Shown here in pieces: positions 1-64,000 of a stretch of 64,000 bases of DNA. The position numbers and the translations under genes were made by a program. Below the pieces are notes generated by a model, which was not told where the DNA came from, did no database searches, and saw only the letters and a program-made list of their open reading frames with translations. Numbering within the stretch: the stretch's first letter is position 1; each line of letters opens with the position of its first letter. The stretch is from Promethearchaeati archaeon (GTDB taxonomy: Archaea; Asgardarchaeota; Heimdallarchaeia; Heimdallarchaeales; Heimdallarchaeaceae), in NCBI GenBank assembly GCA_013166775.1, contig JABLTJ010000001.1:224009-288008 (forward strand), written 5' to 3'.

Positions 1-218
1 TTATTTTGCATATTCTTACCTGGATAAATGCGAAGTATCAAATGATCTACTTTTTTCTGCCCTTCTTCTTGGTAGCTGAAAACAAAAGAAAATAGTTCTG
101 TTTCCCACCCTTTTGCAAGTGATTTCACATCTGAAATTTCAATATCCTTTTGTGTAAAATGAATCTTTTGAAAATACTTCTCCAGAATCTTCTTCACTCG
201 CAAAACTGATAAGGACAT
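1..218 (-). CDS. Partial (5' part only) aminoglycoside phosphotransferase/choline kinase-like protein
   Basis: Hand translation from ATG at 218: MSLSVLRVKKILEKYF...SLAKGWETELFSF...HLILRIYPG, open to the window edge. GWET...LILRIYP resembles the APH-family N-lobe. Confidence 0.5.
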   Translation of the reverse strand, partial: MSLSVLRVKKILEKYFQKIHFTQKDIEISDVKSLAKGWETELFSFVFSYQEEGQKKVDHLILRIYPGKNMQN

Positions 219-280
219 TTGACAAACAACTCTTAATTACATCTTTAAATATTAAAATAATAGAAAAACATTGTGATAAA

Positions 281-781
281 ATGAAATTAATAGTTTCAAG
301 AAATGATGATACTTGGAGTGGTATTCTTCTTAACCAAGGAAAATTGTTCTATACTGCAAGTTCCTTTAAAAGCAAAGATGAAGCCATCTCTCGTTTATCA
401 AAGATTGCAGATGTTGAAGTGGAAATAGAGGAGAGAACCCATCCCATTATAGAAGCAATGAATGGTATTGTTAATGGTACATCATTCGATTTACCTGAAA
501 TTGAATTCGACTTTAGTGGTTTTACAGAGAAAGAAATATCTGTTTTAAAGGAACTTCTCAAAGTGCCTGCAGGTGAAATAGTATCTTATGGGGAATTAGC
601 AAAAAGAGTTGGTATATCCCATGGTGCTCGCTTTGTTGGAAATGTAATGATGAAGAATAGATTCGGCCCTATCGTCCCTTGTCATCGTGTTATACGATCA
701 AATGGAGATTTAGGAAAATTTGCAGGAAGATTACACCACCCCTTGAAAGAGCAGTATCTAAAACAAGAAAAGGCTATTTAG
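281..781 (+). CDS. ogt: Methylated-DNA--protein-cysteine methyltransferase (MGMT)
   Basis: SYGELA, ARFVG and the active-site motif VPCHRV. Confidence 0.93.
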   Translation: MKLIVSRNDDTWSGILLNQGKLFYTASSFKSKDEAISRLSKIADVEVEIEERTHPIIEAMNGIVNGTSFDLPEIEFDFSGFTEKEISVLKELLKVPAGEIVSYGELAKRVGISHGARFVGNVMMKNRFGPIVPCHRVIRSNGDLGKFAGRLHHPLKEQYLKQEKAI

Positions 782-796
782 AACATCTCAAGACTC

Positions 797-1603
797 TTAG
801 CTGCTCAATTTTTTCTCTATTTTGTTTGTAATTTCCAGGAATATTTTTTCACTTTCCTCATCTACAAGAACAGCGGGTTTACCCACATCACCCGCAACAC
901 AGATTGCAGGAATCAAAGGTACTGCTCCAAGAAATTCTATTGAAAGTTCTTCAGCTATGTTCTTTCCTCCGTCTTTCTTGAAGATATTAGTTGTTTCACC
1001 ACAATGAGGACATACAAATCCAGACATATTTTCAACAATTCCTATAACAGGAGTATTTGCAACCTCTGCAAAATTAATTGATTTTGTAATATCTAGAAGA
1101 GAAACTTGTTGAGGTGTAGTTACTACAACCATACCATCTAAGTCTTTAATGGTTTGAACAATTGAAAGCGGTTCATCTGAACTTCCTGGAGGAAGATCAA
1201 CTATTAGAAAATCCAATTTTCCCCACTCAACATCAGCTATTAGTTGTTTAAGAGCTTTGATTTTCATAGGTCCTCTCCAGATTATTGCTTTACTCTTGTC
1301 TTCAAGAAGAAATTCCATAGAAACAATCTTGACACCATGAGCTTCTATTGGGATGATTTTATTATCTTCTGATGTTAATTGCTCAAATTCTGCTCCAAAC
1401 ATTAAAGGTATATTCGGACCTGTAATATCAGCATCGAGAACACCAACTGCTAATCCTTTATTGGCTAGTGTTTGTGCAATATTAACGCTGACGGTAGTTT
1501 TACCAGTCCCTCCTTTTCCAGATAAAACTGCAATTTTATGTTTTATCTTTGAAAGTGTTTCTTGAATCCTCTTGAGTTCTTCTTTCTGTATATCGGTTTG
1601 CAT
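797..1603 (-). CDS. Mrp/NBP35 (ApbC) Fe-S cluster carrier ATPase
   Basis: SGKGGTGKTT, DADITGPNIP, WRGPM, DLPPG, ENMSGFVCPHC; upstream GGTGAGG RBS. Confidence 0.95.
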   Translation of the reverse strand: MQTDIQKEELKRIQETLSKIKHKIAVLSGKGGTGKTTVSVNIAQTLANKGLAVGVLDADITGPNIPLMFGAEFEQLTSEDNKIIPIEAHGVKIVSMEFLLEDKSKAIIWRGPMKIKALKQLIADVEWGKLDFLIVDLPPGSSDEPLSIVQTIKDLDGMVVVTTPQQVSLLDITKSINFAEVANTPVIGIVENMSGFVCPHCGETTNIFKKDGGKNIAEELSIEFLGAVPLIPAICVAGDVGKPAVLVDEESEKIFLEITNKIEKKLSS

Positions 1604-1752
1604 TTCCTCACCTTCTACTAGTGATTTGTATATTCTAATATGCTTAAAAATTCAGTGATATAATAGTCATTTCATGTTTTTGGATAAACACTTTTAAATC
1701 GTTTCGATTTTCTTATTCTGTAATTCGAAGAGACGCATAAAGTGAATCTACA

Positions 1753-3096
1753 ATGAGTGAAAAAGAATATGATATAGTAATTATAGGTGCTGGATTATTC
1801 GGAATGGCAACAGCTTATCATTTAATAGAAGAGAATAATGAATTAAAGATTCTAGTTGTTGATAAAGCATCAATGGCAGGTGCGGGAAATACCGCTCAAT
1901 CTGCTGCAATGTATCGTGATACATTCTCTTCAGAAGTGAATTTATTATTAAGTAGTTCAACCAGAGATTTCTTCAGGCATATACAAAACGATCTGGGGAT
2001 TGAATTATCTCTCAAAGATATCAAATATTTGTGGTTAATGGATAGAGAACAATTTGAGCATAACAAAACAGCAGTAGAAACCATGTTGAATAATAATTTA
2101 AGGATTGAAATTCTAGAGAAAGATGATATCGAAAGAAAAATACCAGAATTAGTTACTAATTTTGATGAAAATGAAGATGCACAGATGCTTGGATTAAAAA
2201 ACATTGATTACGCAATTCTTGGTTATGATTGTGGTGAACTAGATGCTGATAAAATTACCCGAGATTTTTATGAAAATGAATACAAGAGACTAGGCGGAGA
2301 CGTATTATACTCAACAAAAGTCACTAAATTCATACTTGAACCAGTAGGTGAAAAACTTGGAATCCCAGGCGAGCCAGTAGGTTGGCAGAAAAAGAAAATT
2401 GGATTTGTGGAAACAGAAAAGGGTGAATTACTGAAAGCAGATACATTCATCATTGCTACTGGTGCATGGGCAAATGAATTATTGTTACCTTTAGGTGTGG
2501 ATAGCCATACAATGCCTCTAAAAAAATCATTGTTCAGAGTTCAACATTCAAGACTCGCTGGTTTACTTAACAATGAAAACTTCAATGAAGAAAAGACAAT
2601 TCCATTCATTATTTTTCCAATGTATGGAATACACATGAAACCTGTAAAATACAATGACAGTATTTGGATAGGCGGGGGTAATGTTATCGGTAAACCGTTT
2701 GAGATGACTAATCCAAGAGATATAACAAAAGATGATAATCCTCTGGATAGTACAGAAGCAGATCCTCGAAAATATGAGTATGATCTCTACCTTATGCTGT
2801 CTGAATATCTGCCCGTGTTAAAAGATCTCCCACTCACAAACTGCTGGGCAGGTTTTTACGCTATGAATACAATAGATAAAAATCCTGTAGTTTTCAAACC
2901 TGATGGAATTCAGGGTTTACTTGTTGTTACTTCTGGTTCAGGTAGCGGAATAATGAAAGCAGATGCTGTTGGAAGAATAGCTGAAGCTCTCTACAGAGAT
3001 CAGAAATATGCAGAATTATTTGGTGGAACTAAATTCAAAGTTTCGAGATTAGGATTAAAAGAAAGAAATGTAGACAAAGAATATTTTGTAATTTAA
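1753..3096 (+). CDS. FAD-dependent oxidoreductase, DAO/sarcosine oxidase beta-like
   Basis: N-terminal IIGAGLFG dinucleotide motif, ATGAWA, WAGFY, SGSGIM. Confidence 0.85.
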   Translation: MSEKEYDIVIIGAGLFGMATAYHLIEENNELKILVVDKASMAGAGNTAQSAAMYRDTFSSEVNLLLSSSTRDFFRHIQNDLGIELSLKDIKYLWLMDREQFEHNKTAVETMLNNNLRIEILEKDDIERKIPELVTNFDENEDAQMLGLKNIDYAILGYDCGELDADKITRDFYENEYKRLGGDVLYSTKVTKFILEPVGEKLGIPGEPVGWQKKKIGFVETEKGELLKADTFIIATGAWANELLLPLGVDSHTMPLKKSLFRVQHSRLAGLLNNENFNEEKTIPFIIFPMYGIHMKPVKYNDSIWIGGGNVIGKPFEMTNPRDITKDDNPLDSTEADPRKYEYDLYLMLSEYLPVLKDLPLTNCWAGFYAMNTIDKNPVVFKPDGIQGLLVVTSGSGSGIMKADAVGRIAEALYRDQKYAELFGGTKFKVSRLGLKERNVDKEYFVI

Positions 3097-3154
3097 TAAA
3101 ATATTCTCTCCTTTTCATCCAATGAAAACAACAAAAATAAAGACAAGGAAATAT

Positions 3155-3838
3155 TTAATTTCCATTTTGAAGGTTATCAAATTCTTCTTCAATATGAGAG
3201 ATTTTGATTCCTAAACTATCCATGAGCTGGAAGCACCAACCCAACCAGACATTAACGAAACCCATTGCACCTGCATCAACTACTCCAGCTTCCTTTAATA
3301 CTGGAAGAAGGTTAGGAGTGTTTTCTAGTGATACAACAGCTGTTTTATAAGTTTCTGAAATCATTTCTTTCCAATCGCCACCTTTATCGGCAATTGATTT
3401 TGCTTTTGCAGCAGTATCTTTGATTACTGTAAGAATAGTTCCTTCAGTTGGATGAAGAACAGCTTCATAAGACCATTCACAACCAGCTTCAAGAGCTTTT
3501 GCGAATTCCTCGATTCCTACTTCTTGGTGATCTTCAATTTCTGCACTGAATCCTTGAAAGAACTGAGAAATTATAACACCAGAATTTCCTTTAGCTCCAA
3601 GAAAGCTCCCTTTAGTAATTAATTGCGCTGCTTCTTGAATGGATGAGGGATTAATTTCATCAAATTGCTCGACAACAGTTCGCATTGTTAAAAAGAGGTT
3701 AACGCCTGTATCTCCATCTGGTATAGGAAAAACGTTAATTTCATTGAGATGCTCTTTAGTCTGTTCGAGATTACTAGCAGCACTGATCATCATTTTTTTG
3801 AGTGTAAGTCCATCAATCTTAGAGTTCGGTAACATCAT
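3155..3838 (-). CDS. Stand-alone DAK2-domain protein (FakA/YloV N-terminal kinase domain)
   Basis: LNEINVFPIPDGDTGVNL, GAKGNSGVI, EGTILTV, GVVDAGA. Confidence 0.9.
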   Translation of the reverse strand: MMLPNSKIDGLTLKKMMISAASNLEQTKEHLNEINVFPIPDGDTGVNLFLTMRTVVEQFDEINPSSIQEAAQLITKGSFLGAKGNSGVIISQFFQGFSAEIEDHQEVGIEEFAKALEAGCEWSYEAVLHPTEGTILTVIKDTAAKAKSIADKGGDWKEMISETYKTAVVSLENTPNLLPVLKEAGVVDAGAMGFVNVWLGWCFQLMDSLGIKISHIEEEFDNLQNGN

Positions 3839-4130
3839 TTAATTAGCCCCATTTTGTCTTCGTATGATATAATCTATTCCGCATATTATTTCTGCCAAAG
3901 CAGTATTTAATGGTTCCGTGTTTTCATGAACAAAGAATATTTGTACATATAAACACAATTCCACTAATCCGTAATCACTCTCGTGAAAAACGTTTAAAAA
4001 ATTATCCTTTGTGCTTATTATATCTTCAGAGAATATTGTTTTCTCGAGAAATAGGGAAAATGAGAAAAAAAGAAATTTCTGCATTTTTATAAATTTTCTA
4101 TATAGCTTTCTTGTATTTTTAGTCTAATTT

Positions 4131-7064
4131 CTACTCAAGTAGTAAGGCAGGTTTCATTGGTCTAGATTTTTGAGATTTGTTTTGCGGATCATATATATCT
4201 TTGTCATCTGATAGATGTATTAGTATTTCTGCATTCTCGAATCTACTGCTGATAAATTCTCTATATCCTAAAATTGCACTTTCTTGATCTTTTGCATTCA
4301 GCATTTCAATCCTGAAAATTGTAGGATCCCTTAACATCAGTTTTGCTTCATCAGCTATCTCTTTTATGTATTTGTTTAGTTTGTCACTCTCTTTAGCTGA
4401 TGCCATTATCTTACCTATTTGCACTGCTTCATCTTTGAAGATATTTTTAGCAAGTTCGTATAGATCATTCTTCCAATCTGCGTTGATATATATGTGAACC
4501 TTCTTTGGTTTGGTTTTGACTAATTTCACGATTTGATCAATATCATTTATCAGATCTGTCATGTACTTTGCTTGTAAAGCATATAGTATATCTTTATTAT
4601 CAATCTCAATATCGGGTATTTGTTTAAGAGAAATATAGTCTTTATTTCCCATTCTTTCATTCAATTCCTCGCTAATATGAGGAATTGCAGGTGCCATGGT
4701 CACTACCATAATTTCGATAATTTCTCGTAATGCTGCTTTTTTCTCTGCTTCTGGCAAATGCTCTGCAAATTTGTGATACTCATCAATTACTCTGATGTTT
4801 GAATAGTATCCTTCTAAGATATATTCTCGAGCACTGAACCGCTCGATTGCTTCATTTGCTTTGCTTAAATTCGCTTTTACTGATGCAATGAATACCTTAG
4901 AAAGGAAGGAATATTCAACTTTCTCGTTTAGAGAGATATTGGTTACGCTCAAGGCATATTCCCAGAATTTTCTTAATCTTTGAAGTGCGAAATTCACTTC
5001 CTCTTCTTTCCACTCAAGAACAGTTTCAGGTGTAGCAATAGATGCTAGATGCAATCTTGTTAAGTCAACACTATATTTGTTTGGAACTTGTGCAATAGGG
5101 ATAACATTTGGTTTACTCTTACTCATAGCTTCTCCATCACGACTCAACATTTCATTTAATGAGTAAGCAGGCAACCAATATTTCTCAGGAAAAACTGCAG
5201 CGTGATGAAATATAGCGAACGATAAGTGATTAGATATATGATGAACAGCTGTATGTCTAAGATCGTTAGGATACCAATATTCAAATTCATTTTTCATCAG
5301 ATCTAATGTTTGCTTAGATACTCCAGTACTGTTACTTACTTCTTTGATACTTCCTTTTGACAGGAATACATAATCAAATAATTCTGGTTTTAACTGCTCG
5401 GGTTGTATTTTATTTTCCTTTATGAGTCTGATAATTGTATAATATGCCATATAAATAACTGAATCACTCAACGATTCTATTATCCAACCTTCACCTTTTG
5501 TGAAAGGAAATTCTGTTCCTAGTCCTCTTCTTCTGACACAAGGTCTCTTATCTAACCAATCAAATGTATTTTCAAAGCTTAGCCTATACTTATCTGGAGT
5601 AATGAACATCTGATTTAATGCTTTGAATGCTTTTTCTTTCCATTCAGGATTACCATAATTTAGGAAATACTGGTTTTGAATTACTGCAACAATGATCTGA
5701 CCTCCACATCTGCAAAAAGCTTTAGTTGAAGGCTCGTAAATTGGTGTAGCTAAGTTTATCTCATATAGAGTGTCCGCAACTTTGTTCTTAGCTTCTTCTA
5801 CTTTCAATCCTACATAGTCTCCAGTATTACTTTTCATAACGCCGGAATAATATTCATCCTTGTATATTGTTTGAGTTGCTTCCTCTAGTTTATCTCTGTC
5901 TTCTTGAGATTTGACTCCTAGTTTCTGGCATATTTCAACAGCAGGAAATTCTCCATAACCCTTTACTTCTATAAGAGAAATTGGTTCAATTTGTTTCAGA
6001 TTTTCAGAATTTAAATTATACTTAGAAATTGTTTTTTCATCTTTCTGCAAATCGACAATTGCTGCGCAATCATAAGGAGCATGCCCAGGAACACTATATA
6101 CTACACCTGTTGCATGATTTGTGTCAACAAAAACGGCAGGATATACAGGTATTTTTCTTCCTGTTATTGGAACTTCTACATATACATCTAATAACTCTTC
6201 ACCCTTCAATTCACTCTTAATTTTAATCTCATGATTCTGTTCTAATAACTTCATGGTGGCTTCTTTTGAAACAATCCATATTTCTCCATCAATAGAGATC
6301 TCATTATAACTTGCTTTAGGGTGTATCCAAATATTGGTGGCACCAAATATTGTTTCAGGTCGAAGAGTTGCAGCAACAAGGAAGATATTGTTATCAAGTT
6401 TGAACTTAATGCCAACAAATTCATTAACTTCTACATTAAGTTCATCCCCATCTTGTATATCATCCTCTCCAACAGCATTCTTGTCATTTACACACCATAA
6501 AATTGGATAATCTCCCTGTACTATCAGATTTTTATTATTTAGTATAGAATATTGCCATTCAATGAATTTGTTATATTCCGGATCACCTGTTGTGAATTGC
6601 CTGGTAGTATCAAGTGAATATCCCATTCCTAAGAAATCTTGGATGATTTTTTCGGCAAAATAATTAGCAACATTTTCTGGTTCTACAAAGGAAGAGACTA
6701 CTTCATCAATTCTCTCTATAGTACTTTCATAATATGAGATAAAACCTCTCATTTTTTCCCATTCTTTCTCATCATTATTTTTAATTTTCCAAGATACTGC
6801 GAGAACTGGAGTTCCAGTTATATGAAAGCCCATTGGCCATAGAACATTGTATCCTTTTTGTCTTTTGAATCTTGCAAATATGTCTCCTAATCCATAAGTT
6901 CTGGCATGTCCTATATGAAGAGGAGAAGTTGCATAGGGATACGATACTGTTAGAAACCATTTTGGTTTTGAGCTGTCTACATTTGCGATAAAAATTTCAT
7001 CTTCTTGCCATTTCTTCTGCCATTTTTTCTCTATTTTTCGAATTTCATCTAGAAAAGACACCAT
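4131..7064 (-). CDS. leuS: Leucine--tRNA ligase, archaeal/eukaryotic type
   Basis: HIGH, editing motif ATLRPET, AMSKS (KMSKS variant), ESLSDS, C-terminal PMKPAL. Confidence 0.96.
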   Translation of the reverse strand: MVSFLDEIRKIEKKWQKKWQEDEIFIANVDSSKPKWFLTVSYPYATSPLHIGHARTYGLGDIFARFKRQKGYNVLWPMGFHITGTPVLAVSWKIKNNDEKEWEKMRGFISYYESTIERIDEVVSSFVEPENVANYFAEKIIQDFLGMGYSLDTTRQFTTGDPEYNKFIEWQYSILNNKNLIVQGDYPILWCVNDKNAVGEDDIQDGDELNVEVNEFVGIKFKLDNNIFLVAATLRPETIFGATNIWIHPKASYNEISIDGEIWIVSKEATMKLLEQNHEIKIKSELKGEELLDVYVEVPITGRKIPVYPAVFVDTNHATGVVYSVPGHAPYDCAAIVDLQKDEKTISKYNLNSENLKQIEPISLIEVKGYGEFPAVEICQKLGVKSQEDRDKLEEATQTIYKDEYYSGVMKSNTGDYVGLKVEEAKNKVADTLYEINLATPIYEPSTKAFCRCGGQIIVAVIQNQYFLNYGNPEWKEKAFKALNQMFITPDKYRLSFENTFDWLDKRPCVRRRGLGTEFPFTKGEGWIIESLSDSVIYMAYYTIIRLIKENKIQPEQLKPELFDYVFLSKGSIKEVSNSTGVSKQTLDLMKNEFEYWYPNDLRHTAVHHISNHLSFAIFHHAAVFPEKYWLPAYSLNEMLSRDGEAMSKSKPNVIPIAQVPNKYSVDLTRLHLASIATPETVLEWKEEEVNFALQRLRKFWEYALSVTNISLNEKVEYSFLSKVFIASVKANLSKANEAIERFSAREYILEGYYSNIRVIDEYHKFAEHLPEAEKKAALREIIEIMVVTMAPAIPHISEELNERMGNKDYISLKQIPDIEIDNKDILYALQAKYMTDLINDIDQIVKLVKTKPKKVHIYINADWKNDLYELAKNIFKDEAVQIGKIMASAKESDKLNKYIKEIADEAKLMLRDPTIFRIEMLNAKDQESAILGYREFISSRFENAEILIHLSDDKDIYDPQNKSQKSRPMKPALLLE

Positions 7065-7327
7065 TTACATCTCCTTGAATTGTGTTTTTTTCTTGTGCTC
7101 TGAAACAGCTTCTATAATTATGTTTTGAAAAGCTAAAGTAATCAATAAAAGACTTGTCTACTGACATAATAATGCTGTTAAAAACACAAGAAACCTGGAA
7201 ACCACTAAAATAGCTTTCCTTCTTATCTTGAAAGAAGAACACGATACCCCATTTTGGTTTCCTCAATATACAGGTGATTGTAGCATTTATTAATATTTTC
7301 TAATTTGTTAAAAACAAATCTTACAGA

Positions 7328-8416
7328 TTAATCATGTAATATTGATTTAAAAACCAAGTATTTTTCAACCAAAACTGTCATTTCTTCTTCAGTCATATTT
7401 GGATTTAAGTCAGCTAATATGTTTTTGATTCCTTGTTTAACGTATGCTGTAGGATTTTTACAACTAATTAAACAAATGAAGTTATCATGTTCCTCAATAA
7501 TTAAAGAATAAACTCCTAAATCGATTTCTTTGGGAAAAACTTCTTTACCAATCAGTTCTCCAGCGAAAGAAGAAAAAGCTCTTGTAATGCTTGGTATCAT
7601 CATTCCCTCCAAACCTGATCCTTTTTGAAGTGATGCTGAATAAACAACATAGCCATCTTTGTTATAAATAAAAATTGAGGATATTTCAGATGAGTAATAA
7701 AAAGCTTCAACTCCACCAAGGTAAATTGAATAACTCATAAGAAGAGCTCCCACAGCTACTGAAATTAATTCCATATGGAGCAAAACTATTTCGTTCGTAA
7801 TTGCGAAGATTACTTTTCTTACTATGTAGATAATAATACTGGCAAAATAAGCAATAATCACACCCACAATCATAACTAATAATGTTTTTCTATGGTTTTT
7901 TTCTAAGAACAAAATCTGTCTTATCAGGTAACCGAGTAAAACTGAACCTGCAAAAATAACTAGAAATCCATCAAAGAAAATCCACACATAACCAGTATTA
8001 GCTATATAGAAATCCAGTTTACCAGAAGTGACCTCTTGTAAAATAATGCTATAATCAGATGACAAAGTTGTACCTACTAACCCTCCAAATAGGAAGAATG
8101 CTATAACAACAAGAGTTGAATTCAATAATTGTCTCGACGTAAGGGTTCTTACAAATAATATTGTAGCAACCATTGCTATCATACTACTAATTGTGTTGAA
8201 TTTTGACAAGAATAATGCAGCACTTTCATTATGGATTTGGCTCACATAAACCAGTATCATATCCCCTATTATCCACAACATGATAAAAACAATTAATGAT
8301 ATGAAATAATAAACAGAGGTTGAGGAAGTTTTTATTTGCTTCATAATTACTAGGATCAAACCAATAATAAGTGCGATGATTGAAAAAATACCTATCCCGT
8401 AAGACACCCAAACCAT
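7328..8416 (-). CDS. Multi-pass (about 7 TM) membrane protein with C-terminal longin/roadblock-like cytoplasmic domain
   Basis: About seven hydrophobic segments, then IFIYNKDGYVVYS...ITRAFSSFAGEL...KEIDLG...LIIEE. Confidence 0.6.
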   Translation of the reverse strand: MVWVSYGIGIFSIIALIIGLILVIMKQIKTSSTSVYYFISLIVFIMLWIIGDMILVYVSQIHNESAALFLSKFNTISSMIAMVATILFVRTLTSRQLLNSTLVVIAFFLFGGLVGTTLSSDYSIILQEVTSGKLDFYIANTGYVWIFFDGFLVIFAGSVLLGYLIRQILFLEKNHRKTLLVMIVGVIIAYFASIIIYIVRKVIFAITNEIVLLHMELISVAVGALLMSYSIYLGGVEAFYYSSEISSIFIYNKDGYVVYSASLQKGSGLEGMMIPSITRAFSSFAGELIGKEVFPKEIDLGVYSLIIEEHDNFICLISCKNPTAYVKQGIKNILADLNPNMTEEEMTVLVEKYLVFKSILHD

Positions 8417-8496
8417 TGAACGAAGTTTCTATTACTTCTTTAAAATATTTACTCAACATTCATGTTATCAGGAAAAAAAGATAAATGAGTGGTGTA

Positions 8497-10416
8497 TTAT
8501 TCATAATTTTCCATTTGCTTGTGAATTTTTTCAATAAGATTCTTTATTTTTACACCGAATTCAACTTTATTTCCTCTCGATCTGACAGCTATAGTTTGTG
8601 CTTCGACTTCCTTGTCTCCAACGTTTATGATATAGGGGATTTTTTGCATAGTAGCCTGACGAATTTTATATTCCATTCTTTCCCCACTTAAATCTGCTTC
8701 AGCACGAATTCCTTCATTTTGAAAATTTAAGGAAACTTGTTTAGCATACTCTATGTGTTCATCAGTTATTGGAATGACAGTAACTTGAATTGGACTTAAC
8801 CAAACTGGTAATTTACCTGCATAATGCTCTATAAGTATAGCTAGGAATCTTTCAGTTGCTCCAAAGATTACCCTATGAATAACAAACGGTCTGTGTTTCT
8901 GTCCATCTTCTCCAATATAGTTTATATCGAATCGATCAGGAAGATTGAAATCTACTTGAATTGTGGCTAGTTGCCATCTTCTTCCTATGGCATCTTTGAC
9001 ATCTACATCTATTTTGGGACCATAAAATACTCCTTCACCAGCTTTAATTTTATATGGCAGATCCAATCTAACTAGAGCATTCTTGAGAGAACTAGTTGCG
9101 TGTTCCCATCCTTCTTCAGTTCCAATCGCTTCTTCTGGTTTGGTGCTTATGAAAAATTCCCAGTCAGTAAAACCAAAAGCTTTGTAGAAATGGTTAATCA
9201 TCTGAATAACATCAACAATCTCATCTTCTAGTTGTTCGGATAACATGAAAAGATGAGCATCATCTTGCGTAAAACTTCTAATTCTGAATAATCCGTGAAG
9301 AGCTCCAGAAAGTTCATATCTATATACAGTCCCCATCTCACCAATTCTGATAGGAAGTTCTTTGTACGAATAGGTACGGCGATTAAAAATCATCATGTGC
9401 CCTGGACAGTTCATAGGTTTCACGTACCATTTTTCTCCTTTCAGATTTACAGGAAACATATTTTCAACGTAATATTCCGTATGACCACTAGTCTGCCAGA
9501 CATTTTCCTTGTAAACATGAGGGGTTTGAACGATTTCGTATCCTGCTTTTTCATGTTCTTTATTCCAAAAATCTCTCATTACTTCCAATATTGCCCTACC
9601 TTTTGGAAAAATAAGTGGCATACCTGGTCCCCATTCATCGGCCGTATCGAATAGATCAAGTTGTCTTCCAATTATGCGATGATCTCTTTTCTTCGCTTCT
9701 TCGAGCATATTAACGTGCTTCCTCAATTCCTTTGGATTGAAGAATGCTACACCATAGACTCTCTGCAGGGATTCTCTATTAGCATCAGCTCGCCAAAATG
9801 CAGCTGAAGCATTAAGTATCTTTATAGCTTTAACTCTCTTTGTTGATGGAACGTGGGGTCCACGACATAAATCTTTGAAAGCTCCATTTCCATGCGAATA
9901 GAAGGAAACTTCTTCCGTTTCCATCTCTTTCAGAATCTCTACTTTGAATTTATTATCTTCTACTTTCTGATAATATTTGATAGCTTCTGCTAAAGACATT
10001 TCTTCTCTTAGAAATTTAGTATCTTCAGCTATTATTTCATCTACTTTTTTTTGAATTCGATCTAAATCCTCCTGAGTAAAAGGCTTTTCAATATAGAAAT
10101 CATAGTAGAAACCAACAGGCTCTATACTTGGTCCTATAGTTGGTCTTGCATTAGGAAATAATTCAACAACTGCTTCAGCCATTATATGTGCTGCACTGTG
10201 ATTAAGTACATGTAATGCTTCTTCTGATTTCTCTGTCAAGATCTCAAAGTCTGCATCATTTTCGATTACATAATGTAAATCTACTAGCTTTCCATTAATT
10301 TTAGCTGCTATGGAAGCATCTGCTAAACCTTGTCCAATTTGCAGTGCTGCATCTCGAACAGTTTTTCCCTTTGAAATTTCTAATATATTTTCATCTGGTA
10401 AAGTTAATTTAACCAT
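8497..10416 (-). CDS. thrS: Threonine--tRNA ligase, bacterial/eukaryotic type (TGS + editing domain)
   Basis: HSAAH, DLCRGPH, KPMNCP, FYGPKID, HRVIFG. Start set at ATG 10416 behind a GGTGA RBS. Confidence 0.96.
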   Translation of the reverse strand: MVKLTLPDENILEISKGKTVRDAALQIGQGLADASIAAKINGKLVDLHYVIENDADFEILTEKSEEALHVLNHSAAHIMAEAVVELFPNARPTIGPSIEPVGFYYDFYIEKPFTQEDLDRIQKKVDEIIAEDTKFLREEMSLAEAIKYYQKVEDNKFKVEILKEMETEEVSFYSHGNGAFKDLCRGPHVPSTKRVKAIKILNASAAFWRADANRESLQRVYGVAFFNPKELRKHVNMLEEAKKRDHRIIGRQLDLFDTADEWGPGMPLIFPKGRAILEVMRDFWNKEHEKAGYEIVQTPHVYKENVWQTSGHTEYYVENMFPVNLKGEKWYVKPMNCPGHMMIFNRRTYSYKELPIRIGEMGTVYRYELSGALHGLFRIRSFTQDDAHLFMLSEQLEDEIVDVIQMINHFYKAFGFTDWEFFISTKPEEAIGTEEGWEHATSSLKNALVRLDLPYKIKAGEGVFYGPKIDVDVKDAIGRRWQLATIQVDFNLPDRFDINYIGEDGQKHRPFVIHRVIFGATERFLAILIEHYAGKLPVWLSPIQVTVIPITDEHIEYAKQVSLNFQNEGIRAEADLSGERMEYKIRQATMQKIPYIINVGDKEVEAQTIAVRSRGNKVEFGVKIKNLIEKIHKQMENYE

Positions 10417-10649
10417 CTTATCACCTGTAAAATTTTTCTCAAGAGGACCGCGCACCTACTTAACAGTAGGGAAATTAAAAAACTGCTATTTAATTGTTTC
10501 ATATTCACCTAGCATTGTCCTCAAACGATTTATCTCAATTTCATTTAAAAAATTTATTACTTGTTCAATTTCCAGAAATTTGATGAAAAGAAGCAAAAAG
10601 TTAATATTATTTTCGTTTTCTTTGGAAACAGAAAATACCTTTTTGTATT

Positions 10650-12212
10650 TTGATACATGATATGGAGTTACTTGATATGAAACGGAAACATTTTGCTAGC
10701 CTTTCTATTTTTCAAATAATGGCTATGTTCCGAAGAGGTATTTTTTACTTTTTCCTTAGTATTTATCTTAAAGAATATCTTCACGTCTCAAATACTGAAA
10801 TGACATTGTTTGCAACTCTACCAATGATCGCTAATATTGCATCACAGTCAGGTTTATGGGGACGAATTTCTGATAAATTCAAGAAAAGAAGACTCTTGAT
10901 TGTTTTTGGGGAACTTTATGCTGCGATAGGTTATTTGGTTGTATATTGGATTCACAAAGGATACGAAAAAGAAGGAGCTTTAAGAGCTGCTGCATTTGCA
11001 ATTATAATAGGTTTTACAATAGTTGAAGCAGGTTGGAGTAGTAGTAATCTAGGGTGGTCAACTCTTATTGCTGACCTGACAAGAGATTCTGAAAGAAGTA
11101 GAATAATGGGATTACTTCAATTCATCGGTGGGATTGGGAATATTTTAGGAGTTACAGCAAGTGGATTTCTGTATCTTGGTGGAAAAGGTTTTTCTGAAGG
11201 TTATTTATTCTTCATCTCATCAGGAATAATGATTTTTAGTATTGTAGCTCTATTCATGATACCGGAATCTTACGCAGATTTGGAAAAAAGTGATGATAAA
11301 GAGATTGTTGAGCTCGTAGAAGAACAACAAAATATGATAAGGGAAGCAAAAGAGAACTCTGGTTCATTCAAATGGGAATGGAAAGTATTTGTCTGGCTTC
11401 TAGTTATCCTTGCTATAATTAATATTGGAGGAAACAGCATAAATCAAATGGTGAACATACACGTACGTTTACCTAGTACATTCAATGCTTCAGACATAAT
11501 TGTTGCTCAGTTGCGGAATACTACGAATATATCAATGATTATTGCAGGTTTAGTAATCGGTTTTCTTGCAAAGAAATTTGGTGATGGTAAGATGTTACTT
11601 GCAGGATTTGTCCTTGCTTTTATTGGAACCATAGCTCTACCATTTGCACCTAGCATAGTATTTGTCTTCGTCTATATGGCAACTAGAGGCTTTACAAGAG
11701 TCTGGGTACAAACAACGGCTTATTCAATGGTTAACCGAGTGGTTCCTTTAGAAAAAAGAGGAAGAATGATGGGTTATTATAATGCTACTTTTTACCTCTC
11801 GTGGGGTTTGGGAGGAACAATACTTACTGGTCCTATTGCTGATGCTATTGTAGGATCTAATTTGATAGTCATACTTACTTATACTATTCTTGGTATAATC
11901 GCAGTTGGAGCCTGGTCTTTCCTTATTATTTCTAAATTCACTAATATAAGGAGTAAAATGAAATTATTTATTGGAACTGCAATTGGGTGGTTTGGTCTAT
12001 CCGGAGTTTTAGCTGCTTTTGTTGCTAAATCCTTTGCTTCATTTGTTATTTCCTACGGATCTTCAGATTCTTATGCTTACAAAGTTACATTTCTTATTGC
12101 TGCTGTTTTAATCGCAATAGGAACACTTACTTATATACTCTATCGACCCAAGAAGTATAATGTTCTGATTCTCGACAAAGCTGTTGGCACATTGAATGAA
12201 GCTAACAGTTAA
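10650..12212 (+). CDS. MFS transporter
   Basis: GRISDKFKKRR motif A, many TM helices, KRGRMMG in the second half. Confidence 0.88.
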   Translation: MIHDMELLDMKRKHFASLSIFQIMAMFRRGIFYFFLSIYLKEYLHVSNTEMTLFATLPMIANIASQSGLWGRISDKFKKRRLLIVFGELYAAIGYLVVYWIHKGYEKEGALRAAAFAIIIGFTIVEAGWSSSNLGWSTLIADLTRDSERSRIMGLLQFIGGIGNILGVTASGFLYLGGKGFSEGYLFFISSGIMIFSIVALFMIPESYADLEKSDDKEIVELVEEQQNMIREAKENSGSFKWEWKVFVWLLVILAIINIGGNSINQMVNIHVRLPSTFNASDIIVAQLRNTTNISMIIAGLVIGFLAKKFGDGKMLLAGFVLAFIGTIALPFAPSIVFVFVYMATRGFTRVWVQTTAYSMVNRVVPLEKRGRMMGYYNATFYLSWGLGGTILTGPIADAIVGSNLIVILTYTILGIIAVGAWSFLIISKFTNIRSKMKLFIGTAIGWFGLSGVLAAFVAKSFASFVISYGSSDSYAYKVTFLIAAVLIAIGTLTYILYRPKKYNVLILDKAVGTLNEANS

Positions 12213-12234
12213 GAATATTTACTGAATTTACAGT

Positions 12235-13386
12235 ATGAATACTATGAAAATTGAGAAACAAGATGTTATTCCAATTCTAAAGAAGCTAATTAATATTAAG
12301 ACCGAAAATCCACCTGGTTTTACTATTGAAGCTGTCCAGTATCTTTCTAATATTTTCAATGAAGTTGGGATAAAAAATAGAATCCAAGCATATGGAGAAA
12401 AAAGAGCTAATATTATTGCGGAATATGGTGAGGGAGAAAAGACGATTATTCTAACTGGGCATCTCGATACGATTCCAGCAGGTGATGAAACTAAATGGAA
12501 ATTTCCTCCTTTTTCAGGAAAAGAAGAAGAAGGAAGAATCTATGGTAGAGGATCAACTGATATGAAAGGAGCAATTGCTGCATATGTTGCAGTAATGACT
12601 CTATTGAAGCAAAAGAACGTGAAATTAAGTAAGAAAGTTATCTTTCTCGGAACATCTGATGAAGAACTAAACATGGATGGGTCTCTATTTGCAAAAAATG
12701 AAGGGATAATGGAGGGATGTGAGTTTGTCGTAATTGGTGAACCAACAGAGTTGAAAATTGGGGTAGCTGAAAAAGGAACTTTGTGGATTAAGATAAGGAT
12801 TGAAGGAAAGTCTGCTCATGGATCAACTCCTCATTTAGGTGTCAGTGCAATTGAAGCAGCAGCTAAATTAATTCCAGATTTAAAGGAAGTAGTGCCAGCT
12901 TTTGAACATAAGATTCTAGGAAAATCCTCTCTGAATATAGGTAAAATTTCAGGCGGAACTGTTGTAAATGTGGTTCCAGAACTCTGCGAAATTGAATGCG
13001 ATTTTAGACTAGTAGCTGACGATCTTCGCGATGAGATTAAGGAAAAATTCAATGCTGTTCTTAATAAATTCAATCAAGAGGAAGAAGCGAAGGCCAGTTT
13101 CGCAATTTTACATGAGCTACCTGCTATAGAAATGAAATATGTATCAAAATTCTTAGAGGATCTTAAGATTAAAGCAAAGAAAGCAGGTGCAGCAGAAATA
13201 ATTGGTGTTAATTATGGAACTGATGGTGCTATGTTAGTTCCTGATTATGGAACACCATTTGTAATTATGGGGCCAGGAAAATTAGATCAATTACATGTAA
13301 CTGATGAATACACGGAAATAGAAGAAGTAATTGACTACGCAAACATAATTTATGAAGCTTTAATAGACAATTTTTCTGTGACATGA
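12235..13386 (+). CDS. M20 family metallopeptidase (ArgE/DapE-like)
   Basis: GHLDT, GRGSTDMKG, DEE, GEPT, terminal H..DE. Confidence 0.92.
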   Translation: MNTMKIEKQDVIPILKKLINIKTENPPGFTIEAVQYLSNIFNEVGIKNRIQAYGEKRANIIAEYGEGEKTIILTGHLDTIPAGDETKWKFPPFSGKEEEGRIYGRGSTDMKGAIAAYVAVMTLLKQKNVKLSKKVIFLGTSDEELNMDGSLFAKNEGIMEGCEFVVIGEPTELKIGVAEKGTLWIKIRIEGKSAHGSTPHLGVSAIEAAAKLIPDLKEVVPAFEHKILGKSSLNIGKISGGTVVNVVPELCEIECDFRLVADDLRDEIKEKFNAVLNKFNQEEEAKASFAILHELPAIEMKYVSKFLEDLKIKAKKAGAAEIIGVNYGTDGAMLVPDYGTPFVIMGPGKLDQLHVTDEYTEIEEVIDYANIIYEALIDNFSVT

Positions 13387-13471
13387 GCTAAAATCCTTTT
13401 TTTCCTCTTTTGTTCGGGAAATGCAAATATTAAAAAGAAAGAATGAGCCATAATTACCTTGAAACTGGAAT

Positions 13472-14338
13472 GTGTTTCAGATTAACGCTAATCACTCAAA
13501 TCAAGAAAAATTCAAAGAAAGATATCAGAAATTGATTAAGATTACTGATATTTCAAAAAAAATTCAAAGAGATGATATTAGTCTACCTCCTAATGAATCT
13601 CGTATATTACTAGACTTTGAAGAAGCTATTTTGGAATGTATGAATTATTCTTGGGAAATAGACTCCATGCTAGAAGATGAAAATCTCTCACCTTATGAGT
13701 ATGATCAATTAGTTTCCCGTCTGGAAAAACTATCTGAAGTAATTGATATTCTGTTGGAAAAACACAAGAGCAATGTCGAAACTCTAAACAAAGTTATTTC
13801 AATTTATAAGATTTTAAAGAGTCTAATTAAGGAAATTCAATTTGTTGAAGATATAGTAATTATCTTAACAAAGACGTACACCGTTGAAAAGAAAACTGCT
13901 TACACAATTAATGAAAGTGAATATTTGATTGCTCTAGAGGCTTTAGATTCGTTCTTTAAGAAGAGCAAAATTAAGGCAGAGGAAAGAAAAGAATCCAAAT
14001 TAGAAAGAGAATTACTTGAGCTTGCTAAAATTATTGGGAAACTAGAAGAAAAACATGCCTTCAATTCACTTTATACTTCCCCAACAATCTTAATGAATGA
14101 AATCATTTCTTCTCTGGAAATCCTTGAAGCGATGATAGAACCCTTCTATCATATGGTTAAAGGTAATTACTATTCAGAAGAAATTAGTTCTGCAAAAATT
14201 GGTTTAGTTCTACTCTCTCAAAATAAAGAACTTGATGTTGGTGAAACTATTAAGATACGAGGTTTATTTAGTAGAAAAAGAGGAATTGAGGAATTAGAAG
14301 AATTGAGTGATGTTTTACGTTCTTTAGAAATCGATTAA
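13472..14338 (+). CDS. Hypothetical alpha-helical protein
   Basis: 288-aa ORF rich in E/K/L with no recognisable motif; start uncertain. Confidence 0.6.
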   Translation: MFQINANHSNQEKFKERYQKLIKITDISKKIQRDDISLPPNESRILLDFEEAILECMNYSWEIDSMLEDENLSPYEYDQLVSRLEKLSEVIDILLEKHKSNVETLNKVISIYKILKSLIKEIQFVEDIVIILTKTYTVEKKTAYTINESEYLIALEALDSFFKKSKIKAEERKESKLERELLELAKIIGKLEEKHAFNSLYTSPTILMNEIISSLEILEAMIEPFYHMVKGNYYSEEISSAKIGLVLLSQNKELDVGETIKIRGLFSRKRGIEELEELSDVLRSLEID

Positions 14339-14390
14339 CTTTTGTTTTTTCAAGAATAAAGTTTTTAACAAATACATTAAAATTGAGTGT

Positions 14391-15863
14391 ATGCAAGAAA
14401 GCTCCAGTAATTTAGAAGACCTTGTAGCTTACGGAATTAAGTGTTGCGAGAAAAAGGGAGTAGAGTATGCTGATGTAAAATATATGGATACAAGAATGCA
14501 AAATATATCTTACAAGAATGAAGCTTTAGAACAGCTAAGTAATATCGATAAGCGAGGTATAGGGATTAGATGTATACTAAATAAGAGTTGGGGATTCGCT
14601 AGTACAAATGAGTTAACAAGAGATAGCATTACTGAATTAGCGGAAAAAGCAATGAAGATTACGAAGGCTTCTTCAATGGTTAAGAAATTTGATATTGAAC
14701 TTGCTGACGAACCTGTTCATGAAGATAATAAAATGACCCCCATTAAGAAAGATCCTTTTAAAATTGAGTTAGCTGAAAAAATGGATGTTCTTCAGCAAAG
14801 TGCTAAAATAATACGTGAATATTCAGATAGAATCAAAGTAGCTACTAGTCATTTTGTTAGTAGACAAGATCATATGATATTGTATACAACTGAAGGATCA
14901 AAAATAGATCAAACTATTCTTTGGTGTGGTGGAGGAGTATCTGCAACAGCAGTTGAAGGTGGAGAAGTACAAACACGTAGTTTACCAGCAAGTTTCAGAG
15001 GTGATTTTCACACTGAGGGTTATGAATACTTTGAGAATTTAAAACTCATAGAAATTTCAGAACAAACAGCTAAAGAATCTGTAAAGCTTTTATCAGCAAA
15101 GAAGATGCCTACTGAACAAGCTACTGTAATATTAGGTCACTCTCAATTAGCACTACAGGTTCATGAGAGCTGTGGTCACCCAACTGAACTGGATAGAGCT
15201 TTAGGGTATGAAGCTGCTTATGCTGGAACAAGTTTCCTAACAACAGACCTACTAGATACCAATTTCAAATATGGAAACGAATTAGTAACAATGGTTGCTG
15301 ATGCTACGGTTCTTGGAGGATTGGGCACTTTCTTCTATGATCACGAAGGTGTTAAAGCTCAAAGAAATATCATGGTCGATAAAGGAATTTTTACAGGCTT
15401 TATGTCCTCAAGAGAAACTGCAAAAGCCATAGGATTGAATAGAAGTTCTGGTGCTGCGAGATCAATGGGATATGATAGAATTCCTATTGTAAGAATGACT
15501 AATGTTAATCTAGAACCTGGAGACTGGGAATTTGATGAACTAATTGGTGATACAAAGAAAGGATATTTCTTGGAAACTAATAGAAGCTGGAGTATAGATG
15601 ATATCCGAATGAATTTCCAATTTGGTACTGAAATAGGTTGGAAAATAGAAAACGGAGAAATGACCGAAATGATAAAGAATCCTACATATGAAGGAATAAC
15701 ACCAGAATTTTGGGGAAATGTTAGTGGAATATGTAATAAAAACCATTGGAAGATTTTTGGAACACCAAACTGTGGAAAAGGAGAACCTGGACAAGCAGCT
15801 TACGTAGGTCATGGAATCGCTCCTACAAGATTCGATAATGTTCGTGTAGGAATTCTAAAATAA
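14391..15863 (+). CDS. tldD: TldD metalloprotease subunit
   Basis: HESCGH (HExxGH), YDHEG, RMTN, CGKG. Confidence 0.93.
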   Translation: MQESSSNLEDLVAYGIKCCEKKGVEYADVKYMDTRMQNISYKNEALEQLSNIDKRGIGIRCILNKSWGFASTNELTRDSITELAEKAMKITKASSMVKKFDIELADEPVHEDNKMTPIKKDPFKIELAEKMDVLQQSAKIIREYSDRIKVATSHFVSRQDHMILYTTEGSKIDQTILWCGGGVSATAVEGGEVQTRSLPASFRGDFHTEGYEYFENLKLIEISEQTAKESVKLLSAKKMPTEQATVILGHSQLALQVHESCGHPTELDRALGYEAAYAGTSFLTTDLLDTNFKYGNELVTMVADATVLGGLGTFFYDHEGVKAQRNIMVDKGIFTGFMSSRETAKAIGLNRSSGAARSMGYDRIPIVRMTNVNLEPGDWEFDELIGDTKKGYFLETNRSWSIDDIRMNFQFGTEIGWKIENGEMTEMIKNPTYEGITPEFWGNVSGICNKNHWKIFGTPNCGKGEPGQAAYVGHGIAPTRFDNVRVGILK

Positions 15864-16754
15864 AATATTCCGAATAAACTCTCCTATTTTCTTTATAGCT
15901 TTCTTGCTCTCAGGCATGAGATTTCCAAAAATTTGAAACACATGCCACATTCCTGGCCAAATGTCAGCTGTTACATCCACTTTTGCTTTTATTGCTTTTT
16001 CAGCGAAGCGTGTCGTATCATCAAGAATAATCTCTTCTGTACCTGTTTGTAGTAATAGAGGTGGTAATCCTTCTAAATCTGCATAAAGTGGAGAAGCTAG
16101 CGGATTCTTACTGTCTGTGCCCTTAAGATATATTTCAGCTGATTGTTGAAGTTCAATCTTAGTTGCCATTATTTCCTCCTTTGTTTTCGTCTCAACAGAA
16201 TCACCAGTTAATGCTAAATCTGTCCAAGGAGATAGACATACTGCAGCAGCTGGAAGAGATATAGTTTCCTCACGTAGTTTGATCAAAGTTGCTAGTGCTA
16301 ATCCTCCACCAGCAGAATCTCCCGCAATTATTATTTTGTTGGACTTAATCCCTTTTTGATCTATTAACCATTTGTAAGCAGTAATTACATCCTCTAAACC
16401 AGCTGGAAATGGATTTTCTGGGGCAAGACTGTAATCCAGACACAGGACTGGAATTTCTGAAGTTTTACCTATGCGAGCTGCTATACCTCGATGAGTATTT
16501 AGGGAACCTGCATTATAAGATCCTCCGTGTAGATATATGATTGCGCAATCTTTGTAACTCTTTGGAGGAAACAGCCACTCACCAGAAATTCCTTCGATCG
16601 ATACTTGTTCAACTTTTACATTTTTTGGCTTTCGAAATAGAAAAACTCTGTTTTCTAGATTTTTTCTGTTTTCTTCTACATTCAAAATACCTTCATCTTT
16701 CATTGACATTAATCTCATGATTATGATGAATAATCTTGCACGTAAGCTAACCAT
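15855..16754 (-). CDS. HSL-family alpha/beta hydrolase (esterase/lipase)
   Basis: HGGS oxyanion motif, GDSAGG nucleophile, LSPW, HVFQ. Confidence 0.92.
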   Translation of the reverse strand: MVSLRARLFIIIMRLMSMKDEGILNVEENRKNLENRVFLFRKPKNVKVEQVSIEGISGEWLFPPKSYKDCAIIYLHGGSYNAGSLNTHRGIAARIGKTSEIPVLCLDYSLAPENPFPAGLEDVITAYKWLIDQKGIKSNKIIIAGDSAGGGLALATLIKLREETISLPAAAVCLSPWTDLALTGDSVETKTKEEIMATKIELQQSAEIYLKGTDSKNPLASPLYADLEGLPPLLLQTGTEEIILDDTTRFAEKAIKAKVDVTADIWPGMWHVFQIFGNLMPESKKAIKKIGEFIRNILF

Positions 16755-16821
16755 GATAGATTTGAAATAAAAAGAAAGTAAATAAATGTTAGTTCTTCAT
16801 CAAGGTTTTGCTAAAGAATAG

Positions 16822-18552
16822 TTATAGAAGTAGTTTGAAATACTTTGTAAATTTCAAAATATACTTCAGGCCTTTAACTTTCAGATTTCCTGTGAGAATT
16901 GCTATTACAGGATTTGTTTTTCCTAAACCTAAACCCATGAAAGTAGATCTATTTGTAGTGATTGATCCATCACATTCTTTCTTAGCTTTTTTAACTCTGC
17001 TTGTTGTGTTTTCAATTTGAGTGAAATCAATCTTTCCATTTCCTATATCCAAGATTACAGCCTTTGGATCTTCTTTTGCAACAATGAGTAGAGTATATTT
17101 ATCTTCCTTAAATTTCTGAAATTCAGGATTTACGTTAAGTGATTTAAGCATTGCAAAGATTAGAGATGCAAACCCCTCGTAATCTTTGATTTGATTGTAT
17201 AAAGGCAGTATCATTTCCATTGCTTTTTCGTAGCGTTTTACAATTTCATCAACAACTGATTCATCCATGGGAGTTGAAAGAATGAATGCTGTTACTCCTC
17301 TAGATACTGCGTAAATTCCATTGATGGCTAATGATAATGTCAAATACTTTGATAGCTCTAAAGTGGGTATAAGCTTGAAAACAGTCTGTCTTCCATCTTC
17401 AACTGGTTCCTCAAATAGATAAACATAAACAAGTGATTGGAGTCCACTAACCTGTCCCTTGATATCTAGTTCTTTTAACACATTTCGTAATCCTTCTCTT
17501 AGTCTATCACCCAGTTTTCCTAGTCGCTCAACCTCTTTTTCATTATACAACTCCATAGCTGTTTTCCCAGCAATCATAGTCATAGCATTTCCACTAAATG
17601 TCCCTGAATGAGTTATGAATTCCTTCTTTGTCGGATTAAATTGATTGATTATTTCGTGTTTTCCTCCAAAAGCCCCTACTGGTAAACCTCCACCTATTGT
17701 CTTTCCAAGAGCAGTTAGGTCAGGTACAACTCCATAGTACTTTTGCATCCCTCCAGTTGATATACGGAAAGTGATGACTTCATCAAAAATTAGCAAAATA
17801 TTATATTTTATAGTTAGCTCTCTTAATCCTTGGAGATATTCTTTGGTTGCAATTGCTCCTCCACCTGATCCCATAATCGGTTCGAGAATCATTGCTGCAA
17901 TTTTCTTATGATGTTTTTTCATTACCTCTTCAGCAGCTGCTAAATCATTAAAGGGTACAATAAATACATCTTTCAGAATTGTTTTTGGTACGCCTTTTTC
18001 CACAGTTGCTATCGGCATCTCATCAGCTGTTAGATTTGGAGTAATATTGACTTCTACATAGTCATGAGAACCGTGATAGCCACCTTCTGTTTTTATGATT
18101 TTATCTTTTCCAGTGTATTTCCTCGCAGCCCTGATTGCAAACATTGTTGCTTCTGTTCCGGAATTGCAAAATCTAAGCAGCTCGATTGATGGTGTTCTTT
18201 CACATATTATCTTTGCAAGTTGGTGTTGAACTTCCATTGGAGCTGCATGAGCTGTTCCTTCGCTTGCTTGTTTTTGCATATTTTCAACAATTTTTTGATG
18301 AGCATGACCATGAATGTTCACAGTCATACTATTAAGACAGTCAATGTATTCATTGCCATCAAAATCATAAAGATAGCAACCTTCTCCTTTAGTTACGAAG
18401 AAAGGATAGGGGTAAAAATGTGCTACATTTCTTGTTCCTCCTCCTGGAAGCCATTTCTGTGCTTCTTCAAAATGTTTCTTTGATCCTTGCGTCTTATTTT
18501 TGTATTCATTTATAATATTGCTCTTTATATTCTCTAAATCTTCAATAGACAT
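16822..18552 (-). CDS. Class III (GSA-aminomutase-like) aminotransferase fused to a C-terminal SCP2-like lipid-binding domain
   Basis: NSGTEAT, YHG, FDEVITFR, PDLTALGK, SGTF. The extra ~115 aa end in ...LGKTNPVIAILTGNLKVKG. Confidence 0.85.
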   Translation of the reverse strand: MSIEDLENIKSNIINEYKNKTQGSKKHFEEAQKWLPGGGTRNVAHFYPYPFFVTKGEGCYLYDFDGNEYIDCLNSMTVNIHGHAHQKIVENMQKQASEGTAHAAPMEVQHQLAKIICERTPSIELLRFCNSGTEATMFAIRAARKYTGKDKIIKTEGGYHGSHDYVEVNITPNLTADEMPIATVEKGVPKTILKDVFIVPFNDLAAAEEVMKKHHKKIAAMILEPIMGSGGGAIATKEYLQGLRELTIKYNILLIFDEVITFRISTGGMQKYYGVVPDLTALGKTIGGGLPVGAFGGKHEIINQFNPTKKEFITHSGTFSGNAMTMIAGKTAMELYNEKEVERLGKLGDRLREGLRNVLKELDIKGQVSGLQSLVYVYLFEEPVEDGRQTVFKLIPTLELSKYLTLSLAINGIYAVSRGVTAFILSTPMDESVVDEIVKRYEKAMEMILPLYNQIKDYEGFASLIFAMLKSLNVNPEFQKFKEDKYTLLIVAKEDPKAVILDIGNGKIDFTQIENTTSRVKKAKKECDGSITTNRSTFMGLGLGKTNPVIAILTGNLKVKGLKYILKFTKYFKLLL

Positions 18553-18711
18553 ATTCTCTACCTTCTTTATCCTCTCTTAGGTAATGTAATGCTGGAAACT
18601 AAATCTTTAGAAGAATAGTGTGATAAAAGATTTTCCTCTTAACCATATTCAAATACTTTTGATATATGATAGTTCTTAAAAGCTTAAAATTAAATTGTTT
18701 CTTTGATTTAA

Positions 18712-19533
18712 ATGAAATTCATTGCAAAAATTATAATTCAAATAGGTATAGTACTTGGTTTCATTGGAACAGTAGTAGTTAATGCGCTTTCTTCTGTTGG
18801 ACTTATTAACAATGTAGATCCTGGAACACTGTCTGACAATATACCCAATTTCTTTGTTCCATCAGGTTTGACTTTTTCAATATGGGGCGTAATTTATATT
18901 GGATTGGCTGCTTTAGCAGTTTATAGTACTGTAGCTCTTTTCAAGAAGAGGGAAGAAGAGAGTTATTTTCTAAATAAAATGGGTATTGAGTTCATCGTAG
19001 CTTCAATAGCAAATATAACATGGATTTTCTTATGGCATTATCAAACTCCAGCAAACTATATGGTAGAATTTTCCCTTGTTGCTATGGTAATTCTATTAGC
19101 AGCTTTACTCACAATGTATATTAGACTTGGTATAGGCAAAGAAGAAGTATCAAAAAAAGAAAAATGGTTTGTACATATCCCAATTAGTCTATATCTAGGA
19201 TGGATTACTATAGCTACAGTAGCTAATGCAACAGCTGTATTAGTTGACTTATCTATCAATAAATTATTGTACTTAAGTTATGGTTTAACTGAAGTATACT
19301 GGACTAATTTTATGCTTCTAGTTGCTACAATTATCACATTATTGATGCTCTTTATTAGAAAAGATATTGCGTATAGTTTAGTTGTTATTTGGGCTTTTGT
19401 AGGAATATTAACTAAAAGAATTAGTGATATTCCAACTCAACTTGAAATAATAACAACCTCTGCAATTGGTATAGGTTTAATATTAGTTATGATTGGTTAT
19501 ATTACTTATAAATTGATAAAGAAAAAATCTTAA
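18712..19533 (+). CDS. Tryptophan-rich sensory (TspO-like) multi-pass membrane protein
   Basis: FVPSGLTFSIWGVIY, NITWIFLW, SLYLGWITIATVAN. Confidence 0.65.
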   Translation: MKFIAKIIIQIGIVLGFIGTVVVNALSSVGLINNVDPGTLSDNIPNFFVPSGLTFSIWGVIYIGLAALAVYSTVALFKKREEESYFLNKMGIEFIVASIANITWIFLWHYQTPANYMVEFSLVAMVILLAALLTMYIRLGIGKEEVSKKEKWFVHIPISLYLGWITIATVANATAVLVDLSINKLLYLSYGLTEVYWTNFMLLVATIITLLMLFIRKDIAYSLVVIWAFVGILTKRISDIPTQLEIITTSAIGIGLILVMIGYITYKLIKKKS

Positions 19534-19606
19534 ACTATTTCTTATTCTTTTTTTTGTTTCTGATAACATTTTTAAATTAGAGAAATATATATTTATAATG
19601 ATTTAA

Positions 19607-20491
19607 ATGGTAAATTTTGCTGTTATCACAGATTCAGGTGCTGATCTTAGCAAAGAACTAATTGAAAAATACAACTTAAAAATAATGCCTTTCTCTGTTA
19701 TATTACCCGATACTAATGAAGTTCTAAAAGAAAAAATAGATATAACAAATGAGGAATATTATGAAAGAGTTATTACTGCAAAGAAGCACCCTAGTACGTC
19801 ACAGCCAAATCCTAATGATATGCTGGAAATTATTAATGAAGTAGATGAAAAAGAAATCGAGAATATCCTGTATATAACAATGGCTGCAAGTATCACAGGT
19901 ACCTATAGTACAGCACATTTAGCAAAGAAATTGTATGAAAAGAAAGGTGGAAAAGCTAGGTTAGAGATTTTTGATTCTTATCAAGCTTCCATGGCGGTAG
20001 GCTTACAAGCAATTAAAGCACATATTCTTTTTCAACAAGGTAAAAGTATGGATGAAGTGATTGAAACGCTCAATTATTTTAAATTGAATGAATTAAAATC
20101 AACATTAACGGTTGAAACGCTCAAATATTTGATGAAAGGAGGAAGGGTGAGTAAATTCAGATATGCTATTGGTTCCTTATTGAATCTCACACCATGTTTA
20201 GAAGGAACCTATGAAGGTAAATTGGAGGGTTTTGCAGCTGCACGATCTTATGAGGATGCAATTAAAAAAATAATTGATCACGCATATGAAGATATAAAAG
20301 TTAAAGAGAACCTCGCAGTGTATTTTAATGCAGGAAAAGCTGAAAGGGGGATAGAAATCGCTAAGAATTATCTTGCAGAGAAATATCCAGAGATAAGAAT
20401 AATGGATGTCTTACAGATTGGTTCTGCTATTTTCACTCACACAGGACCAGGAATTGTTGCTTTAATACTTTTCAAATATTTTGAGCATTAA
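19607..20491 (+). CDS. DegV/FakB family fatty-acid-binding protein
   Basis: ITDSGADL, PSTSQP, GTY, FDS, YLMKGGR, HTGPG. Confidence 0.93.
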   Translation: MVNFAVITDSGADLSKELIEKYNLKIMPFSVILPDTNEVLKEKIDITNEEYYERVITAKKHPSTSQPNPNDMLEIINEVDEKEIENILYITMAASITGTYSTAHLAKKLYEKKGGKARLEIFDSYQASMAVGLQAIKAHILFQQGKSMDEVIETLNYFKLNELKSTLTVETLKYLMKGGRVSKFRYAIGSLLNLTPCLEGTYEGKLEGFAAARSYEDAIKKIIDHAYEDIKVKENLAVYFNAGKAERGIEIAKNYLAEKYPEIRIMDVLQIGSAIFTHTGPGIVALILFKYFEH

Positions 20492-20544
20492 ATATTTTTA
20501 AGAAAAATATTTAAATTTCTATATGGTTTTTTTTTCTGATAATT

Positions 20545-20946
20545 ATGACTGTAGTCGAAGAAGAAATTCTTAAGGAGTTAACAAAAATACGAGAACTCCT
20601 TGAACCTAAAGAAGAGCTAAAAGAAGAAAAAGAAAAACCAAAAGGAATAAAGCATCGAGCTTTAAGATTCAAAGATGATTTCGTTAGTTTCCTCAAATCT
20701 TATGGAGTTATTGGATTAACTGTAGCTTTCATCATGGGTCTTTATTTAAAAGATCTAGTTGATGCCTTAGTAGGTGATTTAATCATGCCTATCATTGCTT
20801 ATATTCCTGGAGTAGAAACTTGGGATACTTTTCTAGTGGGTGAGTTTGCAATAGGTCATTTTCTTGGAATTTTATTGATGTTCATAATGATAACATTGGT
20901 TGTTTTCTCACTAGTTAAAATCTCAAAGAGAATAGGATTAGATTAA
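20545..20946 (+). CDS. mscL: Large-conductance mechanosensitive channel
   Basis: FVSFLKSYGVIGLTVAFIMG...LVGDLIMP...GHFL. Confidence 0.85.
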   Translation: MTVVEEEILKELTKIRELLEPKEELKEEKEKPKGIKHRALRFKDDFVSFLKSYGVIGLTVAFIMGLYLKDLVDALVGDLIMPIIAYIPGVETWDTFLVGEFAIGHFLGILLMFIMITLVVFSLVKISKRIGLD

Positions 20947-21013
20947 ACATTCTCCTTTATTTTCTTTTATTTCTAGAGAAAAATTAAAGATATGATTTCA
21001 CTTTAGTTTACCA

Positions 21014-22471
21014 ATGATAGATTTAAGTATAGACGAAATTGAGTTAAAAGAAGCTGTAGAAAGAGCTCAAGAAAAAAACATAATCATACCAACTTTTGCA
21101 CAACAAAGGAATCCAAATTTAATAGAAAAACACATAGTTGAGGAATTAGCACAAATAGGGCTTTGGGATATTCATCCAAGAAATTTGTTCAGAATCACAT
21201 GGAAAAATGAACCTATAATTAAGGGAGGACGATTTGGTGACGTAAATTATATTGAGTTACCTCCAGAGTTGACTGGTGTTGAAGCACGAATCATTGGATT
21301 AATAGGAAAATATTTTCCAACTGGTGCTCATAAGGTTGGAGCAACTTTTGGATGTTTAGTTCCTAGGTTAGTAACTGGACAATTCAATCCTATAGTACAT
21401 AAAGCAGTGTGGCCAAGTACCGGAAATTATTGTAGAGGAGGTGCATACGATTCAACACTCCTTGCTTGTGAATCTATAGCTATCCTTCCAGAAGAGATGT
21501 CACTGGAGAGATTTGAGTGGTTGAGTTCCGTAGCTGGAGAGATTATTAAAACACCTGGAAGTGAGAGCAATGTTAAAGAGATATTTGACAAAGTCTGGGA
21601 ACTCAGGCGAACTAGAGAAAATATCTTTGTATTCAATCAGTTTGAGGAATTTGGCAATTACTTGTGGCATTATGATATTACTGGTCATGCAATGGAAGAA
21701 GTACTGGAAAGGGAGCTGAAAGGTTGTAAATTCAAAGGAATTGTATTAACTACTGGCTCAGCGGGAACAATAGGTTGTGGAGATTATCTGAAAAATAAAT
21801 ATCCTTCAATGAAAATCGCAGCAGGTGAAGCTTTACAATGTCCAACTATGCTTGTAAATGGATACGGAGCACATGGGATTGAAGGAATTGGTGATAAGCA
21901 TATTCCCTGGATTCATAATGTGAAGAATACTGATATGGTTATAGCAATTGATGATAATGACACAAAAAGAATTATGCGATTGTTTAACGAAAAAGAAGGT
22001 CAACTGTATTTAGAAGAGATAGGTGTTCCTAAGCACATAGTAGAGAAATTGCCACTTCTAGGAATTTCGAGCATAGCGAATCTACTCATGGCTATAAAAT
22101 TTGCTAAATATTATGAGTTAACAAGTACTGATGTTATCCTAACTGTATTTACTGATTCTATGGAATTATACCAATCCAGATTGAAGGAAATGCATGCTGA
22201 ATTTGGTTCTTACAAACGTGATGATGCAATTAGGGATTCCAATACTAATCTTCAAGGTCAAAAAATTGACAACATGCTTGAACTAGACTACTATGGTAAG
22301 AAAAGAATACATAATCTGAAGTATTTCACTTGGATCGAACAACAAGGGAAGGATTTGGATGAATTGAATAAGCAATGGTATGATCCTAATTACTGGAAAT
22401 CAATACAATCATTGTCACAACCAATCGATGAGTTAATTGATGATTTTAACAAAAAAGTTGGATTGATTTAA
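21014..22471 (+). CDS. PLP-dependent fold-type II enzyme (cysteine synthase/threonine synthase-like)
   Basis: FPTGAHKVG (PLP Lys), STGNY, GSAGT, IEGIGD. Confidence 0.85.
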   Translation: MIDLSIDEIELKEAVERAQEKNIIIPTFAQQRNPNLIEKHIVEELAQIGLWDIHPRNLFRITWKNEPIIKGGRFGDVNYIELPPELTGVEARIIGLIGKYFPTGAHKVGATFGCLVPRLVTGQFNPIVHKAVWPSTGNYCRGGAYDSTLLACESIAILPEEMSLERFEWLSSVAGEIIKTPGSESNVKEIFDKVWELRRTRENIFVFNQFEEFGNYLWHYDITGHAMEEVLERELKGCKFKGIVLTTGSAGTIGCGDYLKNKYPSMKIAAGEALQCPTMLVNGYGAHGIEGIGDKHIPWIHNVKNTDMVIAIDDNDTKRIMRLFNEKEGQLYLEEIGVPKHIVEKLPLLGISSIANLLMAIKFAKYYELTSTDVILTVFTDSMELYQSRLKEMHAEFGSYKRDDAIRDSNTNLQGQKIDNMLELDYYGKKRIHNLKYFTWIEQQGKDLDELNKQWYDPNYWKSIQSLSQPIDELIDDFNKKVGLI

Positions 22472-22576
22472 CACATTTTCTATTTTTTCAATTTATGTTT
22501 ATTGAAAATACTATTTTTTGTTTTTTTCTCTCTCCTATTTAAACCAAATTACGGATATTGGTTTTGAGGATATGGC

Positions 22577-23392
22577 ATGAGTGAAGTCACAAGAGATGAT
22601 TTTGATGATATAAAGGATGGTATAATTTCATCTCTTGTAGATTCTGAATTAGAAGACCAAACACGATTTACTAGCTCCTTAGAAAGGATGGAGGAACGAG
22701 TTCAAGAATGCATAGATGAGATAATTGTCATTTTACAGGATTATATCCCTAAGGAAATATTAATTCAAGCTGTAACTCAGTTTGAAAGTATTCAACTTTT
22801 ACTAATAACAGATAAGATAAATCGTAAAAAACACTTTACAAAAAATCAAATCGTAACTATCTTTCTAGCTATTTTAGACAATGTTTTATCTTTGATATAT
22901 GAAAACATTGCAAGCTTCCATTTCAAACTTCTCAGAAAAAATATGAGAGGATTGAGTAATGGAAAATCTTTCAGCTATAACAACATGAAAAAAATACAAA
23001 TTGAATTAATTCAATCAGAATCTATAACAAAGATTAGAAAAATTGGTTATACTTTAAAACTAAAAGACAGTTACTGTCAAATCATCAGTAATATGATGTC
23101 TGTTTATCCACAATATAAGAATCAACTGAGTGAAATAGAAGTAGCAGGCTATGATTTAATTCACTCAAGAGCCATTCCTAAACTCGAAGTGACGAAATCA
23201 GCTGTTGTTGTCATAGCTTCTCTTCTCCCAGTTTATTTTAAGAAAAAGGAGGAAAAACAAAATCTATGGAAATATATTGAGGAAATTGTAGATGAAGATG
23301 AAGATCAATTGAAAAGAAAAATCTATCGTTTTCGATCCAATCTTCGAAAAATGGAAAATGTTGACTTATTTAGTTATAAAAATGAGCTGTAG
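22577..23392 (+). CDS. Hypothetical helical protein
   Basis: 271-aa ORF with upstream GAGG; no firm motif. Confidence 0.6.
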   Translation: MSEVTRDDFDDIKDGIISSLVDSELEDQTRFTSSLERMEERVQECIDEIIVILQDYIPKEILIQAVTQFESIQLLLITDKINRKKHFTKNQIVTIFLAILDNVLSLIYENIASFHFKLLRKNMRGLSNGKSFSYNNMKKIQIELIQSESITKIRKIGYTLKLKDSYCQIISNMMSVYPQYKNQLSEIEVAGYDLIHSRAIPKLEVTKSAVVVIASLLPVYFKKKEEKQNLWKYIEEIVDEDEDQLKRKIYRFRSNLRKMENVDLFSYKNEL

Positions 23393-23443
23393 GGGAAATT
23401 TTGTAGTTAAATTACTCTTATTAGAGATTAATTCGTTGTTAAA

Positions 23444-23848
23444 ATGATTGAGATGAGTATACCAGAAGACTATGTAGATTTACTTCTCAACCCTAATTTC
23501 GCTCATGTAGCTACAGTTAATCCTGATGGATCTCCGCAAGTCACTCCAGTCTGGATAGATTACGATAAAGATAGAAACGAAGTGCTTGTTAATACAGCGT
23601 TGGGAAGAAAGAAGTCTCGAAATCTGAAAATTGGTTCCTATGTTGCTTTAAGCATACAAGATCAAGAGAAATCTTACAGATATATAGGAATTCAAGGTGA
23701 AGTTGTGGAGTTAACAGAAGAAGGTGCAAGAGAACATATAGATAAATTGGCCCTGAAATACTTAGGAAAATCAGAGTATCCCTTCTATAGAGGAGAAACT
23801 AGGTTACTAGTAAAAATAAAACCCAAATATGTGCATATAATGGGTTGA
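23444..23848 (+). CDS. PPOX-class (pyridoxamine 5'-phosphate oxidase-like) F420-dependent oxidoreductase
   Basis: AHVATVNPDGSPQVTPVW, K.RNL, IDKLA.KY. Confidence 0.9.
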   Translation: MIEMSIPEDYVDLLLNPNFAHVATVNPDGSPQVTPVWIDYDKDRNEVLVNTALGRKKSRNLKIGSYVALSIQDQEKSYRYIGIQGEVVELTEEGAREHIDKLALKYLGKSEYPFYRGETRLLVKIKPKYVHIMG

Positions 23849-23920
23849 AATCTATTTTTTTCCGATTACCAATTCCACAAGTCTTTTGTATTCAAAATCG
23901 AATATGTTTTTTTGATTTAA

Positions 23921-26410
23921 ATGAAAAGAAATCAAAAAGTATTTACTTTTGGAGTTATTGTCGCTTTTCTCTTAGCATTTTCTATTTACTCTCCGATCAG
24001 ATCATATGCATATGATTGGAATGTCACACACAGTACTTTACTAGAGGAAATTGATAATGTTGGTTACGGATATCTGACAGGTAATCATGATTTAGAAAAT
24101 CAATATCTTGAAGCAGATTATGCAACAGACATTCGATATGTAAGAGAAGGAGCAGGAAATCCACGTGTCGATTCTATGGATAATGGCTCTTCAGAATTCA
24201 GATCTACTATTTTTTCTTCCTCCTTTTATCGATCCTATGATAAGTTTAACTATCTTGATAATGAATGGGAAACATACCCAACATACATACAAGCTTTCAA
24301 TAAAACAAATCTTGGTCCTAATCTAAATTTCACAACAGGCTTTAACGATATGGGGATATTACCACTTAACAGTAAGACTTCTCTTGTGTTAGAAGGAGGT
24401 ATTGTTTATGTTTTCAATGTAAATCTCAAAGCAAATGACATCTATGATCTTAATATTAAAACCACTAGAACATTATATTACATAATATACTATGAGGATA
24501 CCTTTTCTTTCTTTGGTGGTGTAGATGGCGTTGTGAGATTTATCCAACCATTAATAGCTAGAGGATCTGGAGATCATATCATATACTTATATTCTGATTT
24601 CGAAAATGATGTAATTATTAATCCTAAGGAAATTGAAATCCAGAAAATAGGCTCTGGAGATACAGTTTCAAAAAGATTTGTTAATGAACCTGATGAGATA
24701 TGGAATGAAACTAGAAACATTGATCAAGATAATCTAAACAGAGAAACTACCCATGCGTATTTCATAGACATACCAAAGGGTGATTATCAGATAAAATATG
24801 TAAGATTCGATACCGGTATTGATGCTTGGGCGGATATATTCTCGTCTTCGAAATATTATGAAGAATCAATACAATCTTCCTTTATGGATTTTTCATTAGG
24901 AACTGACATGCCTACTGGTTATATTGATAAATATAAACTACATTTTGAACAAGATTTTCAAGCTATTGTGTTAATCACTGCAGAATCTCATCAAACAGAT
25001 TACATAGAATTTGACTATATTTTCTCTATAAAGGAAATTGAGATTCCAATTCTGGAATCTGGTGTAGTTTATGAATATCAAGATGATATTATATCATTTG
25101 GAATTAACATCCAGCAGACTCAAGCAGTTTATTTCAATCTATCAACTGGAGATAATTACGATCTAGATGTTGTGAGATATGCTAATGAAGGAAAGAACTT
25201 TGGATTTAGTTATACTCTGGAGGAGATGTTTGCAGAGGACGCTATAAAGATATTATTAGAACCAGGGCTATACTACTTCTACTTTGTAGAAGATATTTTC
25301 GCGCCAGTTAATTATGACTTTGAAATAGTTATGAACTCCATAGATTATGAAGTCTTTACTGATAATATGGAACTCACTTTAGAACAAGAGAATGGTGATC
25401 CTCTAAACTACAAATTAATCATGCTAAACTATACCCAATTTGAGTTCTATTGTTACAATTTCAGTTTATTTATGAATGAAAACTATTCTGTCGATGTTAA
25501 CTATGAACTCTTCCTGGAGAAATTTGACTCGAGTATAGATAGTAGATCTTTCACACTAGGTAACCAAGAAGACATTAATGGAACATTCCAAGCGTTCGAT
25601 TTTAATAACACCCAAGAATTGACACTATATTCTCCTGAAATAGAGAACATTAGATATCTACTAGTTAGTGTAACAGAAGTTTACAATACCACTGAAGAAC
25701 TATCTTCACCTGGAACACCCTTCGTAAATCAAACTAGCGTAACATTAAATCTATTTCTTGATACAGGATATCCTGATGATTTCAATGATATTAACATAGT
25801 AGAAATAGAACTAACACTCGATGATCTAGGATATGCAATCATCAATCAAGATTTCAACACATCTATAAACGAGAAAGAGCTCTATGTTATTTCAGTAACT
25901 TTTCCTGAATATACTTGGTACAAAGTTAATATAACTATAACAAATGGAACAATGGATCTATCAGATTACTATTTTGCTAATAGTGAACTACTAAGACCAC
26001 AACGTTTTACAAGCGCACTTATTTACAGCAAAGCCTACTGGAAGCGAGAAGATTCTAATAGCTATATTCATCAATATTGGGAAAATACAACCGGTCCAAC
26101 TTATGAAGCATTGGATTTAGTTGAATTTGGCATTCTTTCTCCTGATGCTGTATTTATGTATGCTATAGATCATACTCATCTAACTGCTATGAACGGTTCC
26201 GTAATCTTTGAGTTTATTCCATTTAATTGTACTGAAATTGGGTCAATTGTTTTTGTTTCGAAAGGATTGTCTAAAGGAGTAATCATTGGTCTTTCAGTAG
26301 CCGGTGGTGTTATTGTAGTAGGAACAGCAGCTGGAGTGATGGTACGATACCTTGGTCCAAAGGGTAAGACTCCCTCTCAACCCGCAACTCCCCCACCTCC
26401 AAGATATTAA
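23921..26410 (+). CDS. Large secreted, C-terminally membrane-anchored surface glycoprotein with Pro-rich cytoplasmic tail
   Basis: Signal peptide, acidic beta-rich body with many N-x-S/T sequons, one TM (VIIGLSVAGGVIVVGTAAGV), tail KTPSQPATPPPPRY. Confidence 0.75.
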   Translation: MKRNQKVFTFGVIVAFLLAFSIYSPIRSYAYDWNVTHSTLLEEIDNVGYGYLTGNHDLENQYLEADYATDIRYVREGAGNPRVDSMDNGSSEFRSTIFSSSFYRSYDKFNYLDNEWETYPTYIQAFNKTNLGPNLNFTTGFNDMGILPLNSKTSLVLEGGIVYVFNVNLKANDIYDLNIKTTRTLYYIIYYEDTFSFFGGVDGVVRFIQPLIARGSGDHIIYLYSDFENDVIINPKEIEIQKIGSGDTVSKRFVNEPDEIWNETRNIDQDNLNRETTHAYFIDIPKGDYQIKYVRFDTGIDAWADIFSSSKYYEESIQSSFMDFSLGTDMPTGYIDKYKLHFEQDFQAIVLITAESHQTDYIEFDYIFSIKEIEIPILESGVVYEYQDDIISFGINIQQTQAVYFNLSTGDNYDLDVVRYANEGKNFGFSYTLEEMFAEDAIKILLEPGLYYFYFVEDIFAPVNYDFEIVMNSIDYEVFTDNMELTLEQENGDPLNYKLIMLNYTQFEFYCYNFSLFMNENYSVDVNYELFLEKFDSSIDSRSFTLGNQEDINGTFQAFDFNNTQELTLYSPEIENIRYLLVSVTEVYNTTEELSSPGTPFVNQTSVTLNLFLDTGYPDDFNDINIVEIELTLDDLGYAIINQDFNTSINEKELYVISVTFPEYTWYKVNITITNGTMDLSDYYFANSELLRPQRFTSALIYSKAYWKREDSNSYIHQYWENTTGPTYEALDLVEFGILSPDAVFMYAIDHTHLTAMNGSVIFEFIPFNCTEIGSIVFVSKGLSKGVIIGLSVAGGVIVVGTAAGVMVRYLGPKGKTPSQPATPPPPRY

Positions 26411-26430
26411 TTCTTTTCTCTTTTTCTTTT

Positions 26431-27393
26431 TTATTTTATTTTGTTTCTTATTAGTTCAAAAAAATTAGTTAAATCAATATTTCCTCCTGATATTACTACA
26501 CCTACTCTTTTTTGATGTAGATCTATTTTGTCTGATAAAACACCTGCTAATGATACAGCTCCAGAAGGTTCTACGACATGCTTCATTCGTGCCCAGAGAA
26601 ATTCCATTGCGTTTACAATTTCCTCTTCAGTTACTGTGATTATCTTATCTACATTTTCACGTATAACCTTGAATGTATAGTTGCCAAGAGATGTTTTTAA
26701 TCCATCAGCAATTGTATTTGGATTAATTGATGGATAGATTTTACCGTCTCTAAAAGACCTAAAAGCATCATCCGCGTTCTTAGGTTCTACACCAATAACC
26801 TTACCTTCTGAACAGAGGCTTTTTGTGGCTATGGCAGTACCAGAAAGCAGCCCTCCACCACCACATGGAGCAAAAACATAATCTAACTCACCTACTTCCT
26901 TGATTAATTCATAGGTTGCTGTGCTTTGACCGTAAATTATGTTCATATCGTTGGATGAATGAATCAAAGTATAGTCATATTCATCGATCAAAGATTGTGC
27001 CATTTCTTCCCTATCTCCTGGTTTTGTACCACAAAAAACAACTTCAGCACCATAACCTTTTGTTGCCGCTACTTTGATTTTTGGCGCGTTTTCTGGCATA
27101 ACTACCGTTGCTTTCACTCTAGCCATTTTAGATGCTAAAGATAATGCTTGTGCAAAATTGCCAGAAGAATGAGTTGTGACTCCCTTTGCTTTTTTTTCCT
27201 CTGATAAACAGATTATGGCGTTTAAAGCTCCCCTGATTTTAAATGAGCCAGTTCTCTGATAGTTTTCCATTTTGAGGAAGCAAATTGCATTTGTTTCGTT
27301 GTTTAGAGTTGTTGATGTCATAACAGGAGTATGATTTATGTCCTCTCTAATCCTACTGTATACTTCTTCTATTTTCTCGAGCAATAATTTCAC
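26431..27393 (-). CDS. Serine/threonine dehydratase (serine racemase-like)
   Basis: KMENYQRTGSFKIRGA, SSGN, GGGGL, EPSGA, SGGN. Confidence 0.92.
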   Translation of the reverse strand: MKLLLEKIEEVYSRIREDINHTPVMTSTTLNNETNAICFLKMENYQRTGSFKIRGALNAIICLSEEKKAKGVTTHSSGNFAQALSLASKMARVKATVVMPENAPKIKVAATKGYGAEVVFCGTKPGDREEMAQSLIDEYDYTLIHSSNDMNIIYGQSTATYELIKEVGELDYVFAPCGGGGLLSGTAIATKSLCSEGKVIGVEPKNADDAFRSFRDGKIYPSINPNTIADGLKTSLGNYTFKVIRENVDKIITVTEEEIVNAMEFLWARMKHVVEPSGAVSLAGVLSDKIDLHQKRVGVVISGGNIDLTNFFELIRNKIK

Positions 27394-27396
27394 CGA

Positions 27397-28758
27397 TTAA
27401 TGTTTACTTTTACCAGTAAATCTGAATGAATTTAATTTTAAGGCTGGAGTGACTGTTGTAATTCCTGCTTCTTCATCTCTCCCAATTAAAGCTACTTCTT
27501 TGAGAAATCTTGGAATATTATCAGTGAATCTAAAATTCTTAGCAGCAGAAACAACCTCACCGTTTTCTATGTATAATAAACCATCTCTAGTTAAACCAGT
27601 AATGGCGCCTAATCTTCTATTAACGAAATTTGTATAATGTAATCTATTAATGTAGAAACCTTTTTCGGTCTCTTCAATCATTTCAGGTACTGAAGAATCA
27701 CCAGGATAAAGAATAAGATTTATAGGCATAACCATTCCGAAGATGTAATCTGAAAAAGGTATTACTTGGTGTCCTGTTGTTCTACTTTTATCATTCAGAT
27801 ATCTTGATGCCATAAATGTATTGTAGAGAATTGTTTTAGGTACTCCATCCTCAACAAGGAATATAGGTTTTTTAGTAACACCTTCTCCATCTATTGAGGA
27901 AGCTAATAGAGTACTATCATTAAGTGGGTCATCTAATAATGTTAATTTTTCATCGAAGAGTTGTGCTCCAATCTGATCAGCAATAAAGCTTCGAGATTCA
28001 TGGTATTGTGCTCCAATGTAACCAAATGATAGAAAACGCATTAGAGTTCTAACAGCTGCTGGAGATAAAATAACTTCATAATCTCCTGAAGGATAATCTT
28101 TCGCTGAACAAGTATTCACCGATAATTCAGTAGCTTTTCTTGAAAGCTCAACTGGGTTGAGTTTACTTGGATCTCTTACATGTTGTTCTTCTTTTGCGTA
28201 TCCTTTGTTTTCACCTTCAGTCAAAGAATTAATTGTTAAACTATTGTAAGTCAATCTATGAGAAGAATCAATTCCATTAGAATTAATGATTCTAAAGCGA
28301 AGATCTGTTATTGAAACCGCACCAGCTAATTTTACTTTTTTCTCTATTTTTTCAGCTTCATTTATAGCTGCTTCCACAACATCTGCTCTCTGAAATTCAT
28401 CCAGTAAATTATCAACTGTTGAGAGATTTTGTGCTTCTATATCCTTAGATTCAGGAAAACCTTGGAAAAAGGGAATGGCAGGAACAAATTCAAGTGAAGT
28501 ATCTAGTTGTGTTATAGTTTTATCTATGGAAGAAAGTGTAAGCACTGTCAAAGAACTTGAGTTCATCTTTTTATCCTTCTCAACTCTAAAGAGAAATCTA
28601 TATGTGTGATCAGAAACATTCTGATGGATGGTTGAATTAGCGAATCTAGTTAAGGCTTCCAATCTATCAATGCAACTCATTTCATAAGAATCAAAATCCC
28701 TAGATTCAAGTTTCTTTAAAGCATGTTCAATTACTGTATTTATTTTATCTGAAAACAT
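27397..28758 (-). CDS. pmbA: TldE/PmbA family protein
   Basis: TRFANSTIHQN, DGEG, TGLTRDG; no HExxH. Confidence 0.85.
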   Translation of the reverse strand: MFSDKINTVIEHALKKLESRDFDSYEMSCIDRLEALTRFANSTIHQNVSDHTYRFLFRVEKDKKMNSSSLTVLTLSSIDKTITQLDTSLEFVPAIPFFQGFPESKDIEAQNLSTVDNLLDEFQRADVVEAAINEAEKIEKKVKLAGAVSITDLRFRIINSNGIDSSHRLTYNSLTINSLTEGENKGYAKEEQHVRDPSKLNPVELSRKATELSVNTCSAKDYPSGDYEVILSPAAVRTLMRFLSFGYIGAQYHESRSFIADQIGAQLFDEKLTLLDDPLNDSTLLASSIDGEGVTKKPIFLVEDGVPKTILYNTFMASRYLNDKSRTTGHQVIPFSDYIFGMVMPINLILYPGDSSVPEMIEETEKGFYINRLHYTNFVNRRLGAITGLTRDGLLYIENGEVVSAAKNFRFTDNIPRFLKEVALIGRDEEAGITTVTPALKLNSFRFTGKSKH

Positions 28759-28897
28759 TTTATCACATTCAAATTACATGCTAAGAACATAGTTTCTTTT
28801 GCATTCTAAACGGATTTCGCATCAATTTAAATATTTCTCTGATGAGTTCGTTCTTCGAGAAGATTTCGGGTAAATCACCACAACTGTTTTATTTCAT

Positions 28898-29548
28898 ATG
28901 TTTTCATTGAGAGATATGTCCGAATCATCTCATTCTGGATTCTTTGTTTGTATTGAGGGTATTGATGGTTCTGGAAAAACCACTCATGCTAGACTCCTTG
29001 TTAAGAACTTATGTTCTCTTGGGTATGATGCTGTATATACAACTGAACCAACGAGATATTCCATTCCAGGAAGAAAGTTGCGGGAAAGCTTCTTTGCTCC
29101 TGAGAGGTTACCTGTAGAAGAAGAGTTTAGGCTTTTTCTTGACGATAGGGTTATTCATCTTAAAGATGAAGTTATACCTCAATTAGAACAAGGTAAAATT
29201 GTTGTAACTGATAGATATTATTTCTCATCAGTTGCTTATCAAGGGTCAAGAGGTTTGGACTGGAAATATATTCTTGAAGAAAATTTGAAAGTCTCTATTA
29301 AACCCAATATTGTTATTCTACTGGATATACCTGTTGATGATGCTATTGAGAGAATAGCTTCTGATCGAACAGAAGGAGTTAACACATTTGAGAAAAAAGA
29401 AACCCTTCAAAAGGTTAAGAAAATCTACTTACTTCTTGCTGAGGACGATCCATATTCTATCTATATAGTCAATGGTTCAAAACCGATTCCTACAGTTCAA
29501 GATGAAATAAAAGATCTTTTCTTGAGTAGATATAGTAAACCTAGTTAA
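28898..29548 (+). CDS. tmk: Thymidylate kinase
   Basis: EGIDGSGKTT, EPT, DRYYFSSVAYQG. Confidence 0.95.
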   Translation: MFSLRDMSESSHSGFFVCIEGIDGSGKTTHARLLVKNLCSLGYDAVYTTEPTRYSIPGRKLRESFFAPERLPVEEEFRLFLDDRVIHLKDEVIPQLEQGKIVVTDRYYFSSVAYQGSRGLDWKYILEENLKVSIKPNIVILLDIPVDDAIERIASDRTEGVNTFEKKETLQKVKKIYLLLAEDDPYSIYIVNGSKPIPTVQDEIKDLFLSRYSKPS

Positions 29549-30289
29549 TTATATCTTAAGAAAAATAATTATCAAAACAACAGAGGTTATTGATAGAAGT
29601 ATACAGAACACATCAAATAAACTAATTCTTAGATTCAGAACATGATTTTTTCTTCTTTTAGGTCTGAAACCTTTTACAACCATTACTTCAGCTAAGTCAA
29701 CTCCTCGATTTATCGCTCCCGTAATTAGAGGATTTAGTGTTTTTTTCAATACATAGAAATGTCTTTTAAAATTCCACTTTTCTGAAACTAACCCTCTAAC
29801 TTTTCTAATGTCATTAATTGTCTTTGCTTCCTTGCCCAGTACAGGAACTAATTGGTAAATGGTAGTTAAGAACCATACAAATTTACCTGGAAAATACATT
29901 TTCTCTAAACTTACTGCTAGTTCATATGGGTCAACTGTATAGAAAAACCATGCAATGAAAAGAAAAGAAGCGATGAATCTGCATTCAATTATTCCAAAAG
30001 TTGTATAGGGATTCTCTTTGCTTATCATGAAATATGCTATTACGGTTGCAATTAATGAAAAGAAAGTGAACAAGACTAGTGACCCAACTAGTATTTTAAA
30101 ACTAATTCGTGCAATCAATGTTACAAGTAATGAAAGGATTAGAACTCCTATGAGAACATACAGATTTTTTGTATATAGTACAATGATGAGAGATGAAATG
30201 ACAATAATCATTTTTGAACGGGGATCAAGATAGAAATTTCCATCGTATTTTTGTAAGGAAATGCTCCCATCAGTGCTTATTGTTGTCAT
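29549..30289 (-). CDS. ecfT: ECF transporter transmembrane (T) component
   Basis: LDPRSK start, TM helices, VRG and VKGF coupling motifs; overlaps the ATPase gene. Confidence 0.85.
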   Translation of the reverse strand: MTTISTDGSISLQKYDGNFYLDPRSKMIIVISSLIIVLYTKNLYVLIGVLILSLLVTLIARISFKILVGSLVLFTFFSLIATVIAYFMISKENPYTTFGIIECRFIASFLFIAWFFYTVDPYELAVSLEKMYFPGKFVWFLTTIYQLVPVLGKEAKTINDIRKVRGLVSEKWNFKRHFYVLKKTLNPLITGAINRGVDLAEVMVVKGFRPKRRKNHVLNLRISLFDVFCILLSITSVVLIIIFLKI

Positions 30290-31803
30290 ATCTCCACCTC
30301 ATTCTTCTTATTTCCAAATCGGTTTAGTTGTTCATTTAGAAAAGAAGTGAACTGCTTTACATCCATTTTAGATTTGATTTTGCCTTCATCAAGATAAAAT
30401 ACTCTATCAACTAATCCCTCTAACCACTCCCAATCATGAGATATCGCAAGAATAATCTTCCCTTTTTGTTTCAAATCAAATAATTTGTTCCTTATCCAGT
30501 TCTTGTTGGACTTATCAAGACCATTTGTTATTTCGTCTAATATTATGATTTCAGGATCATGGAAGGTTGATGCAAGAAAGGCCAATCTTCTTTTTTCTCC
30601 ATGTGAAAGTGAGTGGGGATTATTCTCCTCGTATTTCTCTAAACCACTTTCTTTTAGTAAATTAGTAATGTCAGAGATTACAATTTCGTCCCCAACATTC
30701 CTTTTTGTTAAAGCAATTTCGTCCTTGACTGTTTCCTCAAAAAATTGTAGTTCTGGGTTTTGAAAAACTATTCCAAGGTTTTTAGACCTTTCCTGCCAGC
30801 TTAAATCCTTGGAATCTTTGTTATTTATTTCAAGCATACCTTGCTTTGGTTTTAATATTCCTCCTATAATATTAAGCAAAGTGGTTTTTCCAGAACCATT
30901 GTCACCTATAATCCCAATTATCTCACCACTACTTACAGAAAGTGATATATTTGACAGTCTAAATGAATCTGAGAAGTTAAACAAGATTTCCTTCAAATTC
31001 AACAAGGTTTTATTAGATCCTGCAGGAAGTTTTCTTTTAAGAGAATCTCTTTTCTCAATCCCAATTTTTCTTGATTTAGATATATCTAGATGATCTTCAT
31101 CTATAGGAGAAATTTCTTCTATTACTGTTCCTTGTTCAAGGTTTACAATTTTTGAAGCAATTGGTAAGTATTCCTCATACTCATGTGATGCTATAATAAT
31201 TGTTTTTCCTTCTTCTTTCAATTTTCGGAAAATTGATTTAATCATAGTCCTATTTTTTTTATCTAAATTTGCTAGAGGTTCATCAGCTAAAATGATACTA
31301 GGATTTCTAATAAGAGCACAGCCAATTGCTATTTTCTGTTTTTCTCCTTCTGATATTTTTTGTGGATTTCTTGGTAGTAAGGATTCCAATTTTAATTGCT
31401 TGGAGACACTTTCTATCCTTTCATGCATATCGTTCTCTTTGTAATCATGATATTCAAGCGGGAACGCTAGTTCTGTAAAAACATAAGGGGTAATAAGAGA
31501 ACTTTCAACTCTCTGTGGAATATAGCCTATTAATTCTGATACTGAGAAAATTGATTGGAGATTTGTATTTTGATTATCTATTGTTATTCTCCCTTTTAGC
31601 TCACCAGCATAGAAATTGGGTACTAAACCAAGTATAGAATAGCATAGAGTACTCTTTCCTGATCCACTCGAACCTGTTATCACAATAAACTCTCCTTTTG
31701 AAATTTGAAGATTAATATTCTTAAGAGCCCAGTTTTCTCTCAGATGAAATCTAAAACTAAAATCTTCAAAAGAGATTACAGGGGTGGTCATAGAGTTTCT
31801 CAC
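30286..31803 (-). CDS. ECF transporter ATPase with two fused ABC domains
   Basis: Two Walker A motifs (GSSGSGKST, GDNGSGKTT), SEGEKQ/SHGEKR signatures, FQNPE. Confidence 0.9.
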   Translation of the reverse strand: MRNSMTTPVISFEDFSFRFHLRENWALKNINLQISKGEFIVITGSSGSGKSTLCYSILGLVPNFYAGELKGRITIDNQNTNLQSIFSVSELIGYIPQRVESSLITPYVFTELAFPLEYHDYKENDMHERIESVSKQLKLESLLPRNPQKISEGEKQKIAIGCALIRNPSIILADEPLANLDKKNRTMIKSIFRKLKEEGKTIIIASHEYEEYLPIASKIVNLEQGTVIEEISPIDEDHLDISKSRKIGIEKRDSLKRKLPAGSNKTLLNLKEILFNFSDSFRLSNISLSVSSGEIIGIIGDNGSGKTTLLNIIGGILKPKQGMLEINNKDSKDLSWQERSKNLGIVFQNPELQFFEETVKDEIALTKRNVGDEIVISDITNLLKESGLEKYEENNPHSLSHGEKRRLAFLASTFHDPEIIILDEITNGLDKSNKNWIRNKLFDLKQKGKIILAISHDWEWLEGLVDRVFYLDEGKIKSKMDVKQFTSFLNEQLNRFGNKKNEVEI

Positions 31804-31811
31804 ATTTATTG

Positions 31812-32819
31812 CTATTTTTTAATTTCTTTTAGAAATAGATCCACAATTAATTCCAATTGCTTTTCTTTTTTTTCTGGAAAATCTTTGTTTTTTGAAATAT
31901 TCATTCCAGCTGCAGTTTGGTGACCTCCACCTGATCCACCTAAATGTAATGCTAGATTATTGGATATATCTCCTAAGTTTAGATTATTTTTTTCAGCGAA
32001 ACTTTTAGTGCATCGAAAACTGATTCTATACTCATCAATATTTGGGTTGGCTAGAACAATAGAGCAATTTGCTCCGAGTTCGATAAGTGATCTAGCTACT
32101 GAAGATTCAAAAGTACTGACATACGATGAAGCTATAATGAAAGGATCATCTTTGTAAATTCTTACTCTTGTAGCAGCTTTCAGTCTAGCAATTCTTTCAG
32201 AAACTGAAAGAGGAGATTGAAGCATAGATAAGGCATTTTCATAATCCCCCCCTGTATCAATTAGATAGTTAACTATCGAGAAAGTAAACTTAGATAAATG
32301 GATGAAACGTCTAGTATCAAACAGAATCCCTGCGATAAGTATGGTTGCAATATCAGCAGGAATAGAGACCTTCAATTCCTTGAACAAATTCACCATTATT
32401 TCTGCTGTAGATGTTATTGGGAGTATAATTGAATGACGTGCGCGATTGGTAAATTCATGATCTGAATGATGATCGATTATGAAAATTGGTAAATTCTTTT
32501 CCAATTTGCTTTCTAAATCCGAAAATCCAACTTGTTTTAGATTGTTTACATCACATAAGAAAAACGCATCTAAATCTTGATTGGAAAATTCTTCGCAAAT
32601 TTGTTCTTTTCGAAATGAAAAGAGGTTTTTTGAAAGCGTATTTGATGATTTTATATATAGTTTTACAGAAACATTCGTAACTAGATGTTCAATCAAATAT
32701 TTTAGGCTAACAACACTAGCAACTGCATCTGGATCTGCATTTTGATGAGTAAATATTCCTACATTCTTTATTTTCTTTTGCTTTAGAATGTGAATTATTT
32801 TTGAGAATTCTTGCGACAT
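31812..32819 (-). CDS. DHH/DHHA1 family phosphoesterase
   Basis: HQNADPDA, IDHH, FDT, GGGH. Confidence 0.92.
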   Translation of the reverse strand: MSQEFSKIIHILKQKKIKNVGIFTHQNADPDAVASVVSLKYLIEHLVTNVSVKLYIKSSNTLSKNLFSFRKEQICEEFSNQDLDAFFLCDVNNLKQVGFSDLESKLEKNLPIFIIDHHSDHEFTNRARHSIILPITSTAEIMVNLFKELKVSIPADIATILIAGILFDTRRFIHLSKFTFSIVNYLIDTGGDYENALSMLQSPLSVSERIARLKAATRVRIYKDDPFIIASSYVSTFESSVARSLIELGANCSIVLANPNIDEYRISFRCTKSFAEKNNLNLGDISNNLALHLGGSGGGHQTAAGMNISKNKDFPEKKEKQLELIVDLFLKEIKK

Positions 32820-33106
32820 ATAAGTTCCTCTTTTAAATTCTCATTACCATAATTAGATAATTCTTTCTGTAAATCATCTAATTGCTCTTCAGTAAGTTCC
32901 CCAGAGATGTCAAAGTCTAATGTTAAAGTTAGAAGATTGTTGGAAGATTGTATTAAACCTACCAATATATCAAAATCAGTAACAAGCTCCCAGACTGGAG
33001 ATTTTTCAAACTGCGAATAGATTTTCTCCTCAACAAAGGTAGCAAGTTCTTCAAGTTCATCATCTGTTAGGGATTTAAGACCAACATCTATAATATCAGT
33101 AGTCAT
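32795..33106 (-). CDS. DUF3194-like small acidic archaeal protein
   Basis: IGL..LTDDELEEL pattern and conserved position between pfdB and the DHH gene. Confidence 0.6.
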   Translation of the reverse strand: MTTDIIDVGLKSLTDDELEELATFVEEKIYSQFEKSPVWELVTDFDILVGLIQSSNNLLTLTLDFDISGELTEEQLDDLQKELSNYGNENLKEELICRKNSQK

Positions 33107-33155
33107 GGAATATCATCTCTCATCTTACTAGTTTTTAAGGGAAATTTAAGGATGG

Positions 33156-33500
33156 TTAACTTTGTCCCATTAATTTCTCTTGAAGTTCCTTGACTGAAGC
33201 AACTAATTTCTTTTCTCTATTAGTTAGAGAAGAAAGCCTAACTTCAATTTGCTCTTGCTGTTCTGAAAGATGTTTCTTCACTTTCTCAATATTAGTTTGG
33301 AACAATAGTCGTCCAGCTGAACGATATATATTGGATTCAGCATCTATGGTCTTTGTTTCTTTTATTGCACTTTCTACGTCTCTTTTCTCCATTTCTAACT
33401 GTTGAAGATTTGCTCTAATGATTTCTAATTGCTGAACTAATTGATTAAATCGTTGAAATTCTTCTTGTTGTTCAGGTGTTAATTGTGGAGTTGCCATCAT
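33156..33500 (-). CDS. pfdB: Prefoldin beta subunit
   Basis: Coiled-coil, hairpin, coiled-coil layout with IYRSAGRLL. Confidence 0.9.
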   Translation of the reverse strand: MMATPQLTPEQQEEFQRFNQLVQQLEIIRANLQQLEMEKRDVESAIKETKTIDAESNIYRSAGRLLFQTNIEKVKKHLSEQQEQIEVRLSSLTNREKKLVASVKELQEKLMGQS

Positions 33501-33711
33501 TTTTCCTCTTTTAATTACTAATCAACGCTAAAGAAAACTCAAATAAATCTTTTGATAAAAGGGAAAGAAAGTTCAGAAAAACATTATTTTGATGATAATT
33601 CTCAGATAGCTATTAGATAGTAGACGGATAGTAAAACTAATTAAAAATAATGAAATCAAGAAAAATGGTTAAGGCTTTTTGAAAGGAAAAAAAGAAAGAT
33701 TGGAGAAACGC

Positions 33712-34857
33712 TTAGATACAACGATATACTGAGGTTGGACCGATCTCTTTGTATTCCTTACGAGTTACCCACAATTTAGCAAAGGTCTTTAGGGAGCTTA
33801 AGATACTTCCACCAATCCAGACTGAATATCTTCTTTCAGGGGGAGCAATAATCTTTACTTCCATTGTCTCTGGAACTAATTCTGTTAGTTCTTTGTGTAG
33901 ACGTTCCTTAAGACCGGGGAACATTGTTGAACCACCAGAAAGTACTATATTAGCGTATAAATCTCGTCTAAGATCTACATCACAATTCTGAATGGACCTG
34001 TAAATTAATTCGTCTAGTGGGTTTTCTTCTGAACCAATAGCACCTGGATTGAAGAACAATTCAGGAGCCATGAAACGTTCAGCGCCTATTGTAAGTGTTT
34101 CACCATCAGGTAAGGTATATGTTTTCTCCATTCCAGAAACTTTTTCTGCAAGTTTTAGTTCTTTCTCTGGATCTAGAGCAACATAGCAAAGACGTTCCTT
34201 AATATCACGAACTATTTCTCTTTCAGCACTACTTGATAAAGAGTAACCTCTTTGTCTTAATAGTCTTCTGAGATAATCAGTTACGTCACGACCCCCTATG
34301 TCAGATCGATGTATAGCGTGACTAATAGCAAATCCTTCGTATACAGGTACTATGTGTGTAACTCCATCACCTGAGTCTACAACAATACCAGTTGTACGAC
34401 CAGATGCATAAAGTGACAGAATAGCCTGCATTGAAATATACATTGCAGGAACATTAAAAGTATCGAACATTAGCTCTGCCATCTTTTCCTTATTTTGATT
34501 CTTATTCAAAGGAGGTTCTGTTAGCAGAACTGGATGTTCATTAGGATTGACTCTTAAATCATTGTAGAAAGTATAATGCCAAATACGCTCCATGGCATCC
34601 CAATCTTGTACTTGTCCATGCTCAACAGGATAAACAAGTTTCAAAACACCTCGGAGGTTTATTGCTTCCTCGCCAATGTAATACTCACGCACATAGTGCT
34701 CAACATCAGTCATGATTATTTGATATTTTGGATAACCAATAATTGTTGGGAAAACGCTTCTGGGTTGATCTTCTCCGGCAAAACCGTTTTTTGTAAAGCC
34801 AGTACCATTATCTATAACCAGTGGTTTATTCTGAATCATCTCTTCCATAGTTATCAC
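33712..34857 (-). CDS. Asgard actin (Lokiactin-type)
   Basis: [56 protein letters not shown]. Confidence 0.97.
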
Positions 34858-35467
34858 TTTTTTTACTAGTTTTTTGTTTGAATTTAGTTATAGTCTTATG
34901 TATCCAATAATCAGATTGTATTAATTAAACTTTTTGATAGTATGAGCCGCAATATCATTATCCCTATCGTAGCTTTTATAAGCCAAATGTCGATTTTTGT
35001 ACGATTCTCAAGCATGTTGAAGTAACGATTATTTGGTTTTCAGAATCCTCTCTGTTTGAGAGTTTGTGAAGCTGTCTAGAACATTTTTGTTTCAAAATTA
35101 TCTCCATATTTGTATCAGTTTTTCAGTTATTGTTATCATTGAGTTTTCCAAACCCTTCTTGTCTTTTATACCAATAATTTTCATCCAAGCTTTGAAGCTT
35201 TTACTTCATTACATTGTAGTAATATTCACCTTTTTTTATCAATCTAATTATTGGAACGGTATAAAACGTATATGAATTATAGTATCTAACTATTTGAGAG
35301 CTAGATTAAACGCTATAATATGAACTGTTGAATCATTGAAACAAAGGTGCGGAAAATATATAAATGTGGAATGAAACAGAAAATCTAGTCTCAAAACTAT
35401 AGGTATCTATAGATTAATTTTCGAGACTTGTAATAACACATAAAACAAAATGTGATGTGTAAATAGT

Positions 35468-37288
35468 ATGAACAAAAAAGTACTTAGTTTATGTATAGTA
35501 GTTTTGTTTGGTTTTTCCATGATTATGGGAGCAACACAAGCTCAAGAAACAGCAATAAACATTGTGTTTAATATAAACTTGCTCTCACCAAATACAAGTC
35601 CAGCTCGAAATCAATGGTCCTTGTTAATGGAACAAACCTTACCAAAAATTGGAATCGGCATAACCTTCCACGAATCTACCGGATGGGGTAACATCGGTCC
35701 ACGAACTTGGTCTTATCCAGTTGGTATCGAGTATGATTATGTCCCACTCTATGAATACGGTGGTTACGACCTTCTCTTTGTAGGATGGTCATGGCCATTA
35801 GATCTTAACCTACAAGGGTTATATGAAACAGCAGCTATAACACCTAATGGTGATAACCATTATCAGTATAGCAATCCTACATATGATGCTCTATTAGCAG
35901 ATTATATGTCTGAATTTGACATACCAACACAATTGAGTTTGGCAAAGGACCTTCAAGCAATTCTCTATGAAGATCAACCAGCTATTCCAATAATATATGC
36001 AAGATCCCTCTTTGGATTAAAAGAAGGACTTACAGGTATTGATCACTTACTATTGGCCAGTTCTGGTCAACGTATGGAATACTGGGATGACCCAGCCGAT
36101 CATATAATCAACTATGGTATCCCAGCTGATTTAAGAGAACCAAACGTTTTCGCAGCTGAATCATTTTATGATTGGCAATGGATGTACCAAGTTTATGGAA
36201 ATATAATGAAGAGAGAACAAGGAGTGTATACTTGGGAACCTGAAGTAGCATCAGCAATTTCTACAACAGTAGATCTTGTTGCTGGAACACAAACCGTTGA
36301 AATAGAATTGGATCCACTAGCTACATTCAGTGATGGAGAAGCTGTCCTTCCTGAAGATGTTGTCTACAGTTACCAAATGCATATGACACCAGCATCTGGT
36401 TCAGGAGATTATTCAACCATGGTATATTGGTTTGGTGACAACTCTTCTATCGAAGTCAATGCAGCTACTGGAAATGTGGCTGGAGGAAATGTTACACTAG
36501 AAATGACTGGTCCATTCAACCTATGGCAAAGCTTACTTGAACGAGAAATACTTGATAAAAGCGATGTTGAACCACGTATTACTTCTCGTGGATGGGGAAT
36601 TCTTAACATCATGCCTCTCAGTGCTGCAGATGTTAACGGCGATGGTGCTGCACTTGTCAAATCTTGTGGTCCAATGATGCTAGAATCATTTGATACAACA
36701 CAAAGTGTTGTAAAGCTAGTACCTAATCCATATTGGCATGGAGACACAGTAGATTTAGTTGAATTCTATCTAACCTATATTGGTACTAAAGATTCAGCTG
36801 TATCAGATTTAATTACTGGAGCAATTGACATTATGGATGCTCAATTCTTCCCAGATTGGACAGACTTTGAAGGTGTTACTGGAATTGAAGGTGTTCTTGT
36901 TAAAGATCCTGGTCACCAAGAAATGGGGATCAACATGCTTCACCCAGTAATGGGTACTGGTGAATTGACACCTGTTGGTACAGAAGAAGCTGCTAAATGG
37001 GTAAGAAAAGCAATCAGTCATGCATGTCCTCGTGATATCATTGTAGAAGAAATTATGAATGGTTTAGGGGCTGCAGCAACAACTCCTGTTCCAGACGCAG
37101 TCGTTGGATATGATGACACATTAGAACCTTATGCATACGATCTTGATATAGCAATCGACTATATGGAAGATGCTGGATTTACAGTCTTAACAACTGTTGA
37201 AACTGAACCTACAGGAATTACTGGATTAGTGTTCTTATCCTTCCTCGGATTAGCTGCCTTAGAAGCACTAAGAAGACGTAAGAAATAA
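35468..37288 (+). CDS. Family 5 (peptide/nickel) ABC substrate-binding protein, membrane-anchored, apparently circularly permuted
   Basis: Signal peptide; FSDG..V..EDV, GP..L, NPY, VRKAI, YSNP.YD; C-terminal TM followed by RRRKK. Confidence 0.85.
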   Translation: MNKKVLSLCIVVLFGFSMIMGATQAQETAINIVFNINLLSPNTSPARNQWSLLMEQTLPKIGIGITFHESTGWGNIGPRTWSYPVGIEYDYVPLYEYGGYDLLFVGWSWPLDLNLQGLYETAAITPNGDNHYQYSNPTYDALLADYMSEFDIPTQLSLAKDLQAILYEDQPAIPIIYARSLFGLKEGLTGIDHLLLASSGQRMEYWDDPADHIINYGIPADLREPNVFAAESFYDWQWMYQVYGNIMKREQGVYTWEPEVASAISTTVDLVAGTQTVEIELDPLATFSDGEAVLPEDVVYSYQMHMTPASGSGDYSTMVYWFGDNSSIEVNAATGNVAGGNVTLEMTGPFNLWQSLLEREILDKSDVEPRITSRGWGILNIMPLSAADVNGDGAALVKSCGPMMLESFDTTQSVVKLVPNPYWHGDTVDLVEFYLTYIGTKDSAVSDLITGAIDIMDAQFFPDWTDFEGVTGIEGVLVKDPGHQEMGINMLHPVMGTGELTPVGTEEAAKWVRKAISHACPRDIIVEEIMNGLGAAATTPVPDAVVGYDDTLEPYAYDLDIAIDYMEDAGFTVLTTVETEPTGITGLVFLSFLGLAALEALRRRKK

Positions 37289-37295
37289 CCAAACA

Positions 37296-37328
37296 AACTT
37301 TTTTTCTTTTTTTTTCCTTTTTCTTTTC
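37296..37328 (+). terminator. Oligo-T archaeal terminator
   Basis: Long T-tracts directly after the stop codon of the binding-protein gene. Confidence 0.55.
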
Positions 37329-37556
37329 TAAAAAACACTAATTATATTTATGGTTCAAATCGCGTATGAGAGCATTTTTTCTCCTTTCCCTTTTCTTTAT
37401 TTTCTCTTCTGTAATATGTTACTTTTTATCGAATTTTCCGATTATATCTCTTTCTCATTAATCATGGCATCTAATGGTTATCTCTGCCATAGAGTAAGAT
37501 TTTAAAACCTTCTTATAAACTCAATCGTGATTATAGAAACTGTCGGTGTCGAGTAA

Positions 37557-40500
37557 ATGGTTAAGGTTGTTGGTGTATTCAAAAATCTTGTTTCTTCACC
37601 TCATAAATTGGTTAAAATCCAAATACCTAGAGAAAAAAGCAACATATTATTAAGCAATATAGAAGACATAGATTTCTTTGAACAAGTTATAGTTGATCCA
37701 CAAAGTCCTAAAGAACAGGCAAGAATACAAAATTTAGTTGACAAGTTTAAAGATTATAAAAAAAGGTTAATTCATTTTTGCTCAATTCTGCAAATTTCTT
37801 TAGCTGAATTACCACAATTTAGAGAAAAGGATTCCTCTCTTCTTTTAAATCTTAATGGTCTTACCACAGATCTTGAAGTTTTTTTTGAAAAGAATGAAGG
37901 GAACATAACAACTAAATTTGAGAACCTTCAACAATTGAGAAAGGAAGAAAGAATTCTTTCATCTTTGTTGCTATTTCAGACTCAAACTGAACAAGATGTG
38001 TTCTCTGTAGATTTGTTGACATCAAGCTCAAGCACTTATACTTTTCTTGGTGAGATTCCTGCTTCTTACGAAGAATTAATCCGTTTTTACTTAATGGAAA
38101 TCACTTCCAATCAAGCGTTTTTCTGGAGTACTCCTTCTGATGGAAGCGGGTATAAGATTTTACTCTGTATAACTACAATGGAGTATAAGAATCAAATTGA
38201 GGAAATTTTAAATGATAATTATTTTGACTCAACAAAATTAGATTTGGACGTTCTCAAATCACTTGAAAATCTTTCTAAAGAGAATTCGATTGTAGAATCG
38301 CATCAAAAAATAACAGCAGATATAGCTGAAATAGAGCAAAGCTTACAGAATCTCTCCCTGAATATTAAGGAACAATCTATTAACTTCCTGTCTTTAATTC
38401 TGAAGAGCTTAAGAATTCTATTAATTGAGGAAAAAGGAAGAACAACAGATAAAGATTTTACAATTTGGGCCTGGGTAAAAAAGAAAGATTATGAAATTAT
38501 GATAAGTGAAATAACCACTGTTTTAGGTTTTGAACCCAAAGTGTCAATATTAGATGACATTCCTTTCCCCCACAAAAAGACAAAGCAGGAAGAGGAAGAA
38601 GAAATAATCATAAAACCTTTAGAATCTTATGAGGAGGAAGAAGCTTTACATGTACCTCACTTAACTCATAGAGGAACCAAAGCTGAAGGTGGTTTTCTTT
38701 TTCCACAAAAATCCTCTTTCATTAAACTTGAATCAAGTGAAAAACATTCAAGAGAATTCATCTCTGTAATTCATTCCTTAAATGCAATTCATCCAATTAA
38801 AGTAGGTTCCTTGAATAAAGAAACTATTGAGAAACTTAATGAGCAAAAAATAGAACTTAATCAATATTTAGCAAGAATCAAGAAGATAAGCGAAGCGTTG
38901 AATATTCAAACTCTAGAAGTAAATATTGAGGAGAAATATCAACTAGTAGATGATTTACCACATTCAAAAGCATTTATTGAAAATTTCTTGCGTGATTTTG
39001 AAGAAACAATATTAAAACAAACAAAGGAATATAATCAATTAGAAAGACAAAAGGAGCAAATAGAACTCTATTTGCCATTTGAACAAGAATTGAAAGAAAG
39101 AGGAATGGATGTAGATTTACTTGAAGGTGGATTCCAAACAATAACTCTTTTGGGGTCAATTCCTAGCAACCACTATAAGGCAGTTAATTTCTTCTTAAAA
39201 GAGGTAACAGATAGCAATATGCTGTTATGGACATCAGATCCAGTAAGTTCGAGTAAGAATGAAAAAAATATTTTACTAATAACCTTGAAAGAGTATGAGA
39301 CTCCCATATTAAGGGTTCTCAACGAATACTCTTTCCTACCTATTGAATTCGATTTAGATATTTTCCAACAGGATGTATCGATTGAAGAAACTAAAAATCA
39401 GCTCGAAAAACAAATATTGGAATCAGAAGTTGTATTAGGGGAATTAAAGGAACAAATTATTGAGAAACTTGTTGCAGCTAATGAATTAATTCAAATAGAA
39501 TTAGATAGAATTCAAGCTACAGAGTTCTGTCAAGTTGCTGAAAATAAAATAACCTTATGGGGATGGATACCAGAAAAAAAGATCAAGGAACTCAATAAAT
39601 TAAACGAAAAATTCCCTGCAGAACTTAAGGTTACATTTAATGCTAAAGTACCTCTAGTTAGTCCTTCAATAACAAAGAAGGGTCAAGTATTTGGTGCCGT
39701 TAGAGGGTTGGTAGGAGGAATTGGAGAACCTAATCCTCACGAAGTAGACCCCTATTCAATTGTAAGGTTTACTTTCCCACTATTATTTGGTATAATGTTT
39801 GCCGATGTTGGTCACGGGATTATGCTAGCTCTTATTGCTGCATTCTTAACAATTAGAAAACGAAGAAAGAAAATCAAACCAGATGAATCAATTTCTGGTT
39901 ATTTATATGCTGGTTCCGAACTTCTATTATTCTGTGGTTTGTCGGCAACTATTTTTGGTTTCCTTTTTGGATCCTTGCTAGGTGATGAAGAATTCATACC
40001 CGAACTAATGCATAGTATAGGTATAGATTGGATACCACTGATTAATCCATTGCATGAAACCAAATTATTTCTAGTTGTTGCACTCATACTAGGTTTTCTA
40101 ATGATTCAGCTTGGAATATGGCTAAAGGTCTATCAAAAATTAAAATATGGCCACAGTGTTGCTTCATGGGCTGCCCCCATATCCTTATCTATCGTTTATG
40201 TAGGAATATTTGCACTTCTTTACAATATAATTGCTAAAGATGTTGAATGGCAAGCTTTAAACATCACATTACCCTTGATGCCAGAATGGATGGTTTGGTT
40301 AGTTGCAGCAGCACCAATACTTTTTGTTTTCGAATTCTTACATGCAAAATCTGATGGAATAATGGACGCAATTGATCACATCATAGCCTTAATTTCAAAC
40401 ACATTATCTTTCAGCCGAATTATGGCACTACTATTAGTTCATGCAATTCTCAGCGGATTACCATTTACACTTACAGGTGTCCATTCACCATTAAGCACCG

Positions 40501-40700
40501 CATGGTACTGGTGGATTGTTGGAATTCTAGTGGGTTTATTCATAATAATTCCAATAGAGGGGCTTCTCTCCTTTTTGAATACACTGAGGTTGCACTGGGT
40601 GGAATGGTTTTCGAAATTTTACGTTGGAGATGGAACTGCATACAAACCACTCACTGAAGAGTCAGATTATATTGATTTTGTACCATCTAAAGGTAGTTGA
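37557..40700 (+). CDS. atpI: A/V-type ATP synthase subunit I (a) with duplicated N-terminal soluble domain
   Basis: EVDP, FGIMFADVGHG, NTLSFSRIMAL (essential Arg), LRLHWVEWFSKFY; 1047 aa. Confidence 0.92.
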   Translation: MVKVVGVFKNLVSSPHKLVKIQIPREKSNILLSNIEDIDFFEQVIVDPQSPKEQARIQNLVDKFKDYKKRLIHFCSILQISLAELPQFREKDSSLLLNLNGLTTDLEVFFEKNEGNITTKFENLQQLRKEERILSSLLLFQTQTEQDVFSVDLLTSSSSTYTFLGEIPASYEELIRFYLMEITSNQAFFWSTPSDGSGYKILLCITTMEYKNQIEEILNDNYFDSTKLDLDVLKSLENLSKENSIVESHQKITADIAEIEQSLQNLSLNIKEQSINFLSLILKSLRILLIEEKGRTTDKDFTIWAWVKKKDYEIMISEITTVLGFEPKVSILDDIPFPHKKTKQEEEEEIIIKPLESYEEEEALHVPHLTHRGTKAEGGFLFPQKSSFIKLESSEKHSREFISVIHSLNAIHPIKVGSLNKETIEKLNEQKIELNQYLARIKKISEALNIQTLEVNIEEKYQLVDDLPHSKAFIENFLRDFEETILKQTKEYNQLERQKEQIELYLPFEQELKERGMDVDLLEGGFQTITLLGSIPSNHYKAVNFFLKEVTDSNMLLWTSDPVSSSKNEKNILLITLKEYETPILRVLNEYSFLPIEFDLDIFQQDVSIEETKNQLEKQILESEVVLGELKEQIIEKLVAANELIQIELDRIQATEFCQVAENKITLWGWIPEKKIKELNKLNEKFPAELKVTFNAKVPLVSPSITKKGQVFGAVRGLVGGIGEPNPHEVDPYSIVRFTFPLLFGIMFADVGHGIMLALIAAFLTIRKRRKKIKPDESISGYLYAGSELLLFCGLSATIFGFLFGSLLGDEEFIPELMHSIGIDWIPLINPLHETKLFLVVALILGFLMIQLGIWLKVYQKLKYGHSVASWAAPISLSIVYVGIFALLYNIIAKDVEWQALNITLPLMPEWMVWLVAAAPILFVFEFLHAKSDGIMDAIDHIIALISNTLSFSRIMALLLVHAILSGLPFTLTGVHSPLSTAWYWWIVGILVGLFIIIPIEGLLSFLNTLRLHWVEWFSKFYVGDGTAYKPLTEESDYIDFVPSKGS

Positions 40701-40701
40701 A

Positions 40702-41694
40702 ATGTCAATCGGAGATATTAGTTATTTAAAAGGAAGAGCTCATGGAATAATTGGAAAAATATTGACAAAATCTCAAATCAGCTTACTACTATCAGCTAAA
40801 AATCTAACAGAACTGAGAGCTGCTTTTACACAAACTCCCTATGACTCAATTATTGGTGATTTGAACTTTGAAACTCAAATTTCTGATGTAGCAAGAAGTT
40901 TCAAGAACTCGTATGCTGATCTTCTGGTTAGGTTCTACAAGCAATCTTCTTCCTCAATGAAAAAGAAAATACAGTTTTTCAGTGAAAGATATAATGCTGA
41001 AAATCTTAGAATAATTCTTCATGGAATTCACATTGATATGAATCACGAGGATATTATAGCCCGTTTGATTCCTGTAGCTAATTACTCCTTAGACTATTAC
41101 AAAAAACTTCTTTCATTGCCTATCCAGCAAATTATTTCAGAACAAAAAGAACCTATTTTACAAAAACAACTAAGGAGGGCATTTGAGGAGTTTAAGAAAA
41201 CTGAACGTTTCACCCCTTTGGAATCCGCAATAGATCAATATGTGTATTCTATTCTACCTAAAGTTTCTGTTCATTATGAGATGTATGTTAACATGAAAAA
41301 CATATTATCTCTGTGTAGATGTTTAACACTGAATATCCCTGCGTACAGGTATATTCTCCCAAACCCATTTATTGCTAAGGGTCTTAATTCTAATTCAATT
41401 TCTGAAGTACTTGAAAAATATAATTACTCTCCATATTCCGCTGTTTTCTCTCCATATATAGGGCAGAAAGAGATTCCAATACATACTCTCGAATTTGCAG
41501 TAGAGCGATACTTATTAAAAATTTGGCGAAAAGCTTTCCGCTATTCTACTGTTTTTAATTCTGATTCAATTGTGGGTTTCTTTGAAATAAAACTAGCTGA
41601 AACAATGGATGTTATTAGGTTAATCGTTGGAGTAAATGCAGGCTTTAGTGAGCAAGAGATAAGAGATAGTCTACTCTACTATTCTATACTCTAG
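40702..41694 (+). CDS. atpC: A/V-type ATP synthase subunit C (d)
   Basis: YLKGRAHG..GKIL, TPY, ENLRIIL, E.AID; ATG 1 bp after the atpI stop. Confidence 0.75.
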   Translation: MSIGDISYLKGRAHGIIGKILTKSQISLLLSAKNLTELRAAFTQTPYDSIIGDLNFETQISDVARSFKNSYADLLVRFYKQSSSSMKKKIQFFSERYNAENLRIILHGIHIDMNHEDIIARLIPVANYSLDYYKKLLSLPIQQIISEQKEPILQKQLRRAFEEFKKTERFTPLESAIDQYVYSILPKVSVHYEMYVNMKNILSLCRCLTLNIPAYRYILPNPFIAKGLNSNSISEVLEKYNYSPYSAVFSPYIGQKEIPIHTLEFAVERYLLKIWRKAFRYSTVFNSDSIVGFFEIKLAETMDVIRLIVGVNAGFSEQEIRDSLLYYSIL

Positions 41695-41743
41695 TTTCAA
41701 GAATATAATCTGATTAGTTCTCTGTATTAAAAAATAAGGGAGT

Positions 41744-42127
41744 TTAAGATGTTAAAACATCAACAGTTTCAGGAACATATTTTTTAATCACTTGCATTGC
41801 AAGTCCAACATTATGTAAATCTCTACTAGCACCAATTAAGATATACTCTCCAGCGCTAGCTAAAATTGTAAAACCTTCTTCTCCTCTAATTAAAACTTGT
41901 TCAAGATCTCCATGAACTAGATTTCCAGTTACCATTTTTCCAGTTGATAATATGGCAGATGATACCGCACTTAATAGATCGGGATCTGTTCCTTTTTCAG
42001 AGAAAAAAGCAACTTTTATTCCTTCAGCATTCACAACTGCTAATGCTTCTAAATCACATCCTAAAGAAATCTGTTTAAGTATTCTAACAAGCTGTTTTCT
42101 TTGTCCTGATGATAAATCTATAGACAT
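41744..42127 (-). CDS. Roadblock/LC7 domain protein
   Basis: AVVNAEG, LSAVSSAIL, LEQVLIRGEEG, NVGLA. Confidence 0.88.
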   Translation of the reverse strand: MSIDLSSGQRKQLVRILKQISLGCDLEALAVVNAEGIKVAFFSEKGTDPDLLSAVSSAILSTGKMVTGNLVHGDLEQVLIRGEEGFTILASAGEYILIGASRDLHNVGLAMQVIKKYVPETVDVLTS

Positions 42128-42212
42128 TTAGTTCACCTATAGTTCCTAATCTACTATTAATAAAACATTATACTATTAAATCTATTGAAAGTATAAAGAG
42201 AGAAAGAAGAAG

Positions 42213-43649
42213 CTAATAAGCTTTAGAGATATAAGCTACTTCTTGAGCTTCTTCAGTACAAATAACACAAAGTCCAAATGGTTTTTCATCTTCACCATAC
42301 AAAGTTCCCCGTATTTCAGCTTTCAGTTTCTCCTTAATTAAATCTGCACATTCAACGTCTCCGCACCAATTTGTTCTTACAAATCCAGGATTTCTTCCTT
42401 TGAATTTTTTCTCAAGCTCCTCGTAAGTGTTTGCATCAGAAATTGATTCTTCAAGGAGTTTCTTAGCTCTGTCTTTAAGTTCTTCTGTAATCTTATCAAA
42501 CAACTCTCTAATAGTTTCAATTATCTTGTCAGTTTCAACGAATATTCTTTCTTTTGTATCCCTTCTAGCAAGAGTTACACCACCTTTTTCCACTTCTTTA
42601 GGGCCAATTTCAACTCTTACAGGAACACCTATTAATTCATATTCATTAAATTTGAAGCCAGAAGTTTTTTCACTAACATCATATTTTACCCTTAGATTGG
42701 CATTCTTGATTTTCTCAAGTATTGCTTTACTCTCTTTGTCAACCATTTCTTCCTTTCCTTTGAATAGAATTGGTACAATTACTACTTGTAGAGGAGCCAA
42801 ATAAGGAGGTAATATTAATCCTCTATCATCCCCATGAACAGAAATCACTGCTGCAATAACTCTTGTAGAAAGTCCATAGCATGTTTGATATGCATAATCA
42901 TGGGAACCATCTTCTTTCTGAAATCGAATATTAAAGACTTTAGCAAATCCCTGATCTAAATTGTGTGTGGTTCCAATTTGAAGTGTCTTTCCATCAGTTA
43001 AGGGGGCATCATATGCAATTGAATATAGAGCACCTGGAAATGTGTCATACTTTGGTCTTTTTGTAATAAGATAAGGTAAGCAACATTCATCAAAGAATGA
43101 TCCATATATCCACATAGACTCCTCAACTTGTTTAACAGCTTCTTCTGGAGTTGCATGACATGTGTGCGCTTCGGTCCATTGAAACTCTCTATCTCTAAGT
43201 AATGGTTTAGTATCCTTTGTGTCAATTCGAATAATATTACACCATTGATTAACTTTCAAAGGCATGTCTGTATAAGCTCTAATCCATTGAGAATACATAT
43301 GATACATTATTGTCTCTGATGTAGGTCTTAAAGCAAATTTCTCTTCCAGTTTCTTTTTACCGGCATGAGTAACATACGCTACTTCCGGCACAAATCCCTC
43401 AAAGTGTGTGCTTTCCATCTCTATGAATTTATCTGGTATAAATAATGGGAAGTACATGTTTTTATGTTCAGTAACATAAAATTTTTCATCTAAAATTCTC
43501 TTCATTCTGTCCCATATTTCATAACCATTTGCCATCAGTACATTTGCACCTTTTACTTCAGTTCTAGAATCTACAACTTGTGCTCTTCGCACAATGTCTA
43601 AATACCAAGCCATGAAATTTTCATCTTTTTTCTTAGTGAAAACTGACAT
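42213..43649 (-). CDS. proS: Proline--tRNA ligase, archaeal/eukaryotic type
   Basis: LRPTSET, REFQW.EAH, LQIGT.H, C-terminal Zn cysteines and terminal AY. Confidence 0.96.
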   Translation of the reverse strand: MSVFTKKKDENFMAWYLDIVRRAQVVDSRTEVKGANVLMANGYEIWDRMKRILDEKFYVTEHKNMYFPLFIPDKFIEMESTHFEGFVPEVAYVTHAGKKKLEEKFALRPTSETIMYHMYSQWIRAYTDMPLKVNQWCNIIRIDTKDTKPLLRDREFQWTEAHTCHATPEEAVKQVEESMWIYGSFFDECCLPYLITKRPKYDTFPGALYSIAYDAPLTDGKTLQIGTTHNLDQGFAKVFNIRFQKEDGSHDYAYQTCYGLSTRVIAAVISVHGDDRGLILPPYLAPLQVVIVPILFKGKEEMVDKESKAILEKIKNANLRVKYDVSEKTSGFKFNEYELIGVPVRVEIGPKEVEKGGVTLARRDTKERIFVETDKIIETIRELFDKITEELKDRAKKLLEESISDANTYEELEKKFKGRNPGFVRTNWCGDVECADLIKEKLKAEIRGTLYGEDEKPFGLCVICTEEAQEVAYISKAY

Positions 43650-43898
43650 CTAAAATCACCTTTTTTATCTCATTCATAAGAATTATGAAGACACTTTGAG
43701 AGATTTGTTCCTCATTTACTCTAATTGTAAAAAACAATCTTTTATTTCGGAACAAATTCACCTATCATTTTGTCCTCAGTATTTTGATTAGCAAGAGCTT
43801 TAAAAGTTCATCGATTTGCAGAAAAATGCTTAGAATTAGATTTCATGTAATGATGTTGGAATGGAACATTTTTATTTGGTAAAGTTTTTTGCATTAGT

Positions 43899-45128
43899 AT
43901 GAAACTCTTGTTCATCGTTTTGGATGGTCTTGGTGATAGGCCTATTCCTGAATTCGAAGGTAAAACACCTCTTGAATATGCTAATACTCCCAATATGGAT
44001 AAATTCGCTTCTTTGGGTATTAATGGTTTATTGGATGTTATAGCTCCTGGCGTTACTCCTGGAAGTGATACTGCTCATTTGGCACTCTTTGGAGTTGATC
44101 CATACGAATATTATACAGGACGAGGACCTTTTGAAGCTGCAGGAATTGGCTTAGAAGTTAAGGAAGGAGATATTGCATTTAGAACTAATTTTGCAACAAT
44201 TGATGAAAAAGGGATTATTAAAGATAGAAGAGCAGGAAGAATAAAAGAAGGAACAGACAAACTAGCTGAATTGTTCTCAGGGATGGAAATAGATGGAATT
44301 CAAATAATCCTTGAAGCTGGAACAGAGCACAGAGCCGCTCTAGTACTCAGGGGTGAAGGCTTATCTCAAAATGTTTCTGAAAATGATCCTCATGTAGAAG
44401 GAAAAGAACCTCTGAAATTTATTCCTCTTGACGACAGTCCAGAAGCTCAAAAAACTTCCAGAGTATTAACAACTTTAGCAATGAAAGCTGAAAATCTTCT
44501 TTCAAATGCAGATTTAAATAAAGAAAGAATTGAAAACGAATTACTTCCAGCAAATTATTTACTAATAAGGGGTGCTGGTAAGGTTCCTAAAGTTCCAAAC
44601 TTTGAAGAAGAGTATTGTTTAGAAACAGCTTGTATTGCAGGTGGGGGGCTTTACAAGGGGGTTGGAAGAATGCTCGGAATGCATATAATTGAAGATTCTA
44701 TGTTGACTGGAGGAACAAATACCGATTTAAAGCATAAATTTGAATTAGCTAACAAAACTTTGCAAAATTATGATTTCGTTTTTGTCCATGTTAAGGGAAC
44801 TGATAATTTATCCCATGATGGAAAACCAAAAGAAAAGAAGGAATTCATAGAAAAAGTAGACAAAGAATTATCACAATTCCTTCCAGAAAATTACAAGGAT
44901 GATTTAGTAATAATGATAACTGGTGACCATAGCAGTCCTTGTAGTTTTAAAGATCATTCCGCAGATCCAGTTCCTATCATAATCTATTCTCCAGATTGTA
45001 GAAGAGATGATGTGATGAAATTTGGTGAAAGCTATGCAGCTAAAGGGTATCTGGGTCATATATTAGGAAAACATATAATGAATATAGCCTTAAATGAGAT
45101 GAGATTGGTGCACAAATTTGGTGCTTGA
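43899..45128 (+). CDS. apgM: 2,3-BPG-independent phosphoglycerate mutase (archaeal type)
   Basis: DGLGD, TPLE, PGSDTAH, GRGPFEA, H.KG.D..SHDG, TGDH. Confidence 0.95.
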
Positions 45129-46092
45129 AGCTAAAGAAGATAAAGCATTTTTTCGAAAAATTTTTCCTTATCTACTCTTAGCTATTGCGATAATAGCGGT
45201 TTCATTCTCTGCAATCATTGTTGTAAAACTTCTAGACAGAGATGTACCTGCTGAAATTACTGCAATGTATAGAACACTTTTTGCTGGTATCGGAGCTTTG
45301 ATTCTTTCAATCAGGAATAAAGATTATAAATGGATAGGAAAAAAAACAACTCTACGTAGAAGTTATTGGATTATTTTAGCGGGATTGCTTCTTGCAATTC
45401 ATTTCGCTACTTGGTTTATATCTTTAGACTATGTCTCTGTTGCGATATCAACTACTCTGGTCGATACAGTGCCAATTTTTCTTGCGATTTTTGGTTTCTT
45501 GTTTTTCAAGGAAAAAGTTAACATCGTAGGGATACTTGGTATAATTATTGCATTTGGAGGAGGAGCTTTGTTAGCATTTGCATCTCCTGGTAATAATGAA
45601 ATACAAAGTAATCTTGTCTTAGGAATAGGTTTTTCTTTAATCGGAGCTCTTACAGTAACTTTTTACTTTCTTATAGGTAAGAAAATTCTTCAAGATTCTC
45701 CTCTATGGCCTTATTTTGCATTTGTAAATTTATCTTCAGCTTTGTTTCTCTTTATCTATTGTTTGATAAAGGGTTATAGAATAGAGTTATTCCAATATTC
45801 TGCATTTGTCTATCTCCTTTTTGTAATAGCTGCATTAGCTCCCTCTCTAATTGGGCATGCAACCTATAATTACTCTTTGAGAAATTTACCCGCATTTATT
45901 GTGGGTGTTGTAATCTTAGGAGAACCAATAGGTGCAACAATTTTAAGCGTAAGAATGTTAGATCAAAGACCTGATCTTATTACAATTTTATATGCAGGAA
46001 TTATTCTTGTTGGTATAGTACTAACGTCTCTATCCCAGAATCTTAGAATCCCGATTCCGTGTAGGAAAAAAATAGAAGAGGAACCAAAATAG
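45118..46092 (+). CDS. DMT/EamA family transporter
   Basis: Ten-TM pattern, HFATWFISL, LGEPIGA. Confidence 0.9.
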   Translation: MVLEAKEDKAFFRKIFPYLLLAIAIIAVSFSAIIVVKLLDRDVPAEITAMYRTLFAGIGALILSIRNKDYKWIGKKTTLRRSYWIILAGLLLAIHFATWFISLDYVSVAISTTLVDTVPIFLAIFGFLFFKEKVNIVGILGIIIAFGGGALLAFASPGNNEIQSNLVLGIGFSLIGALTVTFYFLIGKKILQDSPLWPYFAFVNLSSALFLFIYCLIKGYRIELFQYSAFVYLLFVIAALAPSLIGHATYNYSLRNLPAFIVGVVILGEPIGATILSVRMLDQRPDLITILYAGIILVGIVLTSLSQNLRIPIPCRKKIEEEPK

Positions 46093-46112
46093 CTTTCTCA
46101 AATAATGCAGAG

Positions 46113-47318
46113 CTATATTCTATTCTCATTTAGTAGTTCTTCGAGACGATTCATAGCAGTATCAATTTCTTCCAGTGTAGGAAGATAAACCATTCTGAAT
46201 CCATTGTCTCCAAAAGGTCCAAAACCGGAACCAAAAACTGAAAGAACGTGTTTCTTCCTTAGAAAATCAAAGACAAACTCCTTATCATCTTTCCATTTGA
46301 AATTTTCCAGATCTAAAATCGGGAAGATGTAGAATGCAGCTTCAGGTTTGTAAACCTTAATTCCATCCATCTCTGCTAACCTCTTATACATTAAATCTCT
46401 TCGATCTCGAAGTTGCTTGATTGCTTCAGGAAGATAACTACTTTGATTCTTTTTGAGAGCTTCTGCTCCAGCTTTTTGAAGTGGAGTTGAAGCACTTAGG
46501 CGTAATCGAGTAAGTTTTTGTAATCCTTCCCATGGTCCCTCAATCTTACCCTCGGGATCGTGATAATATGCATAACCTAATCGCCATCCTGGAGCTAGAA
46601 AAACCTTACTAAAACCATTGTAAGCTATTACTGGAACATCCTTTGCAACTTTTGCTGTAGCAATATGCTCTAATCCATCGTCTAAAATTAATTTATCATA
46701 AGTTTCATCTGAAACAATACAAGCATCGTATTCTCCAACAATATCCACTATTTCTTTGATTATCTTTTCAGGGTAAACAGAACCAGTTGGGTTATTTGGA
46801 CTGTTTAGAAATACAAGTTTAGTGTTTTCAGTCATTAAGGATCTAATATGATCAGGATCTGGGTAGAAATTATCCTCAACAACAGTTTTGTAGTATTGTG
46901 TATCTAGTTCAAAAATACTAGAATTTCCAGAATAACTCGGATAGTGTATTCCAGGAACCAAAATCCGATCTTTAGGATTAGTAAAGGCCATAAAAGTCAT
47001 TTGAATGCCTTCTGAAACTCCAGCAGTTGCAACAACTTCCTTAGGTGTTATACCTAGATTATATTTGCTGTTTTCATAATCTGCTATAGATTCTCTAAAT
47101 TCCAACAACCCTTGTGAATCAGCATAAAAATTATAGTTTTCTTCTTCAGCGTATTTGAGAGGTTCTGTTAGAAGTTTTGGCGTCTTAAATCCGTATTTTA
47201 TAGGATCCCCTATATTTAATTTGATGATTTTATGTCCTTGTGATTCTACTTCTGCTGCGACAGCAAGAACATCTCTTATTGCATAACTAAAACTAGCAGT
47301 TCTATCGGATATTTTCAT
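46113..47318 (-). CDS. Class I/II aminotransferase (alanine aminotransferase-like)
   Basis: YAIRD, LNIGDP, NPTG, DETYD, SK...PGWRLG. Start moved to MKISDR. Confidence 0.9.
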   Translation of the reverse strand: MKISDRTASFSYAIRDVLAVAAEVESQGHKIIKLNIGDPIKYGFKTPKLLTEPLKYAEEENYNFYADSQGLLEFRESIADYENSKYNLGITPKEVVATAGVSEGIQMTFMAFTNPKDRILVPGIHYPSYSGNSSIFELDTQYYKTVVEDNFYPDPDHIRSLMTENTKLVFLNSPNNPTGSVYPEKIIKEIVDIVGEYDACIVSDETYDKLILDDGLEHIATAKVAKDVPVIAYNGFSKVFLAPGWRLGYAYYHDPEGKIEGPWEGLQKLTRLRLSASTPLQKAGAEALKKNQSSYLPEAIKQLRDRRDLMYKRLAEMDGIKVYKPEAAFYIFPILDLENFKWKDDKEFVFDFLRKKHVLSVFGSGFGPFGDNGFRMVYLPTLEEIDTAMNRLEELLNENRI

Positions 47319-47523
47319 ATTTCTCGATCCTTTGTTTGATGACATCATTTTCTTTTCAAAAAATAAAACTATTGGTTTGACCTTCTTACTGATGAGAAGC
47401 ATTCCTGAGATGGTTTGATGATATTTGATAAGTAAGATTGTGTTCTATTCTCCAGATATTACATCTATAAATATAATCTGTTTAGTAGATTTTCATAAAA
47501 ACTGGGTGCTAATTTTGCCGGCA

Positions 47524-48915
47524 ATGTCAAAATGTAGTTTATGCAGTGGCCCAGCGCAATATTACTGTAAATCTTGTAAAAGTAAACTGTGTCCTGACCA
47601 CATCATTATATCAAATAGTATTTATTATTGTAAAGAATGCGATGATGATTGCTATGATCCAAAATGTCACACTTGTGGGAGTGAAGCTTCTTTTGTGGGA
47701 CATGATACCGTTCATAGATGTGAATGGTGTAAAAAAACAGATATTGAAGATGGGATTCTCTACCACCAACAATTACCACAACTAATATTCTCATCTATAA
47801 ATCTACTAAATAAAAAACTTACAGAAGTTTGGGATCTCACACAACAGTATCTGGATCTAGTAAGATTAGTTTATGATATGAGAAAAGCTAAGATAATGCT
47901 ATTTAGGGAAGTTGAAGATGAGATTGCACTTCTTCGAACAAAAATCTCCACATTTATAGATCATTTAGTTAAATTTGAAAATGAAACATTTACCTTGGTA
48001 GATGAGAAACTTCGAAATATAGGCTATATGCGCTATACTAACCTTAACAATGTTGACAATGCAGAGGAAATACTTAATTTATTAAAGGGACGTTCAGGTC
48101 TTTTAGACGAAAAACTTGAAACAAAGTTTGCTGAAATTGAAGAAGATTTTGGTAGTTTAAGTCAAAAAGTTAGTTTCCTTAATTTCCAATTTCGATTATT
48201 AAGACGAATACATCATTTATTACCTGAAAATGAGGATGAAGAGTTAATTTCTATTTTGCCTCGCATTTGGTTAAAGAAAAACGCTTCTCTCCCTAAACAA
48301 TTCCTTGTAGTTTTAACAAATAAGAACCTCTATCTTATGCGAGAAAAAGGATTATTCAACGTAAAATTGAAAAACAAAGCAACAATCAGTCTCTCCCATA
48401 TAACTAAGAAGAATTATTCGCATAGTATGTTAGCTAAAAAGAAATTCAAGTTTAAAACTAGATTAGATTCCTACACGATTTTTGGTAGAAAAGAAAGCTT
48501 GGGTCAAATATCTACTTATTTCAATATAATAGAAAATTACATTGATTTTTCTATTCATAAATCCTCTATTATTGAGGGACTAAAATTCTACTCTCTAACA
48601 ATGAATGAGCTTAAGAGCAATATTCAGAGACACGGTAATCATCTCAGAGCTTACCTTCTGAATAAAAGAGAACTTAAGAGAGAGCTTTATTGGAGAGATG
48701 GGCAAGATGCGAGGTTTAACAAGCTGTTTGAGCAATTATTAGCTGTTGAAAGAAAGATTCATAAATTAAATGAATCACGTCGTTATGAATCTCGAAGCAG
48801 TAAAGGCATAGATGGCCTCCTGCGTAAACTTACTCGTGAACATAACAGACTGAAAATACAATTAGAAGGTATAAGAAAACAAAGTGATGAATTTGATGAT
48901 CTTTGGGAATTTTGA
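47524..48915 (+). CDS. Zn-finger (B-box-like) / coiled-coil / PH-like domain protein
   Basis: CSLC-x7-CKSC-x4-CPDH plus further CxxC pairs, long heptad region, VVLTNKNLYL beta region. Start moved to MSKC. Confidence 0.65.
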   Translation: MSKCSLCSGPAQYYCKSCKSKLCPDHIIISNSIYYCKECDDDCYDPKCHTCGSEASFVGHDTVHRCEWCKKTDIEDGILYHQQLPQLIFSSINLLNKKLTEVWDLTQQYLDLVRLVYDMRKAKIMLFREVEDEIALLRTKISTFIDHLVKFENETFTLVDEKLRNIGYMRYTNLNNVDNAEEILNLLKGRSGLLDEKLETKFAEIEEDFGSLSQKVSFLNFQFRLLRRIHHLLPENEDEELISILPRIWLKKNASLPKQFLVVLTNKNLYLMREKGLFNVKLKNKATISLSHITKKNYSHSMLAKKKFKFKTRLDSYTIFGRKESLGQISTYFNIIENYIDFSIHKSSIIEGLKFYSLTMNELKSNIQRHGNHLRAYLLNKRELKRELYWRDGQDARFNKLFEQLLAVERKIHKLNESRRYESRSSKGIDGLLRKLTREHNRLKIQLEGIRKQSDEFDDLWEF

Positions 48916-48932
48916 GATTTACTAGTCTGCTC

Positions 48933-49322
48933 TTATTCCTTTTTCCCCCATACTTTTAGAAATTCAGGTAAAACCTCAAAAGTAACTATAGGAATGGATA
49001 ACCACTTAGGATCTGAAGCATCGTCGGAAAAATTTATTTCTTCCTTTGGAGAAGTTTTGTAACGAATAAATGATTTATCTGGTTTATCAGTATCTTCAAT
49101 CCAAACTATTATTGGTAAAGCATTCAAATCGAAGTATCCTAAGCTTGTATTAAAGATGAAGAATATAGAACGATTCGCTTCGGCAAAATGACCAATGTAC
49201 CCAGCAGCTCTATCAGGACCTACACTTGAAATAACCAGTTTCACTAAATCTTTTAGTGAAGCTAGTTTCATATCAACGGGAGAACGAAGAGGAGGTTGTT
49301 TTTCAGTCATAATCATCACCAA
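48933..49322 (-). CDS. Conserved archaeal hypothetical protein
   Basis: SL.DLV...LPII...FIRY...IPIV pattern recalled from small archaeal proteins; directly downstream of atpK. Confidence 0.6.
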   Translation of the reverse strand: MVMIMTEKQPPLRSPVDMKLASLKDLVKLVISSVGPDRAAGYIGHFAEANRSIFFIFNTSLGYFDLNALPIIVWIEDTDKPDKSFIRYKTSPKEEINFSDDASDPKWLSIPIVTFEVLPEFLKVWGKKE

Positions 49323-49341
49323 AAAAATGAAAAGAGAGGTA

Positions 49342-49644
49342 TTAGAATACTATGAGTATTGCTACTAACAATCCATAAATAGCAACAGCTTCGATAAGTA
49401 CTATAAACAAGAAAGCTTTTCCAAAAATTTCTGGTTTTTCAGTTATTGCACCTACAGCTGCACTTCCTGCCATACCCATTCCGATAGCTGCACCAACTCC
49501 TGAAATACCTACTGCTAGTGCTGCAGCAAATGGAGTTAAGTCTCCTGGTTCAGCTGCCAATACACTATTGGAAGCTAAAACAATTACAATTATTAGAATT
49601 GCAAATATAAAGAATATTTTATTCGGTTTGGTTTTTACAAACAT
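49342..49644 (-). CDS. atpK: A/V-type ATP synthase subunit K (c, proteolipid)
   Basis: GxxGxGAAIGMG, EKPE.FG, IEAVAIYG with the ion-binding Glu. Confidence 0.93.
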   Translation of the reverse strand: MFVKTKPNKIFFIFAILIIVIVLASNSVLAAEPGDLTPFAAALAVGISGVGAAIGMGMAGSAAVGAITEKPEIFGKAFLFIVLIEAVAIYGLLVAILIVF

Positions 49645-49800
49645 ATAATCACACCTAAGATTTAATGACAGTTTTTATTTTGGTAATTTAAGAATTTCGA
49701 AACGACATCATATTTTAGGGTAAAGTGAGGAATAAAACAATACATATAATAACTACGAAAGCTTAAATAGGTATAGTTAAAAAATTAAATTGTGAGTTAG

Positions 49801-50415
49801 ATGTTTGGAAACTTTATGGGATGGCTTTTAGGATCAAAAAAAAGCCCACGTGATCATATTATAAATCTCAGATTAACAGTTCGAAGATTGGAAAGAGCTC
49901 AGAGAAAATTGTCACGTGATGAATCGAAAATGCAATTAAAGATGAAACAAAGCATTCAACGAGGCGATTTAGAATCTGCAAGATTATTTGCAACCGATAT
50001 TGTGAGAAGTAGACGATGGGAATTTGGATATCAAAAACTTGTTTCAAGAATGAACGGATTGATTTTCAAATTAGAAAGAGCGGATACAGCTGCTAGTATG
50101 GCAGAAGAAATGCATGGCATTGCAGCAGCATTACGCGCTGCTAATGCACAATTACAAATTCCTGATTTAGATAAAGTAATCCAAGATATGGAAAGCTCTA
50201 TAGATGGGATTGAAAACTCTACTGGAACCATAGAAGATGGAATTGATGATTTATTGGTTACAGATACTGACCCAGCAGAAGTAGATAGATTGATTGAGCA
50301 GACTGCAGTTGAATTAGGAGTATCTACACAGGCAGGTCTGCCATCTGTTGGAGTTGTGGAAACAGACGATTTAGAAGCAGAAATTCAAAAATTGAGAAGG
50401 AAGGAAGAAGATTAA
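49801..50415 (+). CDS. ESCRT-III, Vps2/Vps24/Vps46 class
   Basis: Amphipathic N-terminus MFGNFMGWLLG, Snf7 helical core (GDLESARLFA), MIM1-like DLEAEIQKLRR. Confidence 0.9.
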   Translation: MFGNFMGWLLGSKKSPRDHIINLRLTVRRLERAQRKLSRDESKMQLKMKQSIQRGDLESARLFATDIVRSRRWEFGYQKLVSRMNGLIFKLERADTAASMAEEMHGIAAALRAANAQLQIPDLDKVIQDMESSIDGIENSTGTIEDGIDDLLVTDTDPAEVDRLIEQTAVELGVSTQAGLPSVGVVETDDLEAEIQKLRRKEED

Positions 50416-50429
50416 TAAGGTGATATTTT

Positions 50430-51083
50430 ATGGTTAAAAATTGGCTTTTTGGAAAGAAAAGAAAGGAAGATGCCGATGCTTTAGCTACACTCAAAGCACA
50501 ACAGAATCGTCTTCAAGCAGAATCCAGAAATTTGGAAAGACAAGCAGATGAACAGAAAGCTTTAGCAGCTAAAATGCTACAAGCAGGAAACAAGGCGGGA
50601 GCAAGACAAGCTCTTAAAAGAAGAGCAGTGTTCATGAAAAGATTAAACACTGTTCATAACACAGCAATGAATTTGCAAGCTCAGATTGACAGTATTCAAA
50701 CAGCTACATCAACAGCTGACACAGTTCAAGCAATGGAACTAGGTACTAAAGTAGTCGGTGAAAAGATTAAAACTGTCTCTCCAGAAAGAACAGAGAGAGT
50801 TATGGATACAGTTATGGAACAGAGAGATCAAATTGAAATGATGACTGAAGCTTTATCAGATCCCAGCCTTTCAGAAGGAATTTTGGACTTCGAAGATGAT
50901 GCAGCAATTGATGATCAACTTGCGCAACTTGAAGCTGAAATGGATCTAGGTACAACAACAAGTCTTCCCGATGTAACTGGTTTGCCTAGTACACCTATTG
51001 GAACAGAAAAAGCTGAAGATACATCTGATTTAGAAGAAGAACTCCAAAGCTTAAAGAAAAAAGTAAGTGAAGATAAAGGTTAG
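50430..51083 (+). CDS. ESCRT-III, Vps20/Vps32/Vps60 class
   Basis: NWLFG N-terminus, GNKAGARQALKRR, acidic C-half with MIM2-like LPDVTGLP. Confidence 0.9.
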   Translation: MVKNWLFGKKRKEDADALATLKAQQNRLQAESRNLERQADEQKALAAKMLQAGNKAGARQALKRRAVFMKRLNTVHNTAMNLQAQIDSIQTATSTADTVQAMELGTKVVGEKIKTVSPERTERVMDTVMEQRDQIEMMTEALSDPSLSEGILDFEDDAAIDDQLAQLEAEMDLGTTTSLPDVTGLPSTPIGTEKAEDTSDLEEELQSLKKKVSEDKG

Positions 51084-51212
51084 TTAGATATCTTCCACTT
51101 TTTTGGTTTTTTTATTTAAAATGAATATATCTCAAATGAGTTTTTCTTATAAAGAATCTAAATAAAACGATTTATATCTGATGAATGAAATAGTAGTATA
51201 GAAATTCAAAAA

Positions 51213-52376
51213 ATGGTGGTTGTGACATCCGTGTCAGCTCAAGGCTTAATAGATCATGCTAGAGAATTTGCTTTAAAAGCTTACAGTTTTGATAAAGAAA
51301 AGAACTATAGTGAAGCAATTCCGTATTATTTGGATGCTTCAGAAGCATTAATGAAAGCAATAAAATTTGAACGAAATCCCCAAGTTGCTAGATCTTTGAA
51401 GAAGAAAGCAGAAATGTATTTAGCGAGGGCTAAGGAATTAAAGGAACTTTTGGAAAAAAGAAAGGAGCGAAAGTCTACTGCTGGAAGCGATGATGAGGAT
51501 GACAAACTTGAAGGTGCTATTGCTGATATAATAGTAACAGAAAAACCTGATATTAGATTGAATGATATAGCAGGACTAGAAAATGCTAAACAAACATTAA
51601 GAGAAGCAATAGTTCTTCCCCTTATGCGTCCAGATTTATTTTCAGGAGCAAGAAGACCTTGGAAAGGAATATTGCTTTTTGGTCCTCCTGGTTGTGGAAA
51701 GACCCTACTAGCAAGAGCAACTGCTGCTGAAGTAGAAGCAACTTTCTTTAATGTGAGTGCTGCGTCCATTATATCAAAATGGTTAGGTGAATCAGAAAAA
51801 CTAGTTCAATCTTTATTCCACTTAGCTCGAGAAAAGCAACCAAGTATTGTTTTTATTGATGAAGTTGATGCGCTTGCAGGAGCAAGGGGTGGAGAGCATG
51901 ATGCTATGAGAAGAGTAAAAACTGAACTTCTAACATCTATGGATGGATTATCAAGCTCAGAAACTGATCGTATTGTTACTGTAGGAGCAACCAATATTCC
52001 ACAATCAATCGACGCTGCATTCCGTAGAAGGTTCGAACGTCGAATCTATATCCCTCTACCTGATGAACCTGCACGAGAGGCTATCTTTGAATTTAACAGT
52101 AGAGGCGTAGATATGACTGATGAAGTAGATTTTTCGTTGCTTTCAGAAATTACAGATAGTTACACAGGTGCTGATATTGCTATGGTCTGTAGAGATGCTA
52201 TTATGACACCAATTAGAGAATTGGATATGACAGGAGCAATAGGAGATAGTTCTATACAAGCTCGAGCTGTTACTCAAAACGATTTCTTAGATGCTATAGA
52301 AATGATTAATCCCTCCGTCAGCGATGATGAAGTTGAAAAATACGATAATTGGAATGCAGAATTTGGCAGTGCTTAG
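51213..52376 (+). CDS. vps4: Vps4 AAA+ ATPase (MIT + AAA)
   Basis: MIT domain, GPPGCGKT, SKWLGESE, FIDEVD, RRRFERRIY, C-terminal EFG. Confidence 0.96.
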   Translation: MVVVTSVSAQGLIDHAREFALKAYSFDKEKNYSEAIPYYLDASEALMKAIKFERNPQVARSLKKKAEMYLARAKELKELLEKRKERKSTAGSDDEDDKLEGAIADIIVTEKPDIRLNDIAGLENAKQTLREAIVLPLMRPDLFSGARRPWKGILLFGPPGCGKTLLARATAAEVEATFFNVSAASIISKWLGESEKLVQSLFHLAREKQPSIVFIDEVDALAGARGGEHDAMRRVKTELLTSMDGLSSSETDRIVTVGATNIPQSIDAAFRRRFERRIYIPLPDEPAREAIFEFNSRGVDMTDEVDFSLLSEITDSYTGADIAMVCRDAIMTPIRELDMTGAIGDSSIQARAVTQNDFLDAIEMINPSVSDDEVEKYDNWNAEFGSA

Positions 52377-52396
52377 TAACAAGGTGAGTTCCTTCA

Positions 52397-53161
52397 ATGT
52401 CGACACTTGAAAAAAAGAAAGATAAGGAAGAAGATGAGGAAATTGTCGAAAAAATCGACCTTGAGCAATTGAAGGAAGAAAAAGAAGTTTCAGAAGAAAA
52501 ATTAAAGCTAATTAAAGCTAGCATTGAAGGGTTGGAAATCACAGAAGAAGATCTCAAAGCCACCATGCCCATTGTTGCGATTTCTTCAAAAGAAGACATC
52601 TCAAAAGAACAACGTGCAGTTTTAGAAGTTGAATTCGAGGATAGTCTTCCAAAATGGGTCAAAGCACCATGGATGTATATTCGACCTAAAAAGGAATCTC
52701 AAGTCGAATCTTGGCTTGAAAGTTGGTCGGCTATTGTTTTAGATCATTCAAGAATATTCGTTATCCATATCATTAATATCAATGAATTAAGATCTGAGTT
52801 TCCCTTTAAAAATTCTAAAGTTAGCAAAAGGTTAACTATAGAACAAGTGAGGGAGATTGTTGATCAACTTGTTAAACAAAATATTGCAAAATGGTTAGAT
52901 GAAAAAACAAAAACAAGGGCAAGAATTTACTGGAAAGCAAATGAAGAATGGGCTGATGAATTACTTGATTTTATGATTGAAACTGGACGAGTGGTTGAAA
53001 TTCACTCACTTTTTGACCTTACACAATTAGAAGAAAAATGGAGTAATTTACCTGCTGATGATTTGATTCTAGTTTGTGAGATGCTTGTGGAGAAAAAAGT
53101 AGCAAGATGGTTAAACAAAGATAAAACAATAATTCAGTTTGAAGCTGATAAAGTGTTTTAA
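52397..53161 (+). CDS. vps25: ESCRT-II Vps25-like tandem winged-helix protein with acidic N-terminal extension
   Basis: PWMY.RP....Q..SW...WS, ARIYW...EEWA..L; directly after vps4. Confidence 0.8.
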   Translation: MSTLEKKKDKEEDEEIVEKIDLEQLKEEKEVSEEKLKLIKASIEGLEITEEDLKATMPIVAISSKEDISKEQRAVLEVEFEDSLPKWVKAPWMYIRPKKESQVESWLESWSAIVLDHSRIFVIHIININELRSEFPFKNSKVSKRLTIEQVREIVDQLVKQNIAKWLDEKTKTRARIYWKANEEWADELLDFMIETGRVVEIHSLFDLTQLEEKWSNLPADDLILVCEMLVEKKVARWLNKDKTIIQFEADKVF

Positions 53162-53227
53162 TTAGAATCCCATCAGGCCTGGGAGTAATTGAACTCTTCT
53201 CATCTCACAAACTTCGCTCTCTTCTTT

Positions 53228-54130
53228 TTATTTCTTCTTCTTATTGAAAAAAAGGTCTAGATTTGATTGAATCTTCCTTTCCTTTCTTCTTAATCTTTCG
53301 TTTCTCTGAAAATTTATGAATCCTTTCTCCGTTGGTTCTATCCCAAATAAGTGACATTTGAAAGTATATAGATTATATTCAGTTACTTTTCCTCTTCTCC
53401 TTTGAACAAAAACTAATTTTTCAAATTCAAATGGATCTGGATAAAGTAGTAAATTACAACCCTTACACATCCAGAGTTCTCTTTCTAAGCTTAATTTGTG
53501 TGTTTTTTGCTCAGTAACAGCTATATTCAGTGTTTCTGTGTTACTACCTAATTCAGAACTACAATACGGACACTGGTACACATCTTTTTCTACATTTTCA
53601 TTGGTTTGTTTAATTATATTTACTGATTCTATAAAATTGTAAATATCTTCTTCTTCCTCAAATTCGTTCTTTTTATCGTAAACACAATGTTTTCTTAACC
53701 AATCATCATCAGGTTCATCTGGAAAATCTTGCATTATATAGAAATCACCCTGTATGACATCACAATATTCACACACATTCACCCAGTATTTCGTTTTTAA
53801 AACGTTACTAAATCTTAGTTTGAAAGGGATTCCGTCATCAACTAGTTTTTTCTTAAGTGAATTATCAAATAGAATAAAACTAAATTCATTTAGTTTCCAT
53901 TTTTTTAGATTTGGAGTAACATATTCTATTGTTCCAATAAAATTATTGTTCTTTCTTTTGCATCTAAAGCATTCTCTCTCAAACGAATAGACACGAATTC
54001 TTTCCTGCGGAAAAAGAATATAAGCTATTTCAACCAACCTCTCTAATGTGAAATTTATCCTCTCTTTATAGATTAAGTAGCTGATTATAATTAGTTTTCT
54101 CATTTTGTTGTGTTTTCTTACATACTTCAC
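53228..54130 (-). CDS. Multi-Zn-finger protein with C-terminal PIP box
   Basis: CFRC, CEYC, CPYC, CKGC; ends KIQSNLDLFFNKKKK. True start may lie about 30 codons inside. Confidence 0.7.
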   Translation of the reverse strand: MKYVRKHNKMRKLIIISYLIYKERINFTLERLVEIAYILFPQERIRVYSFERECFRCKRKNNNFIGTIEYVTPNLKKWKLNEFSFILFDNSLKKKLVDDGIPFKLRFSNVLKTKYWVNVCEYCDVIQGDFYIMQDFPDEPDDDWLRKHCVYDKKNEFEEEEDIYNFIESVNIIKQTNENVEKDVYQCPYCSSELGSNTETLNIAVTEQKTHKLSLERELWMCKGCNLLLYPDPFEFEKLVFVQRRRGKVTEYNLYTFKCHLFGIEPTEKGFINFQRNERLRRKERKIQSNLDLFFNKKKK

Positions 54131-54138
54131 TTAAGAAA

Positions 54139-54203
54139 TTAAAGTCTATCTGTTCAATAGACAAAAAGACTTATATATTTTAAAGTCTATCTGTTCAATA
54201 GAC
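54139..54203. promoter_or_regulatory. Twin operator: two identical 24-bp units, each with palindrome GTCTAT-N7-ATAGAC, flanking a TATA box
   Basis: TTAAAGTCTATCTGTTCAATAGAC at 54139-54162 and 54180-54203; TTATATAT at 54171-54178. Confidence 0.8.
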
Positions 54204-54213
54204 GTGTAATTAT

Positions 54214-54741
54214 ATGGGAATAGTATATGATAAGTATTTCAAGATTACAAGGTTTGATGAATTATTTGATTTATTTCATAAAGACGATGATATAGACTCT
54301 GCAGGAAGAGACTTTCTTTATGAACAATATGATAAATCAGAGAAAGCACAATCAATCATTCTTCTAAACAATCAGAAGAAAGAAGCTTGGACAAGTCTTC
54401 ATGAAGTTGATAAAATTAACTTAGATAATATCAAGAGTGAACAATATATAAAACGTGATTATTCAGAGGTTATAGTTTTTTTAATTAAATGGGATCATAT
54501 AGTAATTGATAATGAACTTGAGGATATTTTAACTGATGATCAACACTTTGTTTGGTATCTGAGGGATGTATATGAATTATCTTATTCTGAGATTGGTAGT
54601 ATAAGAGAACATATGGAAAAAAGTGCCAATGAGAGTACCATGAGAGATATTTACATGAAAGCTAGAGTAAAAATGAAGAAGCTGTTAGAATTGTGTGACA
54701 AATATTCAGATATTTTAAGAGGGATTAAGAGTGTTAAATAA
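54214..54741 (+). CDS. Putative regulator with C-terminal sigma70 region-4-like HTH
   Basis: LTDDQHFVWYLRDVYELSYSEIG...ESTMRDIYMKARVKM matches the L..Q..V..LR...LSY.EI...T.....AR pattern. Confidence 0.65.
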   Translation: MGIVYDKYFKITRFDELFDLFHKDDDIDSAGRDFLYEQYDKSEKAQSIILLNNQKKEAWTSLHEVDKINLDNIKSEQYIKRDYSEVIVFLIKWDHIVIDNELEDILTDDQHFVWYLRDVYELSYSEIGSIREHMEKSANESTMRDIYMKARVKMKKLLELCDKYSDILRGIKSVK

Positions 54742-54982
54742 TCAAGAAAAACTACCCATTAGTGATTTCTACACAGTACTAAACTATCAAACAATTAGTA
54801 GATCAAGTAGATGGTGGTCTTTTATCGTTCTAATTAAAGCAAGAAATAAAAAGAAAATTGGTCTTTATCTTTTCCAAAAGAAAAACGATGAATGGAAGAG
54901 GAAACATAAGTTCACAATCAGCAGCAGAGAGGAGTATGAAGATATTAAGAAAGTGTTAGGAAACTATTCAAAAAATTTGTGA
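54731..54982 (+). CDS. Small basic beta-rich protein, possibly PC4-like ssDNA-binding
   Basis: TI.RS.RWW..IVL...IGLYLFQ...WKRKHKF.I plus C-terminal helix; overlaps both neighbours. Confidence 0.5.
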   Translation: MLNNQEKLPISDFYTVLNYQTISRSSRWWSFIVLIKARNKKKIGLYLFQKKNDEWKRKHKFTISSREEYEDIKKVLGNYSKNL

Positions 54983-55407
54983 TGAGGAAAATTATGAATT
55001 ATCAAATATTGGTGGATGGACAGAATCTACTACGTCATAGAGATGGAACAATAAAACTTCAGAATCTTATCATCCTTAGAAGTTGGGCGAACAAAAATGG
55101 AATAGAGATTAAAGTGATTTTACCAGATTCAAGGAGATATAAAGAGAGAATTGAAGGAGTAGAGGATATTGTTTTCATTAATTATCATGTTCATGATGAT
55201 AGTGCTTTAATCCAACTAGCTATTGATTTAGATTTGCCTATTCTTTCTAATGACAAATTTAGAAATTTCATGCATCTTTATCCAGAATTTGATTTTAAGG
55301 GTAAAGTATTTTCTTTTGATATTGTACTTGGAGTACTTGTTTCAGAAATAGTTGATGATTTTAAATCACAAAATGAAAAGTTTCCTCAAATCATGGTTAA
55401 TAGCTAA
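54979..55407 (+). CDS. NYN/PIN-fold RNase, Zc3h12a (Regnase-1)-like
   Basis: ILVDGQNL, HDD..LIQLA, ILSNDKFR give the acidic catalytic set. Confidence 0.8.
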   Translation: MMRKIMNYQILVDGQNLLRHRDGTIKLQNLIILRSWANKNGIEIKVILPDSRRYKERIEGVEDIVFINYHVHDDSALIQLAIDLDLPILSNDKFRNFMHLYPEFDFKGKVFSFDIVLGVLVSEIVDDFKSQNEKFPQIMVNS

Positions 55408-55516
55408 GAAAATTTTATTTTTCATTTTAATGTGTGTTTAACAAGCTTGTATCACTAATCTTTATAATAGATTTATTTCTTACTAAAGTGATAATTGGCT
55501 AAATGAATGAATTCAA

Positions 55517-56260
55517 ATGAATATTATACAATTCTTTAATGAGGTTTTTGACAAAGATGAAGTTCAAAACATTGCATTATTTTTTGGTTTGAGTACTACT
55601 GGAAAAAAAGCAGAAATAATAAAAAGAATAGCTAAAAGTGAAAATTTTGATGTGAATGAATTATTGAATCATTTCAATAGGGATCAATTATATATTCTAT
55701 GTTTTAATTTAAGACTACCAGTCTCAGGAACCAAAAAAGAGCTTTGGAATAGAATTGTTACAAGATTTCAACTTGATAGGGAAATTCCTGTAATTGAAGA
55801 ACCTGAACCAGATGAAGTATCACCTACTCCACAGATTGATGAACAGATACCAGAGGAAAAGCAGATAGTTGAGGATAAGAAAGTTGATGAAGAACTCCAT
55901 GAAATTGCAGATATCATTAGCAACTGGGTTCCTGATATGAGATATATCCATGAAGAAGGATACCAAGCTGAGTTAAGTTCCTTACTAAAATTAAAACACG
56001 GATTTAAAGTACAAAAAGAGGTGGGAGCTACACAAATTGATATCTTAGTAAATGATACTATCCCCATAGAACTTAAAAAGAATCCTAACCGTGGGGATTT
56101 TGATAGACTCAGTGGTCAAATTATTCGAAATATTGATACATATGGAAAGCTGATAGTAGTTATCTGTCAGTTGGAAACTCAAGAACTTTTTATGGAATAC
56201 AAAAGCAGTCTTGGGAATAGATACTCTTCTGAAGAATTAGTTTTCATTGTGAAGTCTTAG
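55517..56260 (+). CDS. Tandem SAP-like domains fused to a PD-(D/E)xK nuclease domain
   Basis: GLSTTGKKAEIIKRI and RLPVSGTKKELWNRI; acidic Pro linker; EEGYQ..L...KE...IDILV...IELK. Confidence 0.7.
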   Translation: MNIIQFFNEVFDKDEVQNIALFFGLSTTGKKAEIIKRIAKSENFDVNELLNHFNRDQLYILCFNLRLPVSGTKKELWNRIVTRFQLDREIPVIEEPEPDEVSPTPQIDEQIPEEKQIVEDKKVDEELHEIADIISNWVPDMRYIHEEGYQAELSSLLKLKHGFKVQKEVGATQIDILVNDTIPIELKKNPNRGDFDRLSGQIIRNIDTYGKLIVVICQLETQELFMEYKSSLGNRYSSEELVFIVKS

Positions 56261-56313
56261 AAACATCTTTCTTCTTTGTTGTTTTTATATCAAAAGCCCT
56301 TTAGTTTCTTAAC

Positions 56314-56535
56314 ATGAGTGAGTATTCCAATTATAAGTTAGGTAAAGTTGATCTTGAAACAGAAAACGCTTATCTAGCTATAATTGATAATTTTACAGAT
56401 AGGGAAATTTGGGTTCCTAAATCCGTTGTTGGTCCTGATAAAAGAATCAAACAATGGTTTATCAATCAGAAAGACAAAGAACTGAAAGATTTTATGAGAA
56501 AGAAGAAGCAATCAGATTTAGCTCGATTCTTCTAA
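56314..56535 (+). CDS. Small phage-like protein with C-terminal PIP box
   Basis: ETENAYL...EIWVPKS; ends RKKKQSDLARFF. Confidence 0.7.
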   Translation: MSEYSNYKLGKVDLETENAYLAIIDNFTDREIWVPKSVVGPDKRIKQWFINQKDKELKDFMRKKKQSDLARFF

Positions 56536-56565
56536 TTTCTTGGTTTTCATTTATACTTAATAAGT

Positions 56566-57246
56566 TTATATAAGCGAAGCATATATTGGAGACCCAATAA
56601 CAATTTTGATTTTTCTTGAACCAATCTCTTGCGTGTCTTCATATAACTTCTTTGCTAAAAATTCTATTTCTTGTTCTACTAATTGACCTAGATGTCTTGA
56701 ACTGAGCCACTCGATTGCATGATAAGCACCTTGATTTACTGGTGCTCTTAGATTATTTACAATCTCATCATTAGGACCAAATGAATCTAGTCTATTAAAA
56801 AAAACAGATATATTAAATAGGTCTGATCTACGTGTTTCATCAAACATCGGAGGCTCTTCTGTTGTTACGTGTTTAGGCGTGCCCCCTAAAATAAAAACAA
56901 GATCACCATAGTTCTCTTGCTCAGATTTCTTTCCCTTACGAGAAAGAAGATAAAAAATGACCATCCTATCAGATTGTTCGAGAGATAGAATTCCCCATTT
57001 CAGTTTTGCAGTATCTTGTATGTACGATTTTGGGTTATTTATCGTCCCTACTTCGCATTTTTTTAAAATATATTCTGAAACTTTCTTCGCTTTTCTTAAT
57101 TTATGCTTCTGAGCATCTACAACAAGACCTAAACTGAAAAAGTTTCTAAAAGCTAGATTAAGCTTGAAATTTATTTTACTCCAGCTATTCATTTGAGGGA
57201 ATAGCATTTCTATTTTTGCATCTGAACAATACAAATAATATTTCAT
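56566..57246 (-). CDS. DUF7019/SAVMC3_10250-like hypothetical protein
   Basis: MKYYLY.SDAK..MLFPQ N-terminus and EFLAK.L...GSPIY C-terminus. Confidence 0.6.
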   Translation of the reverse strand: MKYYLYCSDAKIEMLFPQMNSWSKINFKLNLAFRNFFSLGLVVDAQKHKLRKAKKVSEYILKKCEVGTINNPKSYIQDTAKLKWGILSLEQSDRMVIFYLLSRKGKKSEQENYGDLVFILGGTPKHVTTEEPPMFDETRRSDLFNISVFFNRLDSFGPNDEIVNNLRAPVNQGAYHAIEWLSSRHLGQLVEQEIEFLAKKLYEDTQEIGSRKIKIVIGSPIYASLI

Positions 57247-57360
57247 AGTAAATCTATATATTCGTCATAATTAAATGTTCTTCGGATTTCATCAACTTGA
57301 TGTGTTTTTGTAATTCCTTGTGTTACATGAACTTATTAGATTTTATTCAAAATTCTTACT

Positions 57361-58284
57361 ATGGATAAGGATTCAGATCCCTTACTTAATTCCAAAAAAG
57401 ATAATTTCAGAAAACACTTTAGATGGTATTTAGACGAAGGATATAAATTTAAGGAAATTCCTGAAGAAGAGCGGAATTATGAGAAAGCTATAGCGTTTTT
57501 AGAGAGAGCTGCAGAGGAATTAGAATCTGCTGAAGCGACTTTGAAAATAGAAAATTATAGGGACACTATTTATCATTCTCAACGAATTGTTGAATTAATT
57601 GGAAAATCCCTACTATTAAGTTCAGGATATGCAGTCGAAGAGGATTTCAAAGGAAAAATAGGGCATAGATTTTTCCAATATATTTTGAAGAAGTTACGTG
57701 GATTGTTGATATCAATGAGTAAATATCTTAGCGACAGTTTTAGCGAAGATACGATTAAACAAATAGATCGATATTTTGGGGATTCTGGTGATAAAGACAC
57801 AAAAAAGAAATCCTTAGAATTTGATAATTACTTAGAAGTTGAAAATACATTTAATGAGTTTTTTTCAAATATTGAGTATGTTTCCAGTGTATTAAATAGT
57901 ATTGATTTCATTGATTTAACTAAAAATGGCATAGATGAAACAATTGATATCATTCTTGATGAAGCTAAGCATGAATTGAAGAGAGAACTTTCAGATAAGG
58001 AAATACAGCTATTTACAAAAGTATATGAAAACAGTTTAAAGAAAGCTCCTCCCATAAAAACTGGTCTTAATACTTATATTGTTGTTATGTTGCTTTTTTA
58101 CATATCATTTCTAAGCATGAATTTGGAACCTCATTTTGAATCTGTAAGATATCCAGATCATACAGCTCCTGTTTATACCAAAGATACAAATTTAGTTAAG
58201 AATTTACCAGTAATTCTTCGCCTAATCTCAAAAATTATCGAAGTCTATTATTATCTTCTATCCATGAATCTCCCACTTGGTTAA
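57361..58284 (+). CDS. HEPN-domain protein with large helical insertion
   Basis: FLERA.EEL.SA......Y...YHSQ..VE..GKS, IGH, terminal RYPD. Confidence 0.72.
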   Translation: MDKDSDPLLNSKKDNFRKHFRWYLDEGYKFKEIPEEERNYEKAIAFLERAAEELESAEATLKIENYRDTIYHSQRIVELIGKSLLLSSGYAVEEDFKGKIGHRFFQYILKKLRGLLISMSKYLSDSFSEDTIKQIDRYFGDSGDKDTKKKSLEFDNYLEVENTFNEFFSNIEYVSSVLNSIDFIDLTKNGIDETIDIILDEAKHELKRELSDKEIQLFTKVYENSLKKAPPIKTGLNTYIVVMLLFYISFLSMNLEPHFESVRYPDHTAPVYTKDTNLVKNLPVILRLISKIIEVYYYLLSMNLPLG

Positions 58285-58554
58285 TAAGAGTCGCTTTCTT
58301 TGCCTTTTATCGAGTTTATAAATCAATCTTAATATTATATTATGGAGATTCTTTCAAGACTCCAAAAGTGGGACACTCGCTGGAAAACCCATACGACAGA
58401 AAAAAACGGAAAAATCATAAACCATAGGCTGAAAACAAAGGTTTAGTTGTTTGTTGATTGTCTCTAGACCTAGAAATCGTTTATTATTTGCTTGAAATAA
58501 TCTAGAAACCAGTTAATATGAGTCCTTCCAGCACCCTTTCAAATTAATGTTTGA

Positions 58555-59682
58555 TTACTTCTTCTGAAGAATATCTTGCAACTTTAGTTCAAAATCATTA
58601 TAGACTTGTAGAAATTCTGCTGGAATCACATTCTTAGCTGAATCATTTTTCCAGATAACCGAATATTCTTTTTCACCAAAAGCAGGATTTATTATTTTAA
58701 GGATTTTAGAGTCTTTTTCAGCTTCTGAAGAGATTTCATTTTCATATGTGGAGACATCTTTGTACGATGATAGAACTAAAGCTGATAAATCTGGATAAGT
58801 CTGTAGATATGGATGTATTTTTTCATTCAGTTTCTCAAATAGCTCTCTAATATTAATGGTTCTACTTCCTCCGTAAATACAAAGAATCCCTGCATTATTA
58901 TTTGCTTTTAGTTGTTTTTGTTTGTCTATGATAGTTTGACGTACTTTATCTTCAATTTGCTTCTCTTCTTTATGAACAAACCTCATTCCTTTATAAGTTA
59001 CTATGTTTTTCATTCCTCTAGGGAATAGTTCAAGAACGAGTATACCTTCTTTTATGATTGTAGTTTTTTTACATTCTTCTTGAGCTTCTTTTACTTTTTC
59101 TTCAATTTCCTGAAGTAGATTTTTTTGAATACTTATTGGAATTTTAATTAGATTTCCGCTCATAAAAATTTTATATTTCCTCATTAATACATGCAAATGT
59201 TGATAAAAAATCGTTATTTCTCTATATTCATTCGGTTGATTTACAGTTGTAACTTCAATATTGAATACTGTTTTCCCCAGTTTAACTTCTAAATCTGGTG
59301 TGTTTTCACTAACATTTTCTTTCACAAAAGTAACATCAAAACCTTGAATTTTAAATTTCAAAGCCATTTCTATCTCATAGAGTGCAGCATAAGCGTCAAA
59401 AAAATCAAAACTATTAAAGACTCGCTCAATTCTAGGTTCATAATTTGGAATGGTTGAAAGAATTTTGAATAATTTGTTAGCTCTAATCAACCAATAATAA
59501 TACATATTTGAATTAAATTTTATATCGAAAGGTGGAGTAGTAGGAACTTTAAGATTTAATTTCTCGGCAAATTTTCTGATTTCTAATAAGGAACTCAAAA
59601 CATATATTTCTTGATTTGAGTTTTCATGTACGGATCGATGAAATTCTTCACAAAAATCCCACGAATTCTTTTTTTCACTCAT
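58555..59682 (-). CDS. Restriction-endonuclease-like (PD-(D/E)xK-fold) hypothetical protein
   Basis: ALYEIE.A...V.F..E...TPDL......IEVT, DKQKQL. Confidence 0.55.
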   Translation of the reverse strand: MSEKKNSWDFCEEFHRSVHENSNQEIYVLSSLLEIRKFAEKLNLKVPTTPPFDIKFNSNMYYYWLIRANKLFKILSTIPNYEPRIERVFNSFDFFDAYAALYEIEMALKFKIQGFDVTFVKENVSENTPDLEVKLGKTVFNIEVTTVNQPNEYREITIFYQHLHVLMRKYKIFMSGNLIKIPISIQKNLLQEIEEKVKEAQEECKKTTIIKEGILVLELFPRGMKNIVTYKGMRFVHKEEKQIEDKVRQTIIDKQKQLKANNNAGILCIYGGSRTINIRELFEKLNEKIHPYLQTYPDLSALVLSSYKDVSTYENEISSEAEKDSKILKIINPAFGEKEYSVIWKNDSAKNVIPAEFLQVYNDFELKLQDILQKK

Positions 59683-60002
59683 CTCTATTCCAGCCTTTTT
59701 AATCTATTCACTATTTAGATATAGATATAACGTGATAAACTGTTAATTTCATATTTTAGTCCCTATTGCGACCATAATATATACAATTATAGTTATCTCT
59801 TACAAAGATTCTCACTCCGTTTCTTTGCTTATATCTCTCTTTGATGATATTTTATATGATATGCAAAATGATTTACTTAAATTCTTCTTTCTGAAGGATT
59901 TCATATCAAAATCATATCTTCTAAGAATGATTTTATTAGTAAACATAAAAATTCATGTAATTAGAATGTTCTGACATATCTTCTCTAGTACAACATCTTG
60001 AT

Positions 60003-62747
60003 ATGTTTTTATATTCTTGTTTAGTTGAATTTGTAGACTTAATAGAACAACTTGCTCAAGTGATGAACATGAAGGATTCCAAGAATCGATATAACAAGAA
60101 AAGGAATCCCTCATACTCATCAGATTCTGAAGCAAACGAACGAATTACGAAGTCTTGGATAAAATCAATTATATCTTATATTGTCACTTTAATTGTAGGA
60201 TTAACAGCTTTTTTCTTCCTTTTTCCAGAATTAATCTCCAAAATTTTTCCTTCTTTCTCTCTAGCTAGTTCTTCTTTTATCACCAAATTAAGGGATGCAT
60301 TAAGTACTCCATTGCTAAGAGTAATTTTGAGTATAGGGTTGATTATCCTCCTCATACTAGTTCTCTGGAACTATTCTCCTTATGTCATAACTAGTAATAA
60401 AGAAGTGTTCTGTCAGCGAAAGGTATTTTTCCCATTTTTTTGTAAAGTCAGCAGTATTTTACTAGTTTCTCAAGTAGAAAGTGATAACACAAATAGACAA
60501 TACTATGCTTTTAAAATACATGAGAGTTTCAGTCAATCGTTAGCTTTCAACATTAGTCATATTCAAATGGCAATATCAAACTTCGAATCCATTGTTAGTA
60601 TATACTTTATACTTACACTGAAAGGTTTTGTCAGAAAGAATCTTGTAAAAAGAATACAAAAGAATTTGTTATTTCTTTCCAATTCGCTTAACACTTATTA
60701 TGATAGTTCTAGTGAGATTCTAACTTTTGAACAGACAAGGTTGCTATTTCAGAATCTTAAAGAAATGAAAATCAAAAACCAATTAGATATTTCATCCACA
60801 GAAGAAATCGATCTAGATGTACCAGAACTATTATACAAGACAATCTCAAATGAGAATTTATCGAATATCACTTTGTTATTAGATGTAAAGAGAGAGAAGA
60901 AGAAATCTACCAATTTCTTCTTGCAATTACATTCCCTTTCCAATGATAAACAAACTTTAGAATATTTTACTAGTGCAACAGGTTTCACCAAAAAACATCG
61001 AATATCAAGAGTAAAGAAAAGGCTAACAATTTTATCTGAAAAACTGAAAAATTACCTGCATCTACCTTTTGATTATCAAGGATCTGTTTTTGTTTTACAG
61101 CCAAGGAGAAAGAAAACCTCCCAGCATCAACAATCTGTTCTTTTGGGGTATGAGTACAAAGGAATACTAACAGATGAGATCTTTATTGATGTTGGAGAGT
61201 TGCTCTACAATGTTGAGATTTATGGTATGATAGGAAGAGGGAAAACACGTTTAGTTAGCAGCATGATTGATCAACTCATAAGTTTCGAAACTCCATGTTT
61301 AATTTTTGATATCAAGGGGGAATATGCTGCTACGTTTGTAGATGATCCCAACGTGGAAATTTATACAATAGGAGAACCCCATCCATTATGCATAAATTTG
61401 TTTGACACTAAAGACGAAGACGATGTACGGAGCACTCTCTTAATCATTGAAGAGATGATGGTAACTTCCAATCAAGAATTTAGTGCGTCTATGAAGAATC
61501 TCTTTGAAACAGCTCTGTTCTTAACACATACAGCTGTTGAAAGAACCTTAGAAACTTATGTTGAAAAGTTGATTACTCTTGCAAAGGAAACTCGTCATAT
61601 TGCTTCAATTCAACACACTCTAGATGCTGTTCTAAACAGATTAAATTTTATCTTCAATCCAATCAGTTTTGAGATACTTGGGGTGAAAGAGAATAATCTG
61701 GACTTCGAATTATTAGAGAAAGGAAAAAGCATTATTCTTGATTTAAGTCAATTTCAAAAACGAGCTGCTAGACCTTCTGATATTTATCTTGTCTGTAATC
61801 TCATACTGAAAATGTTTTATCGTTATGTTAATTCAAAAAATAATGCAGACCAAGGTTTACAGTATGTAGTGGTTTTAGAAGAAGCTGTTAATATTATCCC
61901 TCAATTCTATAACACACCGAGTTCTGCAACTCTGATAACTGCTGAAAATAATTTCTTACTTGGGAGAAGTTTGGGGATTGGACATATTACAGTCTCACAG
62001 TTATGGACGAGTGTAAGTAATATTGTTCATGGCAACTCATCAACCAAGATAGTTTTTCGATCAGGTCAAGGAGTAGAGAAAATTGCTGATGCATTAAATC
62101 TTCAAGAAGAACAGCACAAACGTATTCAACAACTTCCTATTCGAAACTGCTTCGTTTGGATAGATGGTCAAGACCAAGCAATTGAGATGACAACTGCAGA
62201 TTTTACACTTAATCCTCTCAACTATACACTTTATATTCAAATTCTTAAAAGAAAATATCCTTCCTTTGTTTATCCCAAATTGTATAACAGTTTTATTGAT
62301 ATGCGAACCACACTTTATGCGAATCTTAGTAAACAAACAAACCAAAACAAAAAACGAAAATCAAACATAAACAAAAAATCCCAAAATAAGGAGATTAAAG
62401 GTAAGTCTCCAACTGCTGAGAAAACTTCTACTAAACCATCAACAGAAGTATTTTCCAAAGAAAAACAAGAAGAGAAAGATGATATTTGTGACACTTTTTG
62501 TTCATCAAATAGAAATAAAGAAGCCTGTATAAGCAGTAAGAAGAATGCACAACTCATTTCTTCAATTATATTAAAACGATACTCTAGCTTTGAAATTGAG
62601 CAAGCCATTCTTGGAAACTCACATACAACAATAGAAGATTTACTCAATAAAGTTATTTTGGAGAAAAAGTTAGAAAATACTGAACAGGTGCTTTTCTGTT
62701 CTCAAAGAGAATTAACTAATCATTTAATGAGTAAAGATTTGTCATAA
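60003..62747 (+). CDS. Membrane-anchored HerA/FtsK-superfamily (TraD/VirB4/DUF87-like) ATPase
   Basis: Two N-terminal TMs, GMIGRGKT, IFDIKGEY, VVLEEA, GRSLG...SQ, N..TKIVFR; start uncertain (60062-60069 likely). Confidence 0.82.
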   Translation: MFLYSCLVEFVDLIEQLAQVMNMKDSKNRYNKKRNPSYSSDSEANERITKSWIKSIISYIVTLIVGLTAFFFLFPELISKIFPSFSLASSSFITKLRDALSTPLLRVILSIGLIILLILVLWNYSPYVITSNKEVFCQRKVFFPFFCKVSSILLVSQVESDNTNRQYYAFKIHESFSQSLAFNISHIQMAISNFESIVSIYFILTLKGFVRKNLVKRIQKNLLFLSNSLNTYYDSSSEILTFEQTRLLFQNLKEMKIKNQLDISSTEEIDLDVPELLYKTISNENLSNITLLLDVKREKKKSTNFFLQLHSLSNDKQTLEYFTSATGFTKKHRISRVKKRLTILSEKLKNYLHLPFDYQGSVFVLQPRRKKTSQHQQSVLLGYEYKGILTDEIFIDVGELLYNVEIYGMIGRGKTRLVSSMIDQLISFETPCLIFDIKGEYAATFVDDPNVEIYTIGEPHPLCINLFDTKDEDDVRSTLLIIEEMMVTSNQEFSASMKNLFETALFLTHTAVERTLETYVEKLITLAKETRHIASIQHTLDAVLNRLNFIFNPISFEILGVKENNLDFELLEKGKSIILDLSQFQKRAARPSDIYLVCNLILKMFYRYVNSKNNADQGLQYVVVLEEAVNIIPQFYNTPSSATLITAENNFLLGRSLGIGHITVSQLWTSVSNIVHGNSSTKIVFRSGQGVEKIADALNLQEEQHKRIQQLPIRNCFVWIDGQDQAIEMTTADFTLNPLNYTLYIQILKRKYPSFVYPKLYNSFIDMRTTLYANLSKQTNQNKKRKSNINKKSQNKEIKGKSPTAEKTSTKPSTEVFSKEKQEEKDDICDTFCSSNRNKEACISSKKNAQLISSIILKRYSSFEIEQAILGNSHTTIEDLLNKVILEKKLENTEQVLFCSQRELTNHLMSKDLS

Positions 62748-63098
62748 AATTTCTTTAAAAAAACCAATATAAAAATAACACATTTCCAACATTATTCTCC
62801 ACTTAATTTTGATTACAAATATCTTTGAATAAATTAAAGCAATATAATGGAGCTAGCAATTAATTTCCTTTAAACTGAAGGTGTATTAAAGGTAGTAAAG
62901 CTAGCTCCAGAGATAGTAAGAATTATTAATTATTTAATCCTTTCATTATTAGCAATTTGTTACTTTATTGCTTATTTTATCACTTTTGGAAAATCTTAAC
63001 ATAAATTTGAAATATTCGTAGATAAGATTTAAATATCTGTAAAGATATAACATTACGATTCGATTTTTCGAATCATAATTGAACGGAAGGTGTATTAA

Positions 63099-63707
63099 TT
63101 GGTAGTAATAAGACGAACGAGATCTATCTTAGTTTTAACACTTTTAATTATTTCATCTATAGTAATAACAAGTACAATGAACACATTAGCTACTGATCCA
63201 AATGAAGTTGATGTAACAATAGTATTTTACAAACTTAAATGGTTTACTCAAGATTCAGATGCTGGTAAAGGAGATATATATTTCACGATATCACACTCAA
63301 CAACTCAAACATCAGGTGTTGCTACAAATGATTATGAAGATGGTCCATCTGCAGAATATGTATTGAATAATAATGATTTCGATGGTAGTGGATATTATGA
63401 CAAAGAGTATAATAACATTCGACTTAATGTTGGACTATTGGATTGGATAATTATAGTCTGGGATGAAGATAATGGAGATGATGCATTACTTTTTGAAGCA
63501 AGGTTAACTGTCAAAGATACAGATACTACTGGAATAAGACAATTCAATGATGTATGGACTTATGCTGAATGGGATTTTCCGTATATTGAAGTTGAAACAT
63601 ACGAAAATAGCTATCTGAAATTCGATTGGTTAGACGGAAGAAGGAAATCTTATGGCAATTACTATAATGGTTTAATCCTTAAGGTAACATTGGATTATCA
63701 TACATAA
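63099..63707 (+). CDS. Secreted hypothetical protein
   Basis: Basic-hydrophobic signal peptide, acidic beta-rich body (VWDEDNGDD). Confidence 0.65.
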   Translation: MVVIRRTRSILVLTLLIISSIVITSTMNTLATDPNEVDVTIVFYKLKWFTQDSDAGKGDIYFTISHSTTQTSGVATNDYEDGPSAEYVLNNNDFDGSGYYDKEYNNIRLNVGLLDWIIIVWDEDNGDDALLFEARLTVKDTDTTGIRQFNDVWTYAEWDFPYIEVETYENSYLKFDWLDGRRKSYGNYYNGLILKVTLDYHT

Positions 63708-63849
63708 AAGTGTTAAACTATCAAAAAAAAATTCAGAATGAAAGGGTAAAAGCTTTTGTTCTTTTTTTTCTTTTTCAATAGATTGTAGAAGGAAGTACAA
63801 AGTAAATAGGCAATATTTAAATTGGTGATAAATATACCTTGGATTTGAG

Positions 63850-64000
63850 ATGATGAAGGGAAAAGGTAGAAATAAAACAGTTCTTTTACTTTTTATACCT
63901 CTTTTATTCTCAACTATAAGTACATTTCTTGTTTATTCAGGGCATTTTAGTAACTACTATGCTAGTTATAACAATCTTTTGCAAACAACATTCCCTGATT
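63850..64000 (+). CDS. Partial secreted protein (5' end)
   Basis: Hand translation MMKGKGRNKTVLLLFIPLLFSTISTFLVYS..., open to the window end; signal-peptide-like. Confidence 0.5.
   Translation, partial: MMKGKGRNKTVLLLFIPLLFSTISTFLVYSGHFSNYYASYNNLLQTTFPD

Follow-up and report, generated by a model that had tools for sequence, protein, structure and literature searches.

Subunit I of the A/V-type ATPase carries a tandemly duplicated N-terminal collar domain in the archaeal family Heimdallarchaeaceae

Analysis of the window, a stretch of 64,000 nucleotides of contig JABLTJ010000001.1 from an archaeon of the family Heimdallarchaeaceae, revealed a long form of the subunit I (a) gene of the A/V-type ATPase, in which the whole stator/collar domain of ~330 aa is duplicated in tandem ahead of a single membrane domain. 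The tandem duplication is real, and we hold the anatomy and the history of the doubled subunit, as set out below, with very high confidence.

Textbooks tell rotary ATPases apart by their peripheral stalks, with one in the F-type, two in the A-type and three in the V-type, and the collar anchoring the stalks is built from the N-terminal domain of subunit a (a-NT). To our knowledge, a three-stalk stator was previously thought to be unique to eukaryotic V-ATPases. The A-type collar consists of the N-terminal domain of subunit a/I alone, which holds both EG stalks, and in eukaryotic V-ATPases three EG stalks stand on a collar made of a-NT and the separate subunits C and H (PMC6131620). Full-text literature searches retrieved no description of a doubled subunit I/a, and the names that the long forms bear in databases ("V-type ATPase 116 kDa subunit family") are silent on the doubling; since Pfam also misses the extra copy, the feature is hidden in databases behind a generic annotation. 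Membership in the subunit family is clear, and the doubled architecture is apparently undescribed in the searched literature. A doubling of a-NT that is family-wide and under selection predicts a stator architecture not yet seen, which could consist in a third stalk, in closure of the collar or in a docking arm of a new kind.

Anatomy of the long subunit I

The gene forms a single uninterrupted frame on the forward strand (37557..40700), closed by a TGA stop at 40698-40700, and the open reading frame list and the translation both give the 1047 aa reported in the initial annotation. That annotation had set this length against roughly 650-700 aa for a typical archaeal subunit I, which agrees with our survey, in which the other Asgard subunit I genes were mostly 600-865 aa long. 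A Pfam scan of the whole protein (E<=0.01) returned PF01496 (V_ATPase_I) as the sole match, at 123.9 bits against a cut-off of 30.7; this match covers residues 397-806 and the C-terminus and begins only at about residue 397, and the first ~345 residues are without any Pfam match. The features of the gene and of its surroundings are as follows:

37557..40700, + strand: subunit I (a) gene of the A/V-type ATPase, long form, 1047 aa (open reading frame, Pfam PF01496)
37587..38573, + strand: repeat 1, extra cytoplasmic N-terminal collar domain, residues 11-339 (hhalign, AF2, VIA-align)
37689..37730, + strand: repeat-1-specific polar loop, residues 45-58 (column conservation)
38574..38696, + strand: inter-repeat linker, residues 340-380 (low pLDDT, length conservation)
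38697..39662, + strand: repeat 2, N-terminal domain in the canonical position, residues 381-702 (Pfam start, secondary-structure order)
39663..40697, + strand: membrane (proton half-channel) domain, residues 703-1047 (invariant blocks, PDB matches)
40702..41694, + strand: subunit C/d (AC39) gene (Pfam PF01992, 94.9 bits)
49342..49644, - strand: proteolipid c/K subunit, 99-100 aa, one hairpin, isolated (Pfam PF00137, genome search)

The two soluble repeats proposed in the initial annotation were borne out by comparison of the protein with itself. Single-sequence BLAST aligned residues 19-310 with residues 389-674 at 23% identity over 294 aa, and this self-match scored 87.4 bits, whereas 300 shuffled sequences gave 21.9±2.9 (maximum 32) and the reversed sequence gave 24.3; the composition-corrected E-value of the self-match was 9e-18. 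When a family alignment of 28 full-length homologues was split into two halves and the half-profiles were compared with hhalign, residues 11-339 and 381-702 were aligned over 320 columns with a probability of 100% and an E-value of 6.9e-44, and the paired motifs picked out by eye in the initial annotation fell in register within this alignment. The end of repeat 2 (residue 702, nt 39662) likewise fits the end coordinate of 39660 proposed earlier. The copied unit takes in the V-P...K-K tail, from which canonical proteins pass into their first membrane helix; given the extent of both repeats, it comprises the entire cytoplasmic N-terminal domain.

Repeat 2 is contiguous with the membrane domain, which, as the initial annotation had recognised, is present in a single, intact copy. 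The essential arginine of this domain, R954 (nt 40416-40418), belongs to an S-x-S-R motif within an L-S-F-S-R block (L950-R954) that is invariant in 28 homologues, and an H-W-V-E motif is a further invariant element in the same alignment. The profile match, the membrane domain with its arginine and the N-terminal fold all place the protein in the subunit I/a family (PF01496), and in place of the canonical one N-terminal domain per chain it carries two complete domains (residues 11-339 and 381-702). The doubled N-terminal domain is thus a variant feature of a protein that stays in the subunit I/a family.

Distribution and history of the duplication

A word-indexed search revealed ~44 clusters of 1036-1076 aa with 38-88% identity to the long subunit I, and the next matches were canonical proteins of 630-650 aa that covered only the C-terminal 35-40% of the query. 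Those long-form homologues that bear names are labelled Heimdallarchaeaceae or Heimdallarchaeota. The length survey across Asgard archaea that the initial annotation had suggested gave the same picture: among the PF01496-bearing proteins of 201 Asgard genomes, open reading frames of 1043-1070 aa occurred in Heimdallarchaeaceae only. When the whole order was searched with repeat 1, 28 of the 30 Heimdallarchaeaceae genomes, spread over four genera, proved to encode two N-terminal domains in one open reading frame, and the three sister families had only single-domain proteins of 684-732 aa. The long forms come from independent assemblies, single-contig genomes among them.

A maximum-likelihood tree of 53 N-terminal domains recovered all copies of repeat 1 as one clade (100/100) and all copies of repeat 2 as another (98/95). 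The two clades joined each other (100/99) with all single-domain proteins outside, and the sister of the joint clade was the nearest single-domain protein, of 674 aa (95/88). Branching within the repeat 1 clade mirrored that within the repeat 2 clade, and the stem branch of repeat 1 was threefold longer than that of repeat 2 (1.13 vs 0.39). When eukaryote-type a-NT sequences were added, the clade of repeats 1 and 2 persisted (97); the eukaryote-type branches were too long to be placed, and this tree was used solely for the survival of the repeat clade. Because the repeats are mutually sister to the exclusion of the single-domain relatives, the phylogeny points to a single event, an intragenic tandem duplication on the stem lineage of Heimdallarchaeaceae, and the branch lengths indicate that the new N-terminal copy, repeat 1, changed faster thereafter.

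The likely ATG of the subunit C/d gene lies at 40702, one base past the stop of subunit I. This I-d pair recurs in genome G133 and beside the nearest single-domain relative; since that relative is already found in a detached I-d pair, the arrangement is older than the duplication.

An exhaustive profile search for a free-standing protein resembling repeat 1 returned long forms, canonical subunit I and short fragments only. Two fragments were considered as free-standing candidates and rejected. The frame of a 286-aa match runs to the end of a 1-kb contig with 1.2x coverage, and a 322-aa match on a 2.3-kb contig (2.3x coverage) loses similarity after residue 277, where an open reading frame on the opposite strand overlaps it, and is probably chimeric.

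Fold and specialisation of repeat 1

In the full-length AF2 model, both copies run through the same elements in turn: strand-helix-strand, then two long helices and a lobe of strands and helices, followed by a long helix that runs back and a second strand-helix-strand unit. The pLDDT was mostly 80-90 in both copies and below 50 for residues 342-383; the pTM of this model was 0.44, at which the placement of domains relative to each other is unreliable, and it was left unused. Folded alone, repeat 1 reached a pLDDT of 82.9 and a pTM of 0.73, and it was predicted to comprise a proximal lobe, a coiled coil and a distal lobe.

The best Foldseek matches of repeat 1 were the N-terminal domains of V-ATPase subunit a and Thermus subunit I, with E-values from 6e-12 to 1e-9 and a TM by query that reached 0.67. 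Superposition by VIA-align gave Z 15-19 over ~300 residues with the a-NT of the yeast, mammalian and Thermus enzymes, including Z 18.7 with an rmsd of 4.0 Å over 302 residues for subunit a of yeast Vo (8eas_a) and Z 15.7 for Thermus 6r0z_N, and Z 10.6 with Meiothermus ruber I-NT (3rrk). A shape search of the ESM Atlas with repeat 1 returned canonical subunit I clusters only. The initial annotation had called for a comparison of repeat 1 with yeast subunit C (Vma5p), and this structure (1u7l) was recovered by Foldseek with E 1.2e-7, but with a TM of only 0.24 and an rmsd of 14.9 Å, so that a-NT is much nearer. Judged by its predicted model, repeat 1 is a full a-NT domain with no specific likeness to subunit C.

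Searching chain sequences of the PDB with a repeat-1 profile gave nothing meaningful, the best hits (E 0.087) being unrelated proteins. Kinship of repeat 1 is visible only through repeat 2, the single-domain relatives and the fold. The best PDB sequence matches of repeat 2 with the membrane domain were V-ATPase a subunits (9det_a, E 4.5e-24), and the membrane domain is matched there to the C-terminal parts of a subunits of solved structure.

Among known systems, the closest are the prokaryotic subunits I of Thermus thermophilus (6r0z chain N), Meiothermus ruber (3rrk) and Enterococcus hirae (NtpI, 8wci), with which the long form shares PF01496, a membrane domain with the essential arginine, two alpha/beta lobes joined by a coiled coil, and a gene beside that of subunit C/d. 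It differs from them in its two tandem N-terminal domains (1047 aa vs roughly 620-730), in the distinct conserved surface of repeat 1 and in ATPase genes that are scattered instead of lying in one operon. Eukaryotic subunit a (yeast Vph1/Stv1, mammalian a1-a4) is the best structural match of repeat 1; however, with its single N-terminal domain it depends on separate C and H subunits to complete the collar, whereas the extra putative collar element here is covalently attached and is itself a copy of a-NT. Eukaryotic subunit C (Vma5p, 1u7l) has an elongated shape of head, coiled coil and foot that is broadly like repeat 1, and, as an added collar element that holds a third EG stalk, it offers a possible functional analogy (PMC6131620); unlike subunit C, repeat 1 lacks a PF03223 match, and the superposition is weak (TM 0.24, rmsd ~15 Å). 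Since repeat 1 arose recently, by intragenic copying of a-NT inside a single archaeal family, a role like that of subunit C would be convergent.

For repeat 1, the linker, repeat 2 and the membrane domain, mean pairwise identity within the family was 42%, 41%, 47% and 65%, and dN/dS, computed against the ortholog from one congeneric genome, was 0.195, 0.187, 0.148 and 0.082, respectively. Twenty columns of repeat 1 were invariant across 28 homologues that reach down to 30% identity. Column-by-column comparison with repeat 2 and the single-domain relatives revealed that repeat 1 keeps the hydrophobic core and the motifs common to all N-terminal domains (G-x-I...L-x-E-x-T in the distal lobe, W-G-W in the proximal lobe), and that it lacks the equivalents of five charged residues conserved in repeat 2 and the single-domain relatives (R399, D552, E643, E648 and R651). 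In repeat 1 alone, 45 positions are conserved, including a polar loop at residues 45-58 of the type V-D-P-Q-S-P-K-E-Q-A-R-I-Q, in which V46, D47, Q49, P51, E53, A55 and I57 are invariant or nearly so. The loop columns are conserved in repeat 1 only, neither in repeat 2 nor in the single-domain relatives, and from this pattern the loop is a candidate for a new binding surface. These patterns of conservation indicate that repeat 1 is selected and specialised and is not decaying; decay, a prospect that the initial annotation had itself raised, is ruled out by the dN/dS of 0.195 and the 20 invariant columns. Because the five charged residues are lost and a conserved surface of its own is present, EG binding like that of a canonical domain is not to be assumed for repeat 1.

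The linker between the repeats was 33-38 aa long in all 28 homologues, with variable sequence, and is predicted to be disordered in the model. In the protein studied here, residues 337-372 contain 10 D/E, 5 K/R and 4 H, as expected from the earlier description of an acidic, histidine-containing linker; that description does not extend to the family, in which the linker is of mixed charge and the conserved trait is its length. The near-constant length is evidence that the geometry of the two domains relative to each other is constrained.

Gene complement of the ATPase and possible roles of the extra domain

Searches of the genome (88.7% complete) found one subunit I and, besides it, one set of genes for A, B, D, E, F and c, with a weak candidate for G at C1:23280-23582, next to F. 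The genes are dispersed, with B and A, G and F, and D following one another within C1:18-31 kb and the one E gene on another contig, at C54:3614-4261. The sole c subunit found has one ATP-synt_C domain (PF00137, residues 38-97) and is thus a single hairpin, not a duplicated four-helix proteolipid. Several congeners among the sister genomes of the genus possess a second, compact operon in the order A-B-D-Usp-E-I-c, with d divergent, whose subunit I is 684 aa long and only ~26-28% identical. Neither this operon nor a second subunit I was found in the searches of the present genome at its 88.7% completeness; since only one subunit I and one set of ATPase genes were found, the long form must serve the working rotary enzyme of this organism. 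Eukaryotic subunits C (PF03223) and H (PF03224) gave no match in the same 88.7%-complete genome, in a search with no eukaryote among its controls, and PF03223 (V-ATPase_C) gave none among the 201 Asgard genomes, in a search run with no positive control. No conserved operon partner of the long subunit I was seen besides subunit d. One E gene and a weak G candidate are compatible with any number of stalks.

Repeat 2 and the membrane domain would together take the canonical part, in which two EG stalks are held and the proton half-channels are formed, because it is contiguous with the membrane domain and keeps the canonical charged residues. Repeat 1, tethered by the ~40-residue linker of fixed length to the proximal lobe of repeat 2, would form an additional collar arm around the central stalk, where it might dock a third EG heterodimer at the third B subunit, which is otherwise free, or brace the existing two. 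Such an arm would be a covalent analogue of eukaryotic subunits C and H, reached independently. Participation of repeat 1 in the stator, whether through a third EG or as a brace, is the mechanism that we prefer, and prefer tentatively, putting its likelihood somewhat short of even. The more specific version, in which the collar is closed by the attached second a-NT carrying a third EG stalk and the enzyme has an independent prokaryotic three-stalk stator, is possible but rather unlikely; if true, it would show expansion of a collar through domain duplication.

Consistent with participation in the stator are the a-NT fold with the same order of elements in both copies, the shared motifs that repeat 1 keeps, purifying selection, the constant linker length, the presence of the doubled form in 28 of 30 genomes of the family and its status as the sole subunit I found. 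Against it stand the replacement of the five charged residues and the faster stem of repeat 1 (1.13 vs 0.39), so that canonical binding may have been lost, and the 45 repeat-1-specific conserved positions point to a new partner that is not necessarily EG.

The same positions, with the nearly invariant loop at residues 45-58, the lost charges and an evolution that was faster after the duplication and later under purifying selection, would also be expected if repeat 1 had given up the EG stalks and become specialised as an adaptor or a regulatory domain. Its lineage-specific partner might then be a lipid, a protein of the cytoskeleton or of membrane remodelling, a second ATPase (dimerisation) or some other complex; alternatively, repeat 1 might gate assembly and activity. 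Such a domain would resemble eukaryotic a-NT, described in one article as a regulatory hub (PMC10313074). However, no candidate partner was identified, with no conserved operon partner beyond subunit d, and nothing of the fold, its two lobes or the shared lobe motifs has been lost, which also fits a role in the stator. We regard an adaptor role as the main rival, only slightly less likely than participation in the stator.

Much less probable is that the gene yields two products, the second being a subunit I of canonical length translated from a start codon inside the gene, where repeat 2 begins. A Shine-Dalgarno-like GAAGGTGG lies directly 5' of repeat 2 (38684-38692), and 5 of the 28 homologues have Met at the corresponding column; however, this Met is not conserved across homologues, and in the present gene the column is CTT (Leu 381), with no in-frame ATG, GTG or TTG in the next codons. 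Internal initiation at repeat 2 was rejected for this window on account of the CTT codon.

The initial annotation had suggested that the extra copy might be an intermediate on the way to the eukaryotic V-ATPase. Taken to mean that the duplication is older than eukaryotes and that the free eukaryotic subunit C descends from repeat 1, this reading would fit an Asgard organism, a membrane half that among solved structures is best matched by eukaryotic subunit a, and the recovery of 1u7l by Foldseek (E 1.2e-7), which reflects a real general likeness of lobe, coiled coil and lobe. It is nevertheless largely refuted by the tree, in which all single-domain subunits I, the nearest included, fall outside the clade of repeats 1 and 2 (100/99; 97 once eukaryote-type a-NT is added), and the doubled form is confined to one family, being absent from the other families of the order, class and phylum that were sampled. 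The claim is further weakened because a-NT (TM up to 0.67, Z 18.7) matches repeat 1 much better than subunit C does (TM 0.24), the c subunit is of the one-hairpin and not of the V-type, and no subunit C or H was found in the 88.7%-complete genome, PF03223 being unmatched in the 201 Asgard genomes (again with no positive control). We consider descent of subunit C from repeat 1 highly improbable. The duplication is late and lineage-specific and is not a step towards the eukaryotic V-ATPase, which corrects a tempting evolutionary story.

That repeat 1 survives only as a relic with no function, or that the long open reading frame is an artefact of misassembly or of a sequencing error fusing two genes, has next to no likelihood: repeat 1 is indeed unrecognised by Pfam and is the faster-evolving copy, but the reading is refuted by conservation, with the same uninterrupted architecture in 28 genomes, ~44 protein clusters and independent assemblies, a dN/dS of 0.195, 20 invariant columns, a confidently predicted fold and mirrored repeat trees.

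The gene neighbourhood identifies its bearer as an Asgard archaeon, since the Pfam scan also detected an actin gene (E 1e-134) and a Roadblock/LC7 protein there.

Dispersal of the rotary ATPase genes

The rotary ATPase genes of G000, the genome containing the window, are scattered and form no single operon.

Rotary ATPase genes of G000
C1:18-31 kb (L007): B-A, G?-F and D, a loose grouping over a 13 kb span
window 37557-41694: subunit I-d pair, 230 kb away from the B-A, G?-F, D group
window 49342-49644: c subunit gene, solitary
C54:3614-4261 (L008): E subunit gene, solitary, on a separate contig

The I-d pair is likewise detached in the closest relative with a single N-terminal domain. Analysis of congeneric genomes revealed a second, compact ATPase operon in the order A-B-D-Usp-E-I-c, with d divergent, exemplified by locus L011 of G133, a congener that also carries the long subunit I.

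Second ATPase operon in L011 (G133:C13:246000-265999)
8592-16055 (-): compact operon
7530-8588 (+): d

Subunit I of this operon has 684 aa and only ~26-28% identity to the long form, and its c subunit is a two-hairpin protein of 162 aa. The compact operon was not found in G000, which is 88.7% complete.

Repeat 2 and its relatives

Comparison with solved structures revealed that the best sequence matches of repeat 2 plus the membrane domain (window 39663-40697) were eukaryotic a subunits, a4 of human at E 4.5e-24 and Stv1 of yeast at E 3.6e-21, and the sole bacterial match among those listed, E. hirae NtpI (E 4.2e-16), ranked behind these two. Subunit I ORFs of eukaryote-like length (815-865 aa, ~150 aa extra) occurred in two other Asgard families, for example at G006:C1:436760-437704, G047:C166, G028:C337 and G017:C4. 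A Shine-Dalgarno-like GAAGGTGG (window 38684-38692) immediately precedes the first residues of repeat 2; no in-frame start codon follows it.

A repeat-1-like ORF outside the long form

A profile match identified a further repeat-1-like sequence.

L009:659-1627 (+): 322-aa ORF, repeat-1-like

This ORF was specific for repeat 1 (300 bits with the repeat-1 profile versus 95 with that of repeat 2) and terminates within its 2.3-kb contig. The contig has a coverage of 2.3x, the similarity ends at residue 277, and an opposite-strand ORF overlaps there; the contig is probably chimeric, and less probably the ORF is a free-standing repeat-1-like gene.

Genes around the I-d pair

window 33712-34857 (-): actin homologue (Pfam Actin, E 1e-134)
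window 35468-37288 (+): family-5 solute-binding protein gene, 606 aa (SBP_bac_5 match at residues 269-574 only)
window 41744-42127 (-): Roadblock/LC7 protein

The solute-binding protein gene lies immediately upstream of subunit I, and no transporter genes adjoin it. In G133, the long subunit I is preceded by a 601-aa ORF, and a 381-aa ORF directly follows d, both known by length and position. The I-d pair is flanked by the actin homologue and the Roadblock/LC7 protein, a nearness that may be simple synteny.

Follow-up and report, generated by a model that had tools for sequence, protein, structure and literature searches.

Positions 53228-56535 of the window (the whole 64,000-nucleotide stretch analysed) probably make up the left-hand portion of an accessory island of the defence type in a Heimdallarchaeota genome. 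This mosaic would combine at least two separate units, and two of its proteins carry C-terminal PCNA-interacting peptide (PIP) tails predicted to dock on the sliding clamp. All six open reading frames, both tails, the gene overlaps and the twin operator were found as first described in an earlier note on this DNA, and translation gave the same ORF positions and PIP-box coordinates. That note had read the locus as one co-regulated unit docking on the clamp; co-regulation is plausible for the four genes of the divergent promoter, the two tails look like genuine, conserved PIP boxes, and many nucleic-acid-cutting enzymes of conflict-system type lie nearby, but a single six-gene module is not supported. 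The features are listed below.

53228-54130, minus strand: Zn-finger PIP protein, 300 aa from GTG, ending ...KIQSNLDLFFNKKKK
54139-54162 and 54180-54203, no strand assigned: twin operator, identical 24-nt direct repeats (100% identity)
54214-54741, plus strand: 175-aa protein; weak HTH of sigma-70 region-4 type at about residues 95-160
54731-54982, plus strand: 83-aa protein of a widespread unannotated family
54979-55407, plus strand: stand-alone NYN ribonuclease, Regnase/KHNYN-like, 142 aa (Pfam and profile)
55517-56260, plus strand: SAP-SAP plus PD-(D/E)xK-like nuclease, 247 aa (Pfam SAP, motif)
56283-56290, plus strand: TATA-like box TTTTATAT of the 73-aa gene, 24-31 nt upstream of its ATG
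56314-56535, plus strand: 73-aa PIP microprotein, ending ...KKKQSDLARFF
56566-57246, minus strand: DUF7019 protein, island member
57361-58284, plus strand: HEPN-domain protein, predicted RNase (domain match)
60003-62747, plus strand: HerA/FtsK-like ATPase, 914 aa (Pfam DUF87, 9e-12)

An accessory island lies between two ESCRT-II genes

Four congeneric genomes carry an ESCRT-II (Vps25-like) gene and, no more than ~12 nt beyond it, a convergent Vps22/EAP30-like gene (the latter assigned by eye). In the genome under study this second gene is found on contig C27 (7557-8291). Because the pair is nearly adjacent in the four congeners, window positions 53228-64000 together with C27:1-7500 constitute extra DNA. 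The island is specific to this Heimdallarchaeota genome and is inserted between the two convergent ESCRT-II genes, splitting the ESCRT gene cluster of this species. Its size and right half are uncertain because contigs C1 and C27 are unjoined and the k-mers at the ends of both are also found on other contigs. The HerA/FtsK-like ATPase of the island matches the PADLOC and NCBIfam anti-phage HerA models weakly, far below the family cut-offs. HerA-like homologues adjoin members of the 73-aa family in genomes G012 and G001, and HEPN-domain genes adjoin one in G029; in G001, a SAP-nuclease, a HEPN-like gene and a HerA-like ATPase follow one another on one strand.

Twin operators flank a divergent promoter

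The 83-nt spacer between the Zn-finger gene and the 175-aa gene contains a single TATA-like box, TTATATAT (54171-54178), which lies between the two operators. The perfect 24-nt repeat had been reported correctly: each copy contains GTCTAT-N7-ATAGAC, a palindrome found only at these two sites in the 3.85-Mb genome (0.45 expected). Since the operators flank the TATA-like box, one lies downstream of it in each direction, and the common TATA box with its two identical flanking operators makes it plausible that the Zn-finger gene and the operon encoding the 175-aa, 83-aa and NYN proteins are co-regulated. Within the operon, the reported overlaps were confirmed. The 175-aa and 83-aa genes share 11 nt; the 83-aa and NYN genes share 4 nt if the latter starts at its GTG, and 1 nt (TGATG) if it starts at the ATG at 54982.

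The three operon products differ in how well they can be assigned. For the 175-aa protein, described earlier as an HTH protein, five sigma-factor models match positions ~77-160 weakly, several ECF-sigma region-4 models among them covering ~95-160, with E values of 0.003-0.05 and scores that all fall far short of the cut-offs; it has no Pfam match, and no close homologue was found in the 100 related genomes searched. It is a candidate, predicted repressor acting at the putative operators. The 83-aa protein is predicted to fold as a small strand-rich domain followed by a C-terminal helix, and its proposed likeness to PC4 was not confirmed, as no match was found in Pfam, PHROG or NCBIfam, its family profile had no PDB match, and the nearest named atlas cluster, DUF3276, reached a feature score of only 0.78. 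Homologues of this protein adjoin a PLD-ResIII helicase gene or, in genus g14, an acyl-CoA-dehydrogenase-like gene (assigned by eye). The NYN assignment held up well: the Zc3h12a-like model PF11977 matches at 5.5e-5 (23.4 bits against a cut-off of 23), the family profile matches ZC3H12A/B/C and KHNYN in the PDB over profile positions 19-130 (1.6e-8 to 9e-6), and the catalytic residues D13, N16, D73, D74, S90, N91 and D92 (DGxN, DD, SND) are conserved. The whole NYN domain of Regnase-1/ZC3H12A-C and KHNYN is matched at ~1e-8 with its catalytic motifs kept, but the 142-aa protein has neither the CCCH zinc finger nor the KH domain and is instead the last gene of an operon with sigma4-like and 83-aa proteins. 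NYN homologues adjoin a radical-SAM gene.

The leftward gene encodes a rare protein, with 12 relatives among 1.84 billion representative proteins; an alternative ATG at 54103 would give 291 aa. It has a CoiA_N-like Zn domain (C54/C57/C120/C123, QGD), a second CxxC...CxxC ribbon and a C-terminal helix. Over residues 38-160 its predicted structure matches Zn domains of the CoiA_N and DUF5710-linked kinds with TM 0.59-0.70 (query-normalised), and DUF5710-fused proteins have the same four Zn-binding cysteines and QGD motif. In contrast to CoiA, the protein has no Pfam match and carries the second Zn ribbon and the PIP tail in place of the CoiA nuclease domain. Its homologues adjoin an AbiV gene and an MmeI-like type IIG restriction-modification gene, and two further neighbours are HEPN-like by motif, without a Pfam match.

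Taken as one unit, this region would be a divergent, self-regulated cassette in which the TATA box between the operators would serve both directions, leftward for the Zn-finger PIP protein and rightward for the coupled sigma4-like DNA binder, 83-aa protein and NYN RNase. The 175-aa protein would most likely repress both directions, and the NYN RNase would be the likely effector or toxin.

A SAP-nuclease gene precedes a multi-copy PIP microprotein gene

The SAP domain of the 247-aa protein was corroborated by PF02037 (5.4e-8, 32.7 bits against a gathering score of 23.9), and SAP_new25 matches two stretches. The PD-(D/E)xK assignment made for the same protein is plausible, given that D175 and E185-x-K187 are invariant in four homologues and that the protein matches a PHROG phage nuclease family at 6e-4; a profile search of the PDB gave no match for this part. 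Full-length homologues were found only in genomes G024 and G001, both times near 73-aa family members, and a SAP-domain protein lies within 7 kb of a 73-aa member in four of the five family genomes with a SAP-type match (own genome included).

The 73-aa protein consists of a small SH3-like beta-barrel (E-T-E-x-A...W-[IV]-P-K-S), followed by a basic helix and then by the PIP box. Its barrel type is known from phage proteins: small uncharacterised tailed-phage proteins match at a Foldseek E of 0.01 and TM of 0.6, the matched atlas clusters are 97-100% viral, and one phage contig was matched. Because nucleotide similarity among copies elsewhere starts ~42 nt upstream of the ATG, the gene has its own promoter and is probably leaderless. 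The family occurs in two Heimdall genera with up to 9 matches per genome, and its neighbours include NYN (PF01936), HEPN, YaaC, SAP-nuclease and HerA-like genes as well as housekeeping genes (proteasome, CoA ligase, peptidases). A core paralogue in the same genome (C73:47427-47678) is syntenic and 90% identical in two congeners, and it is always directly upstream of a gene for a small TPR protein; copies of the window type sit in non-syntenic DNA. In view of its housekeeping neighbours and this syntenic paralogue, the family may serve the host as a general PCNA partner and not in defence. Another family member, in G025, precedes a SAP-TPR protein, which together with the TPR gene beside the core paralogue hints at an adaptor function.

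The second unit would thus comprise the SAP-SAP-PD-(D/E)xK nuclease and the 73-aa microprotein with its own promoter, and together with the downstream HEPN gene and HerA-like ATPase it would belong to a loose neighbourhood that recurs in relatives.

Both PIP tails are conserved in diverged homologues

PCNA is a hub that brings enzymes to replicating DNA in eukaryotes and archaea, and archaeal clients with a C-terminal PIP box include FEN1, DinB/Dpo4, NreA, RNase HII and RFC-L. The motif was defined as Q-x-x-[LIM]-x-x-[FY]-[FYLIMV], exposed and usually C-terminal, and both tails fit it. In the Zn-finger protein, QSNLDLFF (53246-53269) is followed by NKKKK and lies 5 residues from the protein end; in the 73-aa protein, QSDLARFF (56509-56532) stands at the very end. 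A search for the strict motif in the last 20 residues left ~8 credible genes among 9208 ORFs, namely FEN1, DinB, NreA, DUF72, a beta-CASP-like protein and three unknowns, two of which lie in 53228-56535. By our estimate, two of 8 such genes would fall within 3.3 kb ~5% of the time.

The tails persist in diverged members of both families. Q-x-x-[LM]-x-x-[FY]-x ends 19 of 23 aligned homologues of the 73-aa protein (26-84% identity), in which the preceding linker varies; metagenome relatives keep a PIP-type end, and distant high-GC relatives end QHGLADFA or LTRLDRFA. In the Zn-finger family, two G025 copies and two fragments end in Q[AV]SLEAFI plus a lysine-rich stretch, so that Q-x-S-L-E-A-F-I is kept in four of five other sequences, the fifth (P0002) ending KRTLFDYL. 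Judged by sequence, both tails look like real, conserved PIP peptides.

Co-folding of the 73-aa protein with PCNA from its own genome, a check proposed in the earlier note, gave 0.64 against 0.15 for the best of three controls. Of 80 solved complexes 58 attain the mark passed here, as do 2 of the 110 mismatched pairs, although the pass may reflect mere likeness to the existing solved PIP-PCNA complexes. At least 85% of contacts are common to the runs, the partner pLDDT is at least 77, and residues 63-73 are placed against PCNA residues 41-48, 127/130, 231-232 and 248-255. The model, made for the 73-aa protein only, supports, rather than shows, a fit of its tail to the PIP pocket under the interdomain connecting loop.

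Relation to known clamp-binding and HerA systems

FEN1, DinB and NreA of the same genome have tails of the same kind (Q-x-x-L-x-x-F-F near the C-terminus, with a basic or polar linker before it), and the 73-aa tail is predicted to touch the same PCNA pocket as known archaeal clients. The two proteins differ from these clients in that their globular parts are a rare two-Zn-domain protein and a 50-residue beta-barrel instead of replication or repair enzymes, and in that both genes lie in accessory DNA, one as a member of a multi-copy family. Small regulators that bind PCNA are familiar from eukaryotes (p21 and PAF15). TIP of Thermococcales is described as reshaping PCNA and preventing trimer assembly (PMC10506467). 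Like these, the 73-aa protein is too small for an enzyme, has a clamp-binding peptide as its main recognisable feature and could inhibit or tune the clamp; no relation to them in sequence or fold was found, and it differs in bearing a canonical PIP tail on a folded phage-type barrel and in having several paralogues per genome. A canonical tail placed after a folded barrel suggests an adaptor.

In the Caulobacter toxin-antitoxin system SocAB, the toxin SocB binds the beta sliding clamp. The resemblance would be that of a conflict-type cassette working via the replication clamp, but SocAB is a bacterial system that acts on the beta clamp and has no sequence relationship to the Heimdall genes. 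With the anti-phage systems that pair HerA with a nuclease or Sir2, and with NurA-HerA, the neighbourhood shares a HerA/FtsK-type ATPase, which in G001 is in line with a PD-(D/E)xK-like nuclease; it differs in that SAP motifs are present on the nuclease and a HEPN-like gene and a PIP microprotein are interposed, and no Sir2, DUF4297 or NurA gene was noticed among the neighbours.

The six genes form a local mosaic

The six-gene set is repeated at no locus in the 100 related genomes, contrary to the co-occurrence expected of a module. Homologues of each gene occupy other contexts, most of them defence-like, and the one thing that recurs is a loose grouping of SAP-nuclease, HEPN, NYN and HerA-like genes around the 73-aa protein. 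The six genes are a local mosaic and not one conserved system. None of them matched a known defence system; in PADLOC-DB v2 the sole family with E <= 0.1 was GajA, a chance-level match (0.01) to the SAP-nuclease. As the set is unrepeated in the relatives, the label 'defence' is one of guilt by association, and the associated loci are themselves unannotated.

It is unlikely that the locus is the remnant of an integrated virus or plasmid, whose PIP proteins would, like TIP or p21, hijack or inhibit the clamp, either recruiting host PCNA to replicate the element or blocking host replication. Such an origin would accord with the genome-specific insertion, the tailed-phage-like barrel, the recurrence of the Zn domain in bacterial and phage fusions (with DUF5710 or a Top1 zinc ribbon), a weak match of the HerA/FtsK-like ATPase to a terminase family and a TnpB gene on the far side. 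However, the island yielded no integrase, capsid, replication-initiator or att repeat, a scan of IMG/VR found no archaeal viral copy, and the core 73-aa paralogue is syntenic across species, with family neighbours that are mostly chromosomal genes.

We consider it quite improbable that the six genes are a single co-regulated, dedicated PCNA-targeted system defined by its two end proteins. The 3.3-kb proximity, the three coupled genes, the operator pair at the divergent promoter and a PIP tail at each end would be expected of such a system, yet the operators serve the divergent promoter only, spacers of 110 and 54 nt precede the SAP-nuclease and 73-aa genes, the latter is found scattered in unrelated contexts under a conserved promoter of its own, the Zn-finger homologues are paired with other genes, and the set recurs in none of the 100 relatives searched.

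There is similarly little probability that both proteins are host replication or repair factors, that is, ordinary lineage-specific PCNA clients (damage response, chromatin) in a variable region. Other PIP-tailed proteins of the genome are repair enzymes, the core 73-aa paralogue is conserved with its TPR partner, and one family copy lies directly behind proteasome genes. Against this, the Zn-finger protein was not found in any of the 24 other species of the genus searched and the window-type 73-aa copies sit in non-syntenic DNA beside HEPN, NYN, SAP-nuclease and HerA-like genes, a pattern unlike that of a housekeeping repair factor. Finally, that the tails are chance motifs without clamp binding is very improbable: the relaxed motif is expected ~8 times by chance at C-termini genome-wide and P0002 lacks the glutamine, but the tail persists in diverged homologues despite a variable linker, outside these proteins the strict motif marks known clamp clients only, and the co-fold puts the 73-aa tail in the PIP pocket by a wide margin over controls.

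Implications for Asgard archaea

In the mosaic that we favor, the tails would dock a Zn-finger DNA binder and a beta-barrel protein on clamp-loaded (replicating) DNA, and the 73-aa protein would act as an adaptor linking nuclease, TPR or HEPN proteins encoded by its neighbours to PCNA. The outcome would be nucleic-acid attack, or its control, coupled to replication, most likely that of invading elements. As a tentative and rather doubtful extension, members of the 73-aa family may be adaptors whose barrel holds a partner (SAP-nuclease, HEPN/NYN RNase, HerA-like ATPase or TPR protein) and whose tail holds PCNA, so that the clamp-loaded, replicating DNA of invaders would become the target of nucleases or their regulators, or the signal that licenses them; together with the Zn-finger protein this would amount to replication-coupled innate immunity.

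We know of no described case of defence or conflict genes using PCNA, and none was found in the literature searched. What is new here is a lineage-specific, multi-copy family of PIP microproteins, a rare PIP-tailed Zn-finger protein, and the position of both among RNases and nucleases in accessory Heimdallarchaeota DNA. If the two proteins are ordinary clamp clients, the archaeal PCNA interactome is still enlarged. If the tails work as predicted, they provide a testable handle on how Asgard archaea couple defence or mobile-element replication to the replication fork, and replication-coupled innate immunity, if true, would be a layer of immunity in the archaea closest to eukaryotes.

Gene organization and operator architecture

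Although the region had been described as a single PCNA-targeted module, we lean towards a composite of two units: a divergent cassette consisting of the zinc-finger gene and a three-gene operon (unit 1), and a SAP-nuclease gene followed by a gene for a microprotein with a PCNA-interacting peptide, or PIP (unit 2). Re-reading of the open reading frames returned the same six genes as the earlier note, with identical order, strands and ends:

53228-54130, minus strand, zinc-finger PIP protein, 300 aa, tail QSNLDLFF (53246-53269)
54214-54741, plus strand, 175-aa protein
54731-54982, plus strand, 83-aa protein
54979-55407, plus strand, NYN protein, 142 aa
55517-56260, plus strand, SAP-nuclease, 247 aa
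56314-56535, plus strand, PIP microprotein, 73 aa, tail QSDLARFF (56509-56532)

The 300-aa protein terminates in ...KIQSNLDLFFNKKKK and the 73-aa protein in ...KKKQSDLARFF. The reported overlaps within the operon are also present, amounting to 11 nt between the 175-aa and 83-aa genes and 4 nt between the 83-aa and NYN genes if the latter starts with GTG, or a TGATG junction if it starts at the ATG at 54982. The twin operator is likewise real: within 54139-54203, the 83-nt divergent spacer contains a 24-nt sequence twice, at 100% identity and 41 nt apart, and both copies include the palindrome GTCTAT-N7-ATAGAC, which occurs at these two sites only in the 3.85-Mb genome (0.45 occurrences expected). 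Because the two copies flank TTATATAT (54171-54178), the sole TATA-like box in the spacer, either transcription direction has one operator downstream of that box, a layout that fits a single repressor silencing both the zinc-finger gene and the three-gene operon.

Domain content of the operon proteins and the SAP-nuclease

The NYN assignment of the 142-aa protein is solid; the Pfam cut-off is passed marginally, a profile from five homologues covers the whole NYN domain of the ZC3H12A/B/C and KHNYN structures at ~1e-8, and the DGxN, DD and SND motifs are conserved, making this enzyme a minimal relative of Regnase and KHNYN. Equally solid is the SAP assignment (Pfam) of the 247-aa protein, whose C-terminal half is likely, although unproven, to be the PD-(D/E)xK nuclease previously suggested, as D175 and E185-x-K187 are kept in all four homologues and a phage nuclease family matches weakly. 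For the 175-aa protein, several ECF sigma models give weak region-4 alignments, all below the cut-off; no close relative was found in the 100 related genomes searched, and a single-sequence PDB search returned coiled-coil noise only. The 83-aa protein is one of a large family that has no annotation and is present in 35 of 101 genomes searched, and neither Pfam, a PDB search with the family profile nor atlas cluster comparison showed any likeness to PC4. No significant match emerged when the PDB was searched with sequence profiles of the 83-aa, 73-aa, zinc-finger and SAP-nuclease families. PADLOC matched none of the six genes to a system, and a PHROGs search gave weak rows only.

The genes lie in extra DNA and are not a conserved six-gene module

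Four genomes of the genus share one arrangement: no more than ~12 nt past the ESCRT-II (Vps25-like) gene comes a convergent gene, Vps22/EAP30-like by eye, and after it a conserved block, which in this genome is found on contig C27 from 7557 onward. Accordingly, the 10.8 kb between 53228 and the end of C1, the contig that carries the window, are extra DNA, as is C27:1-7500. Genes on the C27 portion encode TnpB, an ABC-type ATPase (by eye) and two large membrane proteins that resemble ABC permeases (by eye). The C1 end and the C27 start do not overlap and the contigs are unjoined; the 31-mers at these two termini are seen again at the ends of C6 and C93, indicating a collapsed repeat at both contig ends. 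This extra DNA with its TnpB gene is the setting for the main rival explanation, namely that the PIP proteins belong to a mobile element in decay and serve to hijack the host clamp or to block it. A comparison of the two junctions of the island revealed no direct repeat resembling an att site, and we consider this alternative unlikely.

The ESCRT cluster itself (49801-53161) comprises two ESCRT-III genes and a Vps4-like AAA ATPase gene (by eye), followed by the Vps25-like gene (Pfam match), and is split here: an insertion of at least 18 kb separates it from its Vps22/EAP30-like gene (C27:7557-8291, extracted locus L093), which is adjacent in the four congeners. The C27 TnpB gene (L093:5468-7036) encodes a 522-aa TnpB/Cas12f-like protein that matches PADLOC Cas12 models at ~1e-23, and the 520-nt non-coding stretch between it and the conserved neighbor gene could hold a guide RNA and the element end.

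Among the 100 related genomes, the six-gene set is repeated at no other locus. Of the original interpretation, the PIP tails are supported and the single conserved module is not, and a single six-gene system, for all the contiguity of its genes here, is improbable. In two genomes, G025 and G013, an NYN homologue is the first gene of a radical-SAM operon, whose radical-SAM enzyme looks viperin-like; the three conserved genes (L058:3-1947 on G025:C33; L059 on G013:C109) encode the Regnase-like NYN RNase, the radical-SAM protein (CxxxCxxC) and a 191-aa protein. Homologues of the 83-aa protein lie upstream of a PLD-ResIII helicase gene in two genomes, near a PAPS-reductase-domain or methylase-like gene, and in genus g14 they precede an apparent acyl-CoA-dehydrogenase gene. 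At the helicase loci (L067:2-1818 on G025:C39; L068 on G017:C217), the 83-aa family gene directly precedes the PLD-nuclease and ResIII/SNF2 helicase gene, and the opposite gene is the PAPS-reductase-domain gene in G025 (DndC-like by eye) and the methylase-like gene in G017 (by eye).

The zinc-finger PIP protein belongs to a very rare family

An exhaustive profile search retrieved only 12 matches among 1.84 billion representative proteins, and a word-indexed search returned only the protein itself. Residues 40-155, a zinc domain with four invariant cysteines and a QGD motif, are the only confident part of the predicted structure, and fold claims are restricted to them, the second zinc ribbon and the tail being of low confidence. 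Bacterial and phage-linked proteins contain this domain too, in fusions with DUF5710, a Top1-type zinc ribbon or HTH_3, and predicted structures suggest that CoiA-family proteins share it; solved structures gave no match. Fold-search matches of the full model were discarded, since VIA-align matched terminal helices only (Z ≤ 5.5) and Foldseek against the PDB gave no row at E ≤ 0.001.

Q[AV]SLEAFI, with a lysine-rich tail after it, is present in both of the 264-aa G025 copies as well as in two fragments, and a metagenomic homologue ends in KRTLFDYL. The G025 copies adjoin an AbiV gene and other genes that are HEPN-like by motif, whereas the metagenomic homologue sits ahead of an MmeI-like type IIG restriction-modification gene. 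The two G025 genes are near-identical (L011:3-2121 and L009:594-3296); each is paired with a different R-x4-6-H protein (HEPN-like by eye, no Pfam match), and one is additionally beside the AbiV gene.

The 73-aa microprotein is a multi-copy family

Members of the 73-aa family were found in 22 of the 24 other genomes of the genus and both genomes of a sister genus, with at most nine matches per genome. Nucleotide similarity between copies is limited to the gene and ~40 nt upstream, and a TATA-like box is part of this stretch, 24-31 nt ahead of the ATG, indicating that the gene is a self-contained unit; it is probably leaderless. A whole repeated element around the gene was ruled out, copy similarity being confined to ~200-290 nt (gene plus promoter).

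In the predicted structure (pLDDT 82), four to five strands form a small barrel, and a long basic helix and the tail complete the protein. Its nearest shapes are small uncharacterised tailed-phage proteins, and its best PDB matches (YfhH, SH3, chromo, KOW) are weak (Z ≤ 3.2), so that "SH3-like" is a description rather than a family assignment. An IMG/VR scan yielded a single high-GC phage contig, on which the barrel has no PIP tail; this gives no support for an Asgard virus origin. Distant high-GC relatives that have this barrel end in QHGLADFA or LTRLDRFA, so the combination of barrel and PIP-like tail may predate Heimdallarchaeota. These are 122-156 aa proteins on metagenome contigs of 65-70% GC (L130:4698-5168, L124:90-467, L120:83-451), with a C-terminal E-T-E-K-A...W-L-P-K-S barrel preceding the tail.

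The family has varying neighbors, of which several recur: SAP-nuclease genes (the window, G024 and G001), a SAP-TPR gene (G025), HerA-like ATPases (the window, G012 and G001), HEPN-domain proteins (G029 and, one gene away, the window) and NYN (PF01936) proteins (G001 and G025). YaaC, RING-finger and beta-helix proteins also recur, and housekeeping genes (proteasome, CoA-ligase) are present beside some copies. A core paralogue (C73:47427-47678 in this genome; 90% identity in two congeners) always has a small TPR gene directly downstream. A third subgroup, at another conserved locus adjoined by an AHSA1/START-like gene, replaces the PIP box with an acidic terminal stretch containing P-P-x-x-W (L025:1435-1701, L026:1426-1701, L027:1444-1704), which may be a different docking motif.

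In G001:C1 (L043:8678-10236), a pair of adjacent proteasome-subunit genes, one of them Pfam-confirmed, is followed after 17 nt on the same strand by a member of the 73-aa PIP family. RING-finger (RING-H2) genes adjoin SAP-nuclease or 73-aa family genes in G024 (L038:8932-9825) and G012 (L033:9353-9700). One subgroup carries QKTMTD[FY], with T-D inside the PIP box as in eukaryotic PIP degrons; speculatively, this motif, the lysines after the zinc-finger PIP box and the RING genes near two copies could reflect a PIP degron.

The PIP tails are specific and conserved, and a model of the 73-aa tail is compatible with PCNA docking

Three lines of evidence agree with the PIP tails proposed in the earlier note. 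First, a strict PIP motif within the last 20 residues is found in only ~8 credible genes of this genome, including FEN1, DinB, NreA, DUF72 and a beta-CASP-like protein. Second, Q-x-x-[LM]-x-x-[FY]-x ends 19 of 23 aligned 73-aa members at 26-84% identity despite a variable linker, and metagenome relatives likewise end in a PIP-type motif; in the rare zinc-finger family, the Q[AV]SLEAFI tails noted above belong to this line of evidence too. Third, a co-fold of the 73-aa protein with PCNA of the same genome, encoded at L001:1495-2280, scored 0.64 (best of three controls, 0.15), a value that, because many PIP-PCNA complexes have been solved, measures likeness rather than binding; 58 of 80 solved complexes reach that mark, as do 2 of 110 mismatched pairs. 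Runs showed at least 85% contact agreement and partner pLDDT of at least 77, and placed residues 63-73 against PCNA 41-48, 127/130, 231-232 and 248-255, the classical PIP pocket. Within the two-unit composite, we regard both tails with considerable confidence as true PCNA-binding peptides.

The tails of FEN1, DinB and NreA are the same device as both tails of the locus, as would be expected if the PIP proteins were ordinary host clamp clients; the zinc-finger protein was not found in any of the 24 other species of the genus searched, and this explanation appears improbable. Chance motifs are very improbable, given the conservation among 73-aa members. PIP tails are also present on the DUF72 protein (L003), the beta-CASP/RMMBL-like protein (L002) and another 175-aa protein of no known family, which ends in QSKLSDFF and is encoded 7 kb from the PIP-tailed DinB gene (C56:52577-53104, L004).

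Proposed mechanism and relation to known clamp binders

Under the composite of two units, the sigma4-like 175-aa protein of unit 1 would bind both operators and repress the zinc-finger gene and its own operon; once repression is lifted, the Regnase-like RNase would be co-produced with the 83-aa protein, and the zinc-finger protein, a probable DNA binder, would be loaded on DNA via PCNA. In unit 2, the 73-aa protein would bridge PCNA and a partner encoded by a neighboring gene, here the SAP-nuclease and perhaps also the downstream HEPN and HerA-like proteins. Within this composite, we give an anti-invader role about even chances.

p21 and PAF15 are small PCNA binders, and SocB is a bacterial toxin that targets the clamp. 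The barrel of the 73-aa protein is found in none of p21, PAF15 and TIP. The last is a further small PCNA binder (cited in PMC10506467). At this locus, clamp clients of the PIP-box type occur in a setting that is accessory and conflict-type, and among them is a new multi-copy microprotein family.
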